Source: an uncultured Thermoplasmata archaeon (GTDB lineage Archaea; Thermoplasmatota; Thermoplasmata; RBG-16-68-12). From it: DNA of 64,000 bases. Positions 1-64,000 of the stretch are shown here, piece after piece. The notes under the pieces are model-generated. The model did not search any database. It was not told the origin of the DNA and saw nothing but the letters and a program-made list of their open reading frames with translations. How positions within the stretch are numbered: the stretch's first letter is position 1; each line of letters begins with the position of its first letter. The DNA is taken from the NCBI GenBank assembly GCA_963768855.1, contig CAVYJM010000011.1, positions 96,001 to 160,000 on the forward strand, read 5' to 3'. A program made the translations under genes and the position numbers.

Positions 1-739
1 ATCCGACGAGGTCGAACGGATGGTGGCCCAGGGTGATCCGCGTGATCTTCCCCCCGCCGAACTTCGCGTCCACCGGGAACTCCCCGCGCTCGTCCCGGTA
101 CGGCGGCAACTCGGGCAGCTCGACCTCCGTCTCCACGACGGGGGACATGAGCGTCGCCTGGCCCCCCTTGTTGAAGTACTGCGGGGCGAACTGGATCGGA
201 TACACCGATTCCACGAGGAGGAACCACGCCTTGTCCGTGTCGAGCTCGACGCGGTACGTCGTGCCCTTCGGGACCGAGACGTACACGTCCTTGCGGAACC
301 GGAGGTCCCCGTACTCCGTGCGAAACCGCCCCTCGCCCTCCTGGACGAAGTAGATTTCGTGTCGCTCCCCATTGCGGAAGAACGTGTCCTCAGGCATGTC
401 CTCCTTCGGCTTCGAGACGCCGAGCGACGTCCGGGGCCCCGCGACGATTGTCCTCCGGCCGCGGACCGCGTCCTTGTCGAAGGGCATTCGGCCCGTGCGG
501 ATGTGGTGAGGCTGGAGGAGGTCCGCCTCGGGCGGGAACGCGGGCGCGAGATCGAAGTCTCCGCGCCGGGGTGCCTTCACCTGATCCGTCGGGTACGCGC
601 GGACGTGGACCTTGCGGGACCAGGGTCCGCTGAAGCCATAGCTGCCGTGGATCTCCTCGAGGGCGAGGACGTCCGGGATCGCGTAGAACTCGGTGTGCGG
701 TGTCGGCGGGACGGTACCCCGCTTCGCAATGAGGACCAT
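1..739 (-). CDS. hmgA: Homogentisate 1,2-dioxygenase-like protein, 3' end truncated by window edge (not in ORF track)
   Basis: Manual translation from ATG 739: MVLIAKRGTVPPTPHTEFY...EEIHGSYGFSGPWS...FFRNGERHEIYFVQEGEGRFRTEYG...HPFDLVG. This matches HmgA motifs (EE-x-G-x-x-GFSG, RN-x-x-x-x-E-x-x-F, HPFDxVG). Frame is open to position 1. Confidence 0.75.
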   Translation of the reverse strand, partial: MVLIAKRGTVPPTPHTEFYAIPDVLALEEIHGSYGFSGPWSRKVHVRAYPTDQVKAPRRGDFDLAPAFPPEADLLQPHHIRTGRMPFDKDAVRGRRTIVAGPRTSLGVSKPKEDMPEDTFFRNGERHEIYFVQEGEGRFRTEYGDLRFRKDVYVSVPKGTTYRVELDTDKAWFLLVESVYPIQFAPQYFNKGGQATLMSPVVETEVELPELPPYRDERGEFPVDAKFGGGKITRITLGHHPFDLVG

Positions 740-851
740 CGCGTGCTCCCCTAGCGCGACGTATGCCCCGGCCGGTCTTAAACTCGCGCCGCGGCGGCCG
801 AGAGGTTCAAGTCCCACGGCGTCCTTGATGAGCGGGGGAAGCCAGGCCGCC

Positions 852-2165
852 ATGGGCGACGAGGCCCTCATCCACAACTACATCGTCGAGCGGAAACTGG
901 GCGGCGGCCTTCCTGGGAAGATCACCCTCTGGGACGAGACCCTCCGCGACGGCGAGCAGACGCCGGGCGTCGCCTTCACCCCGGAGGAGAAGGTCACGAT
1001 CGCGACTCTCCTCGATGAGATGGGCGTCCCCCTGATGGACGTGGGCATCCCGGTCGTGTCCTCCGAGGAGGCGCGCGGCGTCAAGGCGATCGCGAACGCG
1101 GGCCTCGACGCGTCGATCATGGCCGCCGCCCGCGCGGTCCGCAGGGACGTCGAGGCGTGCGTCGACGCCGGCGTCGACGAAATCGCGCTGTTCATCGCCT
1201 GCTCCGACCTGCACATGAAGTACAAGCTCAACATGACGCGCGAACAGGTCCAGGAGGCCGCGGTCCGCGAGGTGACGTATGCGAAGGACCACGGGCTCAG
1301 GGTCTCCTTCGTGACGGAGGACACGTTCCGCGCGGACCTCGACTACGTGGTCGAGCTGTACAACGCGTGCATCGAGGCGGGAGCGACCCGCTGCGTGATC
1401 TGCGACACGGTCGGCGTCATGACGCCGGTCGGCATCCGGTGGTTCGTGGAGCAGGTCAAGCCCCGCCTCCGGCCGACCCAGCTCTCCTTCCACGGCCACA
1501 ACGACTTCGGGCTCGCGACTGCGAACAGCCTCGCGGCGGTCGAGGCGGGCGTCGAGGTGCCTCACACCTGCGTGAACGGGCTCGGAGAGCGTTCGGGGAA
1601 CGCGAGCTTCGAGGAGCTCGTCATGGCCCTCGAGGCGCTCTACGGCTACAAGACCGGCATCGACGTCTCGCGGATGTACGAGGTCTCGCGCCTCGTCGAG
1701 AAGCTGAGCGGCGTCCCGGTCGGGGTGAACAAGCCCGTGGTCGGCTACAACGCCTTCAGCCACGAATCCGGCATCCATGCCGACGGCGTGATCAAGCACA
1801 CGGCGACCTACGAGCCGATCCAGCCCGAGCGGATCGGGCGCACGCGGCAGTTCATCTACGGGAAGCACACGGGTTCCGCCTCGGTCGTTGAGAAGCTCCG
1901 GACGAACCAGGTCGAGGCGAGTCCAGACCAGGTCCAGGCGCTCGTGGTGCTCATCAAGGAGTACGCCGAGAGCAAGTCCAAGGTGGACCCGCAGGCGTTC
2001 ATCGAGCTCTTCCGCGAGCGGGAGGACCGCCGCCGCGGCATCACGGAGGAGGAGTTCTGGCTCCTCGCGAAGCGGGCCGGTCTCGCGGTGCCTCCGGACC
2101 GCGAGCCGAAGTTCCCACGGTACAGCCTCGAGCCCCCGAAGGAGTCCGGGACGGCCCTCCGGTAG
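852..2165 (+). CDS. DRE-TIM 2-oxoacid:acetyl-CoA condensing enzyme, homocitrate synthase/AksA/NifV-like, without LeuA regulatory domain
   Basis: DETLRDGEQTPG, HGHNDFGLA, GLGERSGNA, HESGIH and GKHTG motifs; EDTFR motif as in homocitrate synthases; ATG at 852. Confidence 0.82.
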   Translation: MGDEALIHNYIVERKLGGGLPGKITLWDETLRDGEQTPGVAFTPEEKVTIATLLDEMGVPLMDVGIPVVSSEEARGVKAIANAGLDASIMAAARAVRRDVEACVDAGVDEIALFIACSDLHMKYKLNMTREQVQEAAVREVTYAKDHGLRVSFVTEDTFRADLDYVVELYNACIEAGATRCVICDTVGVMTPVGIRWFVEQVKPRLRPTQLSFHGHNDFGLATANSLAAVEAGVEVPHTCVNGLGERSGNASFEELVMALEALYGYKTGIDVSRMYEVSRLVEKLSGVPVGVNKPVVGYNAFSHESGIHADGVIKHTATYEPIQPERIGRTRQFIYGKHTGSASVVEKLRTNQVEASPDQVQALVVLIKEYAESKSKVDPQAFIELFREREDRRRGITEEEFWLLAKRAGLAVPPDREPKFPRYSLEPPKESGTALR

Positions 2166-2210
2166 ACCATGTTTATGACCTCCTCCCGCTTCCCATAGGG
2201 GGCGACCGAG

Positions 2211-3473
2211 ATGACCGCGCAGACGATGACCGAGAAGATCCTCGCGCGCGCGAGCCACCGTCCCGCCGTGCGGCCGGGCCAGATCGTGGACGGCTTCGTG
2301 GACCTCCTCTACATGCACGAGATGCTTGCCCTCGCCCTCAAGCCGTTCGACGAGATCGGCGTGAAGCGGATCTGGGATCCCGCCAAATGCGTCGTCACGA
2401 TTGACCACTGGGTTCCGCCGCCGACCCCCGAGGTCGCGAAGATGCACCAGGCGATCCGCGAGTTCTGCTGGGCCCAGGGCATCGCCCGGTTCCACGATGT
2501 CGGCGATCACGGGATCATCCATCAGCTCGTCGTCGAGCGCGGCTACGTCCACCCGGGCGAGCTCGTGATCGGGTGCGATTCCCACACGAACATGGCGGGG
2601 GCCATGGGAGCCTTCGCCGCGGGGATCGGCGCGACGGAGACCGCCGCGGTCATGGCGACGGGCAAGCTCTGGCTCAAGGTGCCCGAGACGATCGACGTCC
2701 GCGTGGAGGGGAAGCTCGCGAAGCGCACGGGGGCGAAGGACGTCATCCTGAAGGTCATCCAGACCACCGGGGACGATGGGGCGGCGTACAAGGCCGTGGA
2801 GTTCCACGGCGGCACGGTCCGTGCGTTCCCGATGAACGAGCGGTTCACCCTCTCCAACATGACCACGGAGATGGGCGCGAAGGCCGGGATCGTCCCCTCC
2901 GATGAAACGACGGAGCGCTACCTCGAGGCCGTCGGGGCGAAGACCTCGTACCGCGCGCTGGACGGGGATCCGGGAGCGACCTACCTGAACGTGTACGACC
3001 TCGACGTGAACGGGATGGGGCCGCAGGTCGCCTGCCCAAACAATCCCGCGAACGTGAAGCCGATCGAGGAGGTGGCGGGCACGAAGATCGACATGGCCTT
3101 CCTCGGCTCGTGCACGAACGCGCGGATCGAGGACCTCCGGGCCGCGGCGGAGATTCTGAGCGGCGAGAAGGTCGCCCCGCATGTCCGGATGATCGTGACG
3201 CCCGCGTCGCAGGCGATCTACCGACAGGCGCTCAAGGAGGGCCTGGCGGAGGTCTTCCTCGAGGCCGGGGCCACGTTTACCTCGTCCACGTGCGGACCGT
3301 GCTTCGGGGGCCACATGGGCGTCCTGGGGCCGAAGGAGGTCTGCATCTCGTCGACGAACCGCAATTACCCCGGGCGCATGGGGAGTCCGGAAGCCCTGGT
3401 GTACCTCGGTTCGCCCTACACCGTGGCCGCCTCGGCGATGTACGGGGTCCTGACGGACCCGCGGGAGGCGTGA
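2211..3473 (+). CDS. leuC: 3-isopropylmalate dehydratase/homoaconitase large subunit (LeuC/HacA family)
   Basis: DSHT, GSCTNAR and CGPCFGGH Fe-S motifs; STNRNYPGRMG. Confidence 0.88.
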   Translation: MTAQTMTEKILARASHRPAVRPGQIVDGFVDLLYMHEMLALALKPFDEIGVKRIWDPAKCVVTIDHWVPPPTPEVAKMHQAIREFCWAQGIARFHDVGDHGIIHQLVVERGYVHPGELVIGCDSHTNMAGAMGAFAAGIGATETAAVMATGKLWLKVPETIDVRVEGKLAKRTGAKDVILKVIQTTGDDGAAYKAVEFHGGTVRAFPMNERFTLSNMTTEMGAKAGIVPSDETTERYLEAVGAKTSYRALDGDPGATYLNVYDLDVNGMGPQVACPNNPANVKPIEEVAGTKIDMAFLGSCTNARIEDLRAAAEILSGEKVAPHVRMIVTPASQAIYRQALKEGLAEVFLEAGATFTSSTCGPCFGGHMGVLGPKEVCISSTNRNYPGRMGSPEALVYLGSPYTVAASAMYGVLTDPREA

Positions 3474-3982
3474 CCGTGCAGACCACGTTCGAGGGGCGCG
3501 TCTGGAAGTTCGGTGACGATATCTCGACGGACCACATCATCGCGGGACGCTACCTCACCTCGGTCGACCCGAAGGTCCTCTCCGAGCACGTCATGGAGAA
3601 CGTGGACCCCTCGTTCGTGAAGGGGGTCCGGCCCGGGGACATCGTCGTGGGCGCCACGAACTTCGGGTGCGGCTCGAGCCGCGAGCAGGCGCCGATCGCC
3701 CTGAAGGCGGCCGGCATCTCCTGCGTCGCAGCCAACACCTTCGCCCGTATCTTCTACCGGAACGCAATCAACATCGGCTTCCCGGTCATCGAGTGCCCCG
3801 GGCTCCACGAGATGGTGAAGGAGGGCGACGTGATCACGGTCGACCTCGCGGCGGGTCATGTCATGCTGCCCTCCGGGGAGACCGTGCGGTTTCAGCCCTT
3901 CCCGCCGAACATCCTCGAGATCCTGAACGCAGGTGGTCTCGTCCCGAAGCTCCGCGCGGAGCTCGCGTCGCGGTCCGCATGA
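3470..3982 (+). CDS. leuD: 3-isopropylmalate dehydratase/homoaconitase small subunit (LeuD/HacB family)
   Basis: FGDDISTDHII, NFGCGSSREQAP, FARIFYRNAINIG; GTG start overlaps the upstream stop (GTGA). Confidence 0.88.
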   Translation: MTVQTTFEGRVWKFGDDISTDHIIAGRYLTSVDPKVLSEHVMENVDPSFVKGVRPGDIVVGATNFGCGSSREQAPIALKAAGISCVAANTFARIFYRNAINIGFPVIECPGLHEMVKEGDVITVDLAAGHVMLPSGETVRFQPFPPNILEILNAGGLVPKLRAELASRSA

Positions 3983-4028
3983 AGTGGATCCGACGGGCCG
4001 TGCGACAAGGCGCCGTGGGGAGTTGAAG

Positions 4029-4048
4029 TCAACCTTAAACAAGGTTGA
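4029..4048. promoter_or_regulatory. Inverted repeat TCAACCTT-aaac-AAGGTTGA overlapping a TATA-like CTTAAA
   Basis: Perfect 8-bp arms with a 4-bp spacer in the leuD-leuB intergenic region. Confidence 0.5.
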
Positions 4049-4125
4049 TCTCCGCTGACCCGCGGCGTCGTGGATCGCGGTCCCGCGCGAATCCTTATGT
4101 GGCGTTTCCGCTTCCGCGCCTGCCG

Positions 4126-5256
4126 ATGGCGTACAAGCTCGCACTCCTGGGAGGTGACGGCACGGGTCCTGAGGTCCTGCGGGAGGGCGTCAAGGTCCTC
4201 GAGGCCGTGCAGGACGCCTACGGCGTCGCGTTCGACATGGTCCCGTATGCCGCGGGGGGCCAGCATTTCCTCGACACCGGGGAGGAGTGGCCCGACGGCA
4301 CGTTCGAGTCGTGTAAGGCCGCGGATGCAATCCTCCTCGGGGCAGTCGGCCTGCCCAACGCGATCCTGCCGAATGGGGAGCTCGCGGGGATCGGGGTCCT
4401 CTTCGGCCTTCGCTTCGGCCTCGACCTCTACGCGAACGTGCGGCCGACGAAGCTCTACCCGAACGTCCGTCACAAGGTCCACGACGGGTTCAAGCAGGTC
4501 TGGGATCCGGGGAAGGTCGACTTCGTCATCATCCGGGAGAACACGGAAGGACTGTACACGCCGACGCGCGGCTACCTGGACCGGGGCGGAATGAAGGAGC
4601 TCGCGATCGACAGCCGGGTGATCACCCGCAAGGGCGCCGAGCGCGTGATCCGATTCGCCTTCGAGCTGGCGAAGACGCGCCGCGGTGCACCCGCGGACGG
4701 GAAGCACCGCGTCACCTGCGTGGACAAGTCCAACGTCACCGCCGGGTGCAAGCTGTTCCGCGCGATCTACGACGAAGTGGCCGCCGACTATCCGGCGATC
4801 GGGAAGGACTACGCCTACATCGACGCTTTCCTCCAGTGGCTCGTGCGCTCCCCCGAGGCGTACGACGTCGCGGTCACGTCGAACATGTTCGGCGACATCG
4901 CGACGGACCTCGCGGCGGTCCTCCAGGGAGGCATGGGCATGGCCGCGGGTGGGAACGTCGGCGACGAACATGCCCTCTTCGAGCCGATCCACGGCAGCGC
5001 GCCGAAGTACGCCGGCAAGGACGTCGTCAATCCGACGGCGATGATCCTCGCGGTCCAGATGATGCTGGAGTGGCTCGGGCGGCGCAAGAAGGACCGCGCC
5101 CTGCAGGAGTCCGCCGTCGTCGTGGAGAAGGCGGTCGAGGCCGTCCTCCGCGAGGGGAAGACGCTCACCTACGACCTGGGCGGGGCCGGAAGGTGCAGCG
5201 AGATGGGTTCCGCAATCGCGGAGTCGACCCGGAGACTCGCGAAGAAGCCCCAGTGA
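4126..5256 (+). CDS. leuB: Beta-decarboxylating dehydrogenase (isopropylmalate/homoisocitrate dehydrogenase family)
   Basis: GDGTGPEV, DLYANVRP, RENTEGLY, VDKSNV, NMFGDI, EPIHGSAPKYAG. Confidence 0.85.
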   Translation: MAYKLALLGGDGTGPEVLREGVKVLEAVQDAYGVAFDMVPYAAGGQHFLDTGEEWPDGTFESCKAADAILLGAVGLPNAILPNGELAGIGVLFGLRFGLDLYANVRPTKLYPNVRHKVHDGFKQVWDPGKVDFVIIRENTEGLYTPTRGYLDRGGMKELAIDSRVITRKGAERVIRFAFELAKTRRGAPADGKHRVTCVDKSNVTAGCKLFRAIYDEVAADYPAIGKDYAYIDAFLQWLVRSPEAYDVAVTSNMFGDIATDLAAVLQGGMGMAAGGNVGDEHALFEPIHGSAPKYAGKDVVNPTAMILAVQMMLEWLGRRKKDRALQESAVVVEKAVEAVLREGKTLTYDLGGAGRCSEMGSAIAESTRRLAKKPQ

Positions 5257-5265
5257 TTCGTGGGC

Positions 5266-5475
5266 TCAGTACTGGACGAACAGGCGCCGGCATCCGGTGC
5301 ACCGGTACGCGTCCATGTAGACGTTGCCCCACCCGTCCGGCTTGATGAGGACTTCGCCGCCCCGTGCGAGGCGGCTCTTCTCCGTCATCCACTTGGCCCC
5401 TTCGACGAAGCTCTCGGCCACGAGGTAGCCCTTCTGCATCGGCTTGCCGCACGAGCCGCAGATATCCGGCCCCAT
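5266..5475 (-). CDS. Small zinc-ribbon protein (PF20097/DUF6487-like)
   Basis: 69 aa with CGSC..MQKGY at the N-terminus and CTGC at the C-terminus. Confidence 0.6.
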   Translation of the reverse strand: MGPDICGSCGKPMQKGYLVAESFVEGAKWMTEKSRLARGGEVLIKPDGWGNVYMDAYRCTGCRRLFVQY

Positions 5476-5557
5476 CGCCGTGGGAACACGGGGTCCCCGC
5501 CATAACCCTTCCCCTTGGATAATCAATATCGAGAGCCGGAGGCCGGGCTGGCTCGGC

Positions 5558-6670
5558 TCAGAGGGGGAACTTGTCGAGGATCTCCGGCCGACGGCGCTCC
5601 CCGCTCTTCATGTACTCTTCGAGCTGCTCCCGCAGGACCGGCGTCAGCTCCGCGAAGACATCTGTGAACAGGGTCTCCAGGTCCGGGGGCGGGGCGCGCT
5701 CGACCTCCCGGATCGTCTCCGTGATTAGCTCGTCGAGCTCCTTCCGCAGCGCGGCGTCCTGGTCCGCGTTCCACAGGCCCTTGAGCTCGAGGTACTTGCG
5801 CATCCGTTCAATCGGGTCCTGGCGCTGCCACCCCGCGACCTCCTCCTTCGAGCGGTATCTCGTCGGATCGTCGCTCGAGGAGTGTGGCCCCATCCGGTAC
5901 GTGACCGCCTCGATCATCGTCGGCCCGCCCCCGCCACGCGCCTTGTCGACAGCGGCTTTCGTGGCGCGGTACACCGCCAGCACGTCGTTCCCGTCCACCC
6001 GGACGCCCTCCATGCCGTAGGCGAGGGCCTTCTGCGCGAGCGTGTGGGCGGCCGTCTGGTGGGCTAGGGGGACGGAGATCGCGTACTGGTTGTTCTTGCA
6101 GAAGAGCACGGTCGGGGTCTTGAACACCCCTGCGAAGTTCATCCCCACGTGGAAGTCGCTCCCGCTCGTGGCCCCGTCGCCGAAATACACGAGGGTCACG
6201 ACCGGGTCACCGCGGACCTTCGCCGCCCACGCCGCGCCGACGGCCTGGGGGATCTGGGTGCCAACCGGGCTTGATGCGGACACGTAGTTGATCTGCTTCC
6301 AGCCGAAGTGGTTCGGCATCTGGCGGCCCTTGTTCGCGTCGAGGCTGTTCGCGAACTCCTGAGCAATCATCAGCTTGAGGTCGAGCCCCCGTGTGAGCGC
6401 GCACCCGGGTTCGCGGTAGGCGGGGAAGACCCAGTCCACCTTGTCGAGGGCGAGTGCGCTGCCGACCTGGCACGCCTCTTCGCCCGTGCTCGGCACGTAG
6501 AAGCCGATCCGGCCCTGTCGCTGGAGCGACAGCATGCGGGAGTCGAGGATGCGGACGAGGACCAGGTCGCGATACGCCTTCTTCAGCGCGTCCGCGGAGA
6601 GCTTCGGCTCGACCTTCGAGTCGTACGTCCCGTCGAGATCGATGATCCGGAGCAGCTCTTCCTTCGTCAT
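5558..6670 (-). CDS. pdhA: 2-oxoacid dehydrogenase E1 alpha (copy 1)
   Basis: LQRQGRIGFY, GRQMPNH, YFGDGATS...N TPP motif, HSSSDDP. Confidence 0.92.
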   Translation of the reverse strand: MTKEELLRIIDLDGTYDSKVEPKLSADALKKAYRDLVLVRILDSRMLSLQRQGRIGFYVPSTGEEACQVGSALALDKVDWVFPAYREPGCALTRGLDLKLMIAQEFANSLDANKGRQMPNHFGWKQINYVSASSPVGTQIPQAVGAAWAAKVRGDPVVTLVYFGDGATSGSDFHVGMNFAGVFKTPTVLFCKNNQYAISVPLAHQTAAHTLAQKALAYGMEGVRVDGNDVLAVYRATKAAVDKARGGGGPTMIEAVTYRMGPHSSSDDPTRYRSKEEVAGWQRQDPIERMRKYLELKGLWNADQDAALRKELDELITETIREVERAPPPDLETLFTDVFAELTPVLREQLEEYMKSGERRRPEILDKFPL

Positions 6671-6674
6671 GCCC

Positions 6675-7571
6675 TCAGAGGCCTCCCGGGCGTCGCCGCT
6701 CGCGGAGCGCGTTCTCCAGGAAGAACTCGCCGGCCCGGTAGGAGGACCGCACGAGCGGGCCCGCGGCCACATAGGCGAAACCCAGGTCCTCGCCCTCCTC
6801 GCGCAGCTCGTCGAACGTCTCCGGCGTCACGTACTCCTGAACGGGCAGGTGCCACGCGCTCGGCCTCAGGTACTGGCCGAAGGTCAAGAGGTCCACGTCG
6901 TTCGCGCGGAGATCCCGCATCGCCTCCCGGATCTCCTCCCGTGTCTCGCCGAGGCCGAGCATGAGCGAGGACTTCGTGAACAGGCCGCGACGCATCCCCT
7001 TCGCGCCCCGCAGGACGGAGAGGCTCTGCTGGTAGTTCGCCCGCGGATCCCGGGCAACGCCCTGGAGGCGTCGCACGGTCTCTAGGTTGTGATCCAGGAC
7101 GTCCGGGCCCGCCTCCACGACGGTCCGCACCGCGTCCAGGTCCCCCTGGAAGTCCGGGATGAGGGCCTCGACGAGGATCTCCGGGTCGCGGGCCTTGATC
7201 TCCCGGATCGTCTCGGCGAAATGGGAGGCACCGCCGTCCGGGAGGTCGTCCCGGTCGACCGACGTGAGAACGACGTATGTCAGGCCGAGATCCGCAATCG
7301 CGGCGGCGACCTTTCGTGGCTCGTCCGCGTCCACGAGGCCGTGGGGATGTCCCGACTTCACCGCGCAGAAGCGGCAGCCGCGGGTGCACAGGTCGCCTAG
7401 GAGCATGATAGTGGCGGTCCCGCCCCCCCAGCATTCAGACATGTTCGGGCAGTGGGCCTCCTCGCACACCGTGTGAAGGTTGAGGTCCCGCAGGAGGGAT
7501 TTGAGGTGGCCGTAGTTGTCTCCCGAGGGCGGGCGAACCCGCAGCCACTCCGGTTTCCTCTCGGCCAGCAT
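6675..7571 (-). CDS. lipA: Lipoyl synthase (radical SAM)
   Basis: [25 protein letters not shown] and RSSY motifs; alternative GTG start at 7580. Confidence 0.95.
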
Positions 7572-7626
7572 CAGATTCACGCAAGCACCCGGACCTTAAA
7601 AGCTCTAAGGGTTCCGCGGCCTTCGG

Positions 7627-7941
7627 TCATCCGAACCGGAAGCCGACGCCGTACGAGCCGCGGGGATAGGACCACCGGATCGCTCCCTTCCCGATGTGCG
7701 CGCAGACCACCGCGCAGGCGCCGAGCTCGATACACCCCTCCGTGTTGTACACGAGCTCCCCCTTCTCGAGCCGGTATACCTTCGTCGGGCAGACGTAGAG
7801 GCACGGCTTCGCCTCGCAGGTCCGGCAGATCTGGGTGTCCACCGTGATGAACGCCTCCTCGTCGAACTCGAACTTGTCCAGGCCGACGCGGTCGTCCGCG
7901 GTCAGGACCTTCGAGGCGTCCGGCTTCGGGGTCTCGGGCAT
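7627..7941 (-). CDS. fixX: FixX/EtfX-like ferredoxin
   Basis: CRTCEAKPCLYVCP, GCIELGACAVVC and C-terminal W-x-YPRG-x-YGV-x-F-x-FG typical of FixX. Confidence 0.85.
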   Translation of the reverse strand: MPETPKPDASKVLTADDRVGLDKFEFDEEAFITVDTQICRTCEAKPCLYVCPTKVYRLEKGELVYNTEGCIELGACAVVCAHIGKGAIRWSYPRGSYGVGFRFG

Positions 7942-8106
7942 CGGGTCGGTCGGCGGAAGAGGAGGAACGGTACAAAAGGGTTGGCCACTTCCCTGCCGGG
8001 GAGCTGCTTTCCGACGCGAGGAGCAACGGGCGCCCGCGGTCGAGCCTGACGGCGGTACCCTAAAGGCTTTTACTCGCTCCGCTTTTCCGCTCCGGGTCAA
8101 GGTACG

Positions 8107-9402
8107 ATGACAGAGCGTTTTGATGCAATCGTCGTGGGCGCCGGCCCGGCCGGCTCCGCGGCGGCCCTGACCCTCGCGCGGAAGAAGTTCTCCGTCCTGC
8201 TCGTGGAGCGCGGCCGCGCTCCGGGACAGAAGAACATGTTCGGCGGCCGCATCTACGCGTGGCCGCTCTTCGATCTCGTTCCCGACTGGCAGAAGGACTG
8301 CCCCGTCGAGCGCCTCGTCACGAAGGAGAGCCTCGCCTTCCTCACGGAGGACGCCTCGCTCGGCCTCGCATTCGACTCTCCGAAGCTCGCCGAGGGGAAG
8401 GCGGCCAGCTTCACCGCACTGCGCGCCAAGTTCGACGCGTGGCTCGCGAAGAAGGCCGAGGACGCGGGGGCTATGCTCATCACCGGCATCCGCGTGGATG
8501 ACCTATGGCGGGAGGACGGCCGCGTGAAGGGCGTCTACGTCGCCCCGAACGACCGCGTGGCCGCGGACCTCGTAGTCATCGCGGAGGGTGCGACCTCGAC
8601 CCTTGTCCGGAAGGCGGGTCTGAAGGCGGACCTCGAGCCCCGCGAGGTCAGCGTCGGCGTCAAGGAGACGATCGAGCTCCCGCCCGAGACGATTCAGGAG
8701 CGCTTCTCGCTCGGGGAGAAGGAGGGGGCCGCGACCGTCTACGCGGGCTATGCATCCCTCGGTCTCCGGGGCGGCGGTTTCCTCTACACGAACAAGGCGT
8801 CGATCTCCCTGGGCCTCGTCATCTCCTCCGAGGACCTGGCCCGGAAGAAGCTTGAGGTGCAGGACGTCCAGACGAAGTTCCGGATGCATCCCGCAATCCA
8901 GAAGCTGCTCAAGGGCGGCAAGCTGACCGAGTACAGCGCTCACCTCGTCCCCGAACTCGGGCGGCGGATGATGCCCCAGCTCGCCGGGGACGGCGTCCTC
9001 GTGGCAGGGGATAGTGCGGGGTTCCTGATCAACAACGGGTACACGTTCCGCGGTGTGGACCTGGCCATGGCCTCCGGCATGGCGGCGGGCGAGGCCGCGG
9101 ACGCGGCCAGGTCGGCGGGCGGGATGACCGCGGCGAACCTCGCGGCGTACGAGCGGTCGCTCCGCGCCCACAACGTGCTCACAGACCTCGAGGCGTTCGC
9201 ACGCGCGCCGCTGTACCTGAAGAACGAGCGCCTCTTCGACGTCTATCCTCGGCTCCTGATCGACCTCGCGGAACGTGTGTACCGCGTGGACGGGACGGCC
9301 CGGGAACGCCTCGTCGACACGGTCCTGAAGGAGGCGAACGCCTCGGGCGTCTCCAAGCTCGCGTTGCTCATGGACCTGCTGAGAGGAGCGCGATCGATGT
9401 GA
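8107..9402 (+). CDS. fixC: FixC/EtfC flavoprotein (ETF:quinone oxidoreductase-like)
   Basis: GAGPAG, ERG..PGQKNMFGG, EYSAHLVPE, GDSAG; adjacent to etfAB and fixX. Confidence 0.88.
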   Translation: MTERFDAIVVGAGPAGSAAALTLARKKFSVLLVERGRAPGQKNMFGGRIYAWPLFDLVPDWQKDCPVERLVTKESLAFLTEDASLGLAFDSPKLAEGKAASFTALRAKFDAWLAKKAEDAGAMLITGIRVDDLWREDGRVKGVYVAPNDRVAADLVVIAEGATSTLVRKAGLKADLEPREVSVGVKETIELPPETIQERFSLGEKEGAATVYAGYASLGLRGGGFLYTNKASISLGLVISSEDLARKKLEVQDVQTKFRMHPAIQKLLKGGKLTEYSAHLVPELGRRMMPQLAGDGVLVAGDSAGFLINNGYTFRGVDLAMASGMAAGEAADAARSAGGMTAANLAAYERSLRAHNVLTDLEAFARAPLYLKNERLFDVYPRLLIDLAERVYRVDGTARERLVDTVLKEANASGVSKLALLMDLLRGARSM

Positions 9403-10217
9403 TGGAATCCGCGGGCAAGAAAGGCATTCGGATCGTCGTCTGCATCAAGCAGGTGCCGAAGGCCCAAGAGCTCCAGGTCGACCCGGTGACGAAGACGCTG
9501 AAGCGGGTCGGCGTGCCGAGCGAGATCAACCCGCCGGACCAGAACGCGCTCGAGATGGCCCTCGCCCTCCGGGAGAAGCACGGCGGCGAGATCGTCGTGA
9601 TCTCCATGGGCCCGACGTCGTTCGACGAGAGCCTCGAGCGGGCGATCGCGATGGGCGCGGACCGCGGGTTCCTCGTGACGGACCGCAACCTCGGCGGCTC
9701 GGACACGGTCCCGACCGCGTTGACGCTCGAGCGGGCCATCGAGAAGGTCGGCCAGGTGGACCTCGTGCTCTGCGGCGAGGAGACCACGGACGCGTCCACG
9801 GGCCACGTCGGTCCAGGGATCGCGGGCCACATGGACATCCCGCAGATCACGTACTGCTCGGCGGTGGATCTCGTGGGCGGCCGGGTGCGCGGCGTGCGGA
9901 TGATCGAGGACGGCGCGGAGACCTGGGAGGTCCCGATGCCCTGCGTCGTCACGGTGGACTTTGGCTGCAACAACCCCCGGCAGCCCACCCTGACCGGCAA
10001 GATCCGGGTGAAGCGGGGCGGCCTGATCACGCACTGGAGCGCGGCCGACCTCGGGCTGAAGCCCTCCCAGATCGGTCTGAAAGGCTCTCCCACGATCGTG
10101 GCCAAGGTGGACACCGTCCAGCTGCCGAGCCGACAGGGGAAGATCTTCGAGGAGGAGCCGGCGATCGCCGTCTCCCTTCTGCTTGAATCCCTCCGCAAGG
10201 ACAAGGTGATCCCGTGA
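9399..10217 (+). CDS. etfB: Electron transfer flavoprotein beta subunit (EtfB/FixA)
   Basis: IVVCIKQVP, NPPDQNALEMA, GGSDTVPTA, DASTGHVGP. Confidence 0.92.
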   Translation: MMESAGKKGIRIVVCIKQVPKAQELQVDPVTKTLKRVGVPSEINPPDQNALEMALALREKHGGEIVVISMGPTSFDESLERAIAMGADRGFLVTDRNLGGSDTVPTALTLERAIEKVGQVDLVLCGEETTDASTGHVGPGIAGHMDIPQITYCSAVDLVGGRVRGVRMIEDGAETWEVPMPCVVTVDFGCNNPRQPTLTGKIRVKRGGLITHWSAADLGLKPSQIGLKGSPTIVAKVDTVQLPSRQGKIFEEEPAIAVSLLLESLRKDKVIP

Positions 10218-11299
10218 GCCACGACCATCCCACTCCCCCGCCCATGGCGGCCCACAAGGGAATCTGGGTGTTCCTGGAGGCCCGCAACGGGTCGCTTCGC
10301 GATGTGAGTGTGCAGCTCATCGGCGAGGCGCGGCGGATCGCGGACAAGCGAGGGACCGAGCTCACGGGCATCCTGCCCGGATGGAAGGTCGAGTCGCTCG
10401 CTCGGATCGCGATCGAATGCGGCTGCGACCAGGTCTTCCTGGTTGAGGACCCGCGCCTCGAGTTCTACACCTCGCGTCCCTTCACGAAGGTCATGGCGGC
10501 CCTGCGGTGGAAGTACCATCCGGAGGTCATCCTCTTCGGCGCATCCAAGAACGGACGAGACCTCGGCGGCCGCCTCCATGCGGCCATTGACACGGGCCTC
10601 GCCGCGGACTGCGTGCGGTTCGACGTGACCGAGGAGGGATTCCTTGACATGATCCGTCCCGCCTTCGGCGGGAAGAGCCTCGCACACATCCACTGCGAGG
10701 AACACCGGCCCCAGATGGCCTCGGCCCGGTGGAACGTCTTCCCGATGCCGAAGCGCGACCCGACCCGCACCGGGGAGGTCGTGCGGGAGACCGTCGCCTT
10801 CGAGGACTCGGACTTCGACACGCGGATCGTGGACTTCCGGGCGACCGAGAGCCACGAGACCCGCAAGATCGACGACGCGAAGATCCTCGTCTCCGGGGGG
10901 TTCGGCCTCGGGGACCCGAAGAACTTCGCCCTCCTCGAGGAGTTCGCCTCCCTGCTCGGCGGCGCCGTGGCCTCCTCGCGGAAGCCCGTCGACCTGGGCT
11001 GGGTCCCGAAGGCGCTCCAGGTCGGCCAGACCGGGAAGACCGTCCGCCCCGACCTCTACATCGCGGTCGGGATCAGCGGCGCCGTCCAGCACCTCGCGGG
11101 CATGCAGGAGGCCGCCAAGATCGTCGCGATCAACAACGACCCGAAGGCGGCCATCTTCGAGATCGCGGACTACGGGATCGTCGGGGACCTCTTCCAGGTC
11201 CTCCCCGAGGCAATCCGGCAGCTCAAGGCCTTCAAGGCGCAGGCAGGGGCGGCGCTCCCTCGGGAAGCAGCTCCGGAAGGCCGGCCCTCCGGAGCGTGA
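10214..11299 (+). CDS. etfA: Electron transfer flavoprotein alpha subunit (EtfA/FixB)
   Basis: TGLAADC, RPAFGG, QVGQTGKTVRPDLYIAVGISGAVQHLAGM. Confidence 0.93.
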   Translation: MSHDHPTPPPMAAHKGIWVFLEARNGSLRDVSVQLIGEARRIADKRGTELTGILPGWKVESLARIAIECGCDQVFLVEDPRLEFYTSRPFTKVMAALRWKYHPEVILFGASKNGRDLGGRLHAAIDTGLAADCVRFDVTEEGFLDMIRPAFGGKSLAHIHCEEHRPQMASARWNVFPMPKRDPTRTGEVVRETVAFEDSDFDTRIVDFRATESHETRKIDDAKILVSGGFGLGDPKNFALLEEFASLLGGAVASSRKPVDLGWVPKALQVGQTGKTVRPDLYIAVGISGAVQHLAGMQEAAKIVAINNDPKAAIFEIADYGIVGDLFQVLPEAIRQLKAFKAQAGAALPREAAPEGRPSGA

Positions 11300-11948
11300 C
11301 GCCGAAGACGCTCTGGAAGTGCACGATCACGGACGCTTGGACGTCCTCCATGGCGAGGGACCGCCCGAGCTCCTTCGCCATCGACGTCATGATGGTCCCC
11401 GTGTGTCCGCACGGCCGAATCCTGAGGAAGTCGGAGAGGTCCGTGGTCACGTTGTGCGCGAACCCGTGGAACGTGACGTTCTTCTGGACTGCCAGCCCGA
11501 TTGAGGCGATTTTCCTTGACTTCACCCAGACGCCCCGCTCGGGGCCCTCGTGGACCGCCTCGATCCCGAAGTCCGCACACGTTCGGATCAGCACGTCCTC
11601 GAGGTCCGTGACGAGCCGCTTCACCTCGAGGCGGTCGGGGAGCTTCAGGATCGGATAGCCGACGAGCTGGCCGGGGCCGTGGAACGTCGCCTCGCCTCCG
11701 CGCTCGACGCGGAAGACCGGGAGGCTCTTGTCGAGCACGTCCTCGTCCGTTCCGCGCCGGCCAAGGGTGACGACGGGCTCGTGCTCCACGAGGATGAGGC
11801 CATCCGGGATGCGGTCCGCCGCGCGACGCGCCGCGAGCGCCTTCTGGATCGCCCACGTGGCCCCGTACTCCATCCGCCCGAGGTCCAAGAGCCACGCGTC
11901 GCGGAACACGACGCGTTCCGGGGCCGCGGTTTCCGTCGTCTCGAGCAT
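11232..11948 (-). CDS. lipB: Lipoyl(octanoyl) transferase
   Basis: EHEPVVTLGR, RGGEATFHGPGQLVGYP, KIASIG, catalytic PCG. Confidence 0.92.
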   Translation of the reverse strand: MLETTETAAPERVVFRDAWLLDLGRMEYGATWAIQKALAARRAADRIPDGLILVEHEPVVTLGRRGTDEDVLDKSLPVFRVERGGEATFHGPGQLVGYPILKLPDRLEVKRLVTDLEDVLIRTCADFGIEAVHEGPERGVWVKSRKIASIGLAVQKNVTFHGFAHNVTTDLSDFLRIRPCGHTGTIMTSMAKELGRSLAMEDVQASVIVHFQSVFGVTLRRAGLPELLPEGAPPLPAP

Positions 11949-11964
11949 CGCCCTGCGGTCCCCG

Positions 11965-13368
11965 TCAGCGGTTGAGGACGTTGATCGCCTGGCCCAGGGC
12001 GGCGGCCGCTGTCTCCATGATGGTCTCCGGCAGCGTGGGGTGCGGATGGACCGTGAGGGCCAGGTCCTCGATCGTCGCGCCCATTTCGATCGCCAGGGCG
12101 AGCTCGCTGATCAGGTTGCTCGCGTCGGGTCCGACGATCGCGGCCCCGAGGAGGACCTTTGACTCCGGGTCCGAGACGAGCTTCACGAAGCCGTCGCTCT
12201 CGCCCTCCGTCAGGGCGCGCCCGATCGCGCCGAAGGGCACCTTGGCGACCTTCACCACGCGACCCTCCGCCGCGGCCTGGGGCTCCAGGAGGCCGACCGT
12301 CGCGATCTCCGGATCCGTGAAGACGGCCGAAGGCATCGCGCGGTAGTCGACCTCGACGGGCTCGCCGCTCACGACCTCCGCTGCGGTGAGGCCCTCCATG
12401 GTGGCCTTGTGCGCGAGGAAGGGCTGGCCCACGACGTCGCCGATCGCGAAGACGTGTTTGTTCGACGTGCGCAGCTGCTTGTCGACGAGGACGTAGCCTT
12501 TCGGGTTCATCTTGACGCCGGCCTTGTCCGCCGCGAGGCCGTCGGTGTTCGGGTGGCGGCCGACGGTCACGAGGATCGCGTCGGCGCGGACGGTGAGCGG
12601 CCCGTCGGGCGTCTCGGCCTCGATGACGGCCTGCCCCGCCTCCTCGCGCCAAGCCTTCGCCTGGGACTTCGTGTGATACTCGACGCCCATTTTGCGCAGG
12701 TGCCGCTCGACCACCCGGACGACCTCAGGGTCCATCCCGGGGAGGAGCTGCTCCAACAGCTCGATGACCACGACCTTCGTCCCGAGCTTTGCGTAGAACG
12801 TTCCGATTTCGAGACCGGAGATGCCGCCGCCGATGACCAGGAGCGCGTTGGGCACGGCGGGCAGTTCGAGCGCCTCCTTCGTGCTGATGACCCGCTTCCC
12901 GTCGAACTTGAACGCAGGGAGGTCCGTCGGGCGGCCTCCCGTCGCGATGATCGCGTCCCCGAACTCGACGTCCTCCGTGCGGCCCTCCGGGGAGCGCGTC
13001 CGGACCGTCTTCGCGTCGACGAAGGAGGCTTCCGCGAAGGCGACCTCGACTCCGTTCCCCTTGCACAGCTGGGCGACCCCGCCGACGAGTTTGTCGACCA
13101 CGGATTGCTTCCAAGCCTGCAGGCGCGCGATGTCGACCTTCACGGGTCCGACATCGATGCCCCAGGCCGGGGCGCGCTCGATCATCTTCACAACGTTCGA
13201 CGCGTGGATGAGGGCCTTGCTCGGGATGCACCCGTAGTTCAGGCACTCCCCGCCGAGCCTGTGTCGCTCCACGAGCAGGACCTTCTTCCCCAGCTGCGCC
13301 GCCCGGATGGCGGCCGGATAGCCTCCGGGCCCGCCCCCGATGACCACGAGGTCGACCTTCCGCGCCAC
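11965..13368 (-). CDS. lpdA: Dihydrolipoamide dehydrogenase (E3)
   Basis: GGGPGGY, GGECLNYGCIPSK disulfide motif, HPHPTLPE; start is GTG 13368 or TTG 13386. Confidence 0.95.
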   Translation of the reverse strand: MARKVDLVVIGGGPGGYPAAIRAAQLGKKVLLVERHRLGGECLNYGCIPSKALIHASNVVKMIERAPAWGIDVGPVKVDIARLQAWKQSVVDKLVGGVAQLCKGNGVEVAFAEASFVDAKTVRTRSPEGRTEDVEFGDAIIATGGRPTDLPAFKFDGKRVISTKEALELPAVPNALLVIGGGISGLEIGTFYAKLGTKVVVIELLEQLLPGMDPEVVRVVERHLRKMGVEYHTKSQAKAWREEAGQAVIEAETPDGPLTVRADAILVTVGRHPNTDGLAADKAGVKMNPKGYVLVDKQLRTSNKHVFAIGDVVGQPFLAHKATMEGLTAAEVVSGEPVEVDYRAMPSAVFTDPEIATVGLLEPQAAAEGRVVKVAKVPFGAIGRALTEGESDGFVKLVSDPESKVLLGAAIVGPDASNLISELALAIEMGATIEDLALTVHPHPTLPETIMETAAAALGQAINVLNR

Positions 13369-13446
13369 GTGCGGTCGAAGGTCCAACCTTCCCTTATGCC
13401 TTTGGGCGCGGCGGGGTCCGCTCCCGGACGGGATCCCGGACTCGGC

Positions 13447-14886
13447 CTACGGGGGCGGAGGCGGGGGAGTCTGCGCCTGTCCGGCGGCCGGGGACGCCCT
13501 CGCGGGGCGTCGGCGACGGCGCATGACGAGCAACGCGACGATCGCAACGACCGCCACGACCAGGATCAGGAGGCCCCAGTAGGGCGCCTGCAGGAAGAAG
13601 TCCGCGATCGCGTTCCCCTGCGCGGGCGGGACGACGCTGTAGTCCGTCTTCGTCTTCTGGATGTTCCCCCTTGCCGTCGACGACGGCACGTTCGGCATCT
13701 CGAAGATGGGGATCTGGGACGGTCCCGGGCAGAGGAGCGCGGAGAAGCCTACGATCATGCCCTCGTTCGGCGCGGGGTACGTCGGGCTGTACAGCGCGGC
13801 GATCGTCGCTCCACACACGCCCGGCGCCATGGCCGGGTAGATCTCGAACACTTCATGGAACTGGTTGTCCGAGAGGAACTGGGACACCTGGCTCGCCTGC
13901 AGCTCGAGGTTGACCGGGAGCGGATTCGTTTCGTGGATCTGACCGTGGTTGAACACGTTGACGCCGCCGTACACGATGGCGACCTGGGAGAGGTCGATCG
14001 GGAAGTGGTCCAGGCCGGTCACGGAGAGCAGCGGGATTCCGCCCAGGACCTGGCTCACGTTCTCGAAGAACGCCTGCTCGTCCTGGGCGCTCAGCCCGGT
14101 CACGTCGATCGTCCCCGTCTCGGTCCCCGCGAACGTCGCGGTCGAGTTGGCCCACCACGTCTCATTGTCCGTGATCGGGAAGTTGAAGACGTCCAGGGCC
14201 GGGGAGAAGAGCGTCGAGAGCCCGTTCTGTGTGTCCACGGTGAGACCGAGGTCCCGGCTCGGGTAGGTCACGGTCACGGCGCACGTCGTATTGTCGAAGC
14301 CGAAGGACGGGACGTTGACGAGGCTCGCGCTCGCCCTCAGCTGGGTCGTCGAGTTCGTCGTGTCGTTCTGGATTGCAAGGGTCGAGATCGCGTAGGACGT
14401 CCGCCCGTCCGAGGTCGTCAGGCCGGTCAGGTCGAGGGTCACGTTCGAGGCGTCGGTCTTCGTGGGGAACACGGGCAGGGTGCAGTTCTCCCCGATCCGG
14501 ATTCCCGCGTACGTTCCGGCCTGCGGGAGATTGTTGAACGTCGCGTTCAAGACGAGATGGAGCTTGATCCCGGAGGCGGACACCGTATGGAGGATGTACG
14601 CGCTGTCCGTCTTCATCGTGACCTGCTGGTCGACCCACGAGTCGAGGGATCCGGTCGCATTGACGTAGTTGAGATGGGTGATATTGACGAGGCTCAGGTA
14701 GCTTGAGCTCCCCGTGAGGAGCGTGGTCAGCTCTTGGCCGAGGGGGACGGTGAGGCCGTACCCGACCTCCTGCCCGACCTGCCACGTAGGGACCGTCGCG
14801 GGTTGCGCGGCTGCGGGAACCGCGAAGGCGGTCAAGGCGAGGAGGAGGGCGAGTGCCGCAGGGAGCCAGGCGCGTGCAGGGATCAT
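13447..14886 (-). CDS. Secreted, C-terminally anchored surface glycoprotein of unknown family
   Basis: N-terminal signal peptide (..AAAQP), Thr/Asn-rich body with about 11 N-x-S/T sequons, C-terminal TM helix followed by RRRRR and a Pro tail. Confidence 0.75.
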   Translation of the reverse strand: MIPARAWLPAALALLLALTAFAVPAAAQPATVPTWQVGQEVGYGLTVPLGQELTTLLTGSSSYLSLVNITHLNYVNATGSLDSWVDQQVTMKTDSAYILHTVSASGIKLHLVLNATFNNLPQAGTYAGIRIGENCTLPVFPTKTDASNVTLDLTGLTTSDGRTSYAISTLAIQNDTTNSTTQLRASASLVNVPSFGFDNTTCAVTVTYPSRDLGLTVDTQNGLSTLFSPALDVFNFPITDNETWWANSTATFAGTETGTIDVTGLSAQDEQAFFENVSQVLGGIPLLSVTGLDHFPIDLSQVAIVYGGVNVFNHGQIHETNPLPVNLELQASQVSQFLSDNQFHEVFEIYPAMAPGVCGATIAALYSPTYPAPNEGMIVGFSALLCPGPSQIPIFEMPNVPSSTARGNIQKTKTDYSVVPPAQGNAIADFFLQAPYWGLLILVVAVVAIVALLVMRRRRRPARASPAAGQAQTPPPPPP

Positions 14887-15000
14887 GGGATCTCTCCGTG
14901 TCACGGTGCCAACTCAGCCCGCTTTCTTATAAGTTCCTGAGTGTGCAATTATCACCGCACTGTGTGGATTCCGGCACCCAGGCCCCCTTCCGCGCACTCG

Positions 15001-15021
15001 CGGACCCGCGACGCGGGTCCG
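15001..15021. terminator. Perfect 10-bp inverted repeat downstream of E2 gene
   Basis: CGGACCCGCG-A-CGCGGGTCCG, 14 nt past the E2 stop; terminator or stabilising role is inferred. Confidence 0.35.
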
Positions 15022-15035
15022 GGCTTTGAGCTTGG

Positions 15036-16262
15036 TCACACTTCCACGAACAGCATCGCGGGATGCTCGAGATAGCCCTTCACGGACTGGACGAAGGCCG
15101 CGCCGACATGGCCGTCGATGACGCGGTGGTCGAAGGAGCACGACACGTACATCATCTCGCGGGCCACGATGTGGTCATCCCGGACGACGGGGCGCTTCTC
15201 GATCTTGTGGACGCCGAGGATGGCGACCTCGGGCCAGTTGATGATCGGGGTCGCGAGGATGCCGCCCTCCTTGCCGAGGGACGTGATCGTGAACGTGGAC
15301 CCCTGGACCTCCTGGAGGGTGAGCTTCTTCTCCCGGGCCGCGGTCGCGAGGTGCTCAATCTCCTTCGCGAGGGCCCAGAGGTCCATCCGGTCCGCGTCAT
15401 GGAGCACGGTGACCGTGAGCCCCTCGTCTGTGGCGGTCGCGATGCCCAGGTTGTAGTACCGCTTGACCACGATCTCCTGGCGCTCGTCGTCCACGGAGGC
15501 GTTGAGGGTCGGATGCTCGCGGAGCGCCGCGACGCACGCCTTGACGATGAACGGCAGGAAGGTGAGCTTGACGCCCTTCTTCACGCCCACCTCGTTCAGC
15601 CGTTCCCGGAGCTGCACGAGGTGGCTCATGTCGACCTCCTCGACGTACGTGAAGTGCGCCGCGGTCGTGTTCGACTTCGCCATCTTGTCGTAGATGCGCT
15701 TCCGCAGGCCGTGGATCGGGATGCGCTCCTCGGCGCCGGCACTCGGGACGGGGACCGCGGGTTTCGGTGCTAGGCTCGGAGTCGCGGCGGGCATCGGGCC
15801 GCGGGCCGCGCCGCGCACGTCCGCTTCCGTGATTCGCCCGGCGGGGCCCGTGCCCCGGATCGAGGACAGGTCGATGCCGAGCTCGCGAGCGAGGCGACGG
15901 ACCGCGGGCGCCGCGAGCGCCTCGCCCCCGCGGGCCGGCGAGGCGGCCGGGGTCGAGGAGGGGGGCGGAGGAGGAACGGATGGGGCCGGGGCGGCTGGCG
16001 CTGCCGGGAGCCGCGCGGACTCGCCCGCGTCCCCGAAGACGACGATCGTGCTTCCGACCTTCACGATCTCACCTTCCTTCCCGCGGCGTTCGAGGATCTT
16101 TCCCGTGACCGGGGAGGGGATCTGGACCGTCACCTTGTCCGTCATGACCTCGACGAGGGGCTCGTTCTCCTTGACGCCGTCCCCCTCCTTGACGAACCAC
16201 TTCGTGATCTCGCCCTCGTGGACGCCTTCGCCAATGTCGGGGAGCTTGAATTCGCGGGTCAT
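15036..16262 (-). CDS. pdhC: Dihydrolipoamide acyltransferase (E2)
   Basis: Lipoyl domain (LPDIGEG, EVMTDK), PSBD (APAVRRLARELGIDL), catalytic FDHRVIDG. Confidence 0.95.
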   Translation of the reverse strand: MTREFKLPDIGEGVHEGEITKWFVKEGDGVKENEPLVEVMTDKVTVQIPSPVTGKILERRGKEGEIVKVGSTIVVFGDAGESARLPAAPAAPAPSVPPPPPSSTPAASPARGGEALAAPAVRRLARELGIDLSSIRGTGPAGRITEADVRGAARGPMPAATPSLAPKPAVPVPSAGAEERIPIHGLRKRIYDKMAKSNTTAAHFTYVEEVDMSHLVQLRERLNEVGVKKGVKLTFLPFIVKACVAALREHPTLNASVDDERQEIVVKRYYNLGIATATDEGLTVTVLHDADRMDLWALAKEIEHLATAAREKKLTLQEVQGSTFTITSLGKEGGILATPIINWPEVAILGVHKIEKRPVVRDDHIVAREMMYVSCSFDHRVIDGHVGAAFVQSVKGYLEHPAMLFVEV

Positions 16263-16428
16263 CGCGGTCGCCGTCCCTGTGCGGTGGGCGTCGAAGCTCC
16301 CCGTGTGTAATAATCCTTCGCTCACGAGCGCAGCAGGAGTCGCCCGCGACGATGCATTAAAGCGGGAACCCAGTCCTCTTCTTCGGGACATGACGCGGCC
16401 GTCTCGCCACCTCGTTTGCCGGGGGAAG

Positions 16429-16929
16429 ATGGAGGCTCCGTTCCGGTACGTCCGGTACGTCGGCGTACCGTCCCTCGTGTTCGGGGTCGGGGTTGTCGGG
16501 TATGTGCTGTACCGTTCGACGGGATCTCTCCGCGCGGATCTTCTCGATCCAGTCTCCATCCTCGCCATCGCTGTGGCCCTGTCGAGCCTCGCCCTCGGCA
16601 TCCTCTTACTCCTTTTGCTCCTCCGAGTTGGGCCCAACGCCGTGTACGAGGAGGGCATCGACATGGGGAACGTGCCGCGCTATTGGGAAGTCCTCGCAGG
16701 TCGCACCTTTCACTCTTGGGATGAGTTCTCTCGATATCGTATCGAACTCATCGGCCCGCCGGCGCACCGGCTGAAGCGGATCACCCTCTACTGGCGGAAA
16801 GGTCGTGGCCGCATCGTCTTCACCAACGCCTACCTGAGCGCCGAGTTTGTGGACGCTCTCGGACAATTCCTCGCGACCTCCAAGGTGCTCCCGCTCGAGC
16901 AGGAAGCGGCCGAGACGCCGGCGGCGTAG
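16429..16929 (+). CDS. Hypothetical 2-TM membrane protein with C-terminal soluble domain
   Basis: Two hydrophobic helices then a beta-rich tail; fills the gap divergent from E2. Confidence 0.6.
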   Translation: MEAPFRYVRYVGVPSLVFGVGVVGYVLYRSTGSLRADLLDPVSILAIAVALSSLALGILLLLLLLRVGPNAVYEEGIDMGNVPRYWEVLAGRTFHSWDEFSRYRIELIGPPAHRLKRITLYWRKGRGRIVFTNAYLSAEFVDALGQFLATSKVLPLEQEAAETPAA

Positions 16930-17181
16930 GGAACGGTTTTATGACTCCGGCCCGATACCCGGTCGGGGAGGAGCTGGGTCGTGGAGGAGTGGCACAGACC
17001 GGTGGGCGTGATTTGTGCCGGCCGGCTCGGCGCCATCGACCTCCGGGAACTCGCTCGCCTCGGACCTCGGGTCCGGACGGCGGAGGACTCCCGTTGAGGG
17101 GCAAGGGCCGTCCGAGGAATCCCGACCTGCTCCTCCTTTCCCAAGGGGGACCACGAACGAGAGGGGGGCCGTGATCGAGGC

Positions 17182-17577
17182 ATGCTTTCTCCCCGCCGCG
17201 TGGCCCTCGTGGTGCTCGCCCTCCTGACCGCTGGCTCCCTCCTGGCCGCGGGACTGCTCGGGGTCTTCGCGGATCGATTGGGCCTCGTGGCCCATTCGGG
17301 ACTCTCCGCAGGAGCCCTCTCGTCCGGCGGCGTGGTGTTCCTCGTCCTCGGGATCCTGCTCCTTCTCACGAGTCCCTTCCTCCTGCGACGGCGCCCCACG
17401 GCCTGGCGGGTCGCCATCTTCGTGTCTCTGCTCGCCGTGCTCTGGTCCTTCTATTCGATTGCCCGGACGATCGAGGTGTTACACCTCGAATGGGAGATCG
17501 CCGCGGTCATGGCGGCGGTCCTTGCCGGATACCTCCCGTCCGTCCGTCGGTTCTTCCGGCCGATCGACGTGGGTTGA
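17182..17577 (+). CDS. Hypothetical 4-TM membrane protein
   Basis: Four hydrophobic segments in 131 aa. Confidence 0.6.
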   Translation: MLSPRRVALVVLALLTAGSLLAAGLLGVFADRLGLVAHSGLSAGALSSGGVVFLVLGILLLLTSPFLLRRRPTAWRVAIFVSLLAVLWSFYSIARTIEVLHLEWEIAAVMAAVLAGYLPSVRRFFRPIDVG

Positions 17578-17673
17578 ATCGGGCGTCCCTCGGGTGCGCT
17601 GGGCCAGACGATTCGCGAATCCGAGAATCAGAGGGGAAGGGTTATCCACCGCCCGCGGGAGTTCGCCCTCTCC

Positions 17674-18267
17674 ATGCCGCATCCTCCTCCGCGCCTCCAT
17701 CTCGAGGGCCGGCCCGGCGAACTGCTGGAGTCGGGGATGAGGATGTGTCTCATCGACGTCGAGACCTCGTTTCACGGCCTGCGGAAGTCCGTCGAGGGCG
17801 TGGTCGGGGACGCTGCGGCGATCCTCTTCTACGAATCGGGGCTTCGAGGCGGCACCCACTACGCGGACGCCATCCTCCGGAACGGCGTCATGACCCCGGA
17901 CGAGCCCGGCTACCGGCGTGCCATCGAAGAGTACTCCGTCGGCGGCTTCGGTGCCTTCGAGATCCGCGAGCTGGACTTCGCGCGCGGCAAAGCGGTGATC
18001 GTTTGCCGGGAGCCCATGGCCTTCGAGGCCCATGCGGCGCTCGCAAACGGCGAGCGTCGCCCGCAGCCCGTGTGCGACTTCTCCCGCGGCGTCCTCGCGG
18101 GGCTTCTCTCCGGATTCACGCACCGGACGGACCTGGGATGTTTCGAGGAAACGTGCCGTGCCGTCGGGAGCGATGAGTGTCTCTTCCGGATCGGCGGGGA
18201 CGAGGCGATGCGCCGGGCCGCCGTGGCTCGCAGCCTCTCCCGGCCGCCCGCCAAACCCCGCGCGTGA
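17674..18267 (+). CDS. V4R (4-vinyl reductase)/XylR-N-like ligand-binding domain protein
   Basis: GFGAFEI, PVCDFSRGVLAG, EETCRAVGSDECLF Cys pattern. Confidence 0.8.
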   Translation: MPHPPPRLHLEGRPGELLESGMRMCLIDVETSFHGLRKSVEGVVGDAAAILFYESGLRGGTHYADAILRNGVMTPDEPGYRRAIEEYSVGGFGAFEIRELDFARGKAVIVCREPMAFEAHAALANGERRPQPVCDFSRGVLAGLLSGFTHRTDLGCFEETCRAVGSDECLFRIGGDEAMRRAAVARSLSRPPAKPRA

Positions 18268-18280
18268 TTCGCGGCGGCGG

Positions 18281-19252
18281 CTAGAAGGCCATGACCTTGT
18301 CGATGCCCGCGAGCACACGGTCCGGGTTCGGCATGTACACGTCCTCGAGGGCATAGGGGAACGGCGTGTCGAAGCCCGCCACGCGGACGATTGGCCCGCG
18401 GAGGTACTCGATCGCCTTCTCCGCGAGGAGGGCGCTGATCTCGCCGCCATATCCGCCCGTCCGCGGGGCCTCGTAGACGACGACGGCCCGGCCCGTCTTC
18501 TTCACGGAATCGAGGACGGCGTCCACGTCGAGGGGCACGAGGCTCCGGAGGTCGACGACCTCTGCCTCGACGCCCTTCCCCGCGGCCTTCTCCGCCGCCT
18601 CGAGGCACACCTGGGCCATGTAGCCCCACGCGAACAGGGAGACGTCTTTCCCGGCGCGACGCACCAGGGCCTTCCCGATCGGGACGGTGAGCTCCCCCTC
18701 AGGCACTTCCTCGCGGAATGCGCGGTACAGCTTCTTGGGCTCGAGGAAGAGCACCGGATCCGGATCCCGGATCGACGACGTCAGGAGACCCTTCGCATCC
18801 GAGGGGGTCGACGGCACGACGACCTTGATCCCCGGGGTGTGGCAGAAGTATGCCTCGCTCGACTGGGAGTGGTAGTGCCCCCCGCGGATCCCGCCTCCGT
18901 ACGGGGTGCGGATCGTCATCGGGACCGTGTACTGCCCGCCGCTGCGGTACCGCATCTTGGCGGCCTCCGAGACGATCTGGTCGAAAGCGGGGTAGATGAA
19001 GTCCATGAACTGGATCTCGGGCACCGGGCGGAGGCCGTAGAGCGCCATGCCGATTGCGCTCCCGATGATCCCGCTCTCGGCGAGGGGCGTGTCGAACACG
19101 CGGTCGGGGAACTCGTCGATGAGGCCCTCCGTGCACCGGAAGACGCCGCCGTTCTTGCCCACGTCCTCGCCCAAGACCACGACGCGGTCGTCCCGTCGCA
19201 TCTCCTCCCGGAGAGCGTTATTGATCGCCTGCACCATTGTCATCTGCGGCAT
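18281..19252 (-). CDS. pdhB: 2-oxoacid dehydrogenase E1 beta
   Basis: LGEDVGKNGGVFR, DTPLAESGI, EIQFMDF, HSQS, DPVLFLEPK. Confidence 0.95.
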   Translation of the reverse strand: MPQMTMVQAINNALREEMRRDDRVVVLGEDVGKNGGVFRCTEGLIDEFPDRVFDTPLAESGIIGSAIGMALYGLRPVPEIQFMDFIYPAFDQIVSEAAKMRYRSGGQYTVPMTIRTPYGGGIRGGHYHSQSSEAYFCHTPGIKVVVPSTPSDAKGLLTSSIRDPDPVLFLEPKKLYRAFREEVPEGELTVPIGKALVRRAGKDVSLFAWGYMAQVCLEAAEKAAGKGVEAEVVDLRSLVPLDVDAVLDSVKKTGRAVVVYEAPRTGGYGGEISALLAEKAIEYLRGPIVRVAGFDTPFPYALEDVYMPNPDRVLAGIDKVMAF

Positions 19253-19258
19253 CCGCGT

Positions 19259-19837
19259 TCACGACTCCGTCGCGTAGTACTCCGCGTAGGGATCCTCGCT
19301 CGGCCCCTGCCCGGGCAGGCGTTCCTGCAGGTCCGGGTCGTCCTTGAGGGGACGGAGGTCCGGGTCTTCGTCGAGACGGTCGAGGTAGTCCGCCTGGAGT
19401 TCCACGGCCTTCACGAAGTGTTCGATCGCCTTAGGTTTGTTTCTCATTCTCGCGGCGATCCGCGCGACATTGTAGTGCGCGCTCGCGCGCCCGGGCTCGA
19501 GCTCGAGCGCATGTGCATACGCCCCAAGCGCCCCCTCGAGGTCTCCCGCATTCAGCAGATCGAACCCGAGGCTGTTCCATCCCTGCGGGTTGGACGGGTT
19601 CGCGTCGCAGAGCATCTGGTCGATCCGGGCGGCCTCGAGATGCTTGCCCTCGGACCCCAGGCAGGCCGCAGCGAGGGCGGCGGCCTCCGGGTCGACGGTG
19701 TCCTTCCTCTGGATGAGCGGACGCACCAGGGCCAGCGCCTCTGAGGTGCGTCCCTGCTTGAACAGTTCGTGGGCCCGGGCGACGGCGGTCCCGCCGGGTG
19801 GCGACGCGACGGCTGCGGCGCTCCCCTTCTTGCCGAT
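19259..19837 (-). CDS. TPR-repeat protein between E1 alpha and E1 beta
   Basis: TPR motifs (GWNSLG, AHYNVARIAA) and terminal DPDLRPLKDDPDL. There is no ATG/GTG/TTG near the upstream stop; ATC 19837 after GGGGTGA is the best start. Confidence 0.7.
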   Translation of the reverse strand: MGKKGSAAAVASPPGGTAVARAHELFKQGRTSEALALVRPLIQRKDTVDPEAAALAAACLGSEGKHLEAARIDQMLCDANPSNPQGWNSLGFDLLNAGDLEGALGAYAHALELEPGRASAHYNVARIAARMRNKPKAIEHFVKAVELQADYLDRLDEDPDLRPLKDDPDLQERLPGQGPSEDPYAEYYATES

Positions 19838-19841
19838 CCTC

Positions 19842-20903
19842 TCACCCCCTCGGGAACGCCTTCGCCTCGGCGAGCTGCTCGCGGAGGTTCCACGGGACAT
19901 CCTCGGTGACCTCAGTGAAGAACGTATCGACGGGAACCGGGGGCATCGCCTCGGCCTCGGATATCGCCTGCGTGATCTCGTCCCCGAGCCCCTTCTCCAG
20001 GGACGCCTCGCGAGGCTCGTCCCACCATCCTTGACGCTCGAGGTAGGCGCGGAAGCGGACGAGCGGGTCGCGCGCCCGCCAGGTCGCGGCCTCCTTCTCG
20101 TCCCGGTACCTCGACGGGTCGTCGCTGGACGAGTGCGGCCCGAACCGGTAGCTGAGCGCCTCGATCAGGGTCGGCCCCCGTCCGGCGCGCGCCTCCGCCG
20201 CAGCGTGACGAACCGCGCCGTACACCGCGAGCGCGTCCATGCCGTCCACGCGCAGCCCCGGAAGGCCGTAGGCCTGTGCCTTCTCCGCGAGCGTCGCGGA
20301 GGCGGTCTGCCTCGAGACCGGGAGGGAGATGGCCCACTGGTTGTTGTTGCAGAAGAAGACGCACGGGACGCCGAAGACGCCCGCGAAGTTCATCGACACG
20401 TGGAAGTCCGGGGTGCTCGTCGCCCCGTCGCCGAAGTACACGAGGACGGCGTCGCGGGCCTTGCGGAGCTTCATCCCCCAGGCGATCCCCATCGCGTGCG
20501 GGATCTGCGTTCCCACGGGCGAGGAGATGGAGAGGTAGTTCCCCTTGCGGTACACGTAGTGGCAGGGCATCTGGCGCCCCTTCGCGGGGTCGCCGCTGTT
20601 CGTCATGAACTGGCAGATGAGCTCCGTGAGGGGCATGCCGCGGGCCAGCGCGGCCCCGGGCTCCCGGTACTGCGGGACGATCCAGTCTCCCGCCTCCATG
20701 GCCATCGCCGCTCCGACGATCGCGGCTTCTTGGCCGATGGAGGGCCCGTAGAACCCGATCCGCCCCTGTCGCTGGAGCGCGAGCATACGGTTGTCGAGGA
20801 CGCGCTCGAGCATCATTGCGCGGTAGAGCCGTTCCGCGTCGGTCCGCGAGAGCCCGGGGTCGGCAGCGGGCTCGACGGACCCGTCTTCCCGGAGCACGCG
20901 CAC
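19842..20903 (-). CDS. pdhA: 2-oxoacid dehydrogenase E1 alpha (copy 2)
   Basis: LQRQGRIGFY, GRQMPCH, YFGDGATS, HSSSDDP; start uncertain (GTG 20903 or ATG 20951). Confidence 0.92.
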   Translation of the reverse strand: MRVLREDGSVEPAADPGLSRTDAERLYRAMMLERVLDNRMLALQRQGRIGFYGPSIGQEAAIVGAAMAMEAGDWIVPQYREPGAALARGMPLTELICQFMTNSGDPAKGRQMPCHYVYRKGNYLSISSPVGTQIPHAMGIAWGMKLRKARDAVLVYFGDGATSTPDFHVSMNFAGVFGVPCVFFCNNNQWAISLPVSRQTASATLAEKAQAYGLPGLRVDGMDALAVYGAVRHAAAEARAGRGPTLIEALSYRFGPHSSSDDPSRYRDEKEAATWRARDPLVRFRAYLERQGWWDEPREASLEKGLGDEITQAISEAEAMPPVPVDTFFTEVTEDVPWNLREQLAEAKAFPRG

Positions 20904-21019
20904 GGTTTCTCCCAGGGAATTCCTCCTCGACAGGAGTCGGTGTGAAAGCATCGGTCAACGCGGACTTAAGCGTATCGCAGGACGGCATCTCTTTATCGCC
21001 CCGGCGCTTTCGGCTCCGG

Positions 21020-21970
21020 GTGTCCGCCCGTGCCGACGCACGTGTCGTCGGCTACCTTGCGGTTTCCGTCGCAGCGGTCTTGTACGGCCTCTGGGCGAAC
21101 CTCTCGAAGCTCGTCGAGAACAGCGTGCCTCCCCTGACCATCGCGCTCTACACGCAGTTCCTCCCGGGACTCCTGTACCTTCCGGCCCTGGCGCGTCACG
21201 GCTTCCCCCGGAAGGACGTGCCTCTCCTGCTGGTCATCAGCGGGGCCGGAGCCGTCGCCGCCCCTGTCGTCTACTACTACGGCCTCGTCGGGACGACCGC
21301 GTCGAACGCCGCCCTCCTCTCCAACTCCGAAGCCGTGTTCACGGTCGTGATCGCGTTCGCGTTCCTCGGCGAGCGGCTCACCCGCAGAGGATACGTCGCC
21401 CTCGCGGGGGTCGTGGTCGGGGCGTTCATCGTGACGACGGAGCTGCGCCTGACGGACCTCGCCTCGGTACAGTACCTCGCCGGGAACCTCCTGCTCATCC
21501 TGGGAACCTTCTTCTGGGCCGTCGACAACAATGGGAGCACGGTCCTGAGCAAGCGTTCCCGGATCCTCCCGATGATCTCCGTGAAGCTGCTCCTGGGATC
21601 CGCCCTGCTCCTTCCCATCCTGCTCGTGGCCGGAGCGCCCCTCGTCCCGTCCGGTCCCGACGCGTGGCTTCTGCTCGTGATCGCCTTCGCCGGAGTGGCG
21701 AGCTTCACGATCCTTTTCTACTTCGCCCTTCGCCGGATCGGAGCGATGCGCGCGGGGTCCATCCTCTCCACGTCATCTCTGTGGGGCGTGCTCATCTCGC
21801 TCATCCTGTTCCCCGGAGAGACCCTGAGCCCGACGCAGATCGCGGGGGGCGCGCTGATGGTCCTCGCGACGATCGCCCTCTACGTGTTCGGCGGCACAGA
21901 GTCCGCCACGTCCGCCCCCGCCGGCGAAACCTTGAAACCCGCGGGCTCAGATGGTCCGAGGCTGCCTTGA
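21020..21970 (+). CDS. DMT/EamA family transporter
   Basis: About 10 TM helices in two repeats; TTASNAALL, FLGERLT; GTG start. Confidence 0.85.
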   Translation: MSARADARVVGYLAVSVAAVLYGLWANLSKLVENSVPPLTIALYTQFLPGLLYLPALARHGFPRKDVPLLLVISGAGAVAAPVVYYYGLVGTTASNAALLSNSEAVFTVVIAFAFLGERLTRRGYVALAGVVVGAFIVTTELRLTDLASVQYLAGNLLLILGTFFWAVDNNGSTVLSKRSRILPMISVKLLLGSALLLPILLVAGAPLVPSGPDAWLLLVIAFAGVASFTILFYFALRRIGAMRAGSILSTSSLWGVLISLILFPGETLSPTQIAGGALMVLATIALYVFGGTESATSAPAGETLKPAGSDGPRLP

Positions 21971-23577
21971 CGCCGCCGACCACTCAGACTCCGTTTGCCT
22001 CCCTCGCCCACCTGGTGCGGAGCCTCGAAGGCACCTCGAAACGCCTCGAGAAGCGCAGCCTGCTCGCGGACTTCCTCCGTTCTCTCCGGTCCGACGAGGT
22101 CGCCCCGGCGGTCCACCTCGTCGTGGGGCGCATCTTCGCGGAGTCGGACGACCGCGCCTTGAACGTCGGGTGGGCGACGCTGCGCCGCGCCCTGGAGGGC
22201 CAGAGGCAGACGTCGCTTGTGGCCGAGCCCCTCACCATCCTGGAGGTCTCCCGCGGCTTCGCCGAAATCGCCGCCGCGCACGGCCCGGACTCCGTACGGG
22301 AACGCCGCCGTCGGTTCGAGTCCCTCCTGGGAAGGGCGGCCCCGGGGGATCGCGACATCCTGCTGCGCATCGTCTTCGGCGAGATGCGGATCGGGGTCAA
22401 CGAGGGCGTCATGCTCGAGGGGATTGCGGACGCCGCCGGCGTCGATCTCGATTCGGCCCGGAGCGCCCACATGTTCTTGGGGGACCTCGGTCGCGTGGCG
22501 GAGATCGCGCTCCATGACGGTGTTCGCGGACTGCGGTCCGCGGGCCTTCGTCTCCTGTCCCCGATGAAGCCGATGCTCGCGGAGATGGCGGAGGACCTCG
22601 ATGCGGTCCTAGCGGAGCACGGTGGCGAGACCGCGATCGAGTTCAAGCTCGACGGCGCGCGCATCCAGATCCACCGGGTCGAGGACCGGGTCCGGATCTT
22701 CAGCCGCCGCCTCACGGACGTCACGGCGAGCCTCCCGGAGATCGTCGCCTTCGCGCGCTCGTTGCCCGCGACCCGGTTCCTGCTCGAGGGCGAGGTCGTG
22801 GCGGTCGATCGCGCCGGGAAGCCGCTCCCCTTTCAGGACCTGATGCGGCGATTCCGGCGCGTCCACGACATCGCGAAGACCTCGCAGGAGGTGCCGCTCC
22901 GGCTCTACGTCTTCGACGTCCTGAGCCTGGAGGGTCAGGATCTGATCGACACCGCATACCGCGACCGGTGGGCCCGCCTCGAGGCCCTCGTCCCCGCCGA
23001 GGTCCGCACGCCGCGCAAGGTCGTGCACACGCGCGAGGAGATTGAGGCCTTCCTGAGGGAATCCCTCGATGCGGGGCACGAGGGGCTGATGGCGAAGTCC
23101 CTGGCCTCGACGTACTCCGTGGGGAAGCGAGGCAAGAAGTGGTTCAAGATCAAGCCGGCGGACCATCTCGATCTCGCGGTCGTTGCGGCGGAGTGGGGTT
23201 CGGGCCGGCGGCACGGATGGCTGTCGAACTACTGGCTCGCGGTGCGTGAGGAGGCCACCGGGAACTTCCAGATGATCGGGAAGACGTTCAAGGGCCTCAC
23301 GGACCGTGAGTTCGAGCTCATGACGGAGCGGATGAAGGCCCTCGCCGTCTCCGAGGAGCGGTGGGGTTTCCACGTCCGTCCCGACGTCGTCGTCGAGGTT
23401 GCGTACAACGAGATCCAGAGGAGCCCGCACTACTCGAGCGGCTTCGCCCTGAGGTTCGCGCGGATCGTGCGCATCCGGGAGGACAAGGGCCCGGAGGACG
23501 TCGACACGTACTCGCGGCTCCAAGAGCTGTACGCCAAGCAGTTCGAGCGCAAGGGTCGCGGCCCGGCCGATTTGTGA
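21967..23577 (+). CDS. lig: ATP-dependent DNA ligase
   Basis: KPMLA, EFKLDGARIQIH (KxDG), EGLMAK, WFKIK, LRFARI; TTG start overlaps the EamA stop. Confidence 0.93.
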   Translation: MTPPTTQTPFASLAHLVRSLEGTSKRLEKRSLLADFLRSLRSDEVAPAVHLVVGRIFAESDDRALNVGWATLRRALEGQRQTSLVAEPLTILEVSRGFAEIAAAHGPDSVRERRRRFESLLGRAAPGDRDILLRIVFGEMRIGVNEGVMLEGIADAAGVDLDSARSAHMFLGDLGRVAEIALHDGVRGLRSAGLRLLSPMKPMLAEMAEDLDAVLAEHGGETAIEFKLDGARIQIHRVEDRVRIFSRRLTDVTASLPEIVAFARSLPATRFLLEGEVVAVDRAGKPLPFQDLMRRFRRVHDIAKTSQEVPLRLYVFDVLSLEGQDLIDTAYRDRWARLEALVPAEVRTPRKVVHTREEIEAFLRESLDAGHEGLMAKSLASTYSVGKRGKKWFKIKPADHLDLAVVAAEWGSGRRHGWLSNYWLAVREEATGNFQMIGKTFKGLTDREFELMTERMKALAVSEERWGFHVRPDVVVEVAYNEIQRSPHYSSGFALRFARIVRIREDKGPEDVDTYSRLQELYAKQFERKGRGPADL

Positions 23578-23676
23578 ACCGTGGACGGCCGCACCGAGGC
23601 ACACGCCGCTCCGTCGGCATACCTCTACTTAGAGGTGCGCGGTCGCCCGCACCGGCTCGAAGACGGTCGGTCTCGT

Positions 23677-24600
23677 TCATTCCACGTCGCGCGACGCCAG
23701 GATGGCCCGGGACTGGCTGCCCTGGCCGTACACGGTGAGGTAGATCCCCAGGAGCGCAAGGAGGGCCCCGGCGGCAACGCCGATGCTGGGCACCTGGCTC
23801 AGGATGGCCCAGGCCAGGAGGCTCGAACCGATAGGCTCTCCGACGAGGCTGAGACTGACCACGGGCGCCGTGACCCACCGGAGGGACCAGTTGTAGAGGG
23901 TGTGCCCGCCGATCTGCGGGATGACCGCGAGCGCGAGGAACAGGAGCAGCTCCGTATTCACGTTGCCCACGGGTGTGAGGCTCTCCCCGAGGGCGACCGC
24001 ATACAGGAACAGGACGGCGGTCGAGCAGGCGTACACGACCAGGGCGTAGTCGAGGAGGGCGATCCGTTGCCGCAGCTTCCGGCCGGCCAGGAAGTACAGG
24101 CCCGCCATGATGCCTCCGACGAACGCGAGGAGGTCGGCGTACAGGAGGCTCCCGCCGGGTCCGTAGTCCGCGAAGGCGATGACCACGACCCCGCTGAATC
24201 CAACGACGATCCCCACCGCCATCCACCGGTTGAGGCGCTCCTTGAGGACGAAGTGGGAGAGCAGGCCCACCATCAACGGATGGGAGGTCACGAGGACGAC
24301 GGAGGAGGCGATGCTCTCCTGCGGCACCTTCAGGGATGAGATCCAAAGGGTGAAGTGCGTCGCGAGGATTGCGCCGATGCCCGCCATGATCAGGAGGTCG
24401 CGGCGGGGCAGCCCCTTCAGCGGCCGCGTCCCTGCCAGGAGGTACCGCACGAGGAGGACGCCCGCTAGGATGAGCGTCGCGAACCCGAGACGGTAGAGCG
24501 CGATCGTGATCGCGGGGGACGTGGACCACGTGATGAAGATGGAGGCCCATGAGACGGAAACCACGGCCAGGGCGATGCCGGCGTAGGGGCCGCGGTCCAC
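23677..24600 (-). CDS. DMT/EamA family transporter
   Basis: 10-TM duplicated pattern; LVTSHP, LKER, GEPIGS. Confidence 0.88.
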   Translation of the reverse strand: MDRGPYAGIALAVVSVSWASIFITWSTSPAITIALYRLGFATLILAGVLLVRYLLAGTRPLKGLPRRDLLIMAGIGAILATHFTLWISSLKVPQESIASSVVLVTSHPLMVGLLSHFVLKERLNRWMAVGIVVGFSGVVVIAFADYGPGGSLLYADLLAFVGGIMAGLYFLAGRKLRQRIALLDYALVVYACSTAVLFLYAVALGESLTPVGNVNTELLLFLALAVIPQIGGHTLYNWSLRWVTAPVVSLSLVGEPIGSSLLAWAILSQVPSIGVAAGALLALLGIYLTVYGQGSQSRAILASRDVE

Positions 24601-24719
24601 GGACGCGGCACGGGTCCGGGGCTATGTAACGCCTCCGGCGCAGGGGAAGAACACGTTTTTATGGCCTCCACCGGATGCAGGCAGGACTCGGCCGGCGGCC
24701 GAGGCTCGGAGGGTGTCGA

Positions 24720-25355
24720 ATGAAAAGCAAAGTCGGCGTCGTCATCGGAGTGATTGCAGTCGTGCTCGCGATCGTCGCGGTCATCGGCCCCTGGTGGACC
24801 CTACAAGCGCAGGCGACCCTCGGTCCGATTTCAATGAACGGGAACGACCAGTTCGGCCTGTTCGGAGGCTCTGCGTTCTTCCAGATGGGCTCGACGTCCA
24901 ACTCGAACACGACGAACTACAACGACATGCCCCACATCGGATCCGTGTTTACGGTCGCGACGATTCTCTTGGTGCTCGGGCTCATCCTCGGGATTGGGAT
25001 GATCGTCGTAGGTGCAATGTCCGCGTCCCGGCCGTCGTTCCAAAGGCTCGGAGGGGGCCTTGGCATCCTCGCGTTCCTCTTCGTCCTGTTCGGGGCTCTG
25101 TACGTCATGTCCTCCCTGCCCGACGCGGTGAACCAAGACAGCGGGGCTGCCACCTCCGGCACCACCGTGTCCGGGTTCTGGGGAACGAAGACGAGCGCCA
25201 TCGGCTCCTTCGCCCAAGCCACCGTCACCTGGAACGCGGGCTGGGGCTGGTACGTCGCCGTGGTCGCGGCGATCGTCCTCCTCGCTGCCGGCGTGGCGCT
25301 CTTCGCGGCGAAGAGGCCCGCGATGGCCACGCCCCTGCAGGCCCCGTCCCCGTAG
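24720..25355 (+). CDS. 4-TM membrane protein with claudin/PMP22/SUR7-like topology
   Basis: TM1-PWW-loop-GLFG-TM2-TM3-loop FWG-GWGWY-TM4; paralogue at 61076-61731. Confidence 0.7.
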   Translation: MKSKVGVVIGVIAVVLAIVAVIGPWWTLQAQATLGPISMNGNDQFGLFGGSAFFQMGSTSNSNTTNYNDMPHIGSVFTVATILLVLGLILGIGMIVVGAMSASRPSFQRLGGGLGILAFLFVLFGALYVMSSLPDAVNQDSGAATSGTTVSGFWGTKTSAIGSFAQATVTWNAGWGWYVAVVAAIVLLAAGVALFAAKRPAMATPLQAPSP

Positions 25356-25558
25356 ACGGAATCCGTAGCAGACATTCGCGTTCGTCCCCAGGAACGGTCC
25401 TCGCTGCGCGGCTGGGCCCTCTCCGCCCCGTCCCTACTGCGCAGCTCGCGCCCCGTGGACGCGGCTCCGCCCGCCGAGACGCCGGCCCGCCTAGGGCACC
25501 GTGTCGTTCGGGCTTATATCGGGAGAGCGCCATGCACGCCGAGCGACGGTGAACGTCA

Positions 25559-26428
25559 ATGCCGGTGGACCAGATACGGAAGATCGCCGTGATGGGCGCG
25601 GGGACGATGGGGGCGGGCATCGCCCAGACGTGCGCGGCCGCGGGATTCCAGGTGACGATGCGGGACATCGACCAGAAGTTCGTGGACGGTGGCTTCCGCC
25701 GCATCCGAGACCCGCTGATGAAGCGCGTCGAGAAGGGCAAGATGACCCCTTCGGACGTCGAGTCCATCGTTTCGAGGATCCACGGGACCGTGGATCTGAA
25801 GGAGGCCCTGAGCGGAGCGCAGGTCGTCATCGAGGCCGTCTTCGAGAAGATGGAAGTCAAGCGTGAGATCTACGCGGAGATGGACCGGATCGCGGCGCCG
25901 GAGGTCGTCTTCGCCTCCAACACCTCCTCCCTGAGCATCACGGAGATGGCGAACGTCACGAAGCGCCCCGACCGCGTCGTCGGCATGCACTTCTTCAACC
26001 CGGCGCCGGTGATGAAGCTCGTCGAGGTCATCCGCGGGTCCGAGACCAGCGACGCGACGGTGGGCCTCGCGAAGGACCTTTGCGTCAAGCTAGGCAAAGA
26101 GGCCGTCGAGGTGAAGGAGAGTCCAGGCTTCGTCGTGAACCGCCTCCTCGTGCCGATGATGAACGAGGCGTTCAACCTGCTCCAGGAGGGCGTCGCGAGC
26201 GCGGAGGACATCGACAAGGCGATGCGGCTCGGGACGAACATGCCCATGGGCCCGTTCGAGCTCGCAGACTACACGGGCATCGACGTCGGCCTGGACGTGA
26301 TGGAGGTCCTCTTCCGGGAGACCGGTGATCCGAAGTTCCGGCCGTCGCCGCTCCTGCGAAAGTACGTGCGCGCGGGCCGACTCGGGAAGAAGTCGGGCCG
26401 CGGCGTGTACGACTACACGAAGGGATAG
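25559..26428 (+). CDS. hbd: 3-hydroxybutyryl/3-hydroxyacyl-CoA dehydrogenase
   Basis: GAGTMGAGIA, EAVFE, ASNTSSL, GMHFFNP, PGFVVNR, PMGPFEL. Confidence 0.92.
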   Translation: MPVDQIRKIAVMGAGTMGAGIAQTCAAAGFQVTMRDIDQKFVDGGFRRIRDPLMKRVEKGKMTPSDVESIVSRIHGTVDLKEALSGAQVVIEAVFEKMEVKREIYAEMDRIAAPEVVFASNTSSLSITEMANVTKRPDRVVGMHFFNPAPVMKLVEVIRGSETSDATVGLAKDLCVKLGKEAVEVKESPGFVVNRLLVPMMNEAFNLLQEGVASAEDIDKAMRLGTNMPMGPFELADYTGIDVGLDVMEVLFRETGDPKFRPSPLLRKYVRAGRLGKKSGRGVYDYTKG

Positions 26429-26506
26429 CTTCCGCCGCCGTGAGCCGCAAAGCCTCCTCGGCCCGAAGCTTCATCGCGGCTCGCGCCATACCGGGCTCCG
26501 GTTCCC

Positions 26507-27286
26507 ATGCCTGATTTCATCCGCGTGGACGTCCAGGACCGCCTCGCGATCGTCACGATCAACCGGCCGGAGGTCCGGAACGCGCTCAACTCCGACGTCG
26601 TGCGGGAGCTCACCGCAGCCTTCGAGCGCCTCGCGCGCGACCCGCAGGTCGGCGCAATCATCCTGACCGGGGCCGGGGACAAGGCCTTCGTCGCGGGGGC
26701 GGACATCAAGGAGATGGTCGGCAAGAGCGGGCTCGAGATGCAGGCCTTCTCGGAGCTGGGCCGCCGCCTCGGGGACGCGATGGAGCGGTGCCCGAAACCC
26801 ATCCTCGCCGCGATCAACGGCTACGCCCTCGGCGGCGGATGCGAGATCGCGATGGCCTGCGACCTCCGCCTCGCCTCCGAGAATGCGAAGATCGGTCAGG
26901 CGGAGATTAACATCGGGATCATCCCGGGGTTCGGCGGGAGCCAGCGCCTGCCCCGGCTCGTCGGGAGCGGCTGGGCCGCCCAGATGGTCTTCACGGGCGA
27001 GGCGGTCGATGCGGCCACCGCGGAGCGAATCGGCCTCGTGAACCGGGTCGTCCCCGCAGACCGCCTCCTCGAAGAAGCGCGGTCGCTCGCACGCAAGATG
27101 CTCGAGAAAAGCCCGGTCGCTCTCTCCCTGGCGAAGGCGTGCCTCAGGGTGGCCCAGGAAATGCCGCTGCCTCAGGGGCTCTCGTACGAGGCCGCCGCAT
27201 TCGGCGTGGTCGGTGCCACGCAGGACAAGGTCGAAGGGATGACGGCCTTCCTTGAAAAGCGGAAGGCGGTCTGGAAAGGCGCCTGA
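26507..27286 (+). CDS. crt: Enoyl-CoA hydratase (crotonase)
   Basis: NRPEVRNAL, AFVAGADI, GYALGGGCE, PGFGGSQRL. Confidence 0.9.
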   Translation: MPDFIRVDVQDRLAIVTINRPEVRNALNSDVVRELTAAFERLARDPQVGAIILTGAGDKAFVAGADIKEMVGKSGLEMQAFSELGRRLGDAMERCPKPILAAINGYALGGGCEIAMACDLRLASENAKIGQAEINIGIIPGFGGSQRLPRLVGSGWAAQMVFTGEAVDAATAERIGLVNRVVPADRLLEEARSLARKMLEKSPVALSLAKACLRVAQEMPLPQGLSYEAAAFGVVGATQDKVEGMTAFLEKRKAVWKGA

Positions 27287-27451
27287 TCAGTACGACTCGA
27301 ACTCTTCCTGGAGGTCGATGACGACCTGCTCCAGGACCTCTTCGAAGGATGAGCTCCGGTATTCGCGCATGCCGCCCAGCTCGCTCTGGATCCGGGCGAT
27401 GAAGTTGTTCGAGCTCTTGAGGAACTCCACGTTGACGAGGGACTCTTCCAT
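27287..27451 (-). CDS. 54-aa acidic hypothetical protein (below ORF-track cutoff)
   Basis: MEESLVNVEFLKSSNNFIARIQSELGGMREYRSSSFEEVLEQVVIDLQEEFESY; strong GC3 codon bias; its stop abuts the crt stop. Confidence 0.7.
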   Translation of the reverse strand: MEESLVNVEFLKSSNNFIARIQSELGGMREYRSSSFEEVLEQVVIDLQEEFESY

Positions 27452-27645
27452 CGGTACCGGATCTCCCGGGGCGGCGCTCTGACGCGTTCCCGCGAAAGCG
27501 TATTGGAGGTCCCTATTTAATGCTTGGCAAATGTCGTCGCGAGCTCGGGCCTTCGTCGCCGTCTCCCGTTCTCCCTCAGGAATGTTTATCTACGTCCCTC
27601 CCTTTGGCGCACGCCCACCGACCTGGATAACGGAGTGAGACGCCT

Positions 27646-27837
27646 TTGGGAAACATCCGGCCGACCTACATCAAGCGTGTCGCGATCGAGCTCGTCAAGC
27701 AGTACGCGAACGAGTTCACGGGGGACTTCGAGCACAACAAGGCGAAGGTCTCCGAGCTCTGCGACGTCAGCAGCATCTTGATGCGGAACCGGATTGCAGG
27801 CTACATCACCCGCTACCGCCAGCGTGAGACAGTCTGA
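27646..27837 (+). CDS. rps17e: 30S ribosomal protein S17e
   Basis: [24 protein letters not shown]; TTG start. Confidence 0.95.
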
Positions 27838-27891
27838 GACGCGCGCCGGCCACCCGGGCCTGCGAGGCGACCCCTTCAGGAGCGGAGCGGC

Positions 27892-28908
27892 ATGAGCTAC
27901 GCGGTCGAGACACGAGACCTGACCCGAGTCTTCGCCGGGAAGCGGCATCTGCTCCGCCGGCGCAAGAAAGACCCGGCGGACGGGGAAGAACCCGAGGGCC
28001 CCGTCACCGCGCTCGATGGCGTCACGATGCAGATTAAGGAGGGCGAGCTGTTCGGCCTCCTCGGACCGAACGGCGCGGGCAAGACCACCCTCATCAAGAT
28101 CCTCTGCACCCTCCTCCTCCCCACATCGGGGCAGGCGTACGTGGCCGGATTCGACGTCGCGAAGGACGTGTTCCCGATCCGCCAGCGGATCTCCATGGTC
28201 TCCGGGGGCGAGACGACGGGATACGGCCTGCTGACGACGCGCGAGAACATCTGGATGTTTTCCCAGTTCTATGGGGTCACCTCGAAGGACGCGAACGTGC
28301 GCATCGACGAGCTCATGGACGTCTTCGGCCTGCGGGACAGGAGGGACGCGAAGGTCCGCACGCTCTCCACGGGCCAGCGGCAGAAGATGAACATGATCCG
28401 GGGCTTCGTGACCGACCCGGACATCCTCTTCCTAGACGAGCCGACCCTTGGACTCGACGTGAACGCAGCCCGTATCATTCGGGACTACGTGTCGAAGTGG
28501 GTGCAGGAGCAGAAGGGCAAGACCGTCTTGCTGACGACGCATTACATGGCCGAGGCGGACGAGATGTGTGACCGCATCGCGATCATCGACAACGGCCGTA
28601 TCCTCGCCTGCGACACGCCTGAGAACCTCAAGAAGATGGTCCGCCTCGATACGACCTTCCGTCTCGAGATCGACCCGATCCGCGACACGGCCGGTTTCGG
28701 GAAGATTCCGGGCGTGAAGAACTACTCCGTGAAGGACGATGCCTCGAAGAACACGTCGTACCTCACGTTCATCCTGGATGGTGAGGGACCCGTCGCCGAT
28801 ATCCTGAGCCACATCATGGCCCAGGGCTCCCGCGTCCGTTCTCTCCAGAAGTCGGACCCTACGCTCGAGGACGTGTTCGTGAGCATGGTCGGGAAGGGGT
28901 TCGAATGA
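27892..28908 (+). CDS. ABC exporter ATP-binding subunit (DrrA-like)
   Basis: GPNGAGKTT, LSTGQ, LFLDEPT, TTHY. Confidence 0.92.
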   Translation: MSYAVETRDLTRVFAGKRHLLRRRKKDPADGEEPEGPVTALDGVTMQIKEGELFGLLGPNGAGKTTLIKILCTLLLPTSGQAYVAGFDVAKDVFPIRQRISMVSGGETTGYGLLTTRENIWMFSQFYGVTSKDANVRIDELMDVFGLRDRRDAKVRTLSTGQRQKMNMIRGFVTDPDILFLDEPTLGLDVNAARIIRDYVSKWVQEQKGKTVLLTTHYMAEADEMCDRIAIIDNGRILACDTPENLKKMVRLDTTFRLEIDPIRDTAGFGKIPGVKNYSVKDDASKNTSYLTFILDGEGPVADILSHIMAQGSRVRSLQKSDPTLEDVFVSMVGKGFE

Positions 28909-29867
28909 GCGGCGAGGCTGTCCAGAAGCCCGCGACCGAGCGCCGCTCCGACCTTCGGTTCAAGTTTGGGCTGAACCTGCGGTCCGTCCTCGGGCGGGCG
29001 TATCCTCGCGTGATCGGCGCGAACCGCGAGCCATCCTGGGTCTTCTTCGAGGTCTTCCTCCCCCTGCTCGGCATCGCGGCGTATGTGTTCATCTACCAGT
29101 CCTTCTACGGCGCCCAGGTCGCCGCCATCCGGGCGGGGCAGTGCGGGACCGTCTCCTGCGACGTCGCCCTTGCGAACGCCGCCAAGAACCTCAACGCGCT
29201 CGTGGCGACCGTGGTCCTCGGCGGGACGATGGTCGCGTTCTGGCTCAACGTGCTCTGGTCGATGGCGAGCCAGCTGTACTGGGAGAAGGAGATCGGGAAC
29301 CTCCAGATCTACATGATGGCGCCGATGAGCCGCATGGCCCTCCTTGGCGGCATGGCGATCGGCGGGATGTTCATGACGTCGGTCCGCGCGCTCTCGACCC
29401 TTGTCGCGGGGATCGTCGTGTTCGGCGTGATTTTCCAGATCGCCGACCCGTTCATGCTGCTCGCGGTCTTCTTCGTGACCCTGATTGGGCTCTATGGGAT
29501 GGGTATGATGTTTGCGTCCCTCTATCTCCTCTGGGGTCGGGAGGCGTGGAATATGTCCGCGCTCCTGGAGGAACCGATCTTCTTCTCGAGCGGGATGTAC
29601 TTCCCCGCGGGCGGTTTCCTCATGGTGCAGCCATGGGGGCCTGCGGTGGCCGTTGCAGGGAGCATCGTGCCGGCGATGCTGGGCCTGGACGCTCTAAGGC
29701 AACTCACTGTGCCTAACAGCGGACTACCGATCATCCTCACGCCGGTCTCGGAGCTCGAACTCTTGCTCGTGCTCGCCGTCGTGTTCCTGATTCTCGCGAG
29801 GTACGCCCTCGCGCACCTAGAGACGCTCGCGAAGCGAGAGGGGAAGCTGACGTCACGGCATCAGTGA
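28905..29867 (+). CDS. ABC-2 type permease
   Basis: 6 TM helices, WEKEIGNLQ, SGMYFP. Confidence 0.85.
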   Translation: MSGEAVQKPATERRSDLRFKFGLNLRSVLGRAYPRVIGANREPSWVFFEVFLPLLGIAAYVFIYQSFYGAQVAAIRAGQCGTVSCDVALANAAKNLNALVATVVLGGTMVAFWLNVLWSMASQLYWEKEIGNLQIYMMAPMSRMALLGGMAIGGMFMTSVRALSTLVAGIVVFGVIFQIADPFMLLAVFFVTLIGLYGMGMMFASLYLLWGREAWNMSALLEEPIFFSSGMYFPAGGFLMVQPWGPAVAVAGSIVPAMLGLDALRQLTVPNSGLPIILTPVSELELLLVLAVVFLILARYALAHLETLAKREGKLTSRHQ

Positions 29868-30736
29868 ACACGTACTGGAGGACCTTCAAGGTCGCCGCAT
29901 GGCTCGGCTGGGAGATGGATTCCAATTGGACCGAGCCGTGGCTCTTCATCATCTACTCGATCATTAAGCCGATCGCAGCGACGTTCATCCTCATCCTCAT
30001 GTACGTCGTGTTCGCGGCGATTGGCCGGTTCAACGCGGGTCCTCTTTTCGACTTCATGTATGTCGGGAACGCGTTCTTCATCTTCGTGGGCGCGACCCTC
30101 TTCGGCACGTTCCAGGTGATCCAGTCGGACCGCGAGTGGTACCAGACCATCCGGTACATCTACATCTCTCCGATCTCGTTCTACCTGTATGTGATGGGAC
30201 GGGCCACCTCGAAGATCTTGGTCTCCACCTTCGCGGTCGTCATCACGCTCGCCTTCGGCGCGTTCGTCCTCAACCCGCCGGTTCAGATTTCTCTCCCGTT
30301 GTCCTCGATTCCGGTGTTCGTCGCGGGCCTTCTCCTCGGCCTCTTCTGCCTCCTCGCGATCGGCATAACGCTTGGAGGCGTGACGTTCCTCATGGCCCGG
30401 CACACCCAGACGCTGTCGGAGGCCGTCCCCGGGATCTTCTACGTCTTCTGCGGGGTCCTCTTTCCTTTGACCGTCCTACCCAGCTGGCTGCAGGGCGTCG
30501 GGAAGGCGATCCCGCTCACGTACTGGTTCGACCTCTCCCGTCGCCTCCTGCTCTCGCCTTCCGACCAGGCGGCCCTGACCCCGCTGACGGGCCTCGGCGG
30601 CTTCTCGGACCTCACAATCTTGGCGTTCCTCGCCCTCTCCAGCATCGTGTTCTTCGCTCTGAGCCTGGGCGTATTCAAGCTGGGAGAATACCTGGCCCGC
30701 AAGGCGGGCAAGATCGACATGACGACGTCCTACTGA
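29864..30736 (+). CDS. ABC-2 type permease
   Basis: 6 TM helices, CGVLFPLTVLPSWLQ..GKAIPLTY. Confidence 0.85.
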   Translation: MNTYWRTFKVAAWLGWEMDSNWTEPWLFIIYSIIKPIAATFILILMYVVFAAIGRFNAGPLFDFMYVGNAFFIFVGATLFGTFQVIQSDREWYQTIRYIYISPISFYLYVMGRATSKILVSTFAVVITLAFGAFVLNPPVQISLPLSSIPVFVAGLLLGLFCLLAIGITLGGVTFLMARHTQTLSEAVPGIFYVFCGVLFPLTVLPSWLQGVGKAIPLTYWFDLSRRLLLSPSDQAALTPLTGLGGFSDLTILAFLALSSIVFFALSLGVFKLGEYLARKAGKIDMTTSY

Positions 30737-31080
30737 GGCGCCTTGCGCGCAGCCCGCGCGGCCTTCTGTTCCGCGCGATAGGGAAATCGTTGGATCGCGC
30801 CGCAGGCCGTGCACGCAACGACGACGTGGCCGCGGCCGACCCGAACCCGGGCGTTCACCCCAGGGACGAGGTAGGTGAGGCACGCTTTGCAGAACCGCCG
30901 CTTGAACTCCGCGGGGATCCGCACGTTGTAGCGCATCCCGATCCGCCGCGCCAGGTCGACGTACCGTCGCGCGCGGGCCCACCGTGCGTGGAGCGCCTCC
31001 TGCTCGGCCTCGTGGAAGAGGATCTCCATGCGCTCGAGGGCGATCCGCCGTTCCATCCCTCGGTGGCGCCGCTTCGGCAC
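30730..31080 (-). CDS. rnp4: RNase P protein subunit Rpp21 (aRpp21)
   Basis: IALERMEILF, ARRYV.LARRI, RRFCKAC...LVPG, CTACG zinc ribbon; start uncertain. Confidence 0.9.
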   Translation of the reverse strand: MPKRRHRGMERRIALERMEILFHEAEQEALHARWARARRYVDLARRIGMRYNVRIPAEFKRRFCKACLTYLVPGVNARVRVGRGHVVVACTACGAIQRFPYRAEQKAARAARKAPQ

Positions 31081-31173
31081 GGGAGGGCGACGGGGTCGAC
31101 GCCATAAAACCCTTCGCGGACGGCGCGCGACCAACCTTTAACTACGGACCCGGGCTTTCCTCGCGCGATCGGC

Positions 31174-32265
31174 ATGCGGCTGCGCATCAAACGGATCTTC
31201 CGGAACGCCGGCGACCATCTGGACCAGATCGTGCTCATGAACTCCGTGGAACCCCACATCGACATGTCCTTCTTCTATGCGACGGGGATCACGGACGGAC
31301 TGTTCGAGGGGTGCGCTGCCTTCCTTCAGCCGGACGGGAGCGCTGAGATCATGACGACCGCGCTGGAGGAGGAGGCCGCGAAGAAGAGCGGGCTGCCTCT
31401 CCACGTGTTCCGCCATCGCGAGGAGCCCGCGAGGCTCATCCGGAAGATGCTTGCGGGCCGCCGGCGGATCGGGATCAACGCCGACGAGCTCACCCACACT
31501 GCGTTCCAGCGCCTGCGCAAGGCCGCCCCCAAGACCGCGAAGTTCGTGGACGTCTCGGAGGCCGTCACGGACGCGCGCCTGGTCAAGGATGCGCAGGAGA
31601 TCGAGTACATCCAGAAGGCGTGCGACATCGCGTCCAAGTCCTTCGAGCAGACCCTCTCCTTCATCCGTCCGGGAGTGCGGGAGTCCGAGATCGCCTCGGA
31701 GCTCGTATACCACATGCAGCGGAACGGGGCCACGGGTCCCTCGTTCCGCACGATCGTCGGGTCCGGCCCGAACAGCGCGGAGCCCCACTACACGGCCGGT
31801 CCTCGCAAGATCCGGAAGGGCGACCTCATCGTGATCGACTTCGGGTCGTTGTACCACATGTACTGCTCCGACGTGACCCGCACGGTCGTCGTGGGCAAGG
31901 CGAGCGACGAGCAGCGGCGGATGTTCGACACGGTCGCCCGCGCGCAAAGGGCGGCGCTGCCCAAGCTCCGCCCGGGGACGAAGGGCAAGGCAGTCGACGC
32001 GGCGGCGCGCACCCTGATCGACTCGACAAAGTACAAGGGCCGGTTCATCCACGGCCTCGGGCATTCCGTCGGCCTTGCGGTCCACGATGGCGGCGGGCTG
32101 TTCACCACGAGCGAGCTCGTGCTCAAGTCGAACATGGTCATGACGGACGAGCCGGGCGTCTACATCCCCGGATTCGGGGGCGTCCGGATCGAGGACACGG
32201 TCCTCGTGACGCCCAAGGGGGGCCGATACATGAGCACGGCGCCGCGGCAGCTCCTCGAACTGTGA
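31174..32265 (+). CDS. pepQ: Xaa-Pro aminopeptidase/prolidase (M24B)
   Basis: IDFG, SDVTRT, HGLGHSVG, TDEPGVY, GVRIED. Confidence 0.88.
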   Translation: MRLRIKRIFRNAGDHLDQIVLMNSVEPHIDMSFFYATGITDGLFEGCAAFLQPDGSAEIMTTALEEEAAKKSGLPLHVFRHREEPARLIRKMLAGRRRIGINADELTHTAFQRLRKAAPKTAKFVDVSEAVTDARLVKDAQEIEYIQKACDIASKSFEQTLSFIRPGVRESEIASELVYHMQRNGATGPSFRTIVGSGPNSAEPHYTAGPRKIRKGDLIVIDFGSLYHMYCSDVTRTVVVGKASDEQRRMFDTVARAQRAALPKLRPGTKGKAVDAAARTLIDSTKYKGRFIHGLGHSVGLAVHDGGGLFTTSELVLKSNMVMTDEPGVYIPGFGGVRIEDTVLVTPKGGRYMSTAPRQLLEL

Positions 32266-32272
32266 CCCGGCC

Positions 32273-32830
32273 TCACGTCTCCCGGCGGACCGCCGTCTCG
32301 CGGAACTCGCGCGCGAGGATGCTCATCCGGACCACGTTCTGGAACCGGCCATCCTTGTAGACGTCCTCCCGGTGCACGCCCTCGCGGACGAACCCGCACT
32401 TCTCGTACGAACGGATCGCCCGGACGTTGTCCTCGAGCACGTCGAGAGAGATCTTGTTCAGGCTGAGGTGCTCGAAGCCGTAGCCCAGCGCTGTACGGAG
32501 GGCGTCCGTGCCGTAGCCGCGCGACCAGTAGGCAGTCTCCCCGATGACGATTCCGAGGTCCGCCTTCCGGTGCACCCGGTCCACCTTGTGCAGACCGAGG
32601 TTGCCGACGTGCTTGCCCTCGATCTCGATCGCGAAGATCTGCTCGTCAGCGCGGCGAGAATAGTCCCGGAACCATCGCTCTTCCTCTGCGAGCGTGACCG
32701 CCGCGTTCCGCCCAAGGAACTGGGTCACCTGCGGGTCGCTGAACCACTTGACGCAGCGCCGCAGGTCCCCGGTCGCCAGCGGACGCAGCGTCACCCGGAT
32801 CCCGCGGAGAATGCGGTGGTCCTCGATCAT
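32273..32830 (-). CDS. GNAT acetyltransferase (RimJ/RimL family)
   Basis: LRPL, YWSRGYGT, N.RAIRSYEKCGF..EG. Confidence 0.85.
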   Translation of the reverse strand: MIEDHRILRGIRVTLRPLATGDLRRCVKWFSDPQVTQFLGRNAAVTLAEEERWFRDYSRRADEQIFAIEIEGKHVGNLGLHKVDRVHRKADLGIVIGETAYWSRGYGTDALRTALGYGFEHLSLNKISLDVLEDNVRAIRSYEKCGFVREGVHREDVYKDGRFQNVVRMSILAREFRETAVRRET

Positions 32831-32873
32831 CCCCGAGGCGCCACGGACCGAGCGCTTGATAACCTTTCCGGGC

Positions 32874-34859
32874 TCAGCCGGTCTGTACCGTGAGGGTGGC
32901 TGTGGTGGTCGCGCCGTCCTCGTCCGTCACGGTCAGGGTGACCGTGAAGGTGCCACCCGCGGGGAACGTGTGCGTGACGGTCGCCATCACGTCCATGGGC
33001 GCCGCGCCCCCGACGACGGCCTCGGGCGCGTCGTTCGCGGGGCCGTTCGGGTACACCTGGGTTGCGCTCGTCCCATCGCCGAAGTCCCAGTGGGCCGTCA
33101 AGCCGTCGGCCCCCGGATCGAACAGGTGCGCGTGAAGCACCACGCCCTCCGGGAGGACGGAGCCGCGGAGATCTCCCAGGCTCCAGTTCCACGACGCCTT
33201 GTGCTGGACGTTGAAGTCGTGGAACAGCCGCACGGACGTCCCGTTCTCCATGGTGATCACAAGCCACGCGGGGCTGTCGCCGTTCGGCTGCCCGTTTACA
33301 GGGTCGTCCAAGGGCGTGTACAGCGCGGTCACGAGCACGGGTTTCGTGAGGTCCAGGATCCGCATGCCGGTGTCCGCGGACTGCTTCATCGGATCTCCCG
33401 GATGGCGCACGACCCGGAGGCTCGCAAGCGTCGTGCCGTTCGCGACGAGGTGGAACGCGACGTCGTGGAACTTCTCGCCCGCGACGATGAGCCGGAAGTC
33501 GGCCCCGCCTGATGCGGAGGCCGTCAGGCTCTGGATGGCCGGTGGCACATTCGCGATCGTGACCGAAGCCGATACGTTGGCGACGGCCTGGCCGTCCGAG
33601 ACCTCGACGCGTGCCTCCCCGCTGAACTCATCCGTGTAGCGCACCGCGACGGTCGGGCTCGCAGACCATGCGGTGTCCCAGGTCCCGTTGTCCGTGAACG
33701 ACCACCGGTACTGGAGCGCATCTCCGTCCGGATCGGAGGACTTGGACGCGTTCAGGACGACCGTGTCGCCCTCCTTCCCCACGTACGGTCCACCGGCATC
33801 TGCCACGGGGGGCTTGTTCGCCGCCACGGAGAGGAACACGGGGGCCGAATGCGCGTCCGCGGTGCCCGTCCCTCCCATGTCGGACCTCGCTTGCGGCAGG
33901 GTCAGCGAACCCGCGGCGAGAGCGGGTGACACGAGGGTGTAGAACCTGGTGACGTTCGTGTACGGCGTCGGGAGCTCCGGATTTCCCTGCTGGCTCACCT
34001 GCGCGGCCGGCAGGGCCTCATACCACTCCAGGGTCTTCGACCCGTCCGGGTGGTTCACGATGAGATCCGGCGGGACAGAAAAACTCCCCCCCTCCACGCT
34101 CCATCCCGCAGGCACATCGTCCTCGATGATTCCCCTCGTCACGTTCACGTTCCCGGTGAACGCGTCGTCCGTCGACCAGACCGCCAGGTTCGTGGCATCG
34201 AGCCGCACGCGGATGGTCTGTCCCGCGGTCCCCTTGATCGTCGCCCACAAAGGCTGCTTGCCCACGACGACCGTCGGGTATGACCGCAAGTAGGCCCACA
34301 GGGCTATCTGCGTGTTGTCCCCCGCTCCGTTGTAGAACGGATGCTCGATGAGCGAGCGCAGGGCGAACGGGAGGGTCTCCCCCCCAATCTGGAACACCAC
34401 TCCCGCTTTCGAAAACTGCATTTCCTCCATGTCCCACCAGGCAGGACCGCTCAGGTAGCCCGCGAGCACGTACGCCCCGAACGAGTACCGGAGGCTGCCC
34501 ATCGCCGGCACCGTGCCGTTCGTCAGGACGGCGTCCGCTGTCGTTTGGAGCGGGCTCGGCGGCGGCGATTGGGACGGATGCGGGCTCATGAGCACCGCCT
34601 CCTCCGGGATGAGCACCGGCACGGCCGCGTTGTTCGTCACGAGGATCCCCGCGGGCTGCGTGACCTCGTGCCCGTCCACGGTGAATGTCTCGTTGACCAT
34701 GACCGCGCTCACGAGTCCTTGACCCGCCGCTTCCCAGAAATCGAGCGGGGCCGAGTCGGGGGTCCGCACCGGCGGGCTCGCAAGGGCCAAGGTCGCCACC
34801 ACGGCCGCTCCTGCGACTAGCAGGACGAATGAACGCGTGGCGAAGAACCCCTTCATCAA
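32874..34859 (-). CDS. Secreted multidomain surface protein with PKD domains
   Basis: Signal peptide; PPVADAGGPY..EG...LNAS.SSDPDGD; WDFGDG; final HTFPAGGTFTVTLTVTD; no C-terminal TM anchor. Confidence 0.8.
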   Translation of the reverse strand: MMKGFFATRSFVLLVAGAAVVATLALASPPVRTPDSAPLDFWEAAGQGLVSAVMVNETFTVDGHEVTQPAGILVTNNAAVPVLIPEEAVLMSPHPSQSPPPSPLQTTADAVLTNGTVPAMGSLRYSFGAYVLAGYLSGPAWWDMEEMQFSKAGVVFQIGGETLPFALRSLIEHPFYNGAGDNTQIALWAYLRSYPTVVVGKQPLWATIKGTAGQTIRVRLDATNLAVWSTDDAFTGNVNVTRGIIEDDVPAGWSVEGGSFSVPPDLIVNHPDGSKTLEWYEALPAAQVSQQGNPELPTPYTNVTRFYTLVSPALAAGSLTLPQARSDMGGTGTADAHSAPVFLSVAANKPPVADAGGPYVGKEGDTVVLNASKSSDPDGDALQYRWSFTDNGTWDTAWSASPTVAVRYTDEFSGEARVEVSDGQAVANVSASVTIANVPPAIQSLTASASGGADFRLIVAGEKFHDVAFHLVANGTTLASLRVVRHPGDPMKQSADTGMRILDLTKPVLVTALYTPLDDPVNGQPNGDSPAWLVITMENGTSVRLFHDFNVQHKASWNWSLGDLRGSVLPEGVVLHAHLFDPGADGLTAHWDFGDGTSATQVYPNGPANDAPEAVVGGAAPMDVMATVTHTFPAGGTFTVTLTVTDEDGATTTATLTVQTG

Positions 34860-35048
34860 CGCCCTTCTGAACCCGGCGACCTCTCCTTATCCCCGAGGAC
34901 TTGCTTAAGCGTGACGCCTTGATTCTCAGTAGTTTTCACCGGTGATTTTTATTCCTGATAGCATGTCCCTTTCCTCCGAGAGCACGCTCCACCGGCCGGC
35001 TGCGGCCCTGCGATGCCTTGATGTGTCCGGAGCGGTTGCGGAGCGGGC

Positions 35049-36056
35049 GTGCTCTTCTACGACCCGCGTTTCCTGGAGCACGTATCGTCCCCGATGCACG
35101 TGGAGCGTCCGGAGCGCCTCGAGGCGATCGTGGGCCGCCTTCGCGAAGAGAAGCTCTTCGTGGACGTCCGCTCCCCGGCCGCGGCCACCATGCCGGAGCT
35201 ACGGCGGGTCCACCGCGCCACCTTCCTGGATTTCTTCCACGACCTGACGGAAGGGTTCCTCGACCCGGAGACGGCGGTCCACCCAGAGACCTGGGACATC
35301 GCGACCTTGGCCGCGGGCGCGGTCGTAGAGGCCACCCGAGGAGCGGTCGCCGAGGGCACGTGGGCCGTCGCCCTCGTCCGCCCACCCGGGCACCATGCGG
35401 GTCCGGACTACGGCGGGGGATTCTGTTATCTGAACAACGTGGCGGCGGCCGCCGCAGACCAGGTCGCGCACGGCCGGCGCGTCGCGATCCTCGACTACGA
35501 CGCCCACCATGGGAACGGCACGAGCGAAATCTTCACCGACGAGGCGGCGGTCCTCTACATTTCGACCCACCAGTACGGAATCTACCCCGGCACGGGCGCC
35601 GCCGAGGATGTAGGCAAGGGTGAAGGCCGCGGGTTCAACGTGAACATCCCCTTCACCGCGGGCTGCGGGGACGAGTCGTTCCGAATCGCGTTCGATCAAG
35701 TCGTTGCGCCGGTCGTGCGGGAGTACAAGCCCGACGTGATCCTCGTCAGCCTGGGGATCGACGCCCATTACCGCGACCCGCTCACAGGTCTCTCCCTCTC
35801 GTCCCCGGGCTACGTCGATCTCACCACCCGGAGCGCGGAACTGGCAAAGGAGCTTTGCGGGAACCGGTTCGTCGTGGCCCTCGAGGGGGGATACCATCTC
35901 CAGGCGCTGTCCGAGGTCTACGCAGGCGTCGTCGCGCGGCTCCAGCACCGCCGGGTCGACCTCGAGCTCACGCAGCTCCTGGACGCCAAGGGGAAAGGCC
36001 GACCCGCAGTCGAGGCGACGAAACGGGCTCACAAGGAGTTCTGGAACCTACGTTGA
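35049..36056 (+). CDS. Histone deacetylase/AcuC family Zn hydrolase
   Basis: RPPGHHA, GFCYLNN, DYDAHHGNGT, GIDAH..DPL, LEGGY. Confidence 0.93.
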   Translation: MLFYDPRFLEHVSSPMHVERPERLEAIVGRLREEKLFVDVRSPAAATMPELRRVHRATFLDFFHDLTEGFLDPETAVHPETWDIATLAAGAVVEATRGAVAEGTWAVALVRPPGHHAGPDYGGGFCYLNNVAAAAADQVAHGRRVAILDYDAHHGNGTSEIFTDEAAVLYISTHQYGIYPGTGAAEDVGKGEGRGFNVNIPFTAGCGDESFRIAFDQVVAPVVREYKPDVILVSLGIDAHYRDPLTGLSLSSPGYVDLTTRSAELAKELCGNRFVVALEGGYHLQALSEVYAGVVARLQHRRVDLELTQLLDAKGKGRPAVEATKRAHKEFWNLR

Positions 36057-37196
36057 GCGGCCGAGCTTGCGCTCGGTGATCATCCGTTCCTTGTCCTTCA
36101 CGATCCGCTTGTACAGGGTCTCGAGGAGGTCCTTGATCGCGAGATGGAGATCCCAGTCGAAGTGGTTCGCGTAGTACATCTGATGGGCCGTCTGGAACCG
36201 GCATCGGATCGAGTACTTCCAGCGGTCGCCGTCCGGCTTGTACTTCTGGACATGGAGGGAGAGCGTCTTCGGCGTCACGAGCTGGCCGATGCGCCGCATC
36301 TCCTTCTCGACGGTCGCATAGATCGTGTCGTAGGTCTCCGAGGGTTCCTCTTCGAGCCCGCTGATCGAAACGAAGAGCTGTTCCCGCTCCCGGAGTCCTG
36401 CGAGGAAGTGCATCAGATCGAGCTTCGTGACGATCCCGACCGGTTCGTCCTTGTCCGTGATGATGACGCTCGAGACGTCGCTCTTCAACATGAGTTCGGC
36501 GGCGCGGGCGAGGTCCCCGTCCGGTCCCATCGTGACGGGCGGGTAGTGCATCACGCCTTTGACCTCGAGCTCGATTTTCGTCTCGGCGCCGGCGCGTTCC
36601 CCCTGGTGCTCCCGGTTCTTCGGTCTCGAGAAGAGGTCCGTCACGTCCTTCATCCCGATTGCGCCCTTCAGATGCCGGTTCTTGTCCACGACAGGGAGGG
36701 AGCGCTCCCCGAGGGACTGCATCACGTGGACCGCGCGCTCGATCGTGTCGCTCTCCGACACGGCTTGGGGGTTCGGCGTCATGAAATCGCGGACCTTGAG
36801 CGCCTCCAGGGTTCCGGAGTCGACCAGCGCGCGCACGAGGTCCGTCCGGGAGATGATCCCGAGGAGCTTCTTGCGCTGGACGACGGGGAGCGCTCGGAAC
36901 CCGGTGGTGATGAGCTCCTCCGCAGCGTCCGGGAGGACCGCGTCGGGGCTGACCTCGGGCGCCTTCACGACCACCTTGGAGATCTTCGTGTTCGGCGGCA
37001 GATTGTGGCGCTTCATGAGTTCGCGGAGCGTCACGACTCCGTCGAGCTTCCCCTTGCGGCCGACCGGCAGCTCGTGGACGTCGTGCTTCTTCATCCTCCC
37101 GAGCACCTCCCCGACTTCGTCGTCCGGGGCGGCCCACACGACCTCCGTGGTCAGGTACTCGGATACCGTGAGGTCCTGCACGTTCTTTCGCGCCAT
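36048..37196 (-). CDS. Four-CBS-domain protein with C-terminal HPF/RaiA-like domain (putative ribosome hibernation factor)
   Basis: Four CBS repeats. The C-terminal region ends DWDLHLAIKDLLETLYKRIVKDKE, resembling the HPF terminal helix (DLYAAID...KLERQL). Confidence 0.75.
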   Translation of the reverse strand: MARKNVQDLTVSEYLTTEVVWAAPDDEVGEVLGRMKKHDVHELPVGRKGKLDGVVTLRELMKRHNLPPNTKISKVVVKAPEVSPDAVLPDAAEELITTGFRALPVVQRKKLLGIISRTDLVRALVDSGTLEALKVRDFMTPNPQAVSESDTIERAVHVMQSLGERSLPVVDKNRHLKGAIGMKDVTDLFSRPKNREHQGERAGAETKIELEVKGVMHYPPVTMGPDGDLARAAELMLKSDVSSVIITDKDEPVGIVTKLDLMHFLAGLREREQLFVSISGLEEEPSETYDTIYATVEKEMRRIGQLVTPKTLSLHVQKYKPDGDRWKYSIRCRFQTAHQMYYANHFDWDLHLAIKDLLETLYKRIVKDKERMITERKLGRST

Positions 37197-37275
37197 CGCA
37201 AAATCCCTCGCGGGAAGTTTCCGTAGCAGGTCGGTCTATAATAACCTTATTTGACGCGAGGCCGTTTGAGGCTCG

Positions 37276-37551
37276 ATGCGGGTCCGCGCGACGGTCCTTT
37301 TCCACGGCAGGGTGCAAGGGGTCTACTTCCGGGCCCACTGCGAGGAGAAAGCTCGCTCCCTCGGGCTCGACGGATACGTCCGCAACGTCCCGGGCGGTGG
37401 CGTCGAGGCGATCTTCGAGGGCGAGCGCTCGCTCATCGAGGAGTGCATCGAGTGGAACCAGACCTCGCAACCTGCCGCGCGCGTTGCGTCCGTGGACGTT
37501 GCGTGGGGCGTCGCGACCGATGAGTTCACCGGGTTCGAGATCCGCCGCTGA
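37276..37551 (+). CDS. acyP: Acylphosphatase
   Basis: GRVQGVYFR, GYVRN..G.VE. Confidence 0.93.
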   Translation: MRVRATVLFHGRVQGVYFRAHCEEKARSLGLDGYVRNVPGGGVEAIFEGERSLIEECIEWNQTSQPAARVASVDVAWGVATDEFTGFEIRR

Positions 37552-37595
37552 CGGGCGCTCGGAACGCAGCTCGCGAGGCGCACGGTTCCTCCCGC

Positions 37596-37838
37596 GTGGC
37601 GTCCCCGATCGCAGGCGGGGAGTTCTGGGGCGGGCTGGCGGGCTGTCTCGGCGGGATGGGTGCGGTTCTCCTCGGCATCGCCCTGGAACGCGCGGAGCCT
37701 TCGTCCTGAATCCCGGGCGCCGGTGGCGCCATCGCCTTCGCCGCGTTTGGGATCGCCGTTGGGGGCGGCGTGGGAGGAGCCTTCGGCGTCTACGAGATGG
37801 AGCGGGCCCCTCGGAGGCTCCGCGCCTCGTCGCGCTCC
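37596..37838 (+). pseudogene. Possible degenerate 2-TM glycine-zipper gene with in-frame TGA
   Basis: Hydrophobic GC3-biased frame on both sides of TGA 37707-37709; no proper stop before the tatD-like gene. Confidence 0.3.
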
Positions 37839-38684
37839 TCATTCGAGCTGGATGTGGTAGGTCCGCTCGGGCATCTCCTTGTGGATGACCCATGCCTGGT
37901 CCTCGGACATCACGCCCTTCTCGATCCACGCGAGCGTCTTCTTCGGGACCGTCGCGGGCCCCAGGACCGCGCCGGGCCGCCGCGGGTCGTCGATGTAGTC
38001 CGTTTCGAGGAGGAACTGGGGTCCCCCCTTCAACGCCTCGGACACAAGGGCCTCCTTGGCCAGGATCGACGGTACCAGGCCGTGGGTGTCCTCGGGTCTC
38101 GTGAAGGGGGGCGAATGATGTTTGACCACGCGGTTCCGGTCGAGTCCCGCCTTACTGGCGATCGCCGCGAACTCGGCGAAGGTCTCGGGCGTCGGGTCCT
38201 CCGTATGCAGGACGACCGCGCAGCCGAGGCGTTTCGCGGCCTCCATCGCGTACAGCATGACTTCGTTGCAGACCCGGATGATCTCCGGCCCGACGGGGAA
38301 GTGCGGACGGCCGATTTCCCCGATGGCCACCGCCTTCCCCTGGGCGATGTAGCGCGCCGCGAGGTCGAGCCCCTGCCGCATCGCGGCGACCGCGGCCTCG
38401 AGCCCCTGCACCTCCTTCAGATGGAGGCACTCTACCGGATAGGGGCCGAGTGCGACGAAGACCTGGAGATGGGTCGCCGCGCGAATCGCGTCGGCCATCG
38501 CGAGGGTCTTGCGGTACGCGCGGTCGTAGTCGAGGCCGTGGTTGATCGGCACGTCCTCGTAGGGGGAGTGGGTCAGGAGGAGCGCGGTGCCGCCGGCCTT
38601 CTCAAAGAGCTTCGCCCCTTCGACCCCGAGGAACTCGGGACGGAAGTGGATGTGGTTGTCGAAGATCGGCAGGCGGCTGGCCAT
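37839..38684 (-). CDS. TatD-family metal-dependent hydrolase
   Basis: DNHIH, IGEIGRPH, VVLHTE, VKHH, LETDYIDDP.RPG. Confidence 0.85.
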   Translation of the reverse strand: MASRLPIFDNHIHFRPEFLGVEGAKLFEKAGGTALLLTHSPYEDVPINHGLDYDRAYRKTLAMADAIRAATHLQVFVALGPYPVECLHLKEVQGLEAAVAAMRQGLDLAARYIAQGKAVAIGEIGRPHFPVGPEIIRVCNEVMLYAMEAAKRLGCAVVLHTEDPTPETFAEFAAIASKAGLDRNRVVKHHSPPFTRPEDTHGLVPSILAKEALVSEALKGGPQFLLETDYIDDPRRPGAVLGPATVPKKTLAWIEKGVMSEDQAWVIHKEMPERTYHIQLE

Positions 38685-38790
38685 CCGGGCTTTCCCTCTC
38701 GTCCGTCGAAGCCGGCGAGGGCGATAAAGCGTTCGCACTTACCCTGAAGGTTCGCTCGGAAGAACCGCTACCGCGGACCGTCTCCGGCTC

Positions 38791-39339
38791 TCAGCGCAAC
38801 AGGCCCGCAGCCTTGAGTTCGACCGTGATCTTCTCGACGGCCTGCTCGACGTCCGAGGGCTTGCGGGCACCCGTGCAGACGAGCTTGCCGCTGCCGAAGA
38901 GGAGGACGACGACCTTGGGCTCGTCGATGCGGTAGACGAGTCCGGGGAACTGCTCCGGCTCGTACTCGACCTTCTCAAGGCCCAGCGAGATCGCGATTGC
39001 GTTCAGGTTGATTTCGGTCCCGAGGTCCGAGGACGCGACGATATTCTGGACCTCGATCACCGGGTCCTTCTTGATAGGGATGCCCGCGGCCTCGATTTGC
39101 TTCGCGACGAGGTCGATCGCCGTCTTCACGTGCTCGAGGCTCTTCGCGCCCGTGCAGACCACCTTGCCGCTGCGGAACAGGAGCGTCGCCGTCTTGGGTT
39201 CCTTGAGGCGGTAGATCAGACCCGGGAACTGCTCCGGCTCGTACTCCGCGCCTCCGAGGGCGAGGGCGATTGCCTGGAGGTCCAGCTCCTCCCCGAGGGA
39301 GGTCGAAGCGACGACGTTCTCGATCTTGATCTTCGCCAA
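38791..39339 (-). CDS. tbp: TATA-box binding protein
   Basis: Two repeats of IENVVAS/VQNIVAS...EYEPEQFPGL..R...F.SGK.VCTGA; TTG start. Confidence 0.97.
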   Translation of the reverse strand: MAKIKIENVVASTSLGEELDLQAIALALGGAEYEPEQFPGLIYRLKEPKTATLLFRSGKVVCTGAKSLEHVKTAIDLVAKQIEAAGIPIKKDPVIEVQNIVASSDLGTEINLNAIAISLGLEKVEYEPEQFPGLVYRIDEPKVVVLLFGSGKLVCTGARKPSDVEQAVEKITVELKAAGLLR

Positions 39340-39469
39340 GGGAATGCCTCCGAGTGCACGAGGAGGCGGCCTCCTCGCGCGTTTGGCCTCTGGGGATTTA
39401 TATAGTCCTTTATAAAGCTTCAGCCCGTCCGTTCCGAATTCCCTCCCGAAAAGGCTCCTTTCGAGCGGC

Positions 39470-40378
39470 TCAACCCGGGCGGGCGTCGCCCGATTCGCGC
39501 GCGCGGACGAGCGCGTACAATGCGCGGTTGAGCGGGACTTCCAGCCGATGGCGGGCGGCGGCGCGGAGGATCGCGCCGGTGATCGCGTCGACCTCGGTGC
39601 GTCGATGGCGGTCCAAGTCCTGGAGCATGCTCGCCCGATTCGCCGCGGTCCGGCGCGCGATGAGGCGCGTCCGCCTCAGGACGTCCTCTGAGTCCAGGTG
39701 AGCTCCGTCGGCGAGCGCAACGGCAAGGGCCTCGCGGCCCACCGCGTCCATGAGGACGGCCAAGTCTCGGTCTTGGACGAGACGGCCGTTCGGCACTCCC
39801 GCGAGGGCTGCGATGGGATTGATCGACGCATTCACGACGACCTTGGCCCAAAGTTCCGAGGCGATGTCGTCCGCGACCTGCGTCCGGATGCCCGCTTCGT
39901 CGAGCAGGTCCCGGGCCCGGATCACGTCGCTTCTGTCCACGCCCTCCCACGCTCCAATCGTCGTGTCTCCGATCCCGGCGTGTCGTATCTCACCTGGGGC
40001 GAGGAACGTGACGCCGTGCGCAGTGGTCCCCGCAATCACGCGTCGCGCCGTCCGCGCGATGATCACAGGGTTGTCGAGGCCATTCTGCAGTGTGAGGAAA
40101 ACGGCCGAGTCCGTGAAGGGCTTGAGCCGAGTCATCGCCGCGGCGGTGTCGTACGCCTTCGTCGCGACAATGACCAGGTCCGGATGCGCTCCCGCGGGAA
40201 CGCGGGTTGCCGCGCGGGGATGCACGAGCCGTGTGGTCTTCCCCGTAATCCGGAGACCATGCGCCTCAATCGCTCGGACATTCTCCTTGCGACCCACCAG
40301 GAGGACCGGCTCACGGATCGAGAGGAGTCCGCCGATCAGACTCCCCATCGCTCCTGCGCCGAACACCAGGATTTCCAC
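39470..40378 (-). CDS. panE: 2-dehydropantoate 2-reductase
   Basis: GAGAMG, TKAYD, LQNG, W.K..VN..INP, SMLQD, TEVDAITG. Confidence 0.92.
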   Translation of the reverse strand: MEILVFGAGAMGSLIGGLLSIREPVLLVGRKENVRAIEAHGLRITGKTTRLVHPRAATRVPAGAHPDLVIVATKAYDTAAAMTRLKPFTDSAVFLTLQNGLDNPVIIARTARRVIAGTTAHGVTFLAPGEIRHAGIGDTTIGAWEGVDRSDVIRARDLLDEAGIRTQVADDIASELWAKVVVNASINPIAALAGVPNGRLVQDRDLAVLMDAVGREALAVALADGAHLDSEDVLRRTRLIARRTAANRASMLQDLDRHRRTEVDAITGAILRAAARHRLEVPLNRALYALVRARESGDARPG

Positions 40379-40433
40379 GCTTCTCGAGATGGGAGAACGG
40401 GACGAAAATGGTTTCGGCGTCGTCGAAATATCG

Positions 40434-40449
40434 TCAATTATATAATTGA
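40434..40449. promoter_or_regulatory. Perfect 16-bp AT-rich palindrome TCAATTATATAATTGA
   Basis: Contains TTATATAA readable on both strands; lies between divergent panE and the basic-peptide ORF. Confidence 0.6.
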
Positions 40450-40527
40450 TGCGCGATACAACATCGAATCGTGGCTCTCACTAAGTTTAAGTTCCGTCGC
40501 TCCATACGGTATCATAGGAGGAAGTTC

Positions 40528-40572
40528 TTGGCCAAGAAGGGCAAAAAGGGCAAGAAAGGAAAGAAGCGCTAG
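40528..40572 (+). CDS. 14-aa Lys/Gly peptide MAKKGKKGKKGKKR
   Basis: AGGAGG RBS at 40516-40521, 6 nt before the TTG; TTTAAG TATA upstream; TAG overlaps the convergent gene's TAG (CTAG); downstream hairpin and pyrimidine tract. Confidence 0.6.
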   Translation: MAKKGKKGKKGKKR

Positions 40573-41525
40573 ATGCCCTGAAGGCCTTGGGCAGGGGTCC
40601 GCCTCGCGGCGGGCATCCCTGACGCATTCCTTTCCTCGTTTTTCTTCCTCTTTCCCTCTTTTGATATTCGATCTGCTACGCGAAGCGGCTCGGGATACCG
40701 ATCCCTTGTGGCGCCCTGTGCGATTCGCAGCGCGGTGTCGAGTGTGATGCGATTCCCGACGGGCACGTAGAAGGCCCGGGACGCGCGCGCTGGGATCCAT
40801 GCGTATCCTTGCACGTCCCCTCCAATCTCGATGGGGACCGCCTCGTTCTCCAGGCGGTGCGGCCCGACCGGCTTTCCCACTAGCGGATGTTTCGCGATGC
40901 CGATGGTCGGGCTGTCCAGCGTCACGCCCGCGTAGCAGGCGAACCCGAATCGGATGGGATGAAGGCGGCCGTGTCCGTCGATCAACAGCACATCGGGCCT
41001 GTCCTTGAGTCCGTTGACCACCGCCTCGATCGCGGGCATCTCACGAAACGCCAGATAGGACGGGATATACGGGAAGTCGACTTCGAGTTCTCGTTCGGCC
41101 ACATCGAGGACTTCCAAACTCGCCGCATCGAGGGTGACCGCAGCCGCGAACGCCCGGTTCCCGATGTAAGCCACATCGGCGCCACCGAGCGTCCGCACAT
41201 GATGGAAATCGTCCGCCTCCTGCACACGCCTCGCGAGGCGTTCCTGCTCCGAGCGCAGTTCGGTCAGAAGGGGAATGCCCTCAAGGTGATCCACGAGACG
41301 GTCCGGGCGCACTCGGCCGACAGAGCGGCCTCCAGCGGGGCTCCCGTCCGCGCGGACGACCTTCCCCTCGGGGTCGAGGTCGGGGTGATCGACGAGCCAG
41401 GCGGCCACGGCTCGCGCAGCGCGGACGTCGCCGAGGGCCCGCGCCACCGTGCCATACGTCGCCGCTCTTCCAGGTGGGATTTCCCGGACGCAAGCCACGA
41501 GCGCTTCCGTGAATCGGTGCGCCAC
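40569..41525 (-). CDS. nfi: Alkyltransferase-like (MGMT/ATL) domain fused to endonuclease V
   Basis: N-term IPPG..ATYG.VA.ALG...AARAV. EndoV motifs GADVAY, PYIPSYLAFRE, LIDGHG.LHP, IGIAK, PEP.R.AD. Confidence 0.88.
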   Translation of the reverse strand: MAHRFTEALVACVREIPPGRAATYGTVARALGDVRAARAVAAWLVDHPDLDPEGKVVRADGSPAGGRSVGRVRPDRLVDHLEGIPLLTELRSEQERLARRVQEADDFHHVRTLGGADVAYIGNRAFAAAVTLDAASLEVLDVAERELEVDFPYIPSYLAFREMPAIEAVVNGLKDRPDVLLIDGHGRLHPIRFGFACYAGVTLDSPTIGIAKHPLVGKPVGPHRLENEAVPIEIGGDVQGYAWIPARASRAFYVPVGNRITLDTALRIAQGATRDRYPEPLRVADRISKEGKRKKNEERNASGMPAARRTPAQGLQGI

Positions 41526-41589
41526 GCCTCCCCGAAGGGGTCGGTCCCCACAAAACCTTTCTAGGCTTCCCCCCATCGGCCGCAATGCG

Positions 41590-42876
41590 ATGTCCCTCCT
41601 CCTGAAAGGCGGGCTTGTGGTCACCCAAGACCCAGACCGGCGTGTTGTGCGCGAAGACCTCTTCGTGGACGGAGGACGGATTGCCGCGATCGGGAATGCG
41701 CCCGAGCAGGCCGATGAAGTTCTCGACTGCCGCGGGTGCGCCGTGCTTCCCGGTCTCATCAATCTCCACCAGCATGCGGCGAACACCCTGCTGAGGGGCA
41801 TCGCCGACGACGTCCCCCTGGAGGAAATGCTCACGAAGTCCTTCGCGGTGGACGCGAAGTTCACCCGCCGGGACGTGCAGATCGGCGCGCTCCTCGGCTG
41901 TCTCGAGATGATCCGGTCCGGAACGACGAGCTTTCAGGACCTCTTCTACTGGGAGGACGAGGTGGCGCGCGCGGTGCGGGAATCCGGGATGCGCGGATTC
42001 CTCTCCTGGGTCACGCTCGACGAGGCCTTCACGACGCAGCACGGCAATCCGGTGAAGAACGCGGAAGCGTTCGTCGCGAAGCATCGCGGCGATCCGCTCA
42101 TCACGCCGTCCGTGGGCGTGCAGGGTGTCTATGTGGCCTCCGAGGAAACCTTCCTCCGGGCCAAGGAAGCCGCCGTCCGCCTCGATGCCCGTCTCCACGC
42201 TCACCTTTCCGAGACGCGCAAGGAGGTCTACGATCACGTTGCGAAGACGGGTCAGCGGCCGACGGAGTGGCTGGACCGGATCGGCTTCCTCGATGCGCGC
42301 CTCAACGTCGCCCACGGAGTCTGGCTCACCCTGAACGAGGTGCGCATCCTCGCCCGCCGAGGCGTGAGCGTGGCCCACTGCCCCGTCTCCAACATGAAGC
42401 TCGCGTCAGGCGGAGTCGCACCGGTCCCCGAGATGCTGCGGGAGGGCGTGTGCGTCGGCCTCGGGACCGACTCGGCGCTCTCGAACAACTCCGCGGACCT
42501 CTTCTCCGAGATGAAGACTGCATGCCTCCTCCACAAGGCGACGCGGTGGGACGCCCGCGAGATGCCCGCGCGGCTAGCGCTCGACATGGTGACGATCGAG
42601 GCGGCGAGGGCCTTGGGCGTCGGGGAGCGGATCGGTTCCCTGGAGGTCGGCAAGCGCGCCGACATCGCCGTGGTCTCGCTCCACCGACCGCACACCACGC
42701 CTTTTTATCCAGCCAACGTCATCAGTCATCTCGTCTACAGCAGCCGAGGGAGCGATGTCCAGACGACGATCGTGGACGGCCAGGTCCTCATGGCCGGGGG
42801 CGTGGTGCGGACGGTCGACGAGGACGCCATCCTGGAACGCGCCCAGGAGACCGCGCGAGAGCTCCTCGAGGCGTGA
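41590..42876 (+). CDS. mtaD: Amidohydrolase, MtaD/5'-deoxyadenosine deaminase-like
   Basis: PGLINLHQH, HLSET, AHGVWL, HCPVSNMKLASG, GLGTD, GSLEVGKRAD. Confidence 0.8.
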   Translation: MSLLLKGGLVVTQDPDRRVVREDLFVDGGRIAAIGNAPEQADEVLDCRGCAVLPGLINLHQHAANTLLRGIADDVPLEEMLTKSFAVDAKFTRRDVQIGALLGCLEMIRSGTTSFQDLFYWEDEVARAVRESGMRGFLSWVTLDEAFTTQHGNPVKNAEAFVAKHRGDPLITPSVGVQGVYVASEETFLRAKEAAVRLDARLHAHLSETRKEVYDHVAKTGQRPTEWLDRIGFLDARLNVAHGVWLTLNEVRILARRGVSVAHCPVSNMKLASGGVAPVPEMLREGVCVGLGTDSALSNNSADLFSEMKTACLLHKATRWDAREMPARLALDMVTIEAARALGVGERIGSLEVGKRADIAVVSLHRPHTTPFYPANVISHLVYSSRGSDVQTTIVDGQVLMAGGVVRTVDEDAILERAQETARELLEA

Positions 42877-42879
42877 TCC

Positions 42880-43536
42880 TTGATCTGTGGTGTGGACGAA
42901 GCGGGCCGGGGGCCGGTCCTCGGTCCCCTGGTTGTCGCGGGCGTGATGGTCGAGTCCGACGTTCCGCTTCGGCATCTCAACGTGCGTGACTCGAAGAAGC
43001 TGTCTCCGGAGCGGCGCGAGCTCCTCGCCCCAGAGATTGAGAAGGTCGCGAAGTGCGAGGTCGTCGTCGTTCCCGCGACGGACATCGACGTGATGCGGGC
43101 CCAGATGTCCCTCAACGAATTCGAGGCCCAGCTGTTCGCACGAATCGTCGAGCGGCTCCACCCGGAAACCGCCTACGTCGACGCGGTCGACGTCGACGAG
43201 ATCGAGTTCAAGCGCGACATCCTGAAGCTCGTGCCGTTCGAAGTGGAGATCGTGTCGCAGCACGAGGCGGACGATCTCTTCCCCGTCGTGAGCGCCGCCT
43301 CGATCGTCGCGAAGGTCCGCCGGGACTCCGAGATACGCCGCATCGAGGCGGAGATCGGGGAGCCCATCGGTTCCGGATACCCATCCGACCCGGTGACCAT
43401 CGCGTTCCTGGAAAAGTGGATTAACGAGAAGGGGTCTCCGCCGCCCCACACCCGGTTGACTTGGGACACGACGCGGCGCCTTCTTGCCGAGTCCAAGAAC
43501 CGGAAGCTGGACGAGTACGTGCGGGGCAAGCAATGA
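42880..43536 (+). CDS. rnhB: Ribonuclease HII
   Basis: GVDEAGRGPVLGP, DSKKL, VSAASIVAK, GSGYPSDP. Confidence 0.95.
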   Translation: MICGVDEAGRGPVLGPLVVAGVMVESDVPLRHLNVRDSKKLSPERRELLAPEIEKVAKCEVVVVPATDIDVMRAQMSLNEFEAQLFARIVERLHPETAYVDAVDVDEIEFKRDILKLVPFEVEIVSQHEADDLFPVVSAASIVAKVRRDSEIRRIEAEIGEPIGSGYPSDPVTIAFLEKWINEKGSPPPHTRLTWDTTRRLLAESKNRKLDEYVRGKQ

Positions 43537-43862
43537 AGGATCTCCTCGAGGCCCTGATCGCGAAGTTCAACGCGAAAGTCGATGCCGATTCGGCCCTGAG
43601 TGCCGAGATCGGCGACCTGCAGAGGACCGTGCTGATCGAGCTCTCGAACGGGACGAAGTGGCACTTCACCCTCAAGGACCGCCACGTCGCCGGCCTCTTG
43701 GACGGCGGCGTCGAGCGGCCCGACCTCGCGCTGCTCACGGACGAGGAGACCCTGCGGGGCCTCCTTCTCCGGGAGATCGGCCCGTTCAAGGCCTACGCGA
43801 CCGGGAAGCTGAAGTTCAAGGGGAGCCTCGACGACCTCCTCCGGTTCCGCAAGTTCTTCTGA
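43533..43862 (+). CDS. SCP2 sterol/lipid-binding domain protein
   Basis: PDLALLTDEETL..L......PFKAY.TGKLKFKG..DLL. Confidence 0.8.
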   Translation: MKDLLEALIAKFNAKVDADSALSAEIGDLQRTVLIELSNGTKWHFTLKDRHVAGLLDGGVERPDLALLTDEETLRGLLLREIGPFKAYATGKLKFKGSLDDLLRFRKFF

Positions 43863-43879
43863 GAGCCGTCCGCGATAGG

Positions 43880-43885
43880 TTTAAA
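43880..43885 (+). promoter_or_regulatory. TATA box of tRNA-iMet
   Basis: TTTAAA about 30 nt upstream of tRNA position 1. Confidence 0.7.
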
Positions 43886-43954
43886 CCCGAGGGGCCAATC
43901 CTCTCGAGCCGCGATAGCGGGGTGGGGTAGCCAGGATATCCCGTCGGGCTCATA

Positions 43955-43983
43955 CCCCGGGACTCCCGGGTCCCCGGTGAGAC
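43955..43983 (+). other. tRNA intron 1 (29 nt, canonical 37/38), BHB
   Basis: Central helix CTCA/TGAG; bulges TAC and ACA; lower helix CC-GGGAC/GTCCC-GG. Confidence 0.9.
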
Positions 43984-44005
43984 ACCCGGAGATCGATGGT
44001 TCAAA

Positions 44006-44037
44006 CGGTTCCGAGGACCTCCCTCGGTCCCTGAGAT
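44006..44037 (+). other. tRNA intron 2 (32 nt, T-loop 59/60), BHB
   Basis: Central helix TTCA/TGAG; bulges AAC and ATT; flanked by T-stem GATGG/CCATC and CCGAGG/CCTCGG. Confidence 0.88.
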
Positions 44038-44054
44038 TCCATCCCCCGCTATGC

Positions 44055-44062
44055 CTCTTTTT
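44055..44062 (+). terminator. Oligo-T terminator after tRNA-iMet
   Basis: CTCTTTTT immediately downstream of the tRNA. Confidence 0.5.
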
Positions 44063-44174
44063 GTGACCCGAAATCGCCTCGCGCCGTGCGAGGACCATCG
44101 CTACCATTGATTCTCAGGTCGCAACGTTTATCGTGGCACCCCTCGTCGGGCGGCCTATCTCTAGGCCGGAGCTT

Positions 44175-45257
44175 ATGGAACGGGTCAAGACAGGCGTCGA
44201 CGGCCTCGACGCAATGCTCAGCGGCGGGTTGCTTCCCGCGCGGCCCTATGTCATCTCGGGGCCGACGGGGAGCGGCAAGACGATCCTCGCAACACAGTTC
44301 CTGCTGGACGGGCTCAGGCGGAACGAGCCCTGCCTCCTCGTGACCCTCGACGAGCCGCCGATCGAGGTCAAGTCCAACATGGGGGTGTTCGGCTGGAATC
44401 TCGACCGGCTCAAGATCCTCGACGCTACGCCCGACGTGCGCGCGCACAAGCGTCAGCGCTCCGTGATCGACGTCGGGACGGCGCTCGACGTCCGGGACAT
44501 GGAGGACGTCAGCGACATCCGCCAGTCCTCCCAGATCCGGGCCCTCGAGGTGACCGTGCACAGCGTCCAGAAGATGATCAAGCAGGAGTTCTTCGGCCGA
44601 CTGGAGAAGACGAAGGAGCGCTACAAGCGCATCGTCATCGACTCGATGACCGCCCTGAAGATGTTCTCGATGAAAGGCGAAGACAGCCGTATCCTCATCC
44701 AATCCTTCATGCGCTTCCTCGCCGAGCTCGAGTCCACGACCCTGATCGTATCGGAGCACCTCGATCGCAAAGCGATCGAGACCGAGTTCTTCCTCAGCCG
44801 GGGCGAGGTCCGCCTCCACAAGTGGATCGACGGAGCGACCGTCCGGCGGGCCATCTCGATCGAGAAGTTCCGCGGCAGCCGGTTCGACGACCACATCCGG
44901 CCCCTCGCGATCACCTCGGGCGGGCTCGTCGTGTACCCGGACCAGCAGGTCGCGATGGTGAACGGCACGAGCGCGAAGGGGTCCGAGACCCTCCTCGAGA
45001 TGCGGATCATCGACGACGTGGCCAACGTGCTCGAGGCCGCCTTGCGCAAGGTCGACGAGGCCCAGCGGCGCCAAATTCCCATCAAGGACATTGAGGTCTC
45101 TCTCTCCCGCGCGATGCTCCACTTCCAGCGCAAGAACTACCAGAAGGCGCTGAAGCAGGCCCTGGCCTGCAACTCCGAGCTCGAGCAGCGCCTCGGGATC
45201 GTCCCGCCCCCGCCCGTGACTTCCGTTCCGCCGCCGCCGAAGGAGGTTGCGCCGTGA
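44175..45257 (+). CDS. KaiC/RAD55-like RecA-superfamily ATPase with C-terminal helical extension
   Basis: KTGVDGLD.ML.GG, GPTGSGKT, RIVIDS, IEKFRGS. Confidence 0.88.
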   Translation: MERVKTGVDGLDAMLSGGLLPARPYVISGPTGSGKTILATQFLLDGLRRNEPCLLVTLDEPPIEVKSNMGVFGWNLDRLKILDATPDVRAHKRQRSVIDVGTALDVRDMEDVSDIRQSSQIRALEVTVHSVQKMIKQEFFGRLEKTKERYKRIVIDSMTALKMFSMKGEDSRILIQSFMRFLAELESTTLIVSEHLDRKAIETEFFLSRGEVRLHKWIDGATVRRAISIEKFRGSRFDDHIRPLAITSGGLVVYPDQQVAMVNGTSAKGSETLLEMRIIDDVANVLEAALRKVDEAQRRQIPIKDIEVSLSRAMLHFQRKNYQKALKQALACNSELEQRLGIVPPPPVTSVPPPPKEVAP

Positions 45258-46042
45258 GCAGCGTCCCCAAGATCCGCACCGGCGTCCCGGGCCTCGACAA
45301 GATGCTCCACGGCGGCCTCGTGCCCGGACGTCCCTACATCCTCTCCGGACCGCCCGGGGCGGGGAAGACGATCACGAGCGTCCAGTTCCTCCGCGAGGGG
45401 CTCGAGGGCGGCGAGCGCTGCCTGTTCGTCGCGCTGGAGGAGCCGCCGAACGAGCTCAAGCTCAACATGCGTCCGTTCCGCTGGAACCTGGATGACCTGG
45501 AGGTCCTCGACGCAAACTCGGACATCCGACGGTTTGAGCCCACGCCTATCTTGGAGATCTCGACCGAAGAGGAGCCCGCGCGCCTGCGTGACCTGGACGA
45601 CCGGATCCGCAAGACGCCGGACTTCGAAAGCCGCGAGGTCACCGTGCACTCGCTCCAGCAGCTCTTGAAGAACATCTTCCTGAAGCGACAGTACCAGCGC
45701 GTCGTGATCGACTCGATCACCGCCCTGAAATACTTCTGTATGCGCGAATTCGAGGAGACCCTCACGACGCAGTCCTTCATGCGTTTCCTGGCGGAGTCCA
45801 AGGTCACCTCCCTCCTGACCCTCGAGCTCCCGGAGGAAGGCGAGGTCCCCCCCGAGGCGTTCTTGGCCCGCGGGGAAATCCGGCTCCACAAGTTCCGTGA
45901 CGACACCGGGATCAAGCGCTTCATCTCGATTGAGAAGTACAAGGGCTCGAGCCATGACGACGTCGTCTACCCGTTCGACATCACGAGCGGCGGAGTCGTG
46001 GTCCAGAGCGGCCCCTCGAAAGGCGTCGCCGCGGCCCTCTGA
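45254..46042 (+). CDS. KaiC/RAD55-like ATPase (second tandem copy)
   Basis: RTGVPGLD.ML.GG, GPPGAGKT, ALEE, RVVIDS, IEKYKGS; GTGA overlap with the first copy. Confidence 0.88.
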   Translation: MSSVPKIRTGVPGLDKMLHGGLVPGRPYILSGPPGAGKTITSVQFLREGLEGGERCLFVALEEPPNELKLNMRPFRWNLDDLEVLDANSDIRRFEPTPILEISTEEEPARLRDLDDRIRKTPDFESREVTVHSLQQLLKNIFLKRQYQRVVIDSITALKYFCMREFEETLTTQSFMRFLAESKVTSLLTLELPEEGEVPPEAFLARGEIRLHKFRDDTGIKRFISIEKYKGSSHDDVVYPFDITSGGVVVQSGPSKGVAAAL

Positions 46043-46065
46043 ACGGGCCCGCGCGCACCCCCGCC

Positions 46066-46117
46066 ATTGTCCCTTTGTCAACAGGTGTTGTCTGACAAAT
46101 GTATGACTACTTTTAAA
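46066..46117 (+). promoter_or_regulatory. ftsZ promoter: TTTGTCA-N12-TGACAAA inverted repeat plus TATA TTTTAAA
   Basis: Inverted repeat at 46074-46099, extra TTGTC half-sites at 46067 and 46088, TATA at 46111-46117. Confidence 0.55.
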
Positions 46118-46170
46118 TACCCTCACCCCGATGCGCCGGCAGTTACAGTCCGTCGGGATGGGATGGTTCA

Positions 46171-47316
46171 ATGAAGTCGCTTCTCAACGAAGCCCTCGCT
46201 CGGCACCAAGAGGCACAAGAACAGGAAGAGAAGGAGAAGGCTGCGGCGGCCGCGAAGCCGGAGACGGCGAAGAGCGCGGACGACTCGGACATCGAGAAAA
46301 TTGTCGAGTCGATCAACGTCTCGATCAAGATCGTCGGTTGCGGCGGCGGCGGTTCGAACACGATTGATCGGTGCAGCGAGGCCGGAATTTCGGGAGCCCA
46401 GCTGTGTGCGATCAACACGGACGCGAAGCACCTCCTATCCGTCCACGCTCCGAAGAAGATCCTCATCGGCAAGCGCCTCACGAAGGGGCTCGGTGCCGGG
46501 GCCCTTCCCGAGGTCGGCGAGCAGGCCGCCCACGAGAACGAGGAGGAGATCCGGGACTTCATCCGGGGCGCCCATGTCGTCTTCATCACGGCCGGGATGG
46601 GTGGCGGGACCGGGACGGGGTCCGCCCAGTACGTGGCCCACGTCGCCAAGGAAGAAGGTGCGCTCACGATGGGCGTCGTCACGATGCCGTTCAAGTCCGA
46701 GGGCCGCATCCGCATGGAGAACGCGGAGGCCGGCCTGGACAAGCTCCGCAAGTTCTGCGACACGACCATCGTCATCTACAACGACAAGCTCCTCGAGCTC
46801 GTCCCCCGGCTTCCAATCAACGCGGCCTTCAAGGTCGCGGATGAGATCCTCATGCAGTCCATCAAGGGCATGACGGAGATCATCACGAAGCCCGGGCTCG
46901 TGAACCTGGACTACGCCGACCTCATGACGATCATGAAGGGCGGCGGGGTCGCGATGATCGGGATTGGCGAGAGCGACGAGGAGCGGGACCGGATCGAGTA
47001 CGCGATCAACGAGGCGCTTGAGTCCCCGCTGCTCGGCGAGGTCGACCTGACCCACGCCCGCGGCGTGCTCGTGCGCGTCGTTGGCGGGCCCGACCTGACC
47101 GTGTCTGAGGCCGAGAAGGCCGCGGAGGTCGTCGGACAGAAGGTCAACCCGCAGGCCCGGATCATCTGGGGATGTTCCGTCGAACCGGACCTCCAGAACA
47201 CGGTCCAGGTGCTGCTCGTGATCACGGGCGTCAAGTCCAAGTCTTTGCTCGGCAAGGAAGTGAACACCGGGGCGGTCCGCCTCGGCTCCTCCTCCGAGGT
47301 TGACGAAGTACGCTGA
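46171..47316 (+). CDS. ftsZ: Cell division protein FtsZ
   Basis: [43 protein letters not shown]. Confidence 0.96.
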
Positions 47317-47363
47317 CCTCCTCCACCTTTTTCCCCAACCTTTTTCCTTTTCCCTTTCCTCTC
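47317..47363 (+). terminator. Pyrimidine-rich tract after ftsZ
   Basis: Several T4-T5 runs, unusual in this GC background. Confidence 0.5.
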
Positions 47364-47371
47364 GGATCAGC

Positions 47372-47656
47372 ATGAGCACGCGTCGGCCGAGGTACCGCTA
47401 CATCGCGTTCCGCGTCGAAGGGCCGCGCCCCTTCACCCGGGACGAGGTCCTCGCGGCCCTGCATGGCCTCCCGGAGAGGCTCTGGCTGGTCGGATTCGAG
47501 GACCCCCGCGGCCTCGCGCGCTGTACCCATCTCCGGAAGGACGCGACGATCGACTCTTTGAGCGGTCTCCGCGCGATTGCCGGTCTCGGGGTGCGGGTCA
47601 CGACCCTCGGCACGTCCGGGACGATCCGTCGCGCCACAGAGAAGTATCTCTCCTGA
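47372..47656 (+). CDS. rnp2: RNase P protein Pop5/Rpp14 family
   Basis: RYRYIAF, TLGTSGTIRRA.EKY; located before psmA. Confidence 0.82.
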   Translation: MSTRRPRYRYIAFRVEGPRPFTRDEVLAALHGLPERLWLVGFEDPRGLARCTHLRKDATIDSLSGLRAIAGLGVRVTTLGTSGTIRRATEKYLS

Positions 47657-47681
47657 CCTGCGGGCTCCCCGGGCCCGGTTC

Positions 47682-47698
47682 GAAAGAAGGCTTATAAG
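47682..47698 (+). promoter_or_regulatory. BRE/TATA of psmA operon
   Basis: GAAAGAAGG-CTTATAAG about 37 nt before the ATG. Confidence 0.6.
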
Positions 47699-47734
47699 TG
47701 ACCGGACCATAAGCGGCCCTGCAAGAGGGACGTT

Positions 47735-48460
47735 ATGCAACCGGGCCAGATGGCATACGACAGGGCGATTACGGTCTTCAGCCCCGACGGGCGCCTGTTC
47801 CAGGTCGAGTACGCTCGCGTGGCGGTTACCCGAGGCAACACGACCGCCGGGCTGAAGTTCAAGAACGGCATCGTCCTCATGGCGGACAAGAAAATCGGCT
47901 CCCGTCTGGTCGAGACGTCCTCCATCGAGAAGATCTTCCAGATCGACGAGCACGTCGGCGCCGCGACGTCCGGCCTCGTGGCCGACGCCCGGGTCCTCAT
48001 CGACTATGCCCGGTTGGCAGCCCAGATCAACAAGGTCACCTACAGCGAGAAGATTGGCATCGATCTGCTCGTGAAGAAGATCTGCGACTACAAACAGAAC
48101 TACACGCAGTACGGCGGCGTGCGCCCGTTCGGGACCGCCCTCCTCGTGGCCGGGGTGGACGACCTCGGGACGCACCTGTTCGAGACGGACCCCAGCGGCG
48201 CCCTCGTGTCCTACAAGGCCGGATCGATCGGCGCGGGCCGGAACGCCGTCATGGAGCTCTTCGAGGAGAAGTACAAGGAGGGCATGACCCAGGATGAGGC
48301 TGTCCTCCTCGGTCTCGAGGCGCTCCAGAAGGCCTCCGAGGGAGAGAAGCTCGACGGCAAGACGATCGAGGTCGGCTTGGTCGCCGAGGGTCAGAAGTTC
48401 CGCCGGCTGAGCGAGCAGGAAGTCTCCGCGTACCTTGCGAAGCTGCCGGCCGCGGCCTAG
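47735..48460 (+). CDS. psmA: Proteasome alpha subunit
   Basis: [33 protein letters not shown]. Confidence 0.97.
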
Positions 48461-48468
48461 GCGAGGCC

Positions 48469-49209
48469 ATGCCCAAGGAGCTCCGCTCGGACCGCCGGGA
48501 TGACATCTTCAAGGAGTACGTCATTGCCCGCATCGAGAAGGCGGGCGAGAAGTTCGAGGTCCTCGTCAAGCCCGACGCCGTCCAGCGGCTCCGGGACGGC
48601 AAGGAAATCGATTTGATGGCGGAGCTTGCGATCGACCAGATCTTCAAGGACGCGCACAAGGGCTCGAAGGCGTCCGAGGAGAAGACCCAGGAGTTCTTCG
48701 GGACGACGGAGCCTCTGGCGGTGGCCAAGCAGATCATCCGCCACGGTGAGATCCAGCTGACGACCGAGCAGCGCCGCCAGATGCTCGAGCAGAAGCGCAA
48801 GCAGATCGTCCAGTACATCGCGCAGAACGCGATCAATCCCCAGACGGGCGCGCCCCACCCGCCGCAGCGCATCGAGATCGCGATGGAAGAGGCGAAGGTG
48901 CACGTCGACCCGTTCAAGGGGATCGAGGAACAGGTCAAGGACGTCATGGACGCCCTGCGCCCGCTCATCCCAATCCGGTTCGAGAAGGTCCGGATTGCGG
49001 TTCGCCTAACCGCGGAGGACAGCGCGAAGTCCTACGGCGACCTCAAGTCGTTCGGGACGATCCTGAGAGAGGAATGGTCCCCGACCGGTGCCTGGATCGG
49101 CGTCGTGGAGATGCCCGCAGGCATGCAGACTGACTTCTTCGACCGCATCAATGCGAAGACGAAGGGCAATGCGGAAATCAAAATCCTGAAAGCCGACCAG
49201 AAGATCTAG
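48469..49209 (+). CDS. Ribosome maturation factor SBDS/Sdo1
   Basis: [38 protein letters not shown]. Confidence 0.95.
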
Positions 49210-49282
49210 CGCCCGGGTCGAACACCCAAAACCTCAAGTAGCCGCCTCCGTTTCGACGGGCCTGCGTGAGAGAGAGAAACCA

Positions 49283-49978
49283 ATGGAAGAGCGCGGGGCG
49301 GTGCTTCGCCAGATCGTCATTCCGGGCGAAGCCGTCGGCGGGCCTGGCTTGAAACCGGGTCCCGGGACGTTCAAGTCGGGCGACCAGATCCTGGCGGCCC
49401 AGTTGGGGGTGCGCACGGAGCACGAAGGTCGCGTCAGCATCATCCCGCTGAACGGCCGGTACATCCCGCAACGCGGCGACGCGGTCGTCGGCGAGGTCAC
49501 CGACCTCGGACCGTCGCACTGGCTCGTGGATATCAACGCTCCGTATCCTGCCCCTCTCCACGCGACGGAGTCGCCTTGGCGGGTCGAATTCGGGGACACG
49601 GGCCGCTACCTCAAGGTCGGCGACGCGATCCTTGCGTTCGTCCTCAGCGTCGACGAGATCAAGCGTATCCAGCTCACGATGCAGGACCGTGATGCGCGGA
49701 AGCTCAATGGCGGCATGCTCATGGAGATTGCGCCCACGAAGGTGCCGCGGTTGATTGGGAAGCAGGGCAGCATGATCACGATGGTCAAGGAGCTGACCCA
49801 AACCCGCATCTACGTCGGGCAGAATGGACGCATCTGGATCGACGGCCCGGAGCAAGGCGCGGCGGCCGCCGTCCGGGCGATCCACTTCATCGAGGAGCGG
49901 GCGCAGGCCATCGGCCTCACTGAGGCGGTGCGCGACCTGCTGGAGAAGGAAACCCGAGGGACGGGTGTATCCTCCTGA
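49283..49978 (+). CDS. rrp4: Exosome RNA-binding subunit Rrp4
   Basis: VIPGE, YIPQRGD.VVG, KH-domain KVPRLIGKQGSM, VGQNGRIWI. Confidence 0.93.
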   Translation: MEERGAVLRQIVIPGEAVGGPGLKPGPGTFKSGDQILAAQLGVRTEHEGRVSIIPLNGRYIPQRGDAVVGEVTDLGPSHWLVDINAPYPAPLHATESPWRVEFGDTGRYLKVGDAILAFVLSVDEIKRIQLTMQDRDARKLNGGMLMEIAPTKVPRLIGKQGSMITMVKELTQTRIYVGQNGRIWIDGPEQGAAAAVRAIHFIEERAQAIGLTEAVRDLLEKETRGTGVSS

Positions 49979-49990
49979 GGGAGGCGTGAA

Positions 49991-50866
49991 ATGGAAGACA
50001 TCGAGCACATCGAGAAGGAAATGAAGTTGATCGACGAGAACGGCGTCCGCTTGGACGGCCGGAAGTTCGACCAGTTGAGGCCGATCCGAATTGAGGCGGG
50101 CGTCCTGAAGCGCGCGGACGGCTCCGCGTACATCGAGTGGGGCGGGAACAAGGTCCTCGCCGCGGTCTACGGCCCGCGCGAGGCGCACCCGAGGCACATC
50201 CAGGATCCCGCGCGGGCCCTGGTCCAGTGCCGCTACAACATGGCTCCCTTCAGCGTGTCGGATCGGAAGCGCCCCGGGCCGGACCGGCGCTCCGTCGAGA
50301 TCTCCAAGGTCATCTCCGAGGCGTTCTCTTCCGTCGTGTTCAAGGAGCAGTTCCCGCGCACGTCGGTGGACATCTTCATCGAGGTCCTCCAAGCGGACGC
50401 GGGCACCCGGTGCGCCGGCCTCACGGCCGCGTCCGTGGCCCTAGCGGACGCCGGCGTGCCGATGCGGGATCTCGTCGCCTCGTGCGCCTCCGGCAAGATC
50501 GGCGGCGTCGTCTGCCTCGACCTGAACAAGGAAGAGGACAATTTCGGCGACGCAGACTGTCCGATGGCGGTCGTGCACGGCACCGGCGAAATCGTGCTCC
50601 TCCAGATGGACGGCCATCTGACCTTCGACGAATTCCAGAAGGCGATGGAACTCTCCCTCGGCGCCGCGGACCGGCTCTTCGAGCTGCAGCGGGACGCCCT
50701 GAGGCGTCGGTACAGCGTGACCCTCGAGGAGATTCTCCGGGAGAGCCCGCCGCCTGTCGCGCCGCCCCCGGAGCCCGAGGATCGCGACTTCGCGCCGGTG
50801 GAGGAACCCGGTCCCCCGGACGAGGCGCCGCCCCGCGACGAGGACTTCGGGCCGGAGGGGATCTGA
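49991..50866 (+). CDS. rrp41: Exosome subunit Rrp41
   Basis: RLDGRK..QLRP, ADGSAY, YNMAPFS..RK, DAGTRCA; Pro/Glu-rich tail. Confidence 0.95.
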
Positions 50867-51645
50867 TGAGCGAGGAAATCGTGTCGGACCTCATGCGGGC
50901 CCACATCTACCGCCTCGCCCAGCGCGGGGAGCGCGTCGACGGACGCGGCCTCGATGAGCCCCGGAAGCTCACGGTCGAGCGCAGGTACGTCGGAACGGCC
51001 GAGGGCAGCGCTCGCGCGAAGCTCGGGAACACGGACGTCCTCGTCGGGATCAAGATGTCGACGGGCGAGCCGTACCCGGACACCCCGGACACGGGCGTCC
51101 TCTCGACGAGCCTCGAGCTCGTCCCCATGGCGAGCCCGACGTTCGAGGCGGGACCGCCGCGGCCGGAAGCCATCGAGATCGCCCGCGTCGTGGACCGGGG
51201 CATCCGCGAGTCCAAGATGGTCAACGTCGAGAAGCTCTGCATCAAACCGAAGGAGAAGGTCTGGATCCTCTTCATCGACATCCATGTCCTCGACTACGAC
51301 GGGAACCTGTTCGACGTCGGGTCGTATGGGGCCACCGCTGCGCTCGCATCCACCATCGTGCCTGCGAAGGCCCAGGGCCTCGGCGAGGACTTCCCGCTCC
51401 CCGTGGAGCACTGGCCCGTGAGCGTGACGTTCGCGAAGATCAAGGACCTCATCCTCCTCGATCCGGACCTGGACGAGGAGCGGATGGCCGACGCCCGCCT
51501 GACCGTGACGACGGACGAGAACGGCGACATCCGGGCCATGCAAAAAGGCTTAAGTGGAAGTTTCTCCTTCGACGAAGTCAAGCGGTGCATCGGGACGTCC
51601 CAGAAGGTGGGACGTCAGATTCGCCCGATCTTGCAGGGATCCTGA
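50866..51645 (+). CDS. rrp42: Exosome subunit Rrp42
   Basis: [44 protein letters not shown]. Confidence 0.95.
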
Positions 51646-51653
51646 GGTCTCTC

Positions 51654-51983
51654 ATGGCGCGTCGCACACGGCAGGTTGGCGTCGTCGGCCGCTTCGGCCC
51701 GCGCTATGGCGTGCGGATCCGCCGCCGCGTCCAGGAGATCGAGGAGGGCCGGCGCGCCCGCCATGTCTGCCCGAAGTGTCAGGCGCCCGCGGTCCGCCGG
51801 CGGTCCTCCGGCGTGTGGCAATGCCGCCATTGCGGCCACGTCTTCGCGGGCGGCGCGTACCGCCCGGTCGTCACGACGTCGTTCAAGCGGGAGCTCGAGG
51901 CGGCCCCGGCTCCGGAGGAATCGAAGGAGCCGGAGGACCCGAAGACCGCAAAGGACGGCAAGGCCCGGGCCGAGGGGGCGTGA
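51654..51983 (+). CDS. rpl37ae: 50S ribosomal protein L37ae
   Basis: [12 protein letters not shown]...VRR...GVWQCRHC...FAGGAY; acidic C-terminal extension. Confidence 0.93.
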
Positions 51984-51985
51984 CG

Positions 51986-52120
51986 ATGTACAAGTGCGCC
52001 AAGTGCCTCGAGCCCATCCGGACGAACATCAACACGGTCGGCATCCAGTGCGAGCGATGCGGCTCGAAGATCTTCTACAAGGAGCGGCCCAACGTCAAGA
52101 AGATCGTCAAGGCTCGGTGA
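51986..52120 (+). CDS. rpoP: RNA polymerase subunit P (Rpo12)
   Basis: MYKCAKC...CERCGSKIFYKERP. Confidence 0.9.
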   Translation: MYKCAKCLEPIRTNINTVGIQCERCGSKIFYKERPNVKKIVKAR

Positions 52121-52122
52121 CC

Positions 52123-52356
52123 ATGCCGCGGGCCGCGATCACGCTCGAGGGAGCCGAGGCCGCCGTGGTCCGCAAAGCCCTCTCCCCGGAGGCGGGACGC
52201 GACGTGCCCAAGGCGCGCGTCTCCGTATCGGGCGCGGGTCGCAAGGTCCTGATCACGATTCACGCGGAGGACACGGGCGCGTTGCGCGCCGCGGTGAACT
52301 CGTACCTGCGTTGGTCGGACGTCGCCGCCCGCGTGCGGCGAGAGGTGACGGCATGA
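52123..52356 (+). CDS. pcc1: KEOPS subunit Pcc1
   Basis: ALSPE, I.AED..ALRAAVNSYLRW. Confidence 0.88.
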   Translation: MPRAAITLEGAEAAVVRKALSPEAGRDVPKARVSVSGAGRKVLITIHAEDTGALRAAVNSYLRWSDVAARVRREVTA

Positions 52357-52730
52357 GCATGAAGGAACTATCGCCCCAGTTGCAGAACCAGATCGCCCAG
52401 TACCAGCAGCTCCAGCAGCAGCTCCAGCTCCTCGCGCAACAGCGCATGCAGCTCGAGGCGAAGCTTCGGGAGATCGACGGGACGCTGGAGGAGCTCAACA
52501 AGCTAAGCAGCGAGACGCAGATCTACAAGAGCATCGGGATGCTCCTCGTCCGCCAGGACGACCGCGAGAGCCTGAAGAAGGAGCTCGAGGACCACAAGGA
52601 GACGCTCACCATCCGGGTCAAGTCGATCCAGAAGCAGGAGAAGTCCCTGTCCGAGCGCTACGAGCAGCTTGGCGAGAAGATCCAGGCCGCCCTCGGAGGG
52701 GCGACGCCGTCCCCGAAGGACGAGACCTGA
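52353..52730 (+). CDS. pfdB: Prefoldin beta subunit
   Basis: PQLQNQIAQYQQLQQQL, IYKSIG.LLV; coiled coils. Confidence 0.93.
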   Translation: MSMKELSPQLQNQIAQYQQLQQQLQLLAQQRMQLEAKLREIDGTLEELNKLSSETQIYKSIGMLLVRQDDRESLKKELEDHKETLTIRVKSIQKQEKSLSERYEQLGEKIQAALGGATPSPKDET

Positions 52731-52785
52731 GCCGCCCTCGGATCGGCCCGCAAACCCTTATATCGCCACGTCCCTTGGCGAACTC

Positions 52786-53580
52786 GTGGCGGACGACGAG
52801 GAGGCCGAGGAGTCCCCGGAGGAGACCTCCGACGAGGCTGCCGACGAGCCTGCCGAGACCCCCGTCGCGGAGTCCCGACCCGTCCTCACGGCCCGCAAGA
52901 AGCCGGTCAAGTCGACAAAGGGCAGCTTCACGCGGTTCCTCATGATTTTCTTCATCCTCCTGGCCGTTGTGGCGATCTTCGATCCGACGATGAGCCAGGG
53001 TTTCGGCGCGGTGGCGGGGTTCATCCTCTTCCCCGTGATCGGCTTCGGCGGTCGGTACCCCGTCCTCACCCTGATGATCGCAGGGATGATGACGACCGGC
53101 ATCTCCTCGATCCTCCGGGACCACTACACGGACTGGCTCAAGATGGTCCGGATGCAGAAGACCCAGGCCGCGTGGCAGAAGGCCCAGCGCGAGGCGATGC
53201 GGAAGGGCAACAAGGCCGAGATGCAGAAGCTCACCAAGATCCGCGAGGGGTTCATGCGGGATCAGATGGACGTCCAGGTCAACTCGATGAAGCCGCTTGC
53301 CTGGACGTTCTTCCTCTTCATCGTTCTGTTTGCCTGGCTGAATGTCTTCGTGAACGCGGAGCTCGCCGTCACGGGGGGCCAGTTCTTCGCCGTCCCGTGG
53401 GCGCCTAACGTCTACGTGAATTACGTGCCCTTCCTCCTGCCCTCCTGGGTGCTCATGTACTCCCTCCTCGCGCTGCCCATCGGTCAGATCCTGACGCGCG
53501 TGCTGAAGTACCTCCGGTTCCGCAAGAAGCTCGAGGCGATGGGGTTGCCGATCGAGCCGGAGCCGGTGGACGCCGCATGA
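52786..53580 (+). CDS. DUF106/EMC3-TMCO1 (Oxa1 superfamily) membrane insertase-like protein
   Basis: TM-coiled coil (KMVRMQK..AAWQK..REA...GN)-MKP-TM pattern, W..MY; acidic N-terminal extension; TATA CTTATAT upstream. Confidence 0.8.
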   Translation: MADDEEAEESPEETSDEAADEPAETPVAESRPVLTARKKPVKSTKGSFTRFLMIFFILLAVVAIFDPTMSQGFGAVAGFILFPVIGFGGRYPVLTLMIAGMMTTGISSILRDHYTDWLKMVRMQKTQAAWQKAQREAMRKGNKAEMQKLTKIREGFMRDQMDVQVNSMKPLAWTFFLFIVLFAWLNVFVNAELAVTGGQFFAVPWAPNVYVNYVPFLLPSWVLMYSLLALPIGQILTRVLKYLRFRKKLEAMGLPIEPEPVDAA

Positions 53581-53590
53581 GGCCGCGAGG

Positions 53591-54130
53591 ATGATTGTCG
53601 CGGTCGGGGGTCCCCCGGGGAGCGGCAAGACGACCGTCGCGGAGCGGTTCGCCCAGGCGCACGCGTACGCCCTCGTGTCCGCGGGGTTCAAGTTCCGCCA
53701 GATGGCGAAGGCCCGCGGCATGGACCTCGAGGCCTTTGGCAAGATCGCCGAGACGGACCCCGAGATCGACCGCTCCCTGGACCACGCGGTCCTCGAGGAG
53801 ATCCTCCGGCAGGACTCCCTGGGACGCGACGTCATCGTGGACGGGCGCATCCAGGCCCATCTCCTTGCCGCCCGTCGCGTGCCCTGCCTGAAGGTGCTCA
53901 TCAACGCACCCCTGTCGGTGCGGGCGGCCCGCGTCGCCGGACGGGAGAAGAAGGACACGAAGGCCGCGGAGCGCGAGATCTCCGCGCGGGAGCGGTCCGA
54001 GCGGATCCGCTACAAGGCGCTCTACGCGATCGACCTCGCCGACGCCTCCGTGTTCGATCTCGTCATCGATTCCTCCAACAAGACGCCGGACCAGATCGTC
54101 GAGCTCGTGTGGTCCCGGGTGGAGGGATGA
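53591..54130 (+). CDS. cmk: Cytidylate kinase (archaeal)
   Basis: GGPPGSGKTTVA, SAG..FR.MA, IDRSLD, RY..LY.ID, DLVIDS. Confidence 0.9.
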   Translation: MIVAVGGPPGSGKTTVAERFAQAHAYALVSAGFKFRQMAKARGMDLEAFGKIAETDPEIDRSLDHAVLEEILRQDSLGRDVIVDGRIQAHLLAARRVPCLKVLINAPLSVRAARVAGREKKDTKAAEREISARERSERIRYKALYAIDLADASVFDLVIDSSNKTPDQIVELVWSRVEG

Positions 54131-55083
54131 GCGACCTCCTCGTCCTCCATGAGACCCCGGAGTCGAAGCACGGCACGAGGCCCGAGGACCGTACGATCGA
54201 GGAGCGCATCCGGCTCGGCGTCGTCATCGTGGACAAGCCCCAGGGACCGACTTCTCACCAGGTGAGCGCCTGGGTCCGCGACATGTTTGGCGTGACGAAG
54301 GCGGGCCACTCGGGAACCCTCGATCCGCACGTGACCGGCGTGCTACCTGTCGCGCTTGCCGATGCGACCCGCGCCGTCGACGCCGTCTTGGAGGGCGACA
54401 AGGAGTACGTCGGCGTGATGCAGCTCCATCAGGACGTCGAGGAGGAGCGCGTCCGTTCCATGATGGCGCGCTTCGTCGGGGACATCTACCAGTTCCCCCC
54501 CGTCCGCTCCGCCGTGCGGCGGGAGCAGAGGGTGCGCCACGTCGAGGAGCTCGAGCCCCTCGAGGTCTCCGGCCGGAACATCCTGTTCCGCGTCCGCTGC
54601 GAATCGGGCACCTACATCCGCACCCTCTGCGCGGACCTCGGCGAGGCGCTCGGCGTGGGTGCGAACATGGTCGACCTACGCCGGACCCGCACCGCCTCGT
54701 TCTCGGAGTCGCAGGCCCGTCCTCTCAACGCTTTCCGGGACGCCTTGACCTATTGGCGGGAGGAGCATGACGAGGGCTCGCTCCGGGAGGTCCTGCTCCC
54801 CGTGGAATCGCTCCTGGACCCCTTGCCCCGGGTCGTTGTCAAGGACACCGCGGTCGACGCGATCTGCCATGGCGCCAACTTGCACGTTCCCGGTGTCGCG
54901 AAGCTTTCGCAACACATCAAGCGCGGACAGCTCGTCGGCATCTTCACCGGCAAGGAGGAGGCGGTCGCGCTGGCGAAGGCGATGATGACCTCCGACGAGA
55001 TCGTCGTTGCGAAGTCGGGTGTCGCGGCGGACATCTCTCGGGTCCTCATGAATCCGGGGACCTACCCGAAGCTGTGGAAGTGA
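54127..55083 (+). CDS. cbf5: H/ACA pseudouridine synthase Cbf5 (TruB family) with PUA domain
   Basis: DKPQGPTSHQV, GHSGTLDP, CESGTYIR, LRRTR, AVDAICHGA. Confidence 0.95.
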   Translation: MSDLLVLHETPESKHGTRPEDRTIEERIRLGVVIVDKPQGPTSHQVSAWVRDMFGVTKAGHSGTLDPHVTGVLPVALADATRAVDAVLEGDKEYVGVMQLHQDVEEERVRSMMARFVGDIYQFPPVRSAVRREQRVRHVEELEPLEVSGRNILFRVRCESGTYIRTLCADLGEALGVGANMVDLRRTRTASFSESQARPLNAFRDALTYWREEHDEGSLREVLLPVESLLDPLPRVVVKDTAVDAICHGANLHVPGVAKLSQHIKRGQLVGIFTGKEEAVALAKAMMTSDEIVVAKSGVAADISRVLMNPGTYPKLWK

Positions 55084-56234
55084 TCGGAATCGGCACAGAC
55101 CCCTGGGGTTTCGATGAGGAACGCCAAGCCCTCGCGCGGCGGCTGCAGCGCCGACGGCGGCGCCTCTCCTGGGTCCGAACCGGAGTCCTCGTCGCCTACC
55201 TGATCGCTCTTCTCGCGGGGCTCTCGTCGGCCGTCCGCGACTGGGCTCTGTCTCTCCATCTGCCGGGCTGGGCCGCCTCCAGCGTGTACCTCCTCGTGCT
55301 CGTCGCGATCGGGTGGGCCATCGGATGGCCCTTCGCGTACCTGGGCGGTTTCCGCCTCGAACGCTCCTCAGGCATGTCGGCCCAGTCCTTGCGCTCTTGG
55401 TTCCTCGATGAGCTCAAGTCATTCGCGCTCGGACTCGGCGCGGTCGTCGTCGCGGGCGACGTCCTCCTGGCGTTGCTCGAGAGCGAGCCGGTGGGGTGGT
55501 GGCTCCTCGCCTGGGCCCTCGGGCTCGTCGTGACCCTGGTCCTCGGATTCCTGGCCCCGGTCGTCCTCGCTCCCTTGTTCTACCGCTTCCGGCCCCTGAA
55601 GGACCCGGACCTCCGCTCCCGGTTCGAGGCGCTCGCGTCCCGGGCTGGCGTGCCCGTCCTCGGGGTCTACGAGATGGGCGCGTCCAGGAAGACCCGCCGG
55701 TCGAACGCCGCGGTCATGGGCTTCAGCCGCACCCGGCGGATCGTGATCACGGACACCATGCTCGGGGCGTACACCGTCGAGGAGATCGAGTCCGTCCTCG
55801 CGCATGAGCTTGGCCATCAGCGTTTCCTCGATCCGCTCAAGGGCGTGGTGGTCGGCGCGCTGCTGTCCTTCGTCATGTGGTCGGTCGCCGCGGGTGCGTA
55901 CGCGGCGACCTGGTCCGCGTTCGGGTTCCGATCCCTTGCGGACATGGCTGGCTTGCCGCTGCTCCTACTGTACAGCGGCCTCGTCTCGTCCGCCCTCGGA
56001 CCGGCCGAGCTGTGGTGGTCCCGTCGGCGTGAGGCGCGGGCGGACCGGTTCTCCTTGGAGCTTACACGGAATCCGGCCTCGTTCGCGTCTGCGATGGTCC
56101 GTCTCAACGACCAGAATCTGGGTGTCGCCCATCCCCATGCCTGGGAGAAGTGGCTCCTCTACAGCCACCCGCCAGGAAGCGAGCGGGTCGACATGGCGAG
56201 GGCCTTCGGGGATCGCCACGGTCCAGCGGCTTGA
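55074..56234 (+). CDS. M48 (Ste24-like) membrane zinc metalloprotease
   Basis: NAAVMG, LAHELGH, E.RADRF, SHPP..ER; multiple TM helices. Confidence 0.9.
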   Translation: MEVIGIGTDPWGFDEERQALARRLQRRRRRLSWVRTGVLVAYLIALLAGLSSAVRDWALSLHLPGWAASSVYLLVLVAIGWAIGWPFAYLGGFRLERSSGMSAQSLRSWFLDELKSFALGLGAVVVAGDVLLALLESEPVGWWLLAWALGLVVTLVLGFLAPVVLAPLFYRFRPLKDPDLRSRFEALASRAGVPVLGVYEMGASRKTRRSNAAVMGFSRTRRIVITDTMLGAYTVEEIESVLAHELGHQRFLDPLKGVVVGALLSFVMWSVAAGAYAATWSAFGFRSLADMAGLPLLLLYSGLVSSALGPAELWWSRRREARADRFSLELTRNPASFASAMVRLNDQNLGVAHPHAWEKWLLYSHPPGSERVDMARAFGDRHGPAA

Positions 56235-56431
56235 GCCTCTTCACCGCCTCGGAGAAGGCGGGGACGAGGACGGCCCGGAATCCCCCCAGCAGTGGGTCCG
56301 GCACCACGATTGGTACAGAGGGTGAACGCCGCGCGCTCCGCGGCGGGGGCCCCGCATAAGGGTGCCTCGGGCTCGTGCGTGACCCGACGCCGCCATGGAG
56401 CTCCGAACGTGACGGCGACCCGGCGGCCAAG

Positions 56432-56439
56432 CTTTATTA
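56432..56439 (+). promoter_or_regulatory. TATA-like box upstream of tRNA-Ser
   Basis: CTTTATTA, the only AT-rich box in this spacer, 92 nt before tRNA position 1. Confidence 0.4.
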
Positions 56440-56531
56440 CCGCGGAGCCAATCGTGCGCGCGCGGAATGCCGAGGCCGCCCCATCGGGTGACCATGTTCG
56501 ATGGTCCCCTCGTGGTCGCCTCCCGGCACGT

Positions 56532-56641
56532 GCTCGGGTCGCCTAGCTCGGTAGGGCGCGGCGCTGGAGTCGGCGGGGGTTCCCCGCCGCTAGCAACGCC
56601 GTGGGCGCAAGCCCTCGGGAGTTCAAATCTCCCCCCGAGCG
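56532..56641 (+). tRNA. tRNA-Ser(GGA) with 26-nt intron at 37/38
   Basis: Acceptor GCTCGGG/CCCGAGC; anticodon stem CGGCG/CGCCG; long variable arm; T-arm GGGAG-TTCAAAT-CTCCC; G discriminator. Confidence 0.93.
56570..56595 (+). other. tRNA-Ser intron, strict BHB
   Basis: Central helix CTGG/CTAG; bulges AGT and CAA; lower helix CGGCGGGG/CCCCGCCG. Confidence 0.9.
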
Positions 56642-56676
56642 TCTCCCGAGGACTCCCCGCAGTAGGCTCCGGGCGT

Positions 56677-57729
56677 TCATGCCTTCTCGTGGGGCACCCG
56701 CTTGAGGCGGTTCTTCAGCTCAGTGATAGGCTCCATGGGGGAGGGGTCGACGCGCCGGAGGGTGGCCTGGTATAGGCTGACGAAATCCCCCAGGAAGAGC
56801 GTGCCGAGCATCCGGCCGAGCAACTGGTCGTCCTCGTCGCGGACCTGCTCGACGTGCGCCCGGCGTCCGAACATCACGGCGGTCGCGTCGAGGCGGCGAT
56901 GCATCTCGGGCGTCTCCTCGCGGTCCCGGAGGAGGATCGCGCTGAAGCGTCGCGCGCTCGCGTCCAGCGTCCATCCCATGATCTCGTTGTGGTCCGCCTC
57001 GGGAAGGGATGAGGAGAAGGCCAGCATCTTCGCATTCTCGTTGAGCTGCGTCTGCCAGCGCTTCGCGATTGCGTCGAACGGAGGCGCGCCATAGACCACG
57101 GGCGTGGTGCCTTTGAGACGAGCGGCGAGCGTCTTCGCGCGGTTGCGTTTGAGCGAGACCTCGGGGCGCAGGTGGTCCCGGAGGTCGCGCAGATGCACCG
57201 TGGCCCGCTCCAGTTCCCCCCGGAGATCCCCGTAGACCCATTCGGCGCCGATCGATGGCAGGATCCCGAACAGGTGCCCGAAGGCCCCTCTCGGGGGGAG
57301 GCCCGCGGGGACCTCGATCAGCGTCGCGCGGGCATCCTGTGCCAGCTTGGCGAGCGCGCCCCCCGAGGTGATGACGACGAGCCGGCAGCCGAGCTTGATC
57401 CCCTCCGCCGTCGCGGCCAGCGTCTCCTCCGTGTTGCCGGAATAGGAGACCGCGACCAGAAGGTCGCCGGGCTTCGCGTACGAGGGCAGCCGGTAGTCGT
57501 GGATTGGGTGGATCGGGATGCGGGCGCGGTCGGCGACCCAGGCGGCGAAGACCTCGCCCGCAATCCCCGAACCCCCCATGCCGGCCACGAAGACGCGGGT
57601 GGTGTTCCCGAGGTCCGCGGCAAGGCCGAGGCCGCGGCGCATCCCCTCCCCCAGCTGCTCGGGGAAGGAGGCGATGATGTCCCGCATGCCACCCTTGTCG
57701 ACCTTCGCGACCGCATCCGCCTCGAGCAT
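56677..57729 (-). CDS. Bifunctional phosphoglucose/phosphomannose isomerase (PGI/PMI)
   Basis: GMGGSG, SYSGNTEETL, TSGG.L, PPR, RWQTQLNENAK, PEADHNEI. Confidence 0.92.
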   Translation of the reverse strand: MLEADAVAKVDKGGMRDIIASFPEQLGEGMRRGLGLAADLGNTTRVFVAGMGGSGIAGEVFAAWVADRARIPIHPIHDYRLPSYAKPGDLLVAVSYSGNTEETLAATAEGIKLGCRLVVITSGGALAKLAQDARATLIEVPAGLPPRGAFGHLFGILPSIGAEWVYGDLRGELERATVHLRDLRDHLRPEVSLKRNRAKTLAARLKGTTPVVYGAPPFDAIAKRWQTQLNENAKMLAFSSSLPEADHNEIMGWTLDASARRFSAILLRDREETPEMHRRLDATAVMFGRRAHVEQVRDEDDQLLGRMLGTLFLGDFVSLYQATLRRVDPSPMEPITELKNRLKRVPHEKA

Positions 57730-57829
57730 CGGCGGGTCGATGCCCTGAGCCGAAATAAGTCCTCCGTCTCCCGTCGATGCACCAGGAACCTGGTTCTTAC
57801 AACAACGTTGATATATCGCGGGACCTACG

Positions 57830-58537
57830 TTGGTCCTCGTGGACGATCTGAGCCAGGCGCTCGAGGCACTCCGGGAAGGGCGCTTCATCCTCGTCTACGA
57901 CGGCGACGGCCGCGAGGAGGAGACGGACCTCACGATCGCGAGCCAGTTCGTGACGCCCAGCGCGATTCGCACGCTCCGGAAGGAGGCGGGCGGGCTCATC
58001 TGCGTCACCCTCTCGAGCGACGTCCACCGCAAGATCGGCCTGCCCCTCATGGCCGACGTCCTGCGCGACGCCGGGCGCACGTACCCCATCCTCGAGGCGG
58101 TCTCCGCGGAGAACCTGAAGTACGACCGCCACAGCACCTTCTCCCTCACGGTCAACCACAAGGACACGTTCACGGGGATCACGGACACGGACCGCGCCCT
58201 CACGATTTCCCGCCTCGCCACGGTCGCAGGGGAGGCGGTGAAGCGCGAGAACGGGTGGGCGGCGCATGTCTTCGCGGACGAGTTCCGCTCCCCCGGTCAC
58301 GTTCCCGTCCTCAACGCCGCGGAGCCGCTGCTCGTGGCCCGAAAGGGCCACACCGAGCTCACGACGGCCCTCATGCTCATGGCCGGCCTCACGCCCAGCG
58401 CCACCATCTGCGAGATGATGGCGGATGACGACCGCGCCCGCACCAGGAATGATGCAAAGGCATATGCACGAGACCACAATCTCGTGCTCCTGGAAGGGCA
58501 GGACATCGTCCGGGCGTGGCAGTCATGGTCCGCGTGA
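57830..58537 (+). CDS. ribB: 3,4-dihydroxy-2-butanone 4-phosphate synthase
   Basis: YDGDGREEETD, GGLIC, TGITDTDRA.T, FRSPGHV, RKGHTE, CEMM. Confidence 0.93.
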   Translation: MVLVDDLSQALEALREGRFILVYDGDGREEETDLTIASQFVTPSAIRTLRKEAGGLICVTLSSDVHRKIGLPLMADVLRDAGRTYPILEAVSAENLKYDRHSTFSLTVNHKDTFTGITDTDRALTISRLATVAGEAVKRENGWAAHVFADEFRSPGHVPVLNAAEPLLVARKGHTELTTALMLMAGLTPSATICEMMADDDRARTRNDAKAYARDHNLVLLEGQDIVRAWQSWSA

Positions 58538-58995
58538 TGGCAACGGGGGTCTTCGATCTCCTCCATACCGGTCACATCCATTTTCTCGCCGAGGCGCGGG
58601 GCCTCGGGGACGAGCTCGTCGTCGTCGTCGCCCGCGACAGCACGGCGCGCCGGTTCAAGCACGAACCCATCATGGGCGAGGCCTCCCGGGTGCAGCTCGT
58701 CGCGGCCCTCAAGCCGGTCGATCGCGCAATCCTCGGGCACGAGGGCGGGAGCATCTACGACATCCTGGACGAGATCCGGCCCGATATCATCGTCATCGGG
58801 TTCGACCAGATTCACAACGAGGACAAGATCCTCGAAGAGTGCCGCAAGCGCGGGTTGCAGACGAAGGTCGTCCGCCTCCCGAAGTTCGAAGGGGACCTCG
58901 ACGGTACGCGGAAGATCGTGAGGAAGGTGGCCGAGTGGCTCGCTCTCCAAGAAAAGCTGCAGGCGGTCGAAGGCGGTCGACGGCCGCCGGCCTGA
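58525..58995 (+). CDS. ribL: Archaeal FAD synthase
   Basis: VMATGVFDLLHTGHIHFL, VVARD, GFDQ; rib operon context. Confidence 0.9.
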   Translation: MVRVMATGVFDLLHTGHIHFLAEARGLGDELVVVVARDSTARRFKHEPIMGEASRVQLVAALKPVDRAILGHEGGSIYDILDEIRPDIIVIGFDQIHNEDKILEECRKRGLQTKVVRLPKFEGDLDGTRKIVRKVAEWLALQEKLQAVEGGRRPPA

Positions 58996-59465
58996 AGCGG
59001 ATCGGCATCGTCGACACGTCGTTCAGTCGCTTCGACATGGCCACGTCCGCGATCGACGAGCTGAAGAAGCGAGGCGGCGGCTTCGAGATCCTCCGCTACA
59101 CGGTCCCCGGGATCAAGGACCTCGCCGCCGGGGCGAAGATTCTCTTCGACCGGGGCGCCGACCTCGTCATGACGCTGGGGATGGTCGGGAAGCAGACGGT
59201 GGACAAGGATTGCGCCCTCGCGGCGGACTTCGGTCTCCAGATGGTCCAGGCGACGACGGGGCGGCACATCATCGGCGTCATGGTCCACGAAGAAGAGGCA
59301 GCGGACGAGACGAAGCTGGCATGGCTTTTCGACCGCCGCACCCGCGAGCACGCGGTCAACGCGTACGACCTGTTGTTCCACCCCGCGGCGATCCAAGCCC
59401 GCGCGGGCACCGGGCAGCGCGAAGGCTACGAGGACGCGGGGCCCATCCGGCTGGCGAGGCCATGA
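58992..59465 (+). CDS. ribC: Archaeal-type riboflavin synthase, probable CTG start
   Basis: KRIGIVDTSFSRFDM, RYTVPGIKDL, VMVHE.E, R..EH, G.GQREG..DAG. Confidence 0.9.
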   Translation: MKRIGIVDTSFSRFDMATSAIDELKKRGGGFEILRYTVPGIKDLAAGAKILFDRGADLVMTLGMVGKQTVDKDCALAADFGLQMVQATTGRHIIGVMVHEEEAADETKLAWLFDRRTREHAVNAYDLLFHPAAIQARAGTGQREGYEDAGPIRLARP

Positions 59466-59869
59466 GGCTGGCGGTCGTCGCATCCCTCTTCAACCACGAG
59501 ATCGTGGACTCGATGGTCGAGCGCGCGCTCGAGCGCGCGAAGGAGCTCGGCTTGAACGTCACGACCGTGCTGCGCGTCCCGGGGACCTTTGAGATCCCCC
59601 TGGCCGTCCAGCGCCTCCTTGAGCGGAAGGACGTGGACGGCGCGGTCGCGCTGGGCGCGGTCATCCGGGGTGAGACGAAGCACGACGAGGTGATCCTGCA
59701 CGCCACGGCGGAGGCTCTGATGGACCTCGGCCTCCGGACGAACAAGCCGGTGGGACTCGGGATCACCGGACCCGGCATGACGTACAAACAGGCGAAAGCC
59801 CGCATCGACGCCGCGGCCCGCGCGGTCGATGCAGCGAAGTCGATGCATGACCTGCTCCATGGCCTGTAG
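59462..59869 (+). CDS. ribH: 6,7-dimethyl-8-ribityllumazine synthase
   Basis: VPGTFEIPLA, LGAVIRGETKHD, KPVGLGI.GPG. Confidence 0.93.
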   Translation: MRLAVVASLFNHEIVDSMVERALERAKELGLNVTTVLRVPGTFEIPLAVQRLLERKDVDGAVALGAVIRGETKHDEVILHATAEALMDLGLRTNKPVGLGITGPGMTYKQAKARIDAAARAVDAAKSMHDLLHGL

Positions 59870-59963
59870 ACGTTTTCCTCGGCGAATCTAAGGGCACAAA
59901 GGTTTTATTGACCCTCGTTTCAATCACCGTCACTTCTGGGACACCGGTCCGAGGAGCCGTACC

Positions 59964-60323
59964 ATGGCCGACACCGCCGCAATCGAGACCATCCTTCACG
60001 AGATCGAGACGTCCGAAGGCGTCCAAGATGCCATCCTGGTGTCCCGGAACGGCACGTACATCGCGGGGACCGTCCCGAAGGCCGTCCACGTCGAGACGTT
60101 CGCGGCTATGTTCGCGATTCTCCTCGGCGCGGCGGAGAACTCGACCTCCGAGCTGAAGGAGGTCTTGGACAACGTCGTGATCAACCTCGAGACCAGCAAG
60201 ATGGTCATCGTCCACTGCGGCCCGAAGGCTCTCATCGTCCTCCGAATGCCCAAGGCCACGGACTCCCAGGGCATCAAACGCACCGTCGAGAAGTACATCG
60301 GGCGGATTGAGGACAACCTCTGA
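59964..60323 (+). CDS. Roadblock/LC7 domain protein
   Basis: GVQDAILVSRNG..IA, FAAMFA...GAAE...EL, V.....A.IV. Confidence 0.82.
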   Translation: MADTAAIETILHEIETSEGVQDAILVSRNGTYIAGTVPKAVHVETFAAMFAILLGAAENSTSELKEVLDNVVINLETSKMVIVHCGPKALIVLRMPKATDSQGIKRTVEKYIGRIEDNL

Positions 60324-60327
60324 CGCC

Positions 60328-60990
60328 TCAGATGCGCTTCATCCCGCGGGCGATCCATTCTCCCACGGCTTTCGGGACGTAGCGGAGCGTGCCGCTCGCG
60401 TCCCGGTCGAACCCCTGGGAGCGCGTCTTCCCCTTCCCGAGCACCTGCAGGACGTCGTCCGCCGAAGTGAGGCCGCCCTCGACCGCGGTCACGGCGCGCG
60501 CGACCTCGTCGAGGAAGTGGCTGTCGCTGCCGCCCGTCTCTCCCACGTGGGCTGCCCGCGCGCGTTGCCTCGCTCTCTCGTTCCCGCGCCTCAGCGTCCG
60601 GGCGTTCGACGTCTCGTAGGCGGGGAACCTAGCCTCGCCGAGCGCTTCGCCTCCGAGCCCGGACCAGTAGCGGAACGGATGGGCCGCCACGGCGACGCCC
60701 CCCAGGGCCGTGATGCGCTCGACGGTCTCCGCGACGGACCGGTCCCGCGGGACGACCTCCCGAACGCCGTAGGCGAGGACATGTCCTGCGGAGGTGGACA
60801 CCTCGACGCCGGGGAGGACGAGGAAGTCCTTCCCCGCGGCGCCCTCCGCTTCCGCGATCCCCGCCACGGCGTTGTGGTCCGTGATCGCGAGCCCCTGGAG
60901 TCCGATCCGCTTCGCCACGGCGACGAGCTCCGCGGGGGACACGCGGGAATCGGGAGAGAAGCGCGTGTGATTGTGGAGGTCGAGGAGCAT
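60328..60990 (-). CDS. PHP-domain metallophosphoesterase
   Basis: DLHNHTRFSPDS, AITDHN, PGVEVST..GH, AHPFR, GGSDSH. Confidence 0.88.
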   Translation of the reverse strand: MLLDLHNHTRFSPDSRVSPAELVAVAKRIGLQGLAITDHNAVAGIAEAEGAAGKDFLVLPGVEVSTSAGHVLAYGVREVVPRDRSVAETVERITALGGVAVAAHPFRYWSGLGGEALGEARFPAYETSNARTLRRGNERARQRARAAHVGETGGSDSHFLDEVARAVTAVEGGLTSADDVLQVLGKGKTRSQGFDRDASGTLRYVPKAVGEWIARGMKRI

Positions 60991-61075
60991 GGGCGGCCGC
61001 AGAAAGGGTTGAGGTCCTAAAACCTTGCGGGGCGTTCGCAGGGGTCCATCATGCCCTCACCGTCGCCATCAAGTC

Positions 61076-61731
61076 TCAGGAGACACGGCCGGGAGTCTCC
61101 GATGAGGCGAACGCGACGCGAGCGTCCCCTCGCGCCCTGCGAAGGACGATCGCTGTGACGAGGAAGAGGCCTGCGGCTGTCAAGGACAGGTACCAAGCCC
61201 ATCCCGCACCCCAATAGCGATACCCTCCCCTGTCTCATGCGTGAAGAAGGGCATGCTCCCCCAGAAGGTCGTCATCCAGTCGAGGCCATTCATGTCGGAT
61301 GCCTGCGCCGCTGGGAAGAACGCCATGACCGCAAGAGGCGCGGCGAGGTCCAACGTGCACGCGGCAAGCGCGATCCACGCTGCCCAGGGGCCGAGATGGG
61401 GCCGAGAGCGCATGCCCAGACAGAGGGCCAGCATTCCGACTCCCAGAATCAGCCCGGAACCCTCCAAGGCAGTGGCGGCGAGGAAGATGGACGCAGTCCG
61501 AGGCTGCAGGCTGTAGTTGTACACGACCGTCACCGTCTGACCCTTGGGTGTCGCAACCGTAGGCCCCGTCCAGGAGGAAGTGAACAACCCGTACTCCCAG
61601 TTCATCTGGAGGACATTGTCTGTGCCTCGGACGTCGACCGAGAACCACGGGCCGGCCAAGCTCAGGGCGCAGAGCGCGATCGCCGCGATCCCGAGGATGA
61701 CGACGATGCGTAGTCTCACAAGATGCCTCAT
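61076..61731 (-). pseudogene. 4-TM claudin-like protein interrupted by a frameshift (or sequencing error)
   Basis: The first frame gives TM1-3 and FWG, then stops at 61180. The neighbouring frame gives YWGAGWAWY-TM4 with a stop at 61076, matching the paralogue at 24720. One extra G in the run at 61227-61230 restores the ORF. Confidence 0.65.
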
Positions 61732-61875
61732 CCTGACGATGGGAGTGCGGCGATAAAGCCGTTCCGCCAAGCTCACTCGCGGTGCGGAGATCCAGCCGGA
61801 CGAAGAGGTTCCGCGCCTTCCTCCGATGGGCATTCCCAACCCGCTTTTATGCGGGCGGGAGTCCGTTTAGGAGCC

Positions 61876-62307
61876 GTGACCGTCGAAGCGCGGATCGGGA
61901 TCCTGAGGGACCGCCTCGTCGTGGAGGGGGTGGAGTACCCGATTCGGCACGAGGGCGGCGGATGGGTATCCGTCGCCTCATACGGTTCGCGCAATCGGAG
62001 CCGGGTTCGGTACGATGCGCTCCGGGACCGCATCCGAATCGAGACGTCGGGAGGGGCGCTCGCCATCCCGTTTCATTGGCGGCACACGACATTCGAATTC
62101 GCCGGACACCGGTACCGGGTCGGCCCGATGGCATGGGGGCACGTCATGGTCTCGAGGGATGACCGCCCCGTGGTCACCGGCCACGTGACGTTGAGCGGTG
62201 TCCGCCTCGGGTACGTGGCCCCGGAGCTCCAGCCCATTGCCAGTGAGCTCGCGGTGGGGCTCGCTTACCGGGCCATCGCGATCTGGCTGGCCTTTGGCGC
62301 CCGCTGA
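61876..62307 (+). CDS. Hypothetical beta-rich protein with C-terminal hydrophobic helix (tandem paralogue 1)
   Basis: AGGAG RBS plus GTG; aligns by eye along its length with the next ORF. Confidence 0.65.
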   Translation: MTVEARIGILRDRLVVEGVEYPIRHEGGGWVSVASYGSRNRSRVRYDALRDRIRIETSGGALAIPFHWRHTTFEFAGHRYRVGPMAWGHVMVSRDDRPVVTGHVTLSGVRLGYVAPELQPIASELAVGLAYRAIAIWLAFGAR

Positions 62308-62310
62308 TAT

Positions 62311-62811
62311 ATGGAATCATTTCCGACCTACCAAGCCTCCCTGGTCCATTGGGCCTTCGTGCCCGTCGAAGTGAGGCATCGCATCTGGCGCGACGGTCGC
62401 ATCCGAGTGGATGGCGTCCGCTCGAAGGTGCTCCGGGACACAGGCGGCTGGTACGTGGTCGAAGGGCCGCACGCCGGGGAGACGGCGCGGGTACTGTATC
62501 GAGACCTGCAGGACCTCGTTGTGATTTGCTGGGCCGAAGCTACCCTCCGCGTCCCCTTCCACGCCGGGGAAGGCCGCTTCGAATTGGAGGGACGCCCGTA
62601 TCACATCGCGAACATGATCGAGGGCGAGATCCGCATCGACCAAGAAGGCCGCTCCGTGGCCCGAGGCCATGTCACGGCCGCGGGCGTGCACCTCGAGTCC
62701 GTCAGTGTCGAGCTCCTTCCGATCATCCGCCCACTCGCCTGGGCGCTCGCTCTCCGGAGCGAGATCGTCGGTCGCGAGAACCGGTTCGCCTCCGTCGCGA
62801 CTGCCGGCTGA
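62311..62811 (+). CDS. Hypothetical beta-rich protein with C-terminal hydrophobic helix (tandem paralogue 2)
   Basis: Shares GGW, PFH, GHVT..GV.L and EL.PI...LA..LA.R with the upstream ORF. Confidence 0.65.
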   Translation: MESFPTYQASLVHWAFVPVEVRHRIWRDGRIRVDGVRSKVLRDTGGWYVVEGPHAGETARVLYRDLQDLVVICWAEATLRVPFHAGEGRFELEGRPYHIANMIEGEIRIDQEGRSVARGHVTAAGVHLESVSVELLPIIRPLAWALALRSEIVGRENRFASVATAG

Positions 62812-64000
62812 TCAATGAACCCAGGTCCCTTCCTTGAGTCCCTTGTCAACCTTGAGGTACGCGTCTCCGCTCTTCAGAGGGATGCGGACCTCGTCCTTCT
62901 GGCCAAGGAAGTACACGTGGCCCTCCTCGCCGACCCGCAACTTGTACTTCTGGAACTCGGAGAACGGTAGCTCCGGCGCGTCGGGGACGCCGAGGATCTG
63001 CGTGCCGACCGCCGCATCGTCGGGCGGCAGCACCAGGCCGACGACATGCTCGTCCTCTCCCGCGAGGAGCATCCCGCGGCTCTCCACGCCGCGGAGCTTG
63101 GCGGGTTGCAGATTCAGTAGGTACGCGATCTTGCGACCGCGAAGCTGCTCCGGCGTGTAGTCATTCTTGATCCCGGAGACGATCTCCCTCGTCCCGGTGC
63201 CGTAGTCGACCGTAAGGATGTAGAGCTTGTCCGCGTTCGGGTGGTCCTTCGCCTCGAGGATCTTCGCGACCCGTACATCGAACCGGGCATCCGGAGCCTC
63301 GGGCCCCTCCGCCTCCAGTTCGATCTTCGCGAAGAGCGGTCTGCCGACGCGGAGTCTTTGCGCTGTGCGCACGTCCTCGAGCGCCTCTTCCCACTTCTGA
63401 CCGTGGACGTCGGAATCGTAGCCCAAGGCATGCCACAACCGCTGCGCGCTGAAGGGGAGGAACGGTGCGGTCAGGAGGGCTAGGGAGCGCGCGACTCGGA
63501 GCGACACGTGGAGCGCCGTGCCGCATGCGGCCCGGTCCTTGCGGACGAGGTCCCACGGCGCTTTCTGGTCGAAGTACTGGTTCGCGAGCCGCGCGAGCTG
63601 GATCGCTTCCTTGAGGGCATCCTTGAGGTGCACGTATTCGAGGTTCTGTCCGACTTTCTTCCATTGATCCTCGATGGCTCGGACCATGGCTTTGTCCGTG
63701 GCGTCCAGGAACCCCGCGGGCGGGATCGCGTGGTCGAAGTTCTTGTCCGCGAACGTGAGCGCGCGGTGGACGAAGTTGCCGTAGACCGCGAGTAGCTCGC
63801 TGTTGTTGCGCTGCGCGAAGTCCTCCCACTCAAAGTCCGTGTCCTTCGACTCGGGCATCGTGGCGATTCCGTAGTACCGCAGCTGGTCCGGGTCGAACCG
63901 TTCGAGCAGATCGGACAGCCAGACGCCCTTCCCCCGCCCCGCACTCATCTTCTCGCCGGAAATGTTCAGGAACTGGGTCGCTGGGACATCGAAGGGCAGG
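62812..64000 (-). CDS. metG: Methionyl-tRNA synthetase, C-terminal part with tRNA-binding OB domain (5' truncated)
   Basis: D.LRYY, N.EL...YGNFVHR, NQYFD..APW, HPNADKLY, N..PAKLRGVESRGMLLA. Confidence 0.93.
   Translation of the reverse strand, partial: LPFDVPATQFLNISGEKMSAGRGKGVWLSDLLERFDPDQLRYYGIATMPESKDTDFEWEDFAQRNNSELLAVYGNFVHRALTFADKNFDHAIPPAGFLDATDKAMVRAIEDQWKKVGQNLEYVHLKDALKEAIQLARLANQYFDQKAPWDLVRKDRAACGTALHVSLRVARSLALLTAPFLPFSAQRLWHALGYDSDVHGQKWEEALEDVRTAQRLRVGRPLFAKIELEAEGPEAPDARFDVRVAKILEAKDHPNADKLYILTVDYGTGTREIVSGIKNDYTPEQLRGRKIAYLLNLQPAKLRGVESRGMLLAGEDEHVVGLVLPPDDAAVGTQILGVPDAPELPFSEFQKYKLRVGEEGHVYFLGQKDEVRIPLKSGDAYLKVDKGLKEGTWVH

Follow-up and report, generated by a model that had tools for sequence, protein, structure and literature searches.

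Sequence reading and ARAGORN placed a 136-nt initiator tRNA-Met gene at positions 43916-44051 (+) of the window, by which we mean the whole 64,000-nt stretch of DNA from an uncultured Thermoplasmata archaeon that was analysed here. When 43955-43983 and 44006-44037 are excised in silico, a 75-nt archaeal initiator tRNA-Met is left. All parts of the gene lie on the plus strand. Exon 1 (43916..43954) supplies tRNA positions 1-37, comprising the 5' strand of the acceptor stem, the D-arm, the 5' strand of the anticodon stem, the CAU anticodon and A37, and reads AGCGGGG UG GGGU ... CUCAUA. It is followed by intron 1 (43955..43983), which is 29 nt long, occupies the canonical position 37/38 and has a strict bulge-helix-bulge (BHB) motif. 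Exon 2 (43984..44005) supplies positions 38-59, that is, the 3' strand of the anticodon stem, the variable loop, the 5' strand of the T-stem and the T-loop segment UUCAAA, and reads ACCCGG AGAUC GAUGG UUCAAA. Intron 2 (44006..44037) is 32 nt long, lies in the T-loop at position 59/60 and also has a BHB. Exon 3 (44038..44051), reading U CCAUC CCCCGCU A, completes the molecule with positions 60-73: U60, the 3' strands of the T-stem and acceptor stem, and A73.

The gene sits between an SCP2-family protein gene upstream (43461..43862, +; Pfam PF02036, E 2e-09) and a KaiC-like ATPase gene downstream (44133..45257, +; Pfam PF06745, E 2.4e-40), the latter of which served as our synteny anchor. A TTTAAA sequence at 43880..43885 (+), approximately 31-36 nt upstream of the tRNA 5' end, resembles a TATA box and is likely to act as the promoter element; the motif GGTTTAA(A/G) is kept at equal distance in the closest relatives, L001, L002 and L030. 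Downstream, a run of five T residues (44058..44062, +) is a likely archaeal transcription stop, and T-runs also follow the initiator gene in the same three relatives.

The earlier note on this DNA had proposed that removal of 29 nt and 32 nt would produce an archaeal initiator tRNA, and ARAGORN indeed calls the spliced 75-mer as tRNA-Met(cat) with a regular cloverleaf. With intron 2 alone removed, the program still returns tRNA-Met(cat), now with a 29-nt intron, i(40,29); it makes no call on the unspliced 136-nt precursor. Three consecutive G:C pairs closing the anticodon stem are a hallmark of initiator tRNAs, and the spliced product has them at G29-31:C39-41, invariant in 29 relatives. It also has the A1:U72 terminal pair named as an initiator criterion in PMC8450103, again invariant in 29 relatives. 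The T-loop reads UUCAAAU, the discriminator base is A73 and CCA is not encoded.

Both junctions fit the hBHBh' arrangement of a 3-nt bulge, a 4-bp helix and a second 3-nt bulge, with a flanking helix on each side. In BHB1, the anticodon stem forms the outer helix, the bulges are UA^C and AC^A, and the central helix CUCA/UGAG is made of four Watson-Crick pairs out of four; the inner helix consists of 2 bp, a C.C mismatch and then 5 bp. In BHB2, the outer helix is the T-stem and the bulges are AA^C and AU^U. Its central helix, UUCA/UGAG, has three Watson-Crick pairs and one G.U pair in the window genome, with an A.G mismatch beside the 5' bulge in 19 of 29 relatives, and its inner helix has 2 bp, a 2x2 internal loop and then 6 bp. 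What is unusual about this gene is the position of its second intron and the lineage in which it occurs, not the shape of either motif.

An unconstrained minimum-free-energy fold reproduced BHB2 exactly, and RNAalifold recovered the intron 2 hairpin. Around intron 1, RNAfold and RNAalifold both favoured alternative pairings, and BHB1 is not the thermodynamic optimum in isolation. Because the energy model prefers other pairings in this G+C-rich arm, thermodynamics alone does not establish BHB1. Within the genus, intron 1 has no variation that separates BHB1 from the alternatives. We therefore dropped folding energy as a discriminator for BHB1 and turned to orthologs and sister-genus variation instead.

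The exon 1 pattern was searched in 401 genomes of the class with up to 3 mismatches allowed; 190 matched, and 40 representatives were sampled for intron state, with families given coded labels. Both introns are present in the window's own family, in both of its genera. Elsewhere in the same order, families f2 and f7 have the 59/60 intron only, family f6 has the 37/38 intron only and family f5 has neither. The initiator gene of most other orders is 75 nt long and intron-less, and four genera belonging to three families of other orders (f21, f22 and f23) have the 37/38 intron only. The intron-less orthologs read ...CTCATA|ACCCGG... across joint 1 and ...GGTTCAAA|TCC... across joint 2, and the 75-nt genes are collinear with the spliced product. 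Since these genes run straight over both predicted joints, the splice sites are fixed independently of any motif, and the match of the intron-less orthologs to the predicted joints excludes a chance match of the junctions. Sister families with zero, one or two introns also form a natural series for the study of intron gain and loss. One initiator gene from a different order (L072; G153:C77:12731-13051) has an insert of 131 nt at 59/60 that forms a perfect BHB; it was either gained independently or is ancient, and its length leaves room for other content.

We gathered 31 related loci through the downstream KaiC-like gene, all of them from uncultured Thermoplasmata MAGs, among them RBG_16_67_27, RBG_19FT_COMBO_69_17 and EA_ soil MAGs. 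These MAGs and the window genome probably belong to Ca. Angelarchaeales, the EA_ soil MAGs being presumptive members; the first genomes of this order (RBG-16-68-12) were recovered from Rifle aquifer sediments, in the RBG data set (PMC9038741). The two-intron gene occupies the same place, between the same two protein genes, in 31 of 31 related loci. Across 29 distinct aligned sequences, no exon column varies; exon 1 is identical in 29 of 29 relatives and agrees with the intron-less orthologs as well. Mean pairwise identity among the 29 relatives falls from 100% in the exons to 93% in intron 1 and 67% in intron 2. Invariant exons beside diverging introns indicate that selection acts on the spliced product.

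The same alignment supports the proposed structure, in which 95% of 1305 pair cells are paired, compared with at most 61% when the partners are slid by 1-3 columns. Five pairs in the inner-helix hairpin of intron 2 have changed on both sides in a compensatory manner, and the observed covariation score was reached by none of 500 shuffles. For intron 1, compensatory changes occur in the sister genus only: in g2 the hairpin stays paired through changes of G:C to A:U and of C:G to U:A, and the alternative pairing favoured by energy breaks. The earlier proposal of a BHB at both junctions is thus borne out by the 3-4-3 geometry at each, by covariation and by the agreement of ortholog joints.

Two features of the introns stand apart from these patterns. 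Intron 1 is nearly invariant in sequence (93%), and its C.C mismatch is kept in the window's genus and in the sister-genus sequence L038; control of initiator tRNA supply by the excised intron or by the precursor is a less likely explanation of this conservation. In intron 2, the lower stem co-varies and the loop varies, unlike the apical stem GAGG/CCUC (window positions 44013-44016 and 44022-44025; alignment columns 99-102 and 109-112), in which the three pairs AGG/CCU are invariant in 29 of 29 sequences and the outermost pair is G:C in 21.

The initiator is one of several disrupted tRNA genes in this genome. Our census combined Rfam hits, a BHB scan and a search anchored on the T-arm and acceptor stem with local excision, and the remaining loci were settled by hand. 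It gave 48 tRNA genes that cover every codon box and include exactly one initiator, a set that is complete only when intron-containing genes are counted. Eleven of these genes contain a total of 15 introns, eight at 37/38, five at 59/60 and two in the D-loop; seven introns are thus non-canonical, and three genes have more than one intron. This agrees with the earlier suggestion that the lineage has an expanded intron repertoire. The 59/60 introns, all 31-33 nt, are found in the initiator, a second CAU tRNA, Lys-UUU, Lys-CUU and Leu-UAA, and the D-loop introns in Lys-UUU and Pro-GGG, so that at least six tRNA genes have non-canonical introns, the sole initiator among them. Lys-UUU, with three introns, lies at G000:C6:475061-475224; Lys-CUU, with two, at G000:C6:954852-954987; Pro-GGG, with its D-loop intron, at G000:C6:930241-930354 (-); and Leu-UAA, with its 59/60 intron, within G000:C6:924340-924470 (-). 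The CAU tRNA with a 59/60 intron is present twice in identical form, on a 4-kb contig (G000:C16:1434-1539) and on the main 1.1-Mb contig (G000:C6:1074410-1074515), which is probably assembly redundancy in line with the 7.7% contamination/duplication figure for this assembly.

Two other search strategies were abandoned. Genome-wide ARAGORN calls with long introns (200-2800 nt) were discarded, as those that we inspected were coding sequence, and a tRNA search permitting three long excisions produced many spurious "tRNAs". Searches for copies of the introns elsewhere in the genome returned chance-level matches of 12-18 nt only, and therefore sequence identity provides no evidence for recent intron transposition.

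The earlier note had also warned that standard scans might miss the initiator gene, and they did: neither ARAGORN nor Rfam at gathering thresholds detected it in the whole window, and it is missing from the list of the genome-wide Rfam tRNA search. Because the initiator is invisible to ARAGORN and Rfam defaults, completeness or "missing tRNA" statistics will be wrong for such genomes. Those of the order will appear to lack tRNA-iMet, both tRNA-Lys, tRNA-Leu(UAA), tRNA-Pro(GGG) and one further CAU tRNA.

Taken as a whole, the sequence evidence argues that this locus is the working initiator tRNA-Met gene, present once and interrupted by two BHB introns that are spliced out, a reading to which we assign a probability of roughly 0.88. 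Transcription would give a precursor of ~136 nt plus short flanks, and folding would extend the anticodon stem with one BHB and the T-stem with the other. A single EndA would then cut after the second nucleotide of each 3-nt bulge, and RtcB, for which the genome has one gene, would ligate the three exons. The two introns would be freed, probably as circles, and end processing and CCA addition would yield the 75-nt initiator tRNA. Excision could take place in either order, because the two motifs do not overlap.

A Pfam search of the genome found one EndA gene, P0001 (G000:C17:54944-55963, -), encoding 374 aa with the domain order PF02778-PF01974-PF02778-PF01974 (N-C-N-C); a second EndA-family gene, such as a separate α or β subunit, was not found in the genome by Pfam. 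Among solved structures, P0001 is matched best by an artificial β-α fusion of the M. kandleri enzyme (5x89, E 5e-37). Repeat 1 of P0001 aligns to the structural β unit of 5x89, and the Tyr, His and Lys residues of repeat 2 align to the M. kandleri catalytic triad given in PMC5829648; all three residues are invariant in 11 orthologs. By these alignments, P0001 is classed as a fused two-repeat, α'2-like EndA in which only repeat 2 is predicted to be catalytic. Its structural repeat matches the full Pfam C-domain, in contrast to the structural α' units of Thermoplasmatales, Halobacteriales and Archaeoglobales, which have a deletion in the C-terminal domain (PMC5829648).

This architecture is the opposite of what the analogy with broad-specificity enzymes in the earlier note would predict. 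At the L1/L2 site, where the A. pernix enzyme bears the Crenarchaea-specific loop (CSL), P0001 reads GYFGKIVGRRLHLSL; relative to P0001, A. pernix has 11 additional residues at this site and ARMAN-2 has 7. The interval between the catalytic Tyr and His is 7 residues longer in ARMAN-2, an insert that we take from its position to be the L3 loop, and P0001 has no insert there. In its catalytic repeat, P0001 aligns collinearly with the strict α4 enzyme of M. jannaschii. The inserts by which broad-specificity EndA is recognized, a loop bearing a conserved Lys beside the catalytic pocket (L1/CSL or L2/ASL) or the C-terminal L3 insert, have no counterpart in it at these sites. Ten EndA orthologs from across the class, drawn from families with T-loop introns, with canonical introns only and with no initiator intron, have the same architecture and the same loop length. 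At the sequence level, no innovation of the endonuclease tracks the introns. We considered "RR" in the EndA β-turn as a marker of T-loop introns and rejected it, since family f7 has the 59/60 intron yet reads DSS.

These features set the gene against the published picture, which the background given in the earlier note had summarized in agreement with PMC4090602, PMC4033280 and PMC5829648. In that picture, single canonical introns accompany the α4 and α'2 enzymes of euryarchaea (PMC4090602), broad-specificity enzymes are associated with multi-intron genes (PMC4090602, PMC4033280, PMC5829648), and disrupted tRNA genes track L1-L3 inserts in EndA (PMC5829648). In vitro, the α'2 enzyme of A. fulgidus, which has no such loop, "hardly cleaved" even a canonical BHB placed in the D-loop until the CSL was grafted onto it (PMC3241643). 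The initiator described here is therefore a known kind of gene in an unexpected lineage, and what is surprising is that essential non-standard introns occur alongside a loop-less α'2-like EndA.

One response to this mismatch would be that motifs outside the anticodon arm are beyond the reach of a loop-less α'2 enzyme, and that EndA alone does not remove the T-loop insert, and perhaps other non-standard introns; an accessory factor, modification of the RNA beforehand or another nuclease would then be required. The A. fulgidus result, the field's model linking disrupted tRNA genes to L1-L3 inserts, the lack of an insert in P0001 at the L1/L2 site or between the catalytic Tyr and His, and the equal EndA architecture of relatives with and without T-loop introns all lean in this direction. 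We nevertheless regard such a requirement as improbable. The T-stem of the initiator carries a well-formed BHB that is maintained by covariation, which is the signature of recognition by EndA itself, and no second EndA-family gene was found. The A. pernix enzyme, acting on a D-loop intron, required no extra protein subunit, guide RNA or modified nucleotide. Moreover, a BHB at 59/60 leaves the T-loop unfolded, and the tRNA core responsible for hindering cleavage in the D-loop may therefore not form.

A broader proposal, which we advance tentatively and consider somewhat doubtful, is that a fused, loop-less α'2-like EndA processes essential introns of the T-loop and D-loop in Ca. Angelarchaeales and in some other Thermoplasmata. 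Were it true, a positional and partly relaxed breadth of substrates could emerge in the absence of all three known loop inserts; its source might be the complete structural repeat or the basic residues (K..RR) of the β-turn that stands in place of the CSL. The model in which loop insertion drives tRNA gene disruption would then need revision, and a whole order with a loop-less α'2-like EndA would rely on 59/60 and D-loop excisions to make essential tRNAs. Because the enzyme is small and encoded by a single gene, and the substrate is only 136 nt, this question of EndA specificity is directly testable in vitro.

Several known systems resemble parts of this arrangement. The multi-intron genes of Thermoproteales (Crenarchaeota), which SPLITS and tRNAscan-SE 2.0 have catalogued (PMC8450103; Sugahara et al. 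2008 as cited there), similarly have several short BHB introns per gene, including some outside the anticodon loop, and similar introns occur at one position in different tRNAs of a genome (PMC8450103). Removal by EndA followed by ligation is the accepted mechanism for these genes (PMC8450103). Thermoproteales differ in belonging to another phylum and in having an (αβ)2 EndA with the Crenarchaea-specific loop, as opposed to the loop-less fused α'2-like enzyme here, and their intron load per gene is 0.84 (PMC8450103) compared with 0.31 in the window genome. The position of intron 2 has counterparts in ARMAN-2, where tRNA-Cys(GCA) and tRNA-Pro(GGG) have 59/60 T-loop introns and a strict hBHBh' is recorded for tRNA-Pro(GGG) (PMC3239211); that organism differs in tRNA identity, in lineage and in its three-unit ε2 EndA, which has a specific loop of its own that is absent here.

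Another parallel is M. kandleri, whose pre-tRNA-Glu(UUC) contains two introns and whose EndA is loop-less (PMC5829648). That EndA is a two-gene (αβ)2 enzyme, whereas the fusion in P0001 is natural, and for M. kandleri one relaxed D-loop intron is described, in a single tRNA (PMC5829648), compared with at least six tRNA genes with non-canonical introns here. A disrupted T-arm and dependence on a BHB are also features of the initiator tRNA-Met of Thermofilum pendens, as cited in PMC4090602, but that gene is circularly permuted and the present one is a collinear gene with two introns. A 2014 review (PMC4033280) lists multi-intron tRNAs in Crenarchaeota, N. equitans, M. kandleri, M. thermautotrophicus, Korarchaeum and ARMAN, and Thermoplasmata are not in that list; neither PMC9038741 nor a 2026 preprint on Asgard tRNA introns mentions tRNA introns of Thermoplasmata. 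Our search of the open-access literature found neither tRNA introns in this order nor a two-intron initiator.

The remaining alternatives concern the gene itself. It could be a decaying or silent copy, with initiation served by a second tRNA gene absent from the assembly. MAGs frequently lack some tRNA genes, and as this one is 93.6% complete with 7.7% contamination, an unassembled second copy retains a small probability. Searches of the assembly by blastn-short, in which the mature tRNA, the unspliced precursor and the individual exons served as queries, found no second initiator, nor is there any other initiator-like sequence in the genome. The exon 1 pattern, which would also catch an intron-less copy, matched exactly once in 28 of 28 genomes of the same genus. 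Taken with the invariant exons and diverging introns of the 29 aligned relatives and the synteny of 31 of 31 related loci, these results make a silent copy very improbable. As the only initiator found in the assembly, the gene would make translation initiation depend on two excisions, as the earlier note had anticipated; the splicing itself is predicted.

Mature tRNAs are seldom captured in metatranscriptomes. In four soil metatranscriptome runs from two studies, contigs from close relatives hold the unspliced gene together with its flanking protein genes, and none joins across either intron, although contigs of this kind cannot show that the spliced form is absent. Because they span the flanking protein genes, the contigs may represent DNA carry-over or precursor. 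That these RNA-library contigs contain the unspliced form only might suggest that one or both inserts are retained in the mature tRNA as expansion segments, a notion that is scarcely credible given that a 32-nt hairpin in the T-loop would abolish the elbow between T-loop and D-loop, that splice motifs flank both inserts in exact register, that orthologs in which either insert is missing are otherwise identical in the loops, and that the sequence of intron 2 drifts freely except for its pairing.

Most of the related loci (among L003-L031, L030 excepted) have a long predicted leader-trailer duplex around the initiator gene (-36 to -63 kcal/mol, with 50 nt upstream and 40 nt downstream included), which begins directly after A73 and stops ~10 nt before A1. 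Its arms co-vary (GACCGCC../..GGCGGUC; CUCGA/UCGAG against UCCGA/UCGGA), and a 3-4-3 BHB was not seen in the duplex. The window's own gene is without this stem and has the close TTTAAA box instead.

The window contains a second tRNA gene, a tRNA-Ser(GGA) at 56532-56641 (+) that has a long variable arm and, at the canonical position, an intron of 26 nt. By default ARAGORN wrongly calls this gene tRNA-Gly(ccc), and under the -i option the call, again wrong, is tRNA-Ala(ggc).
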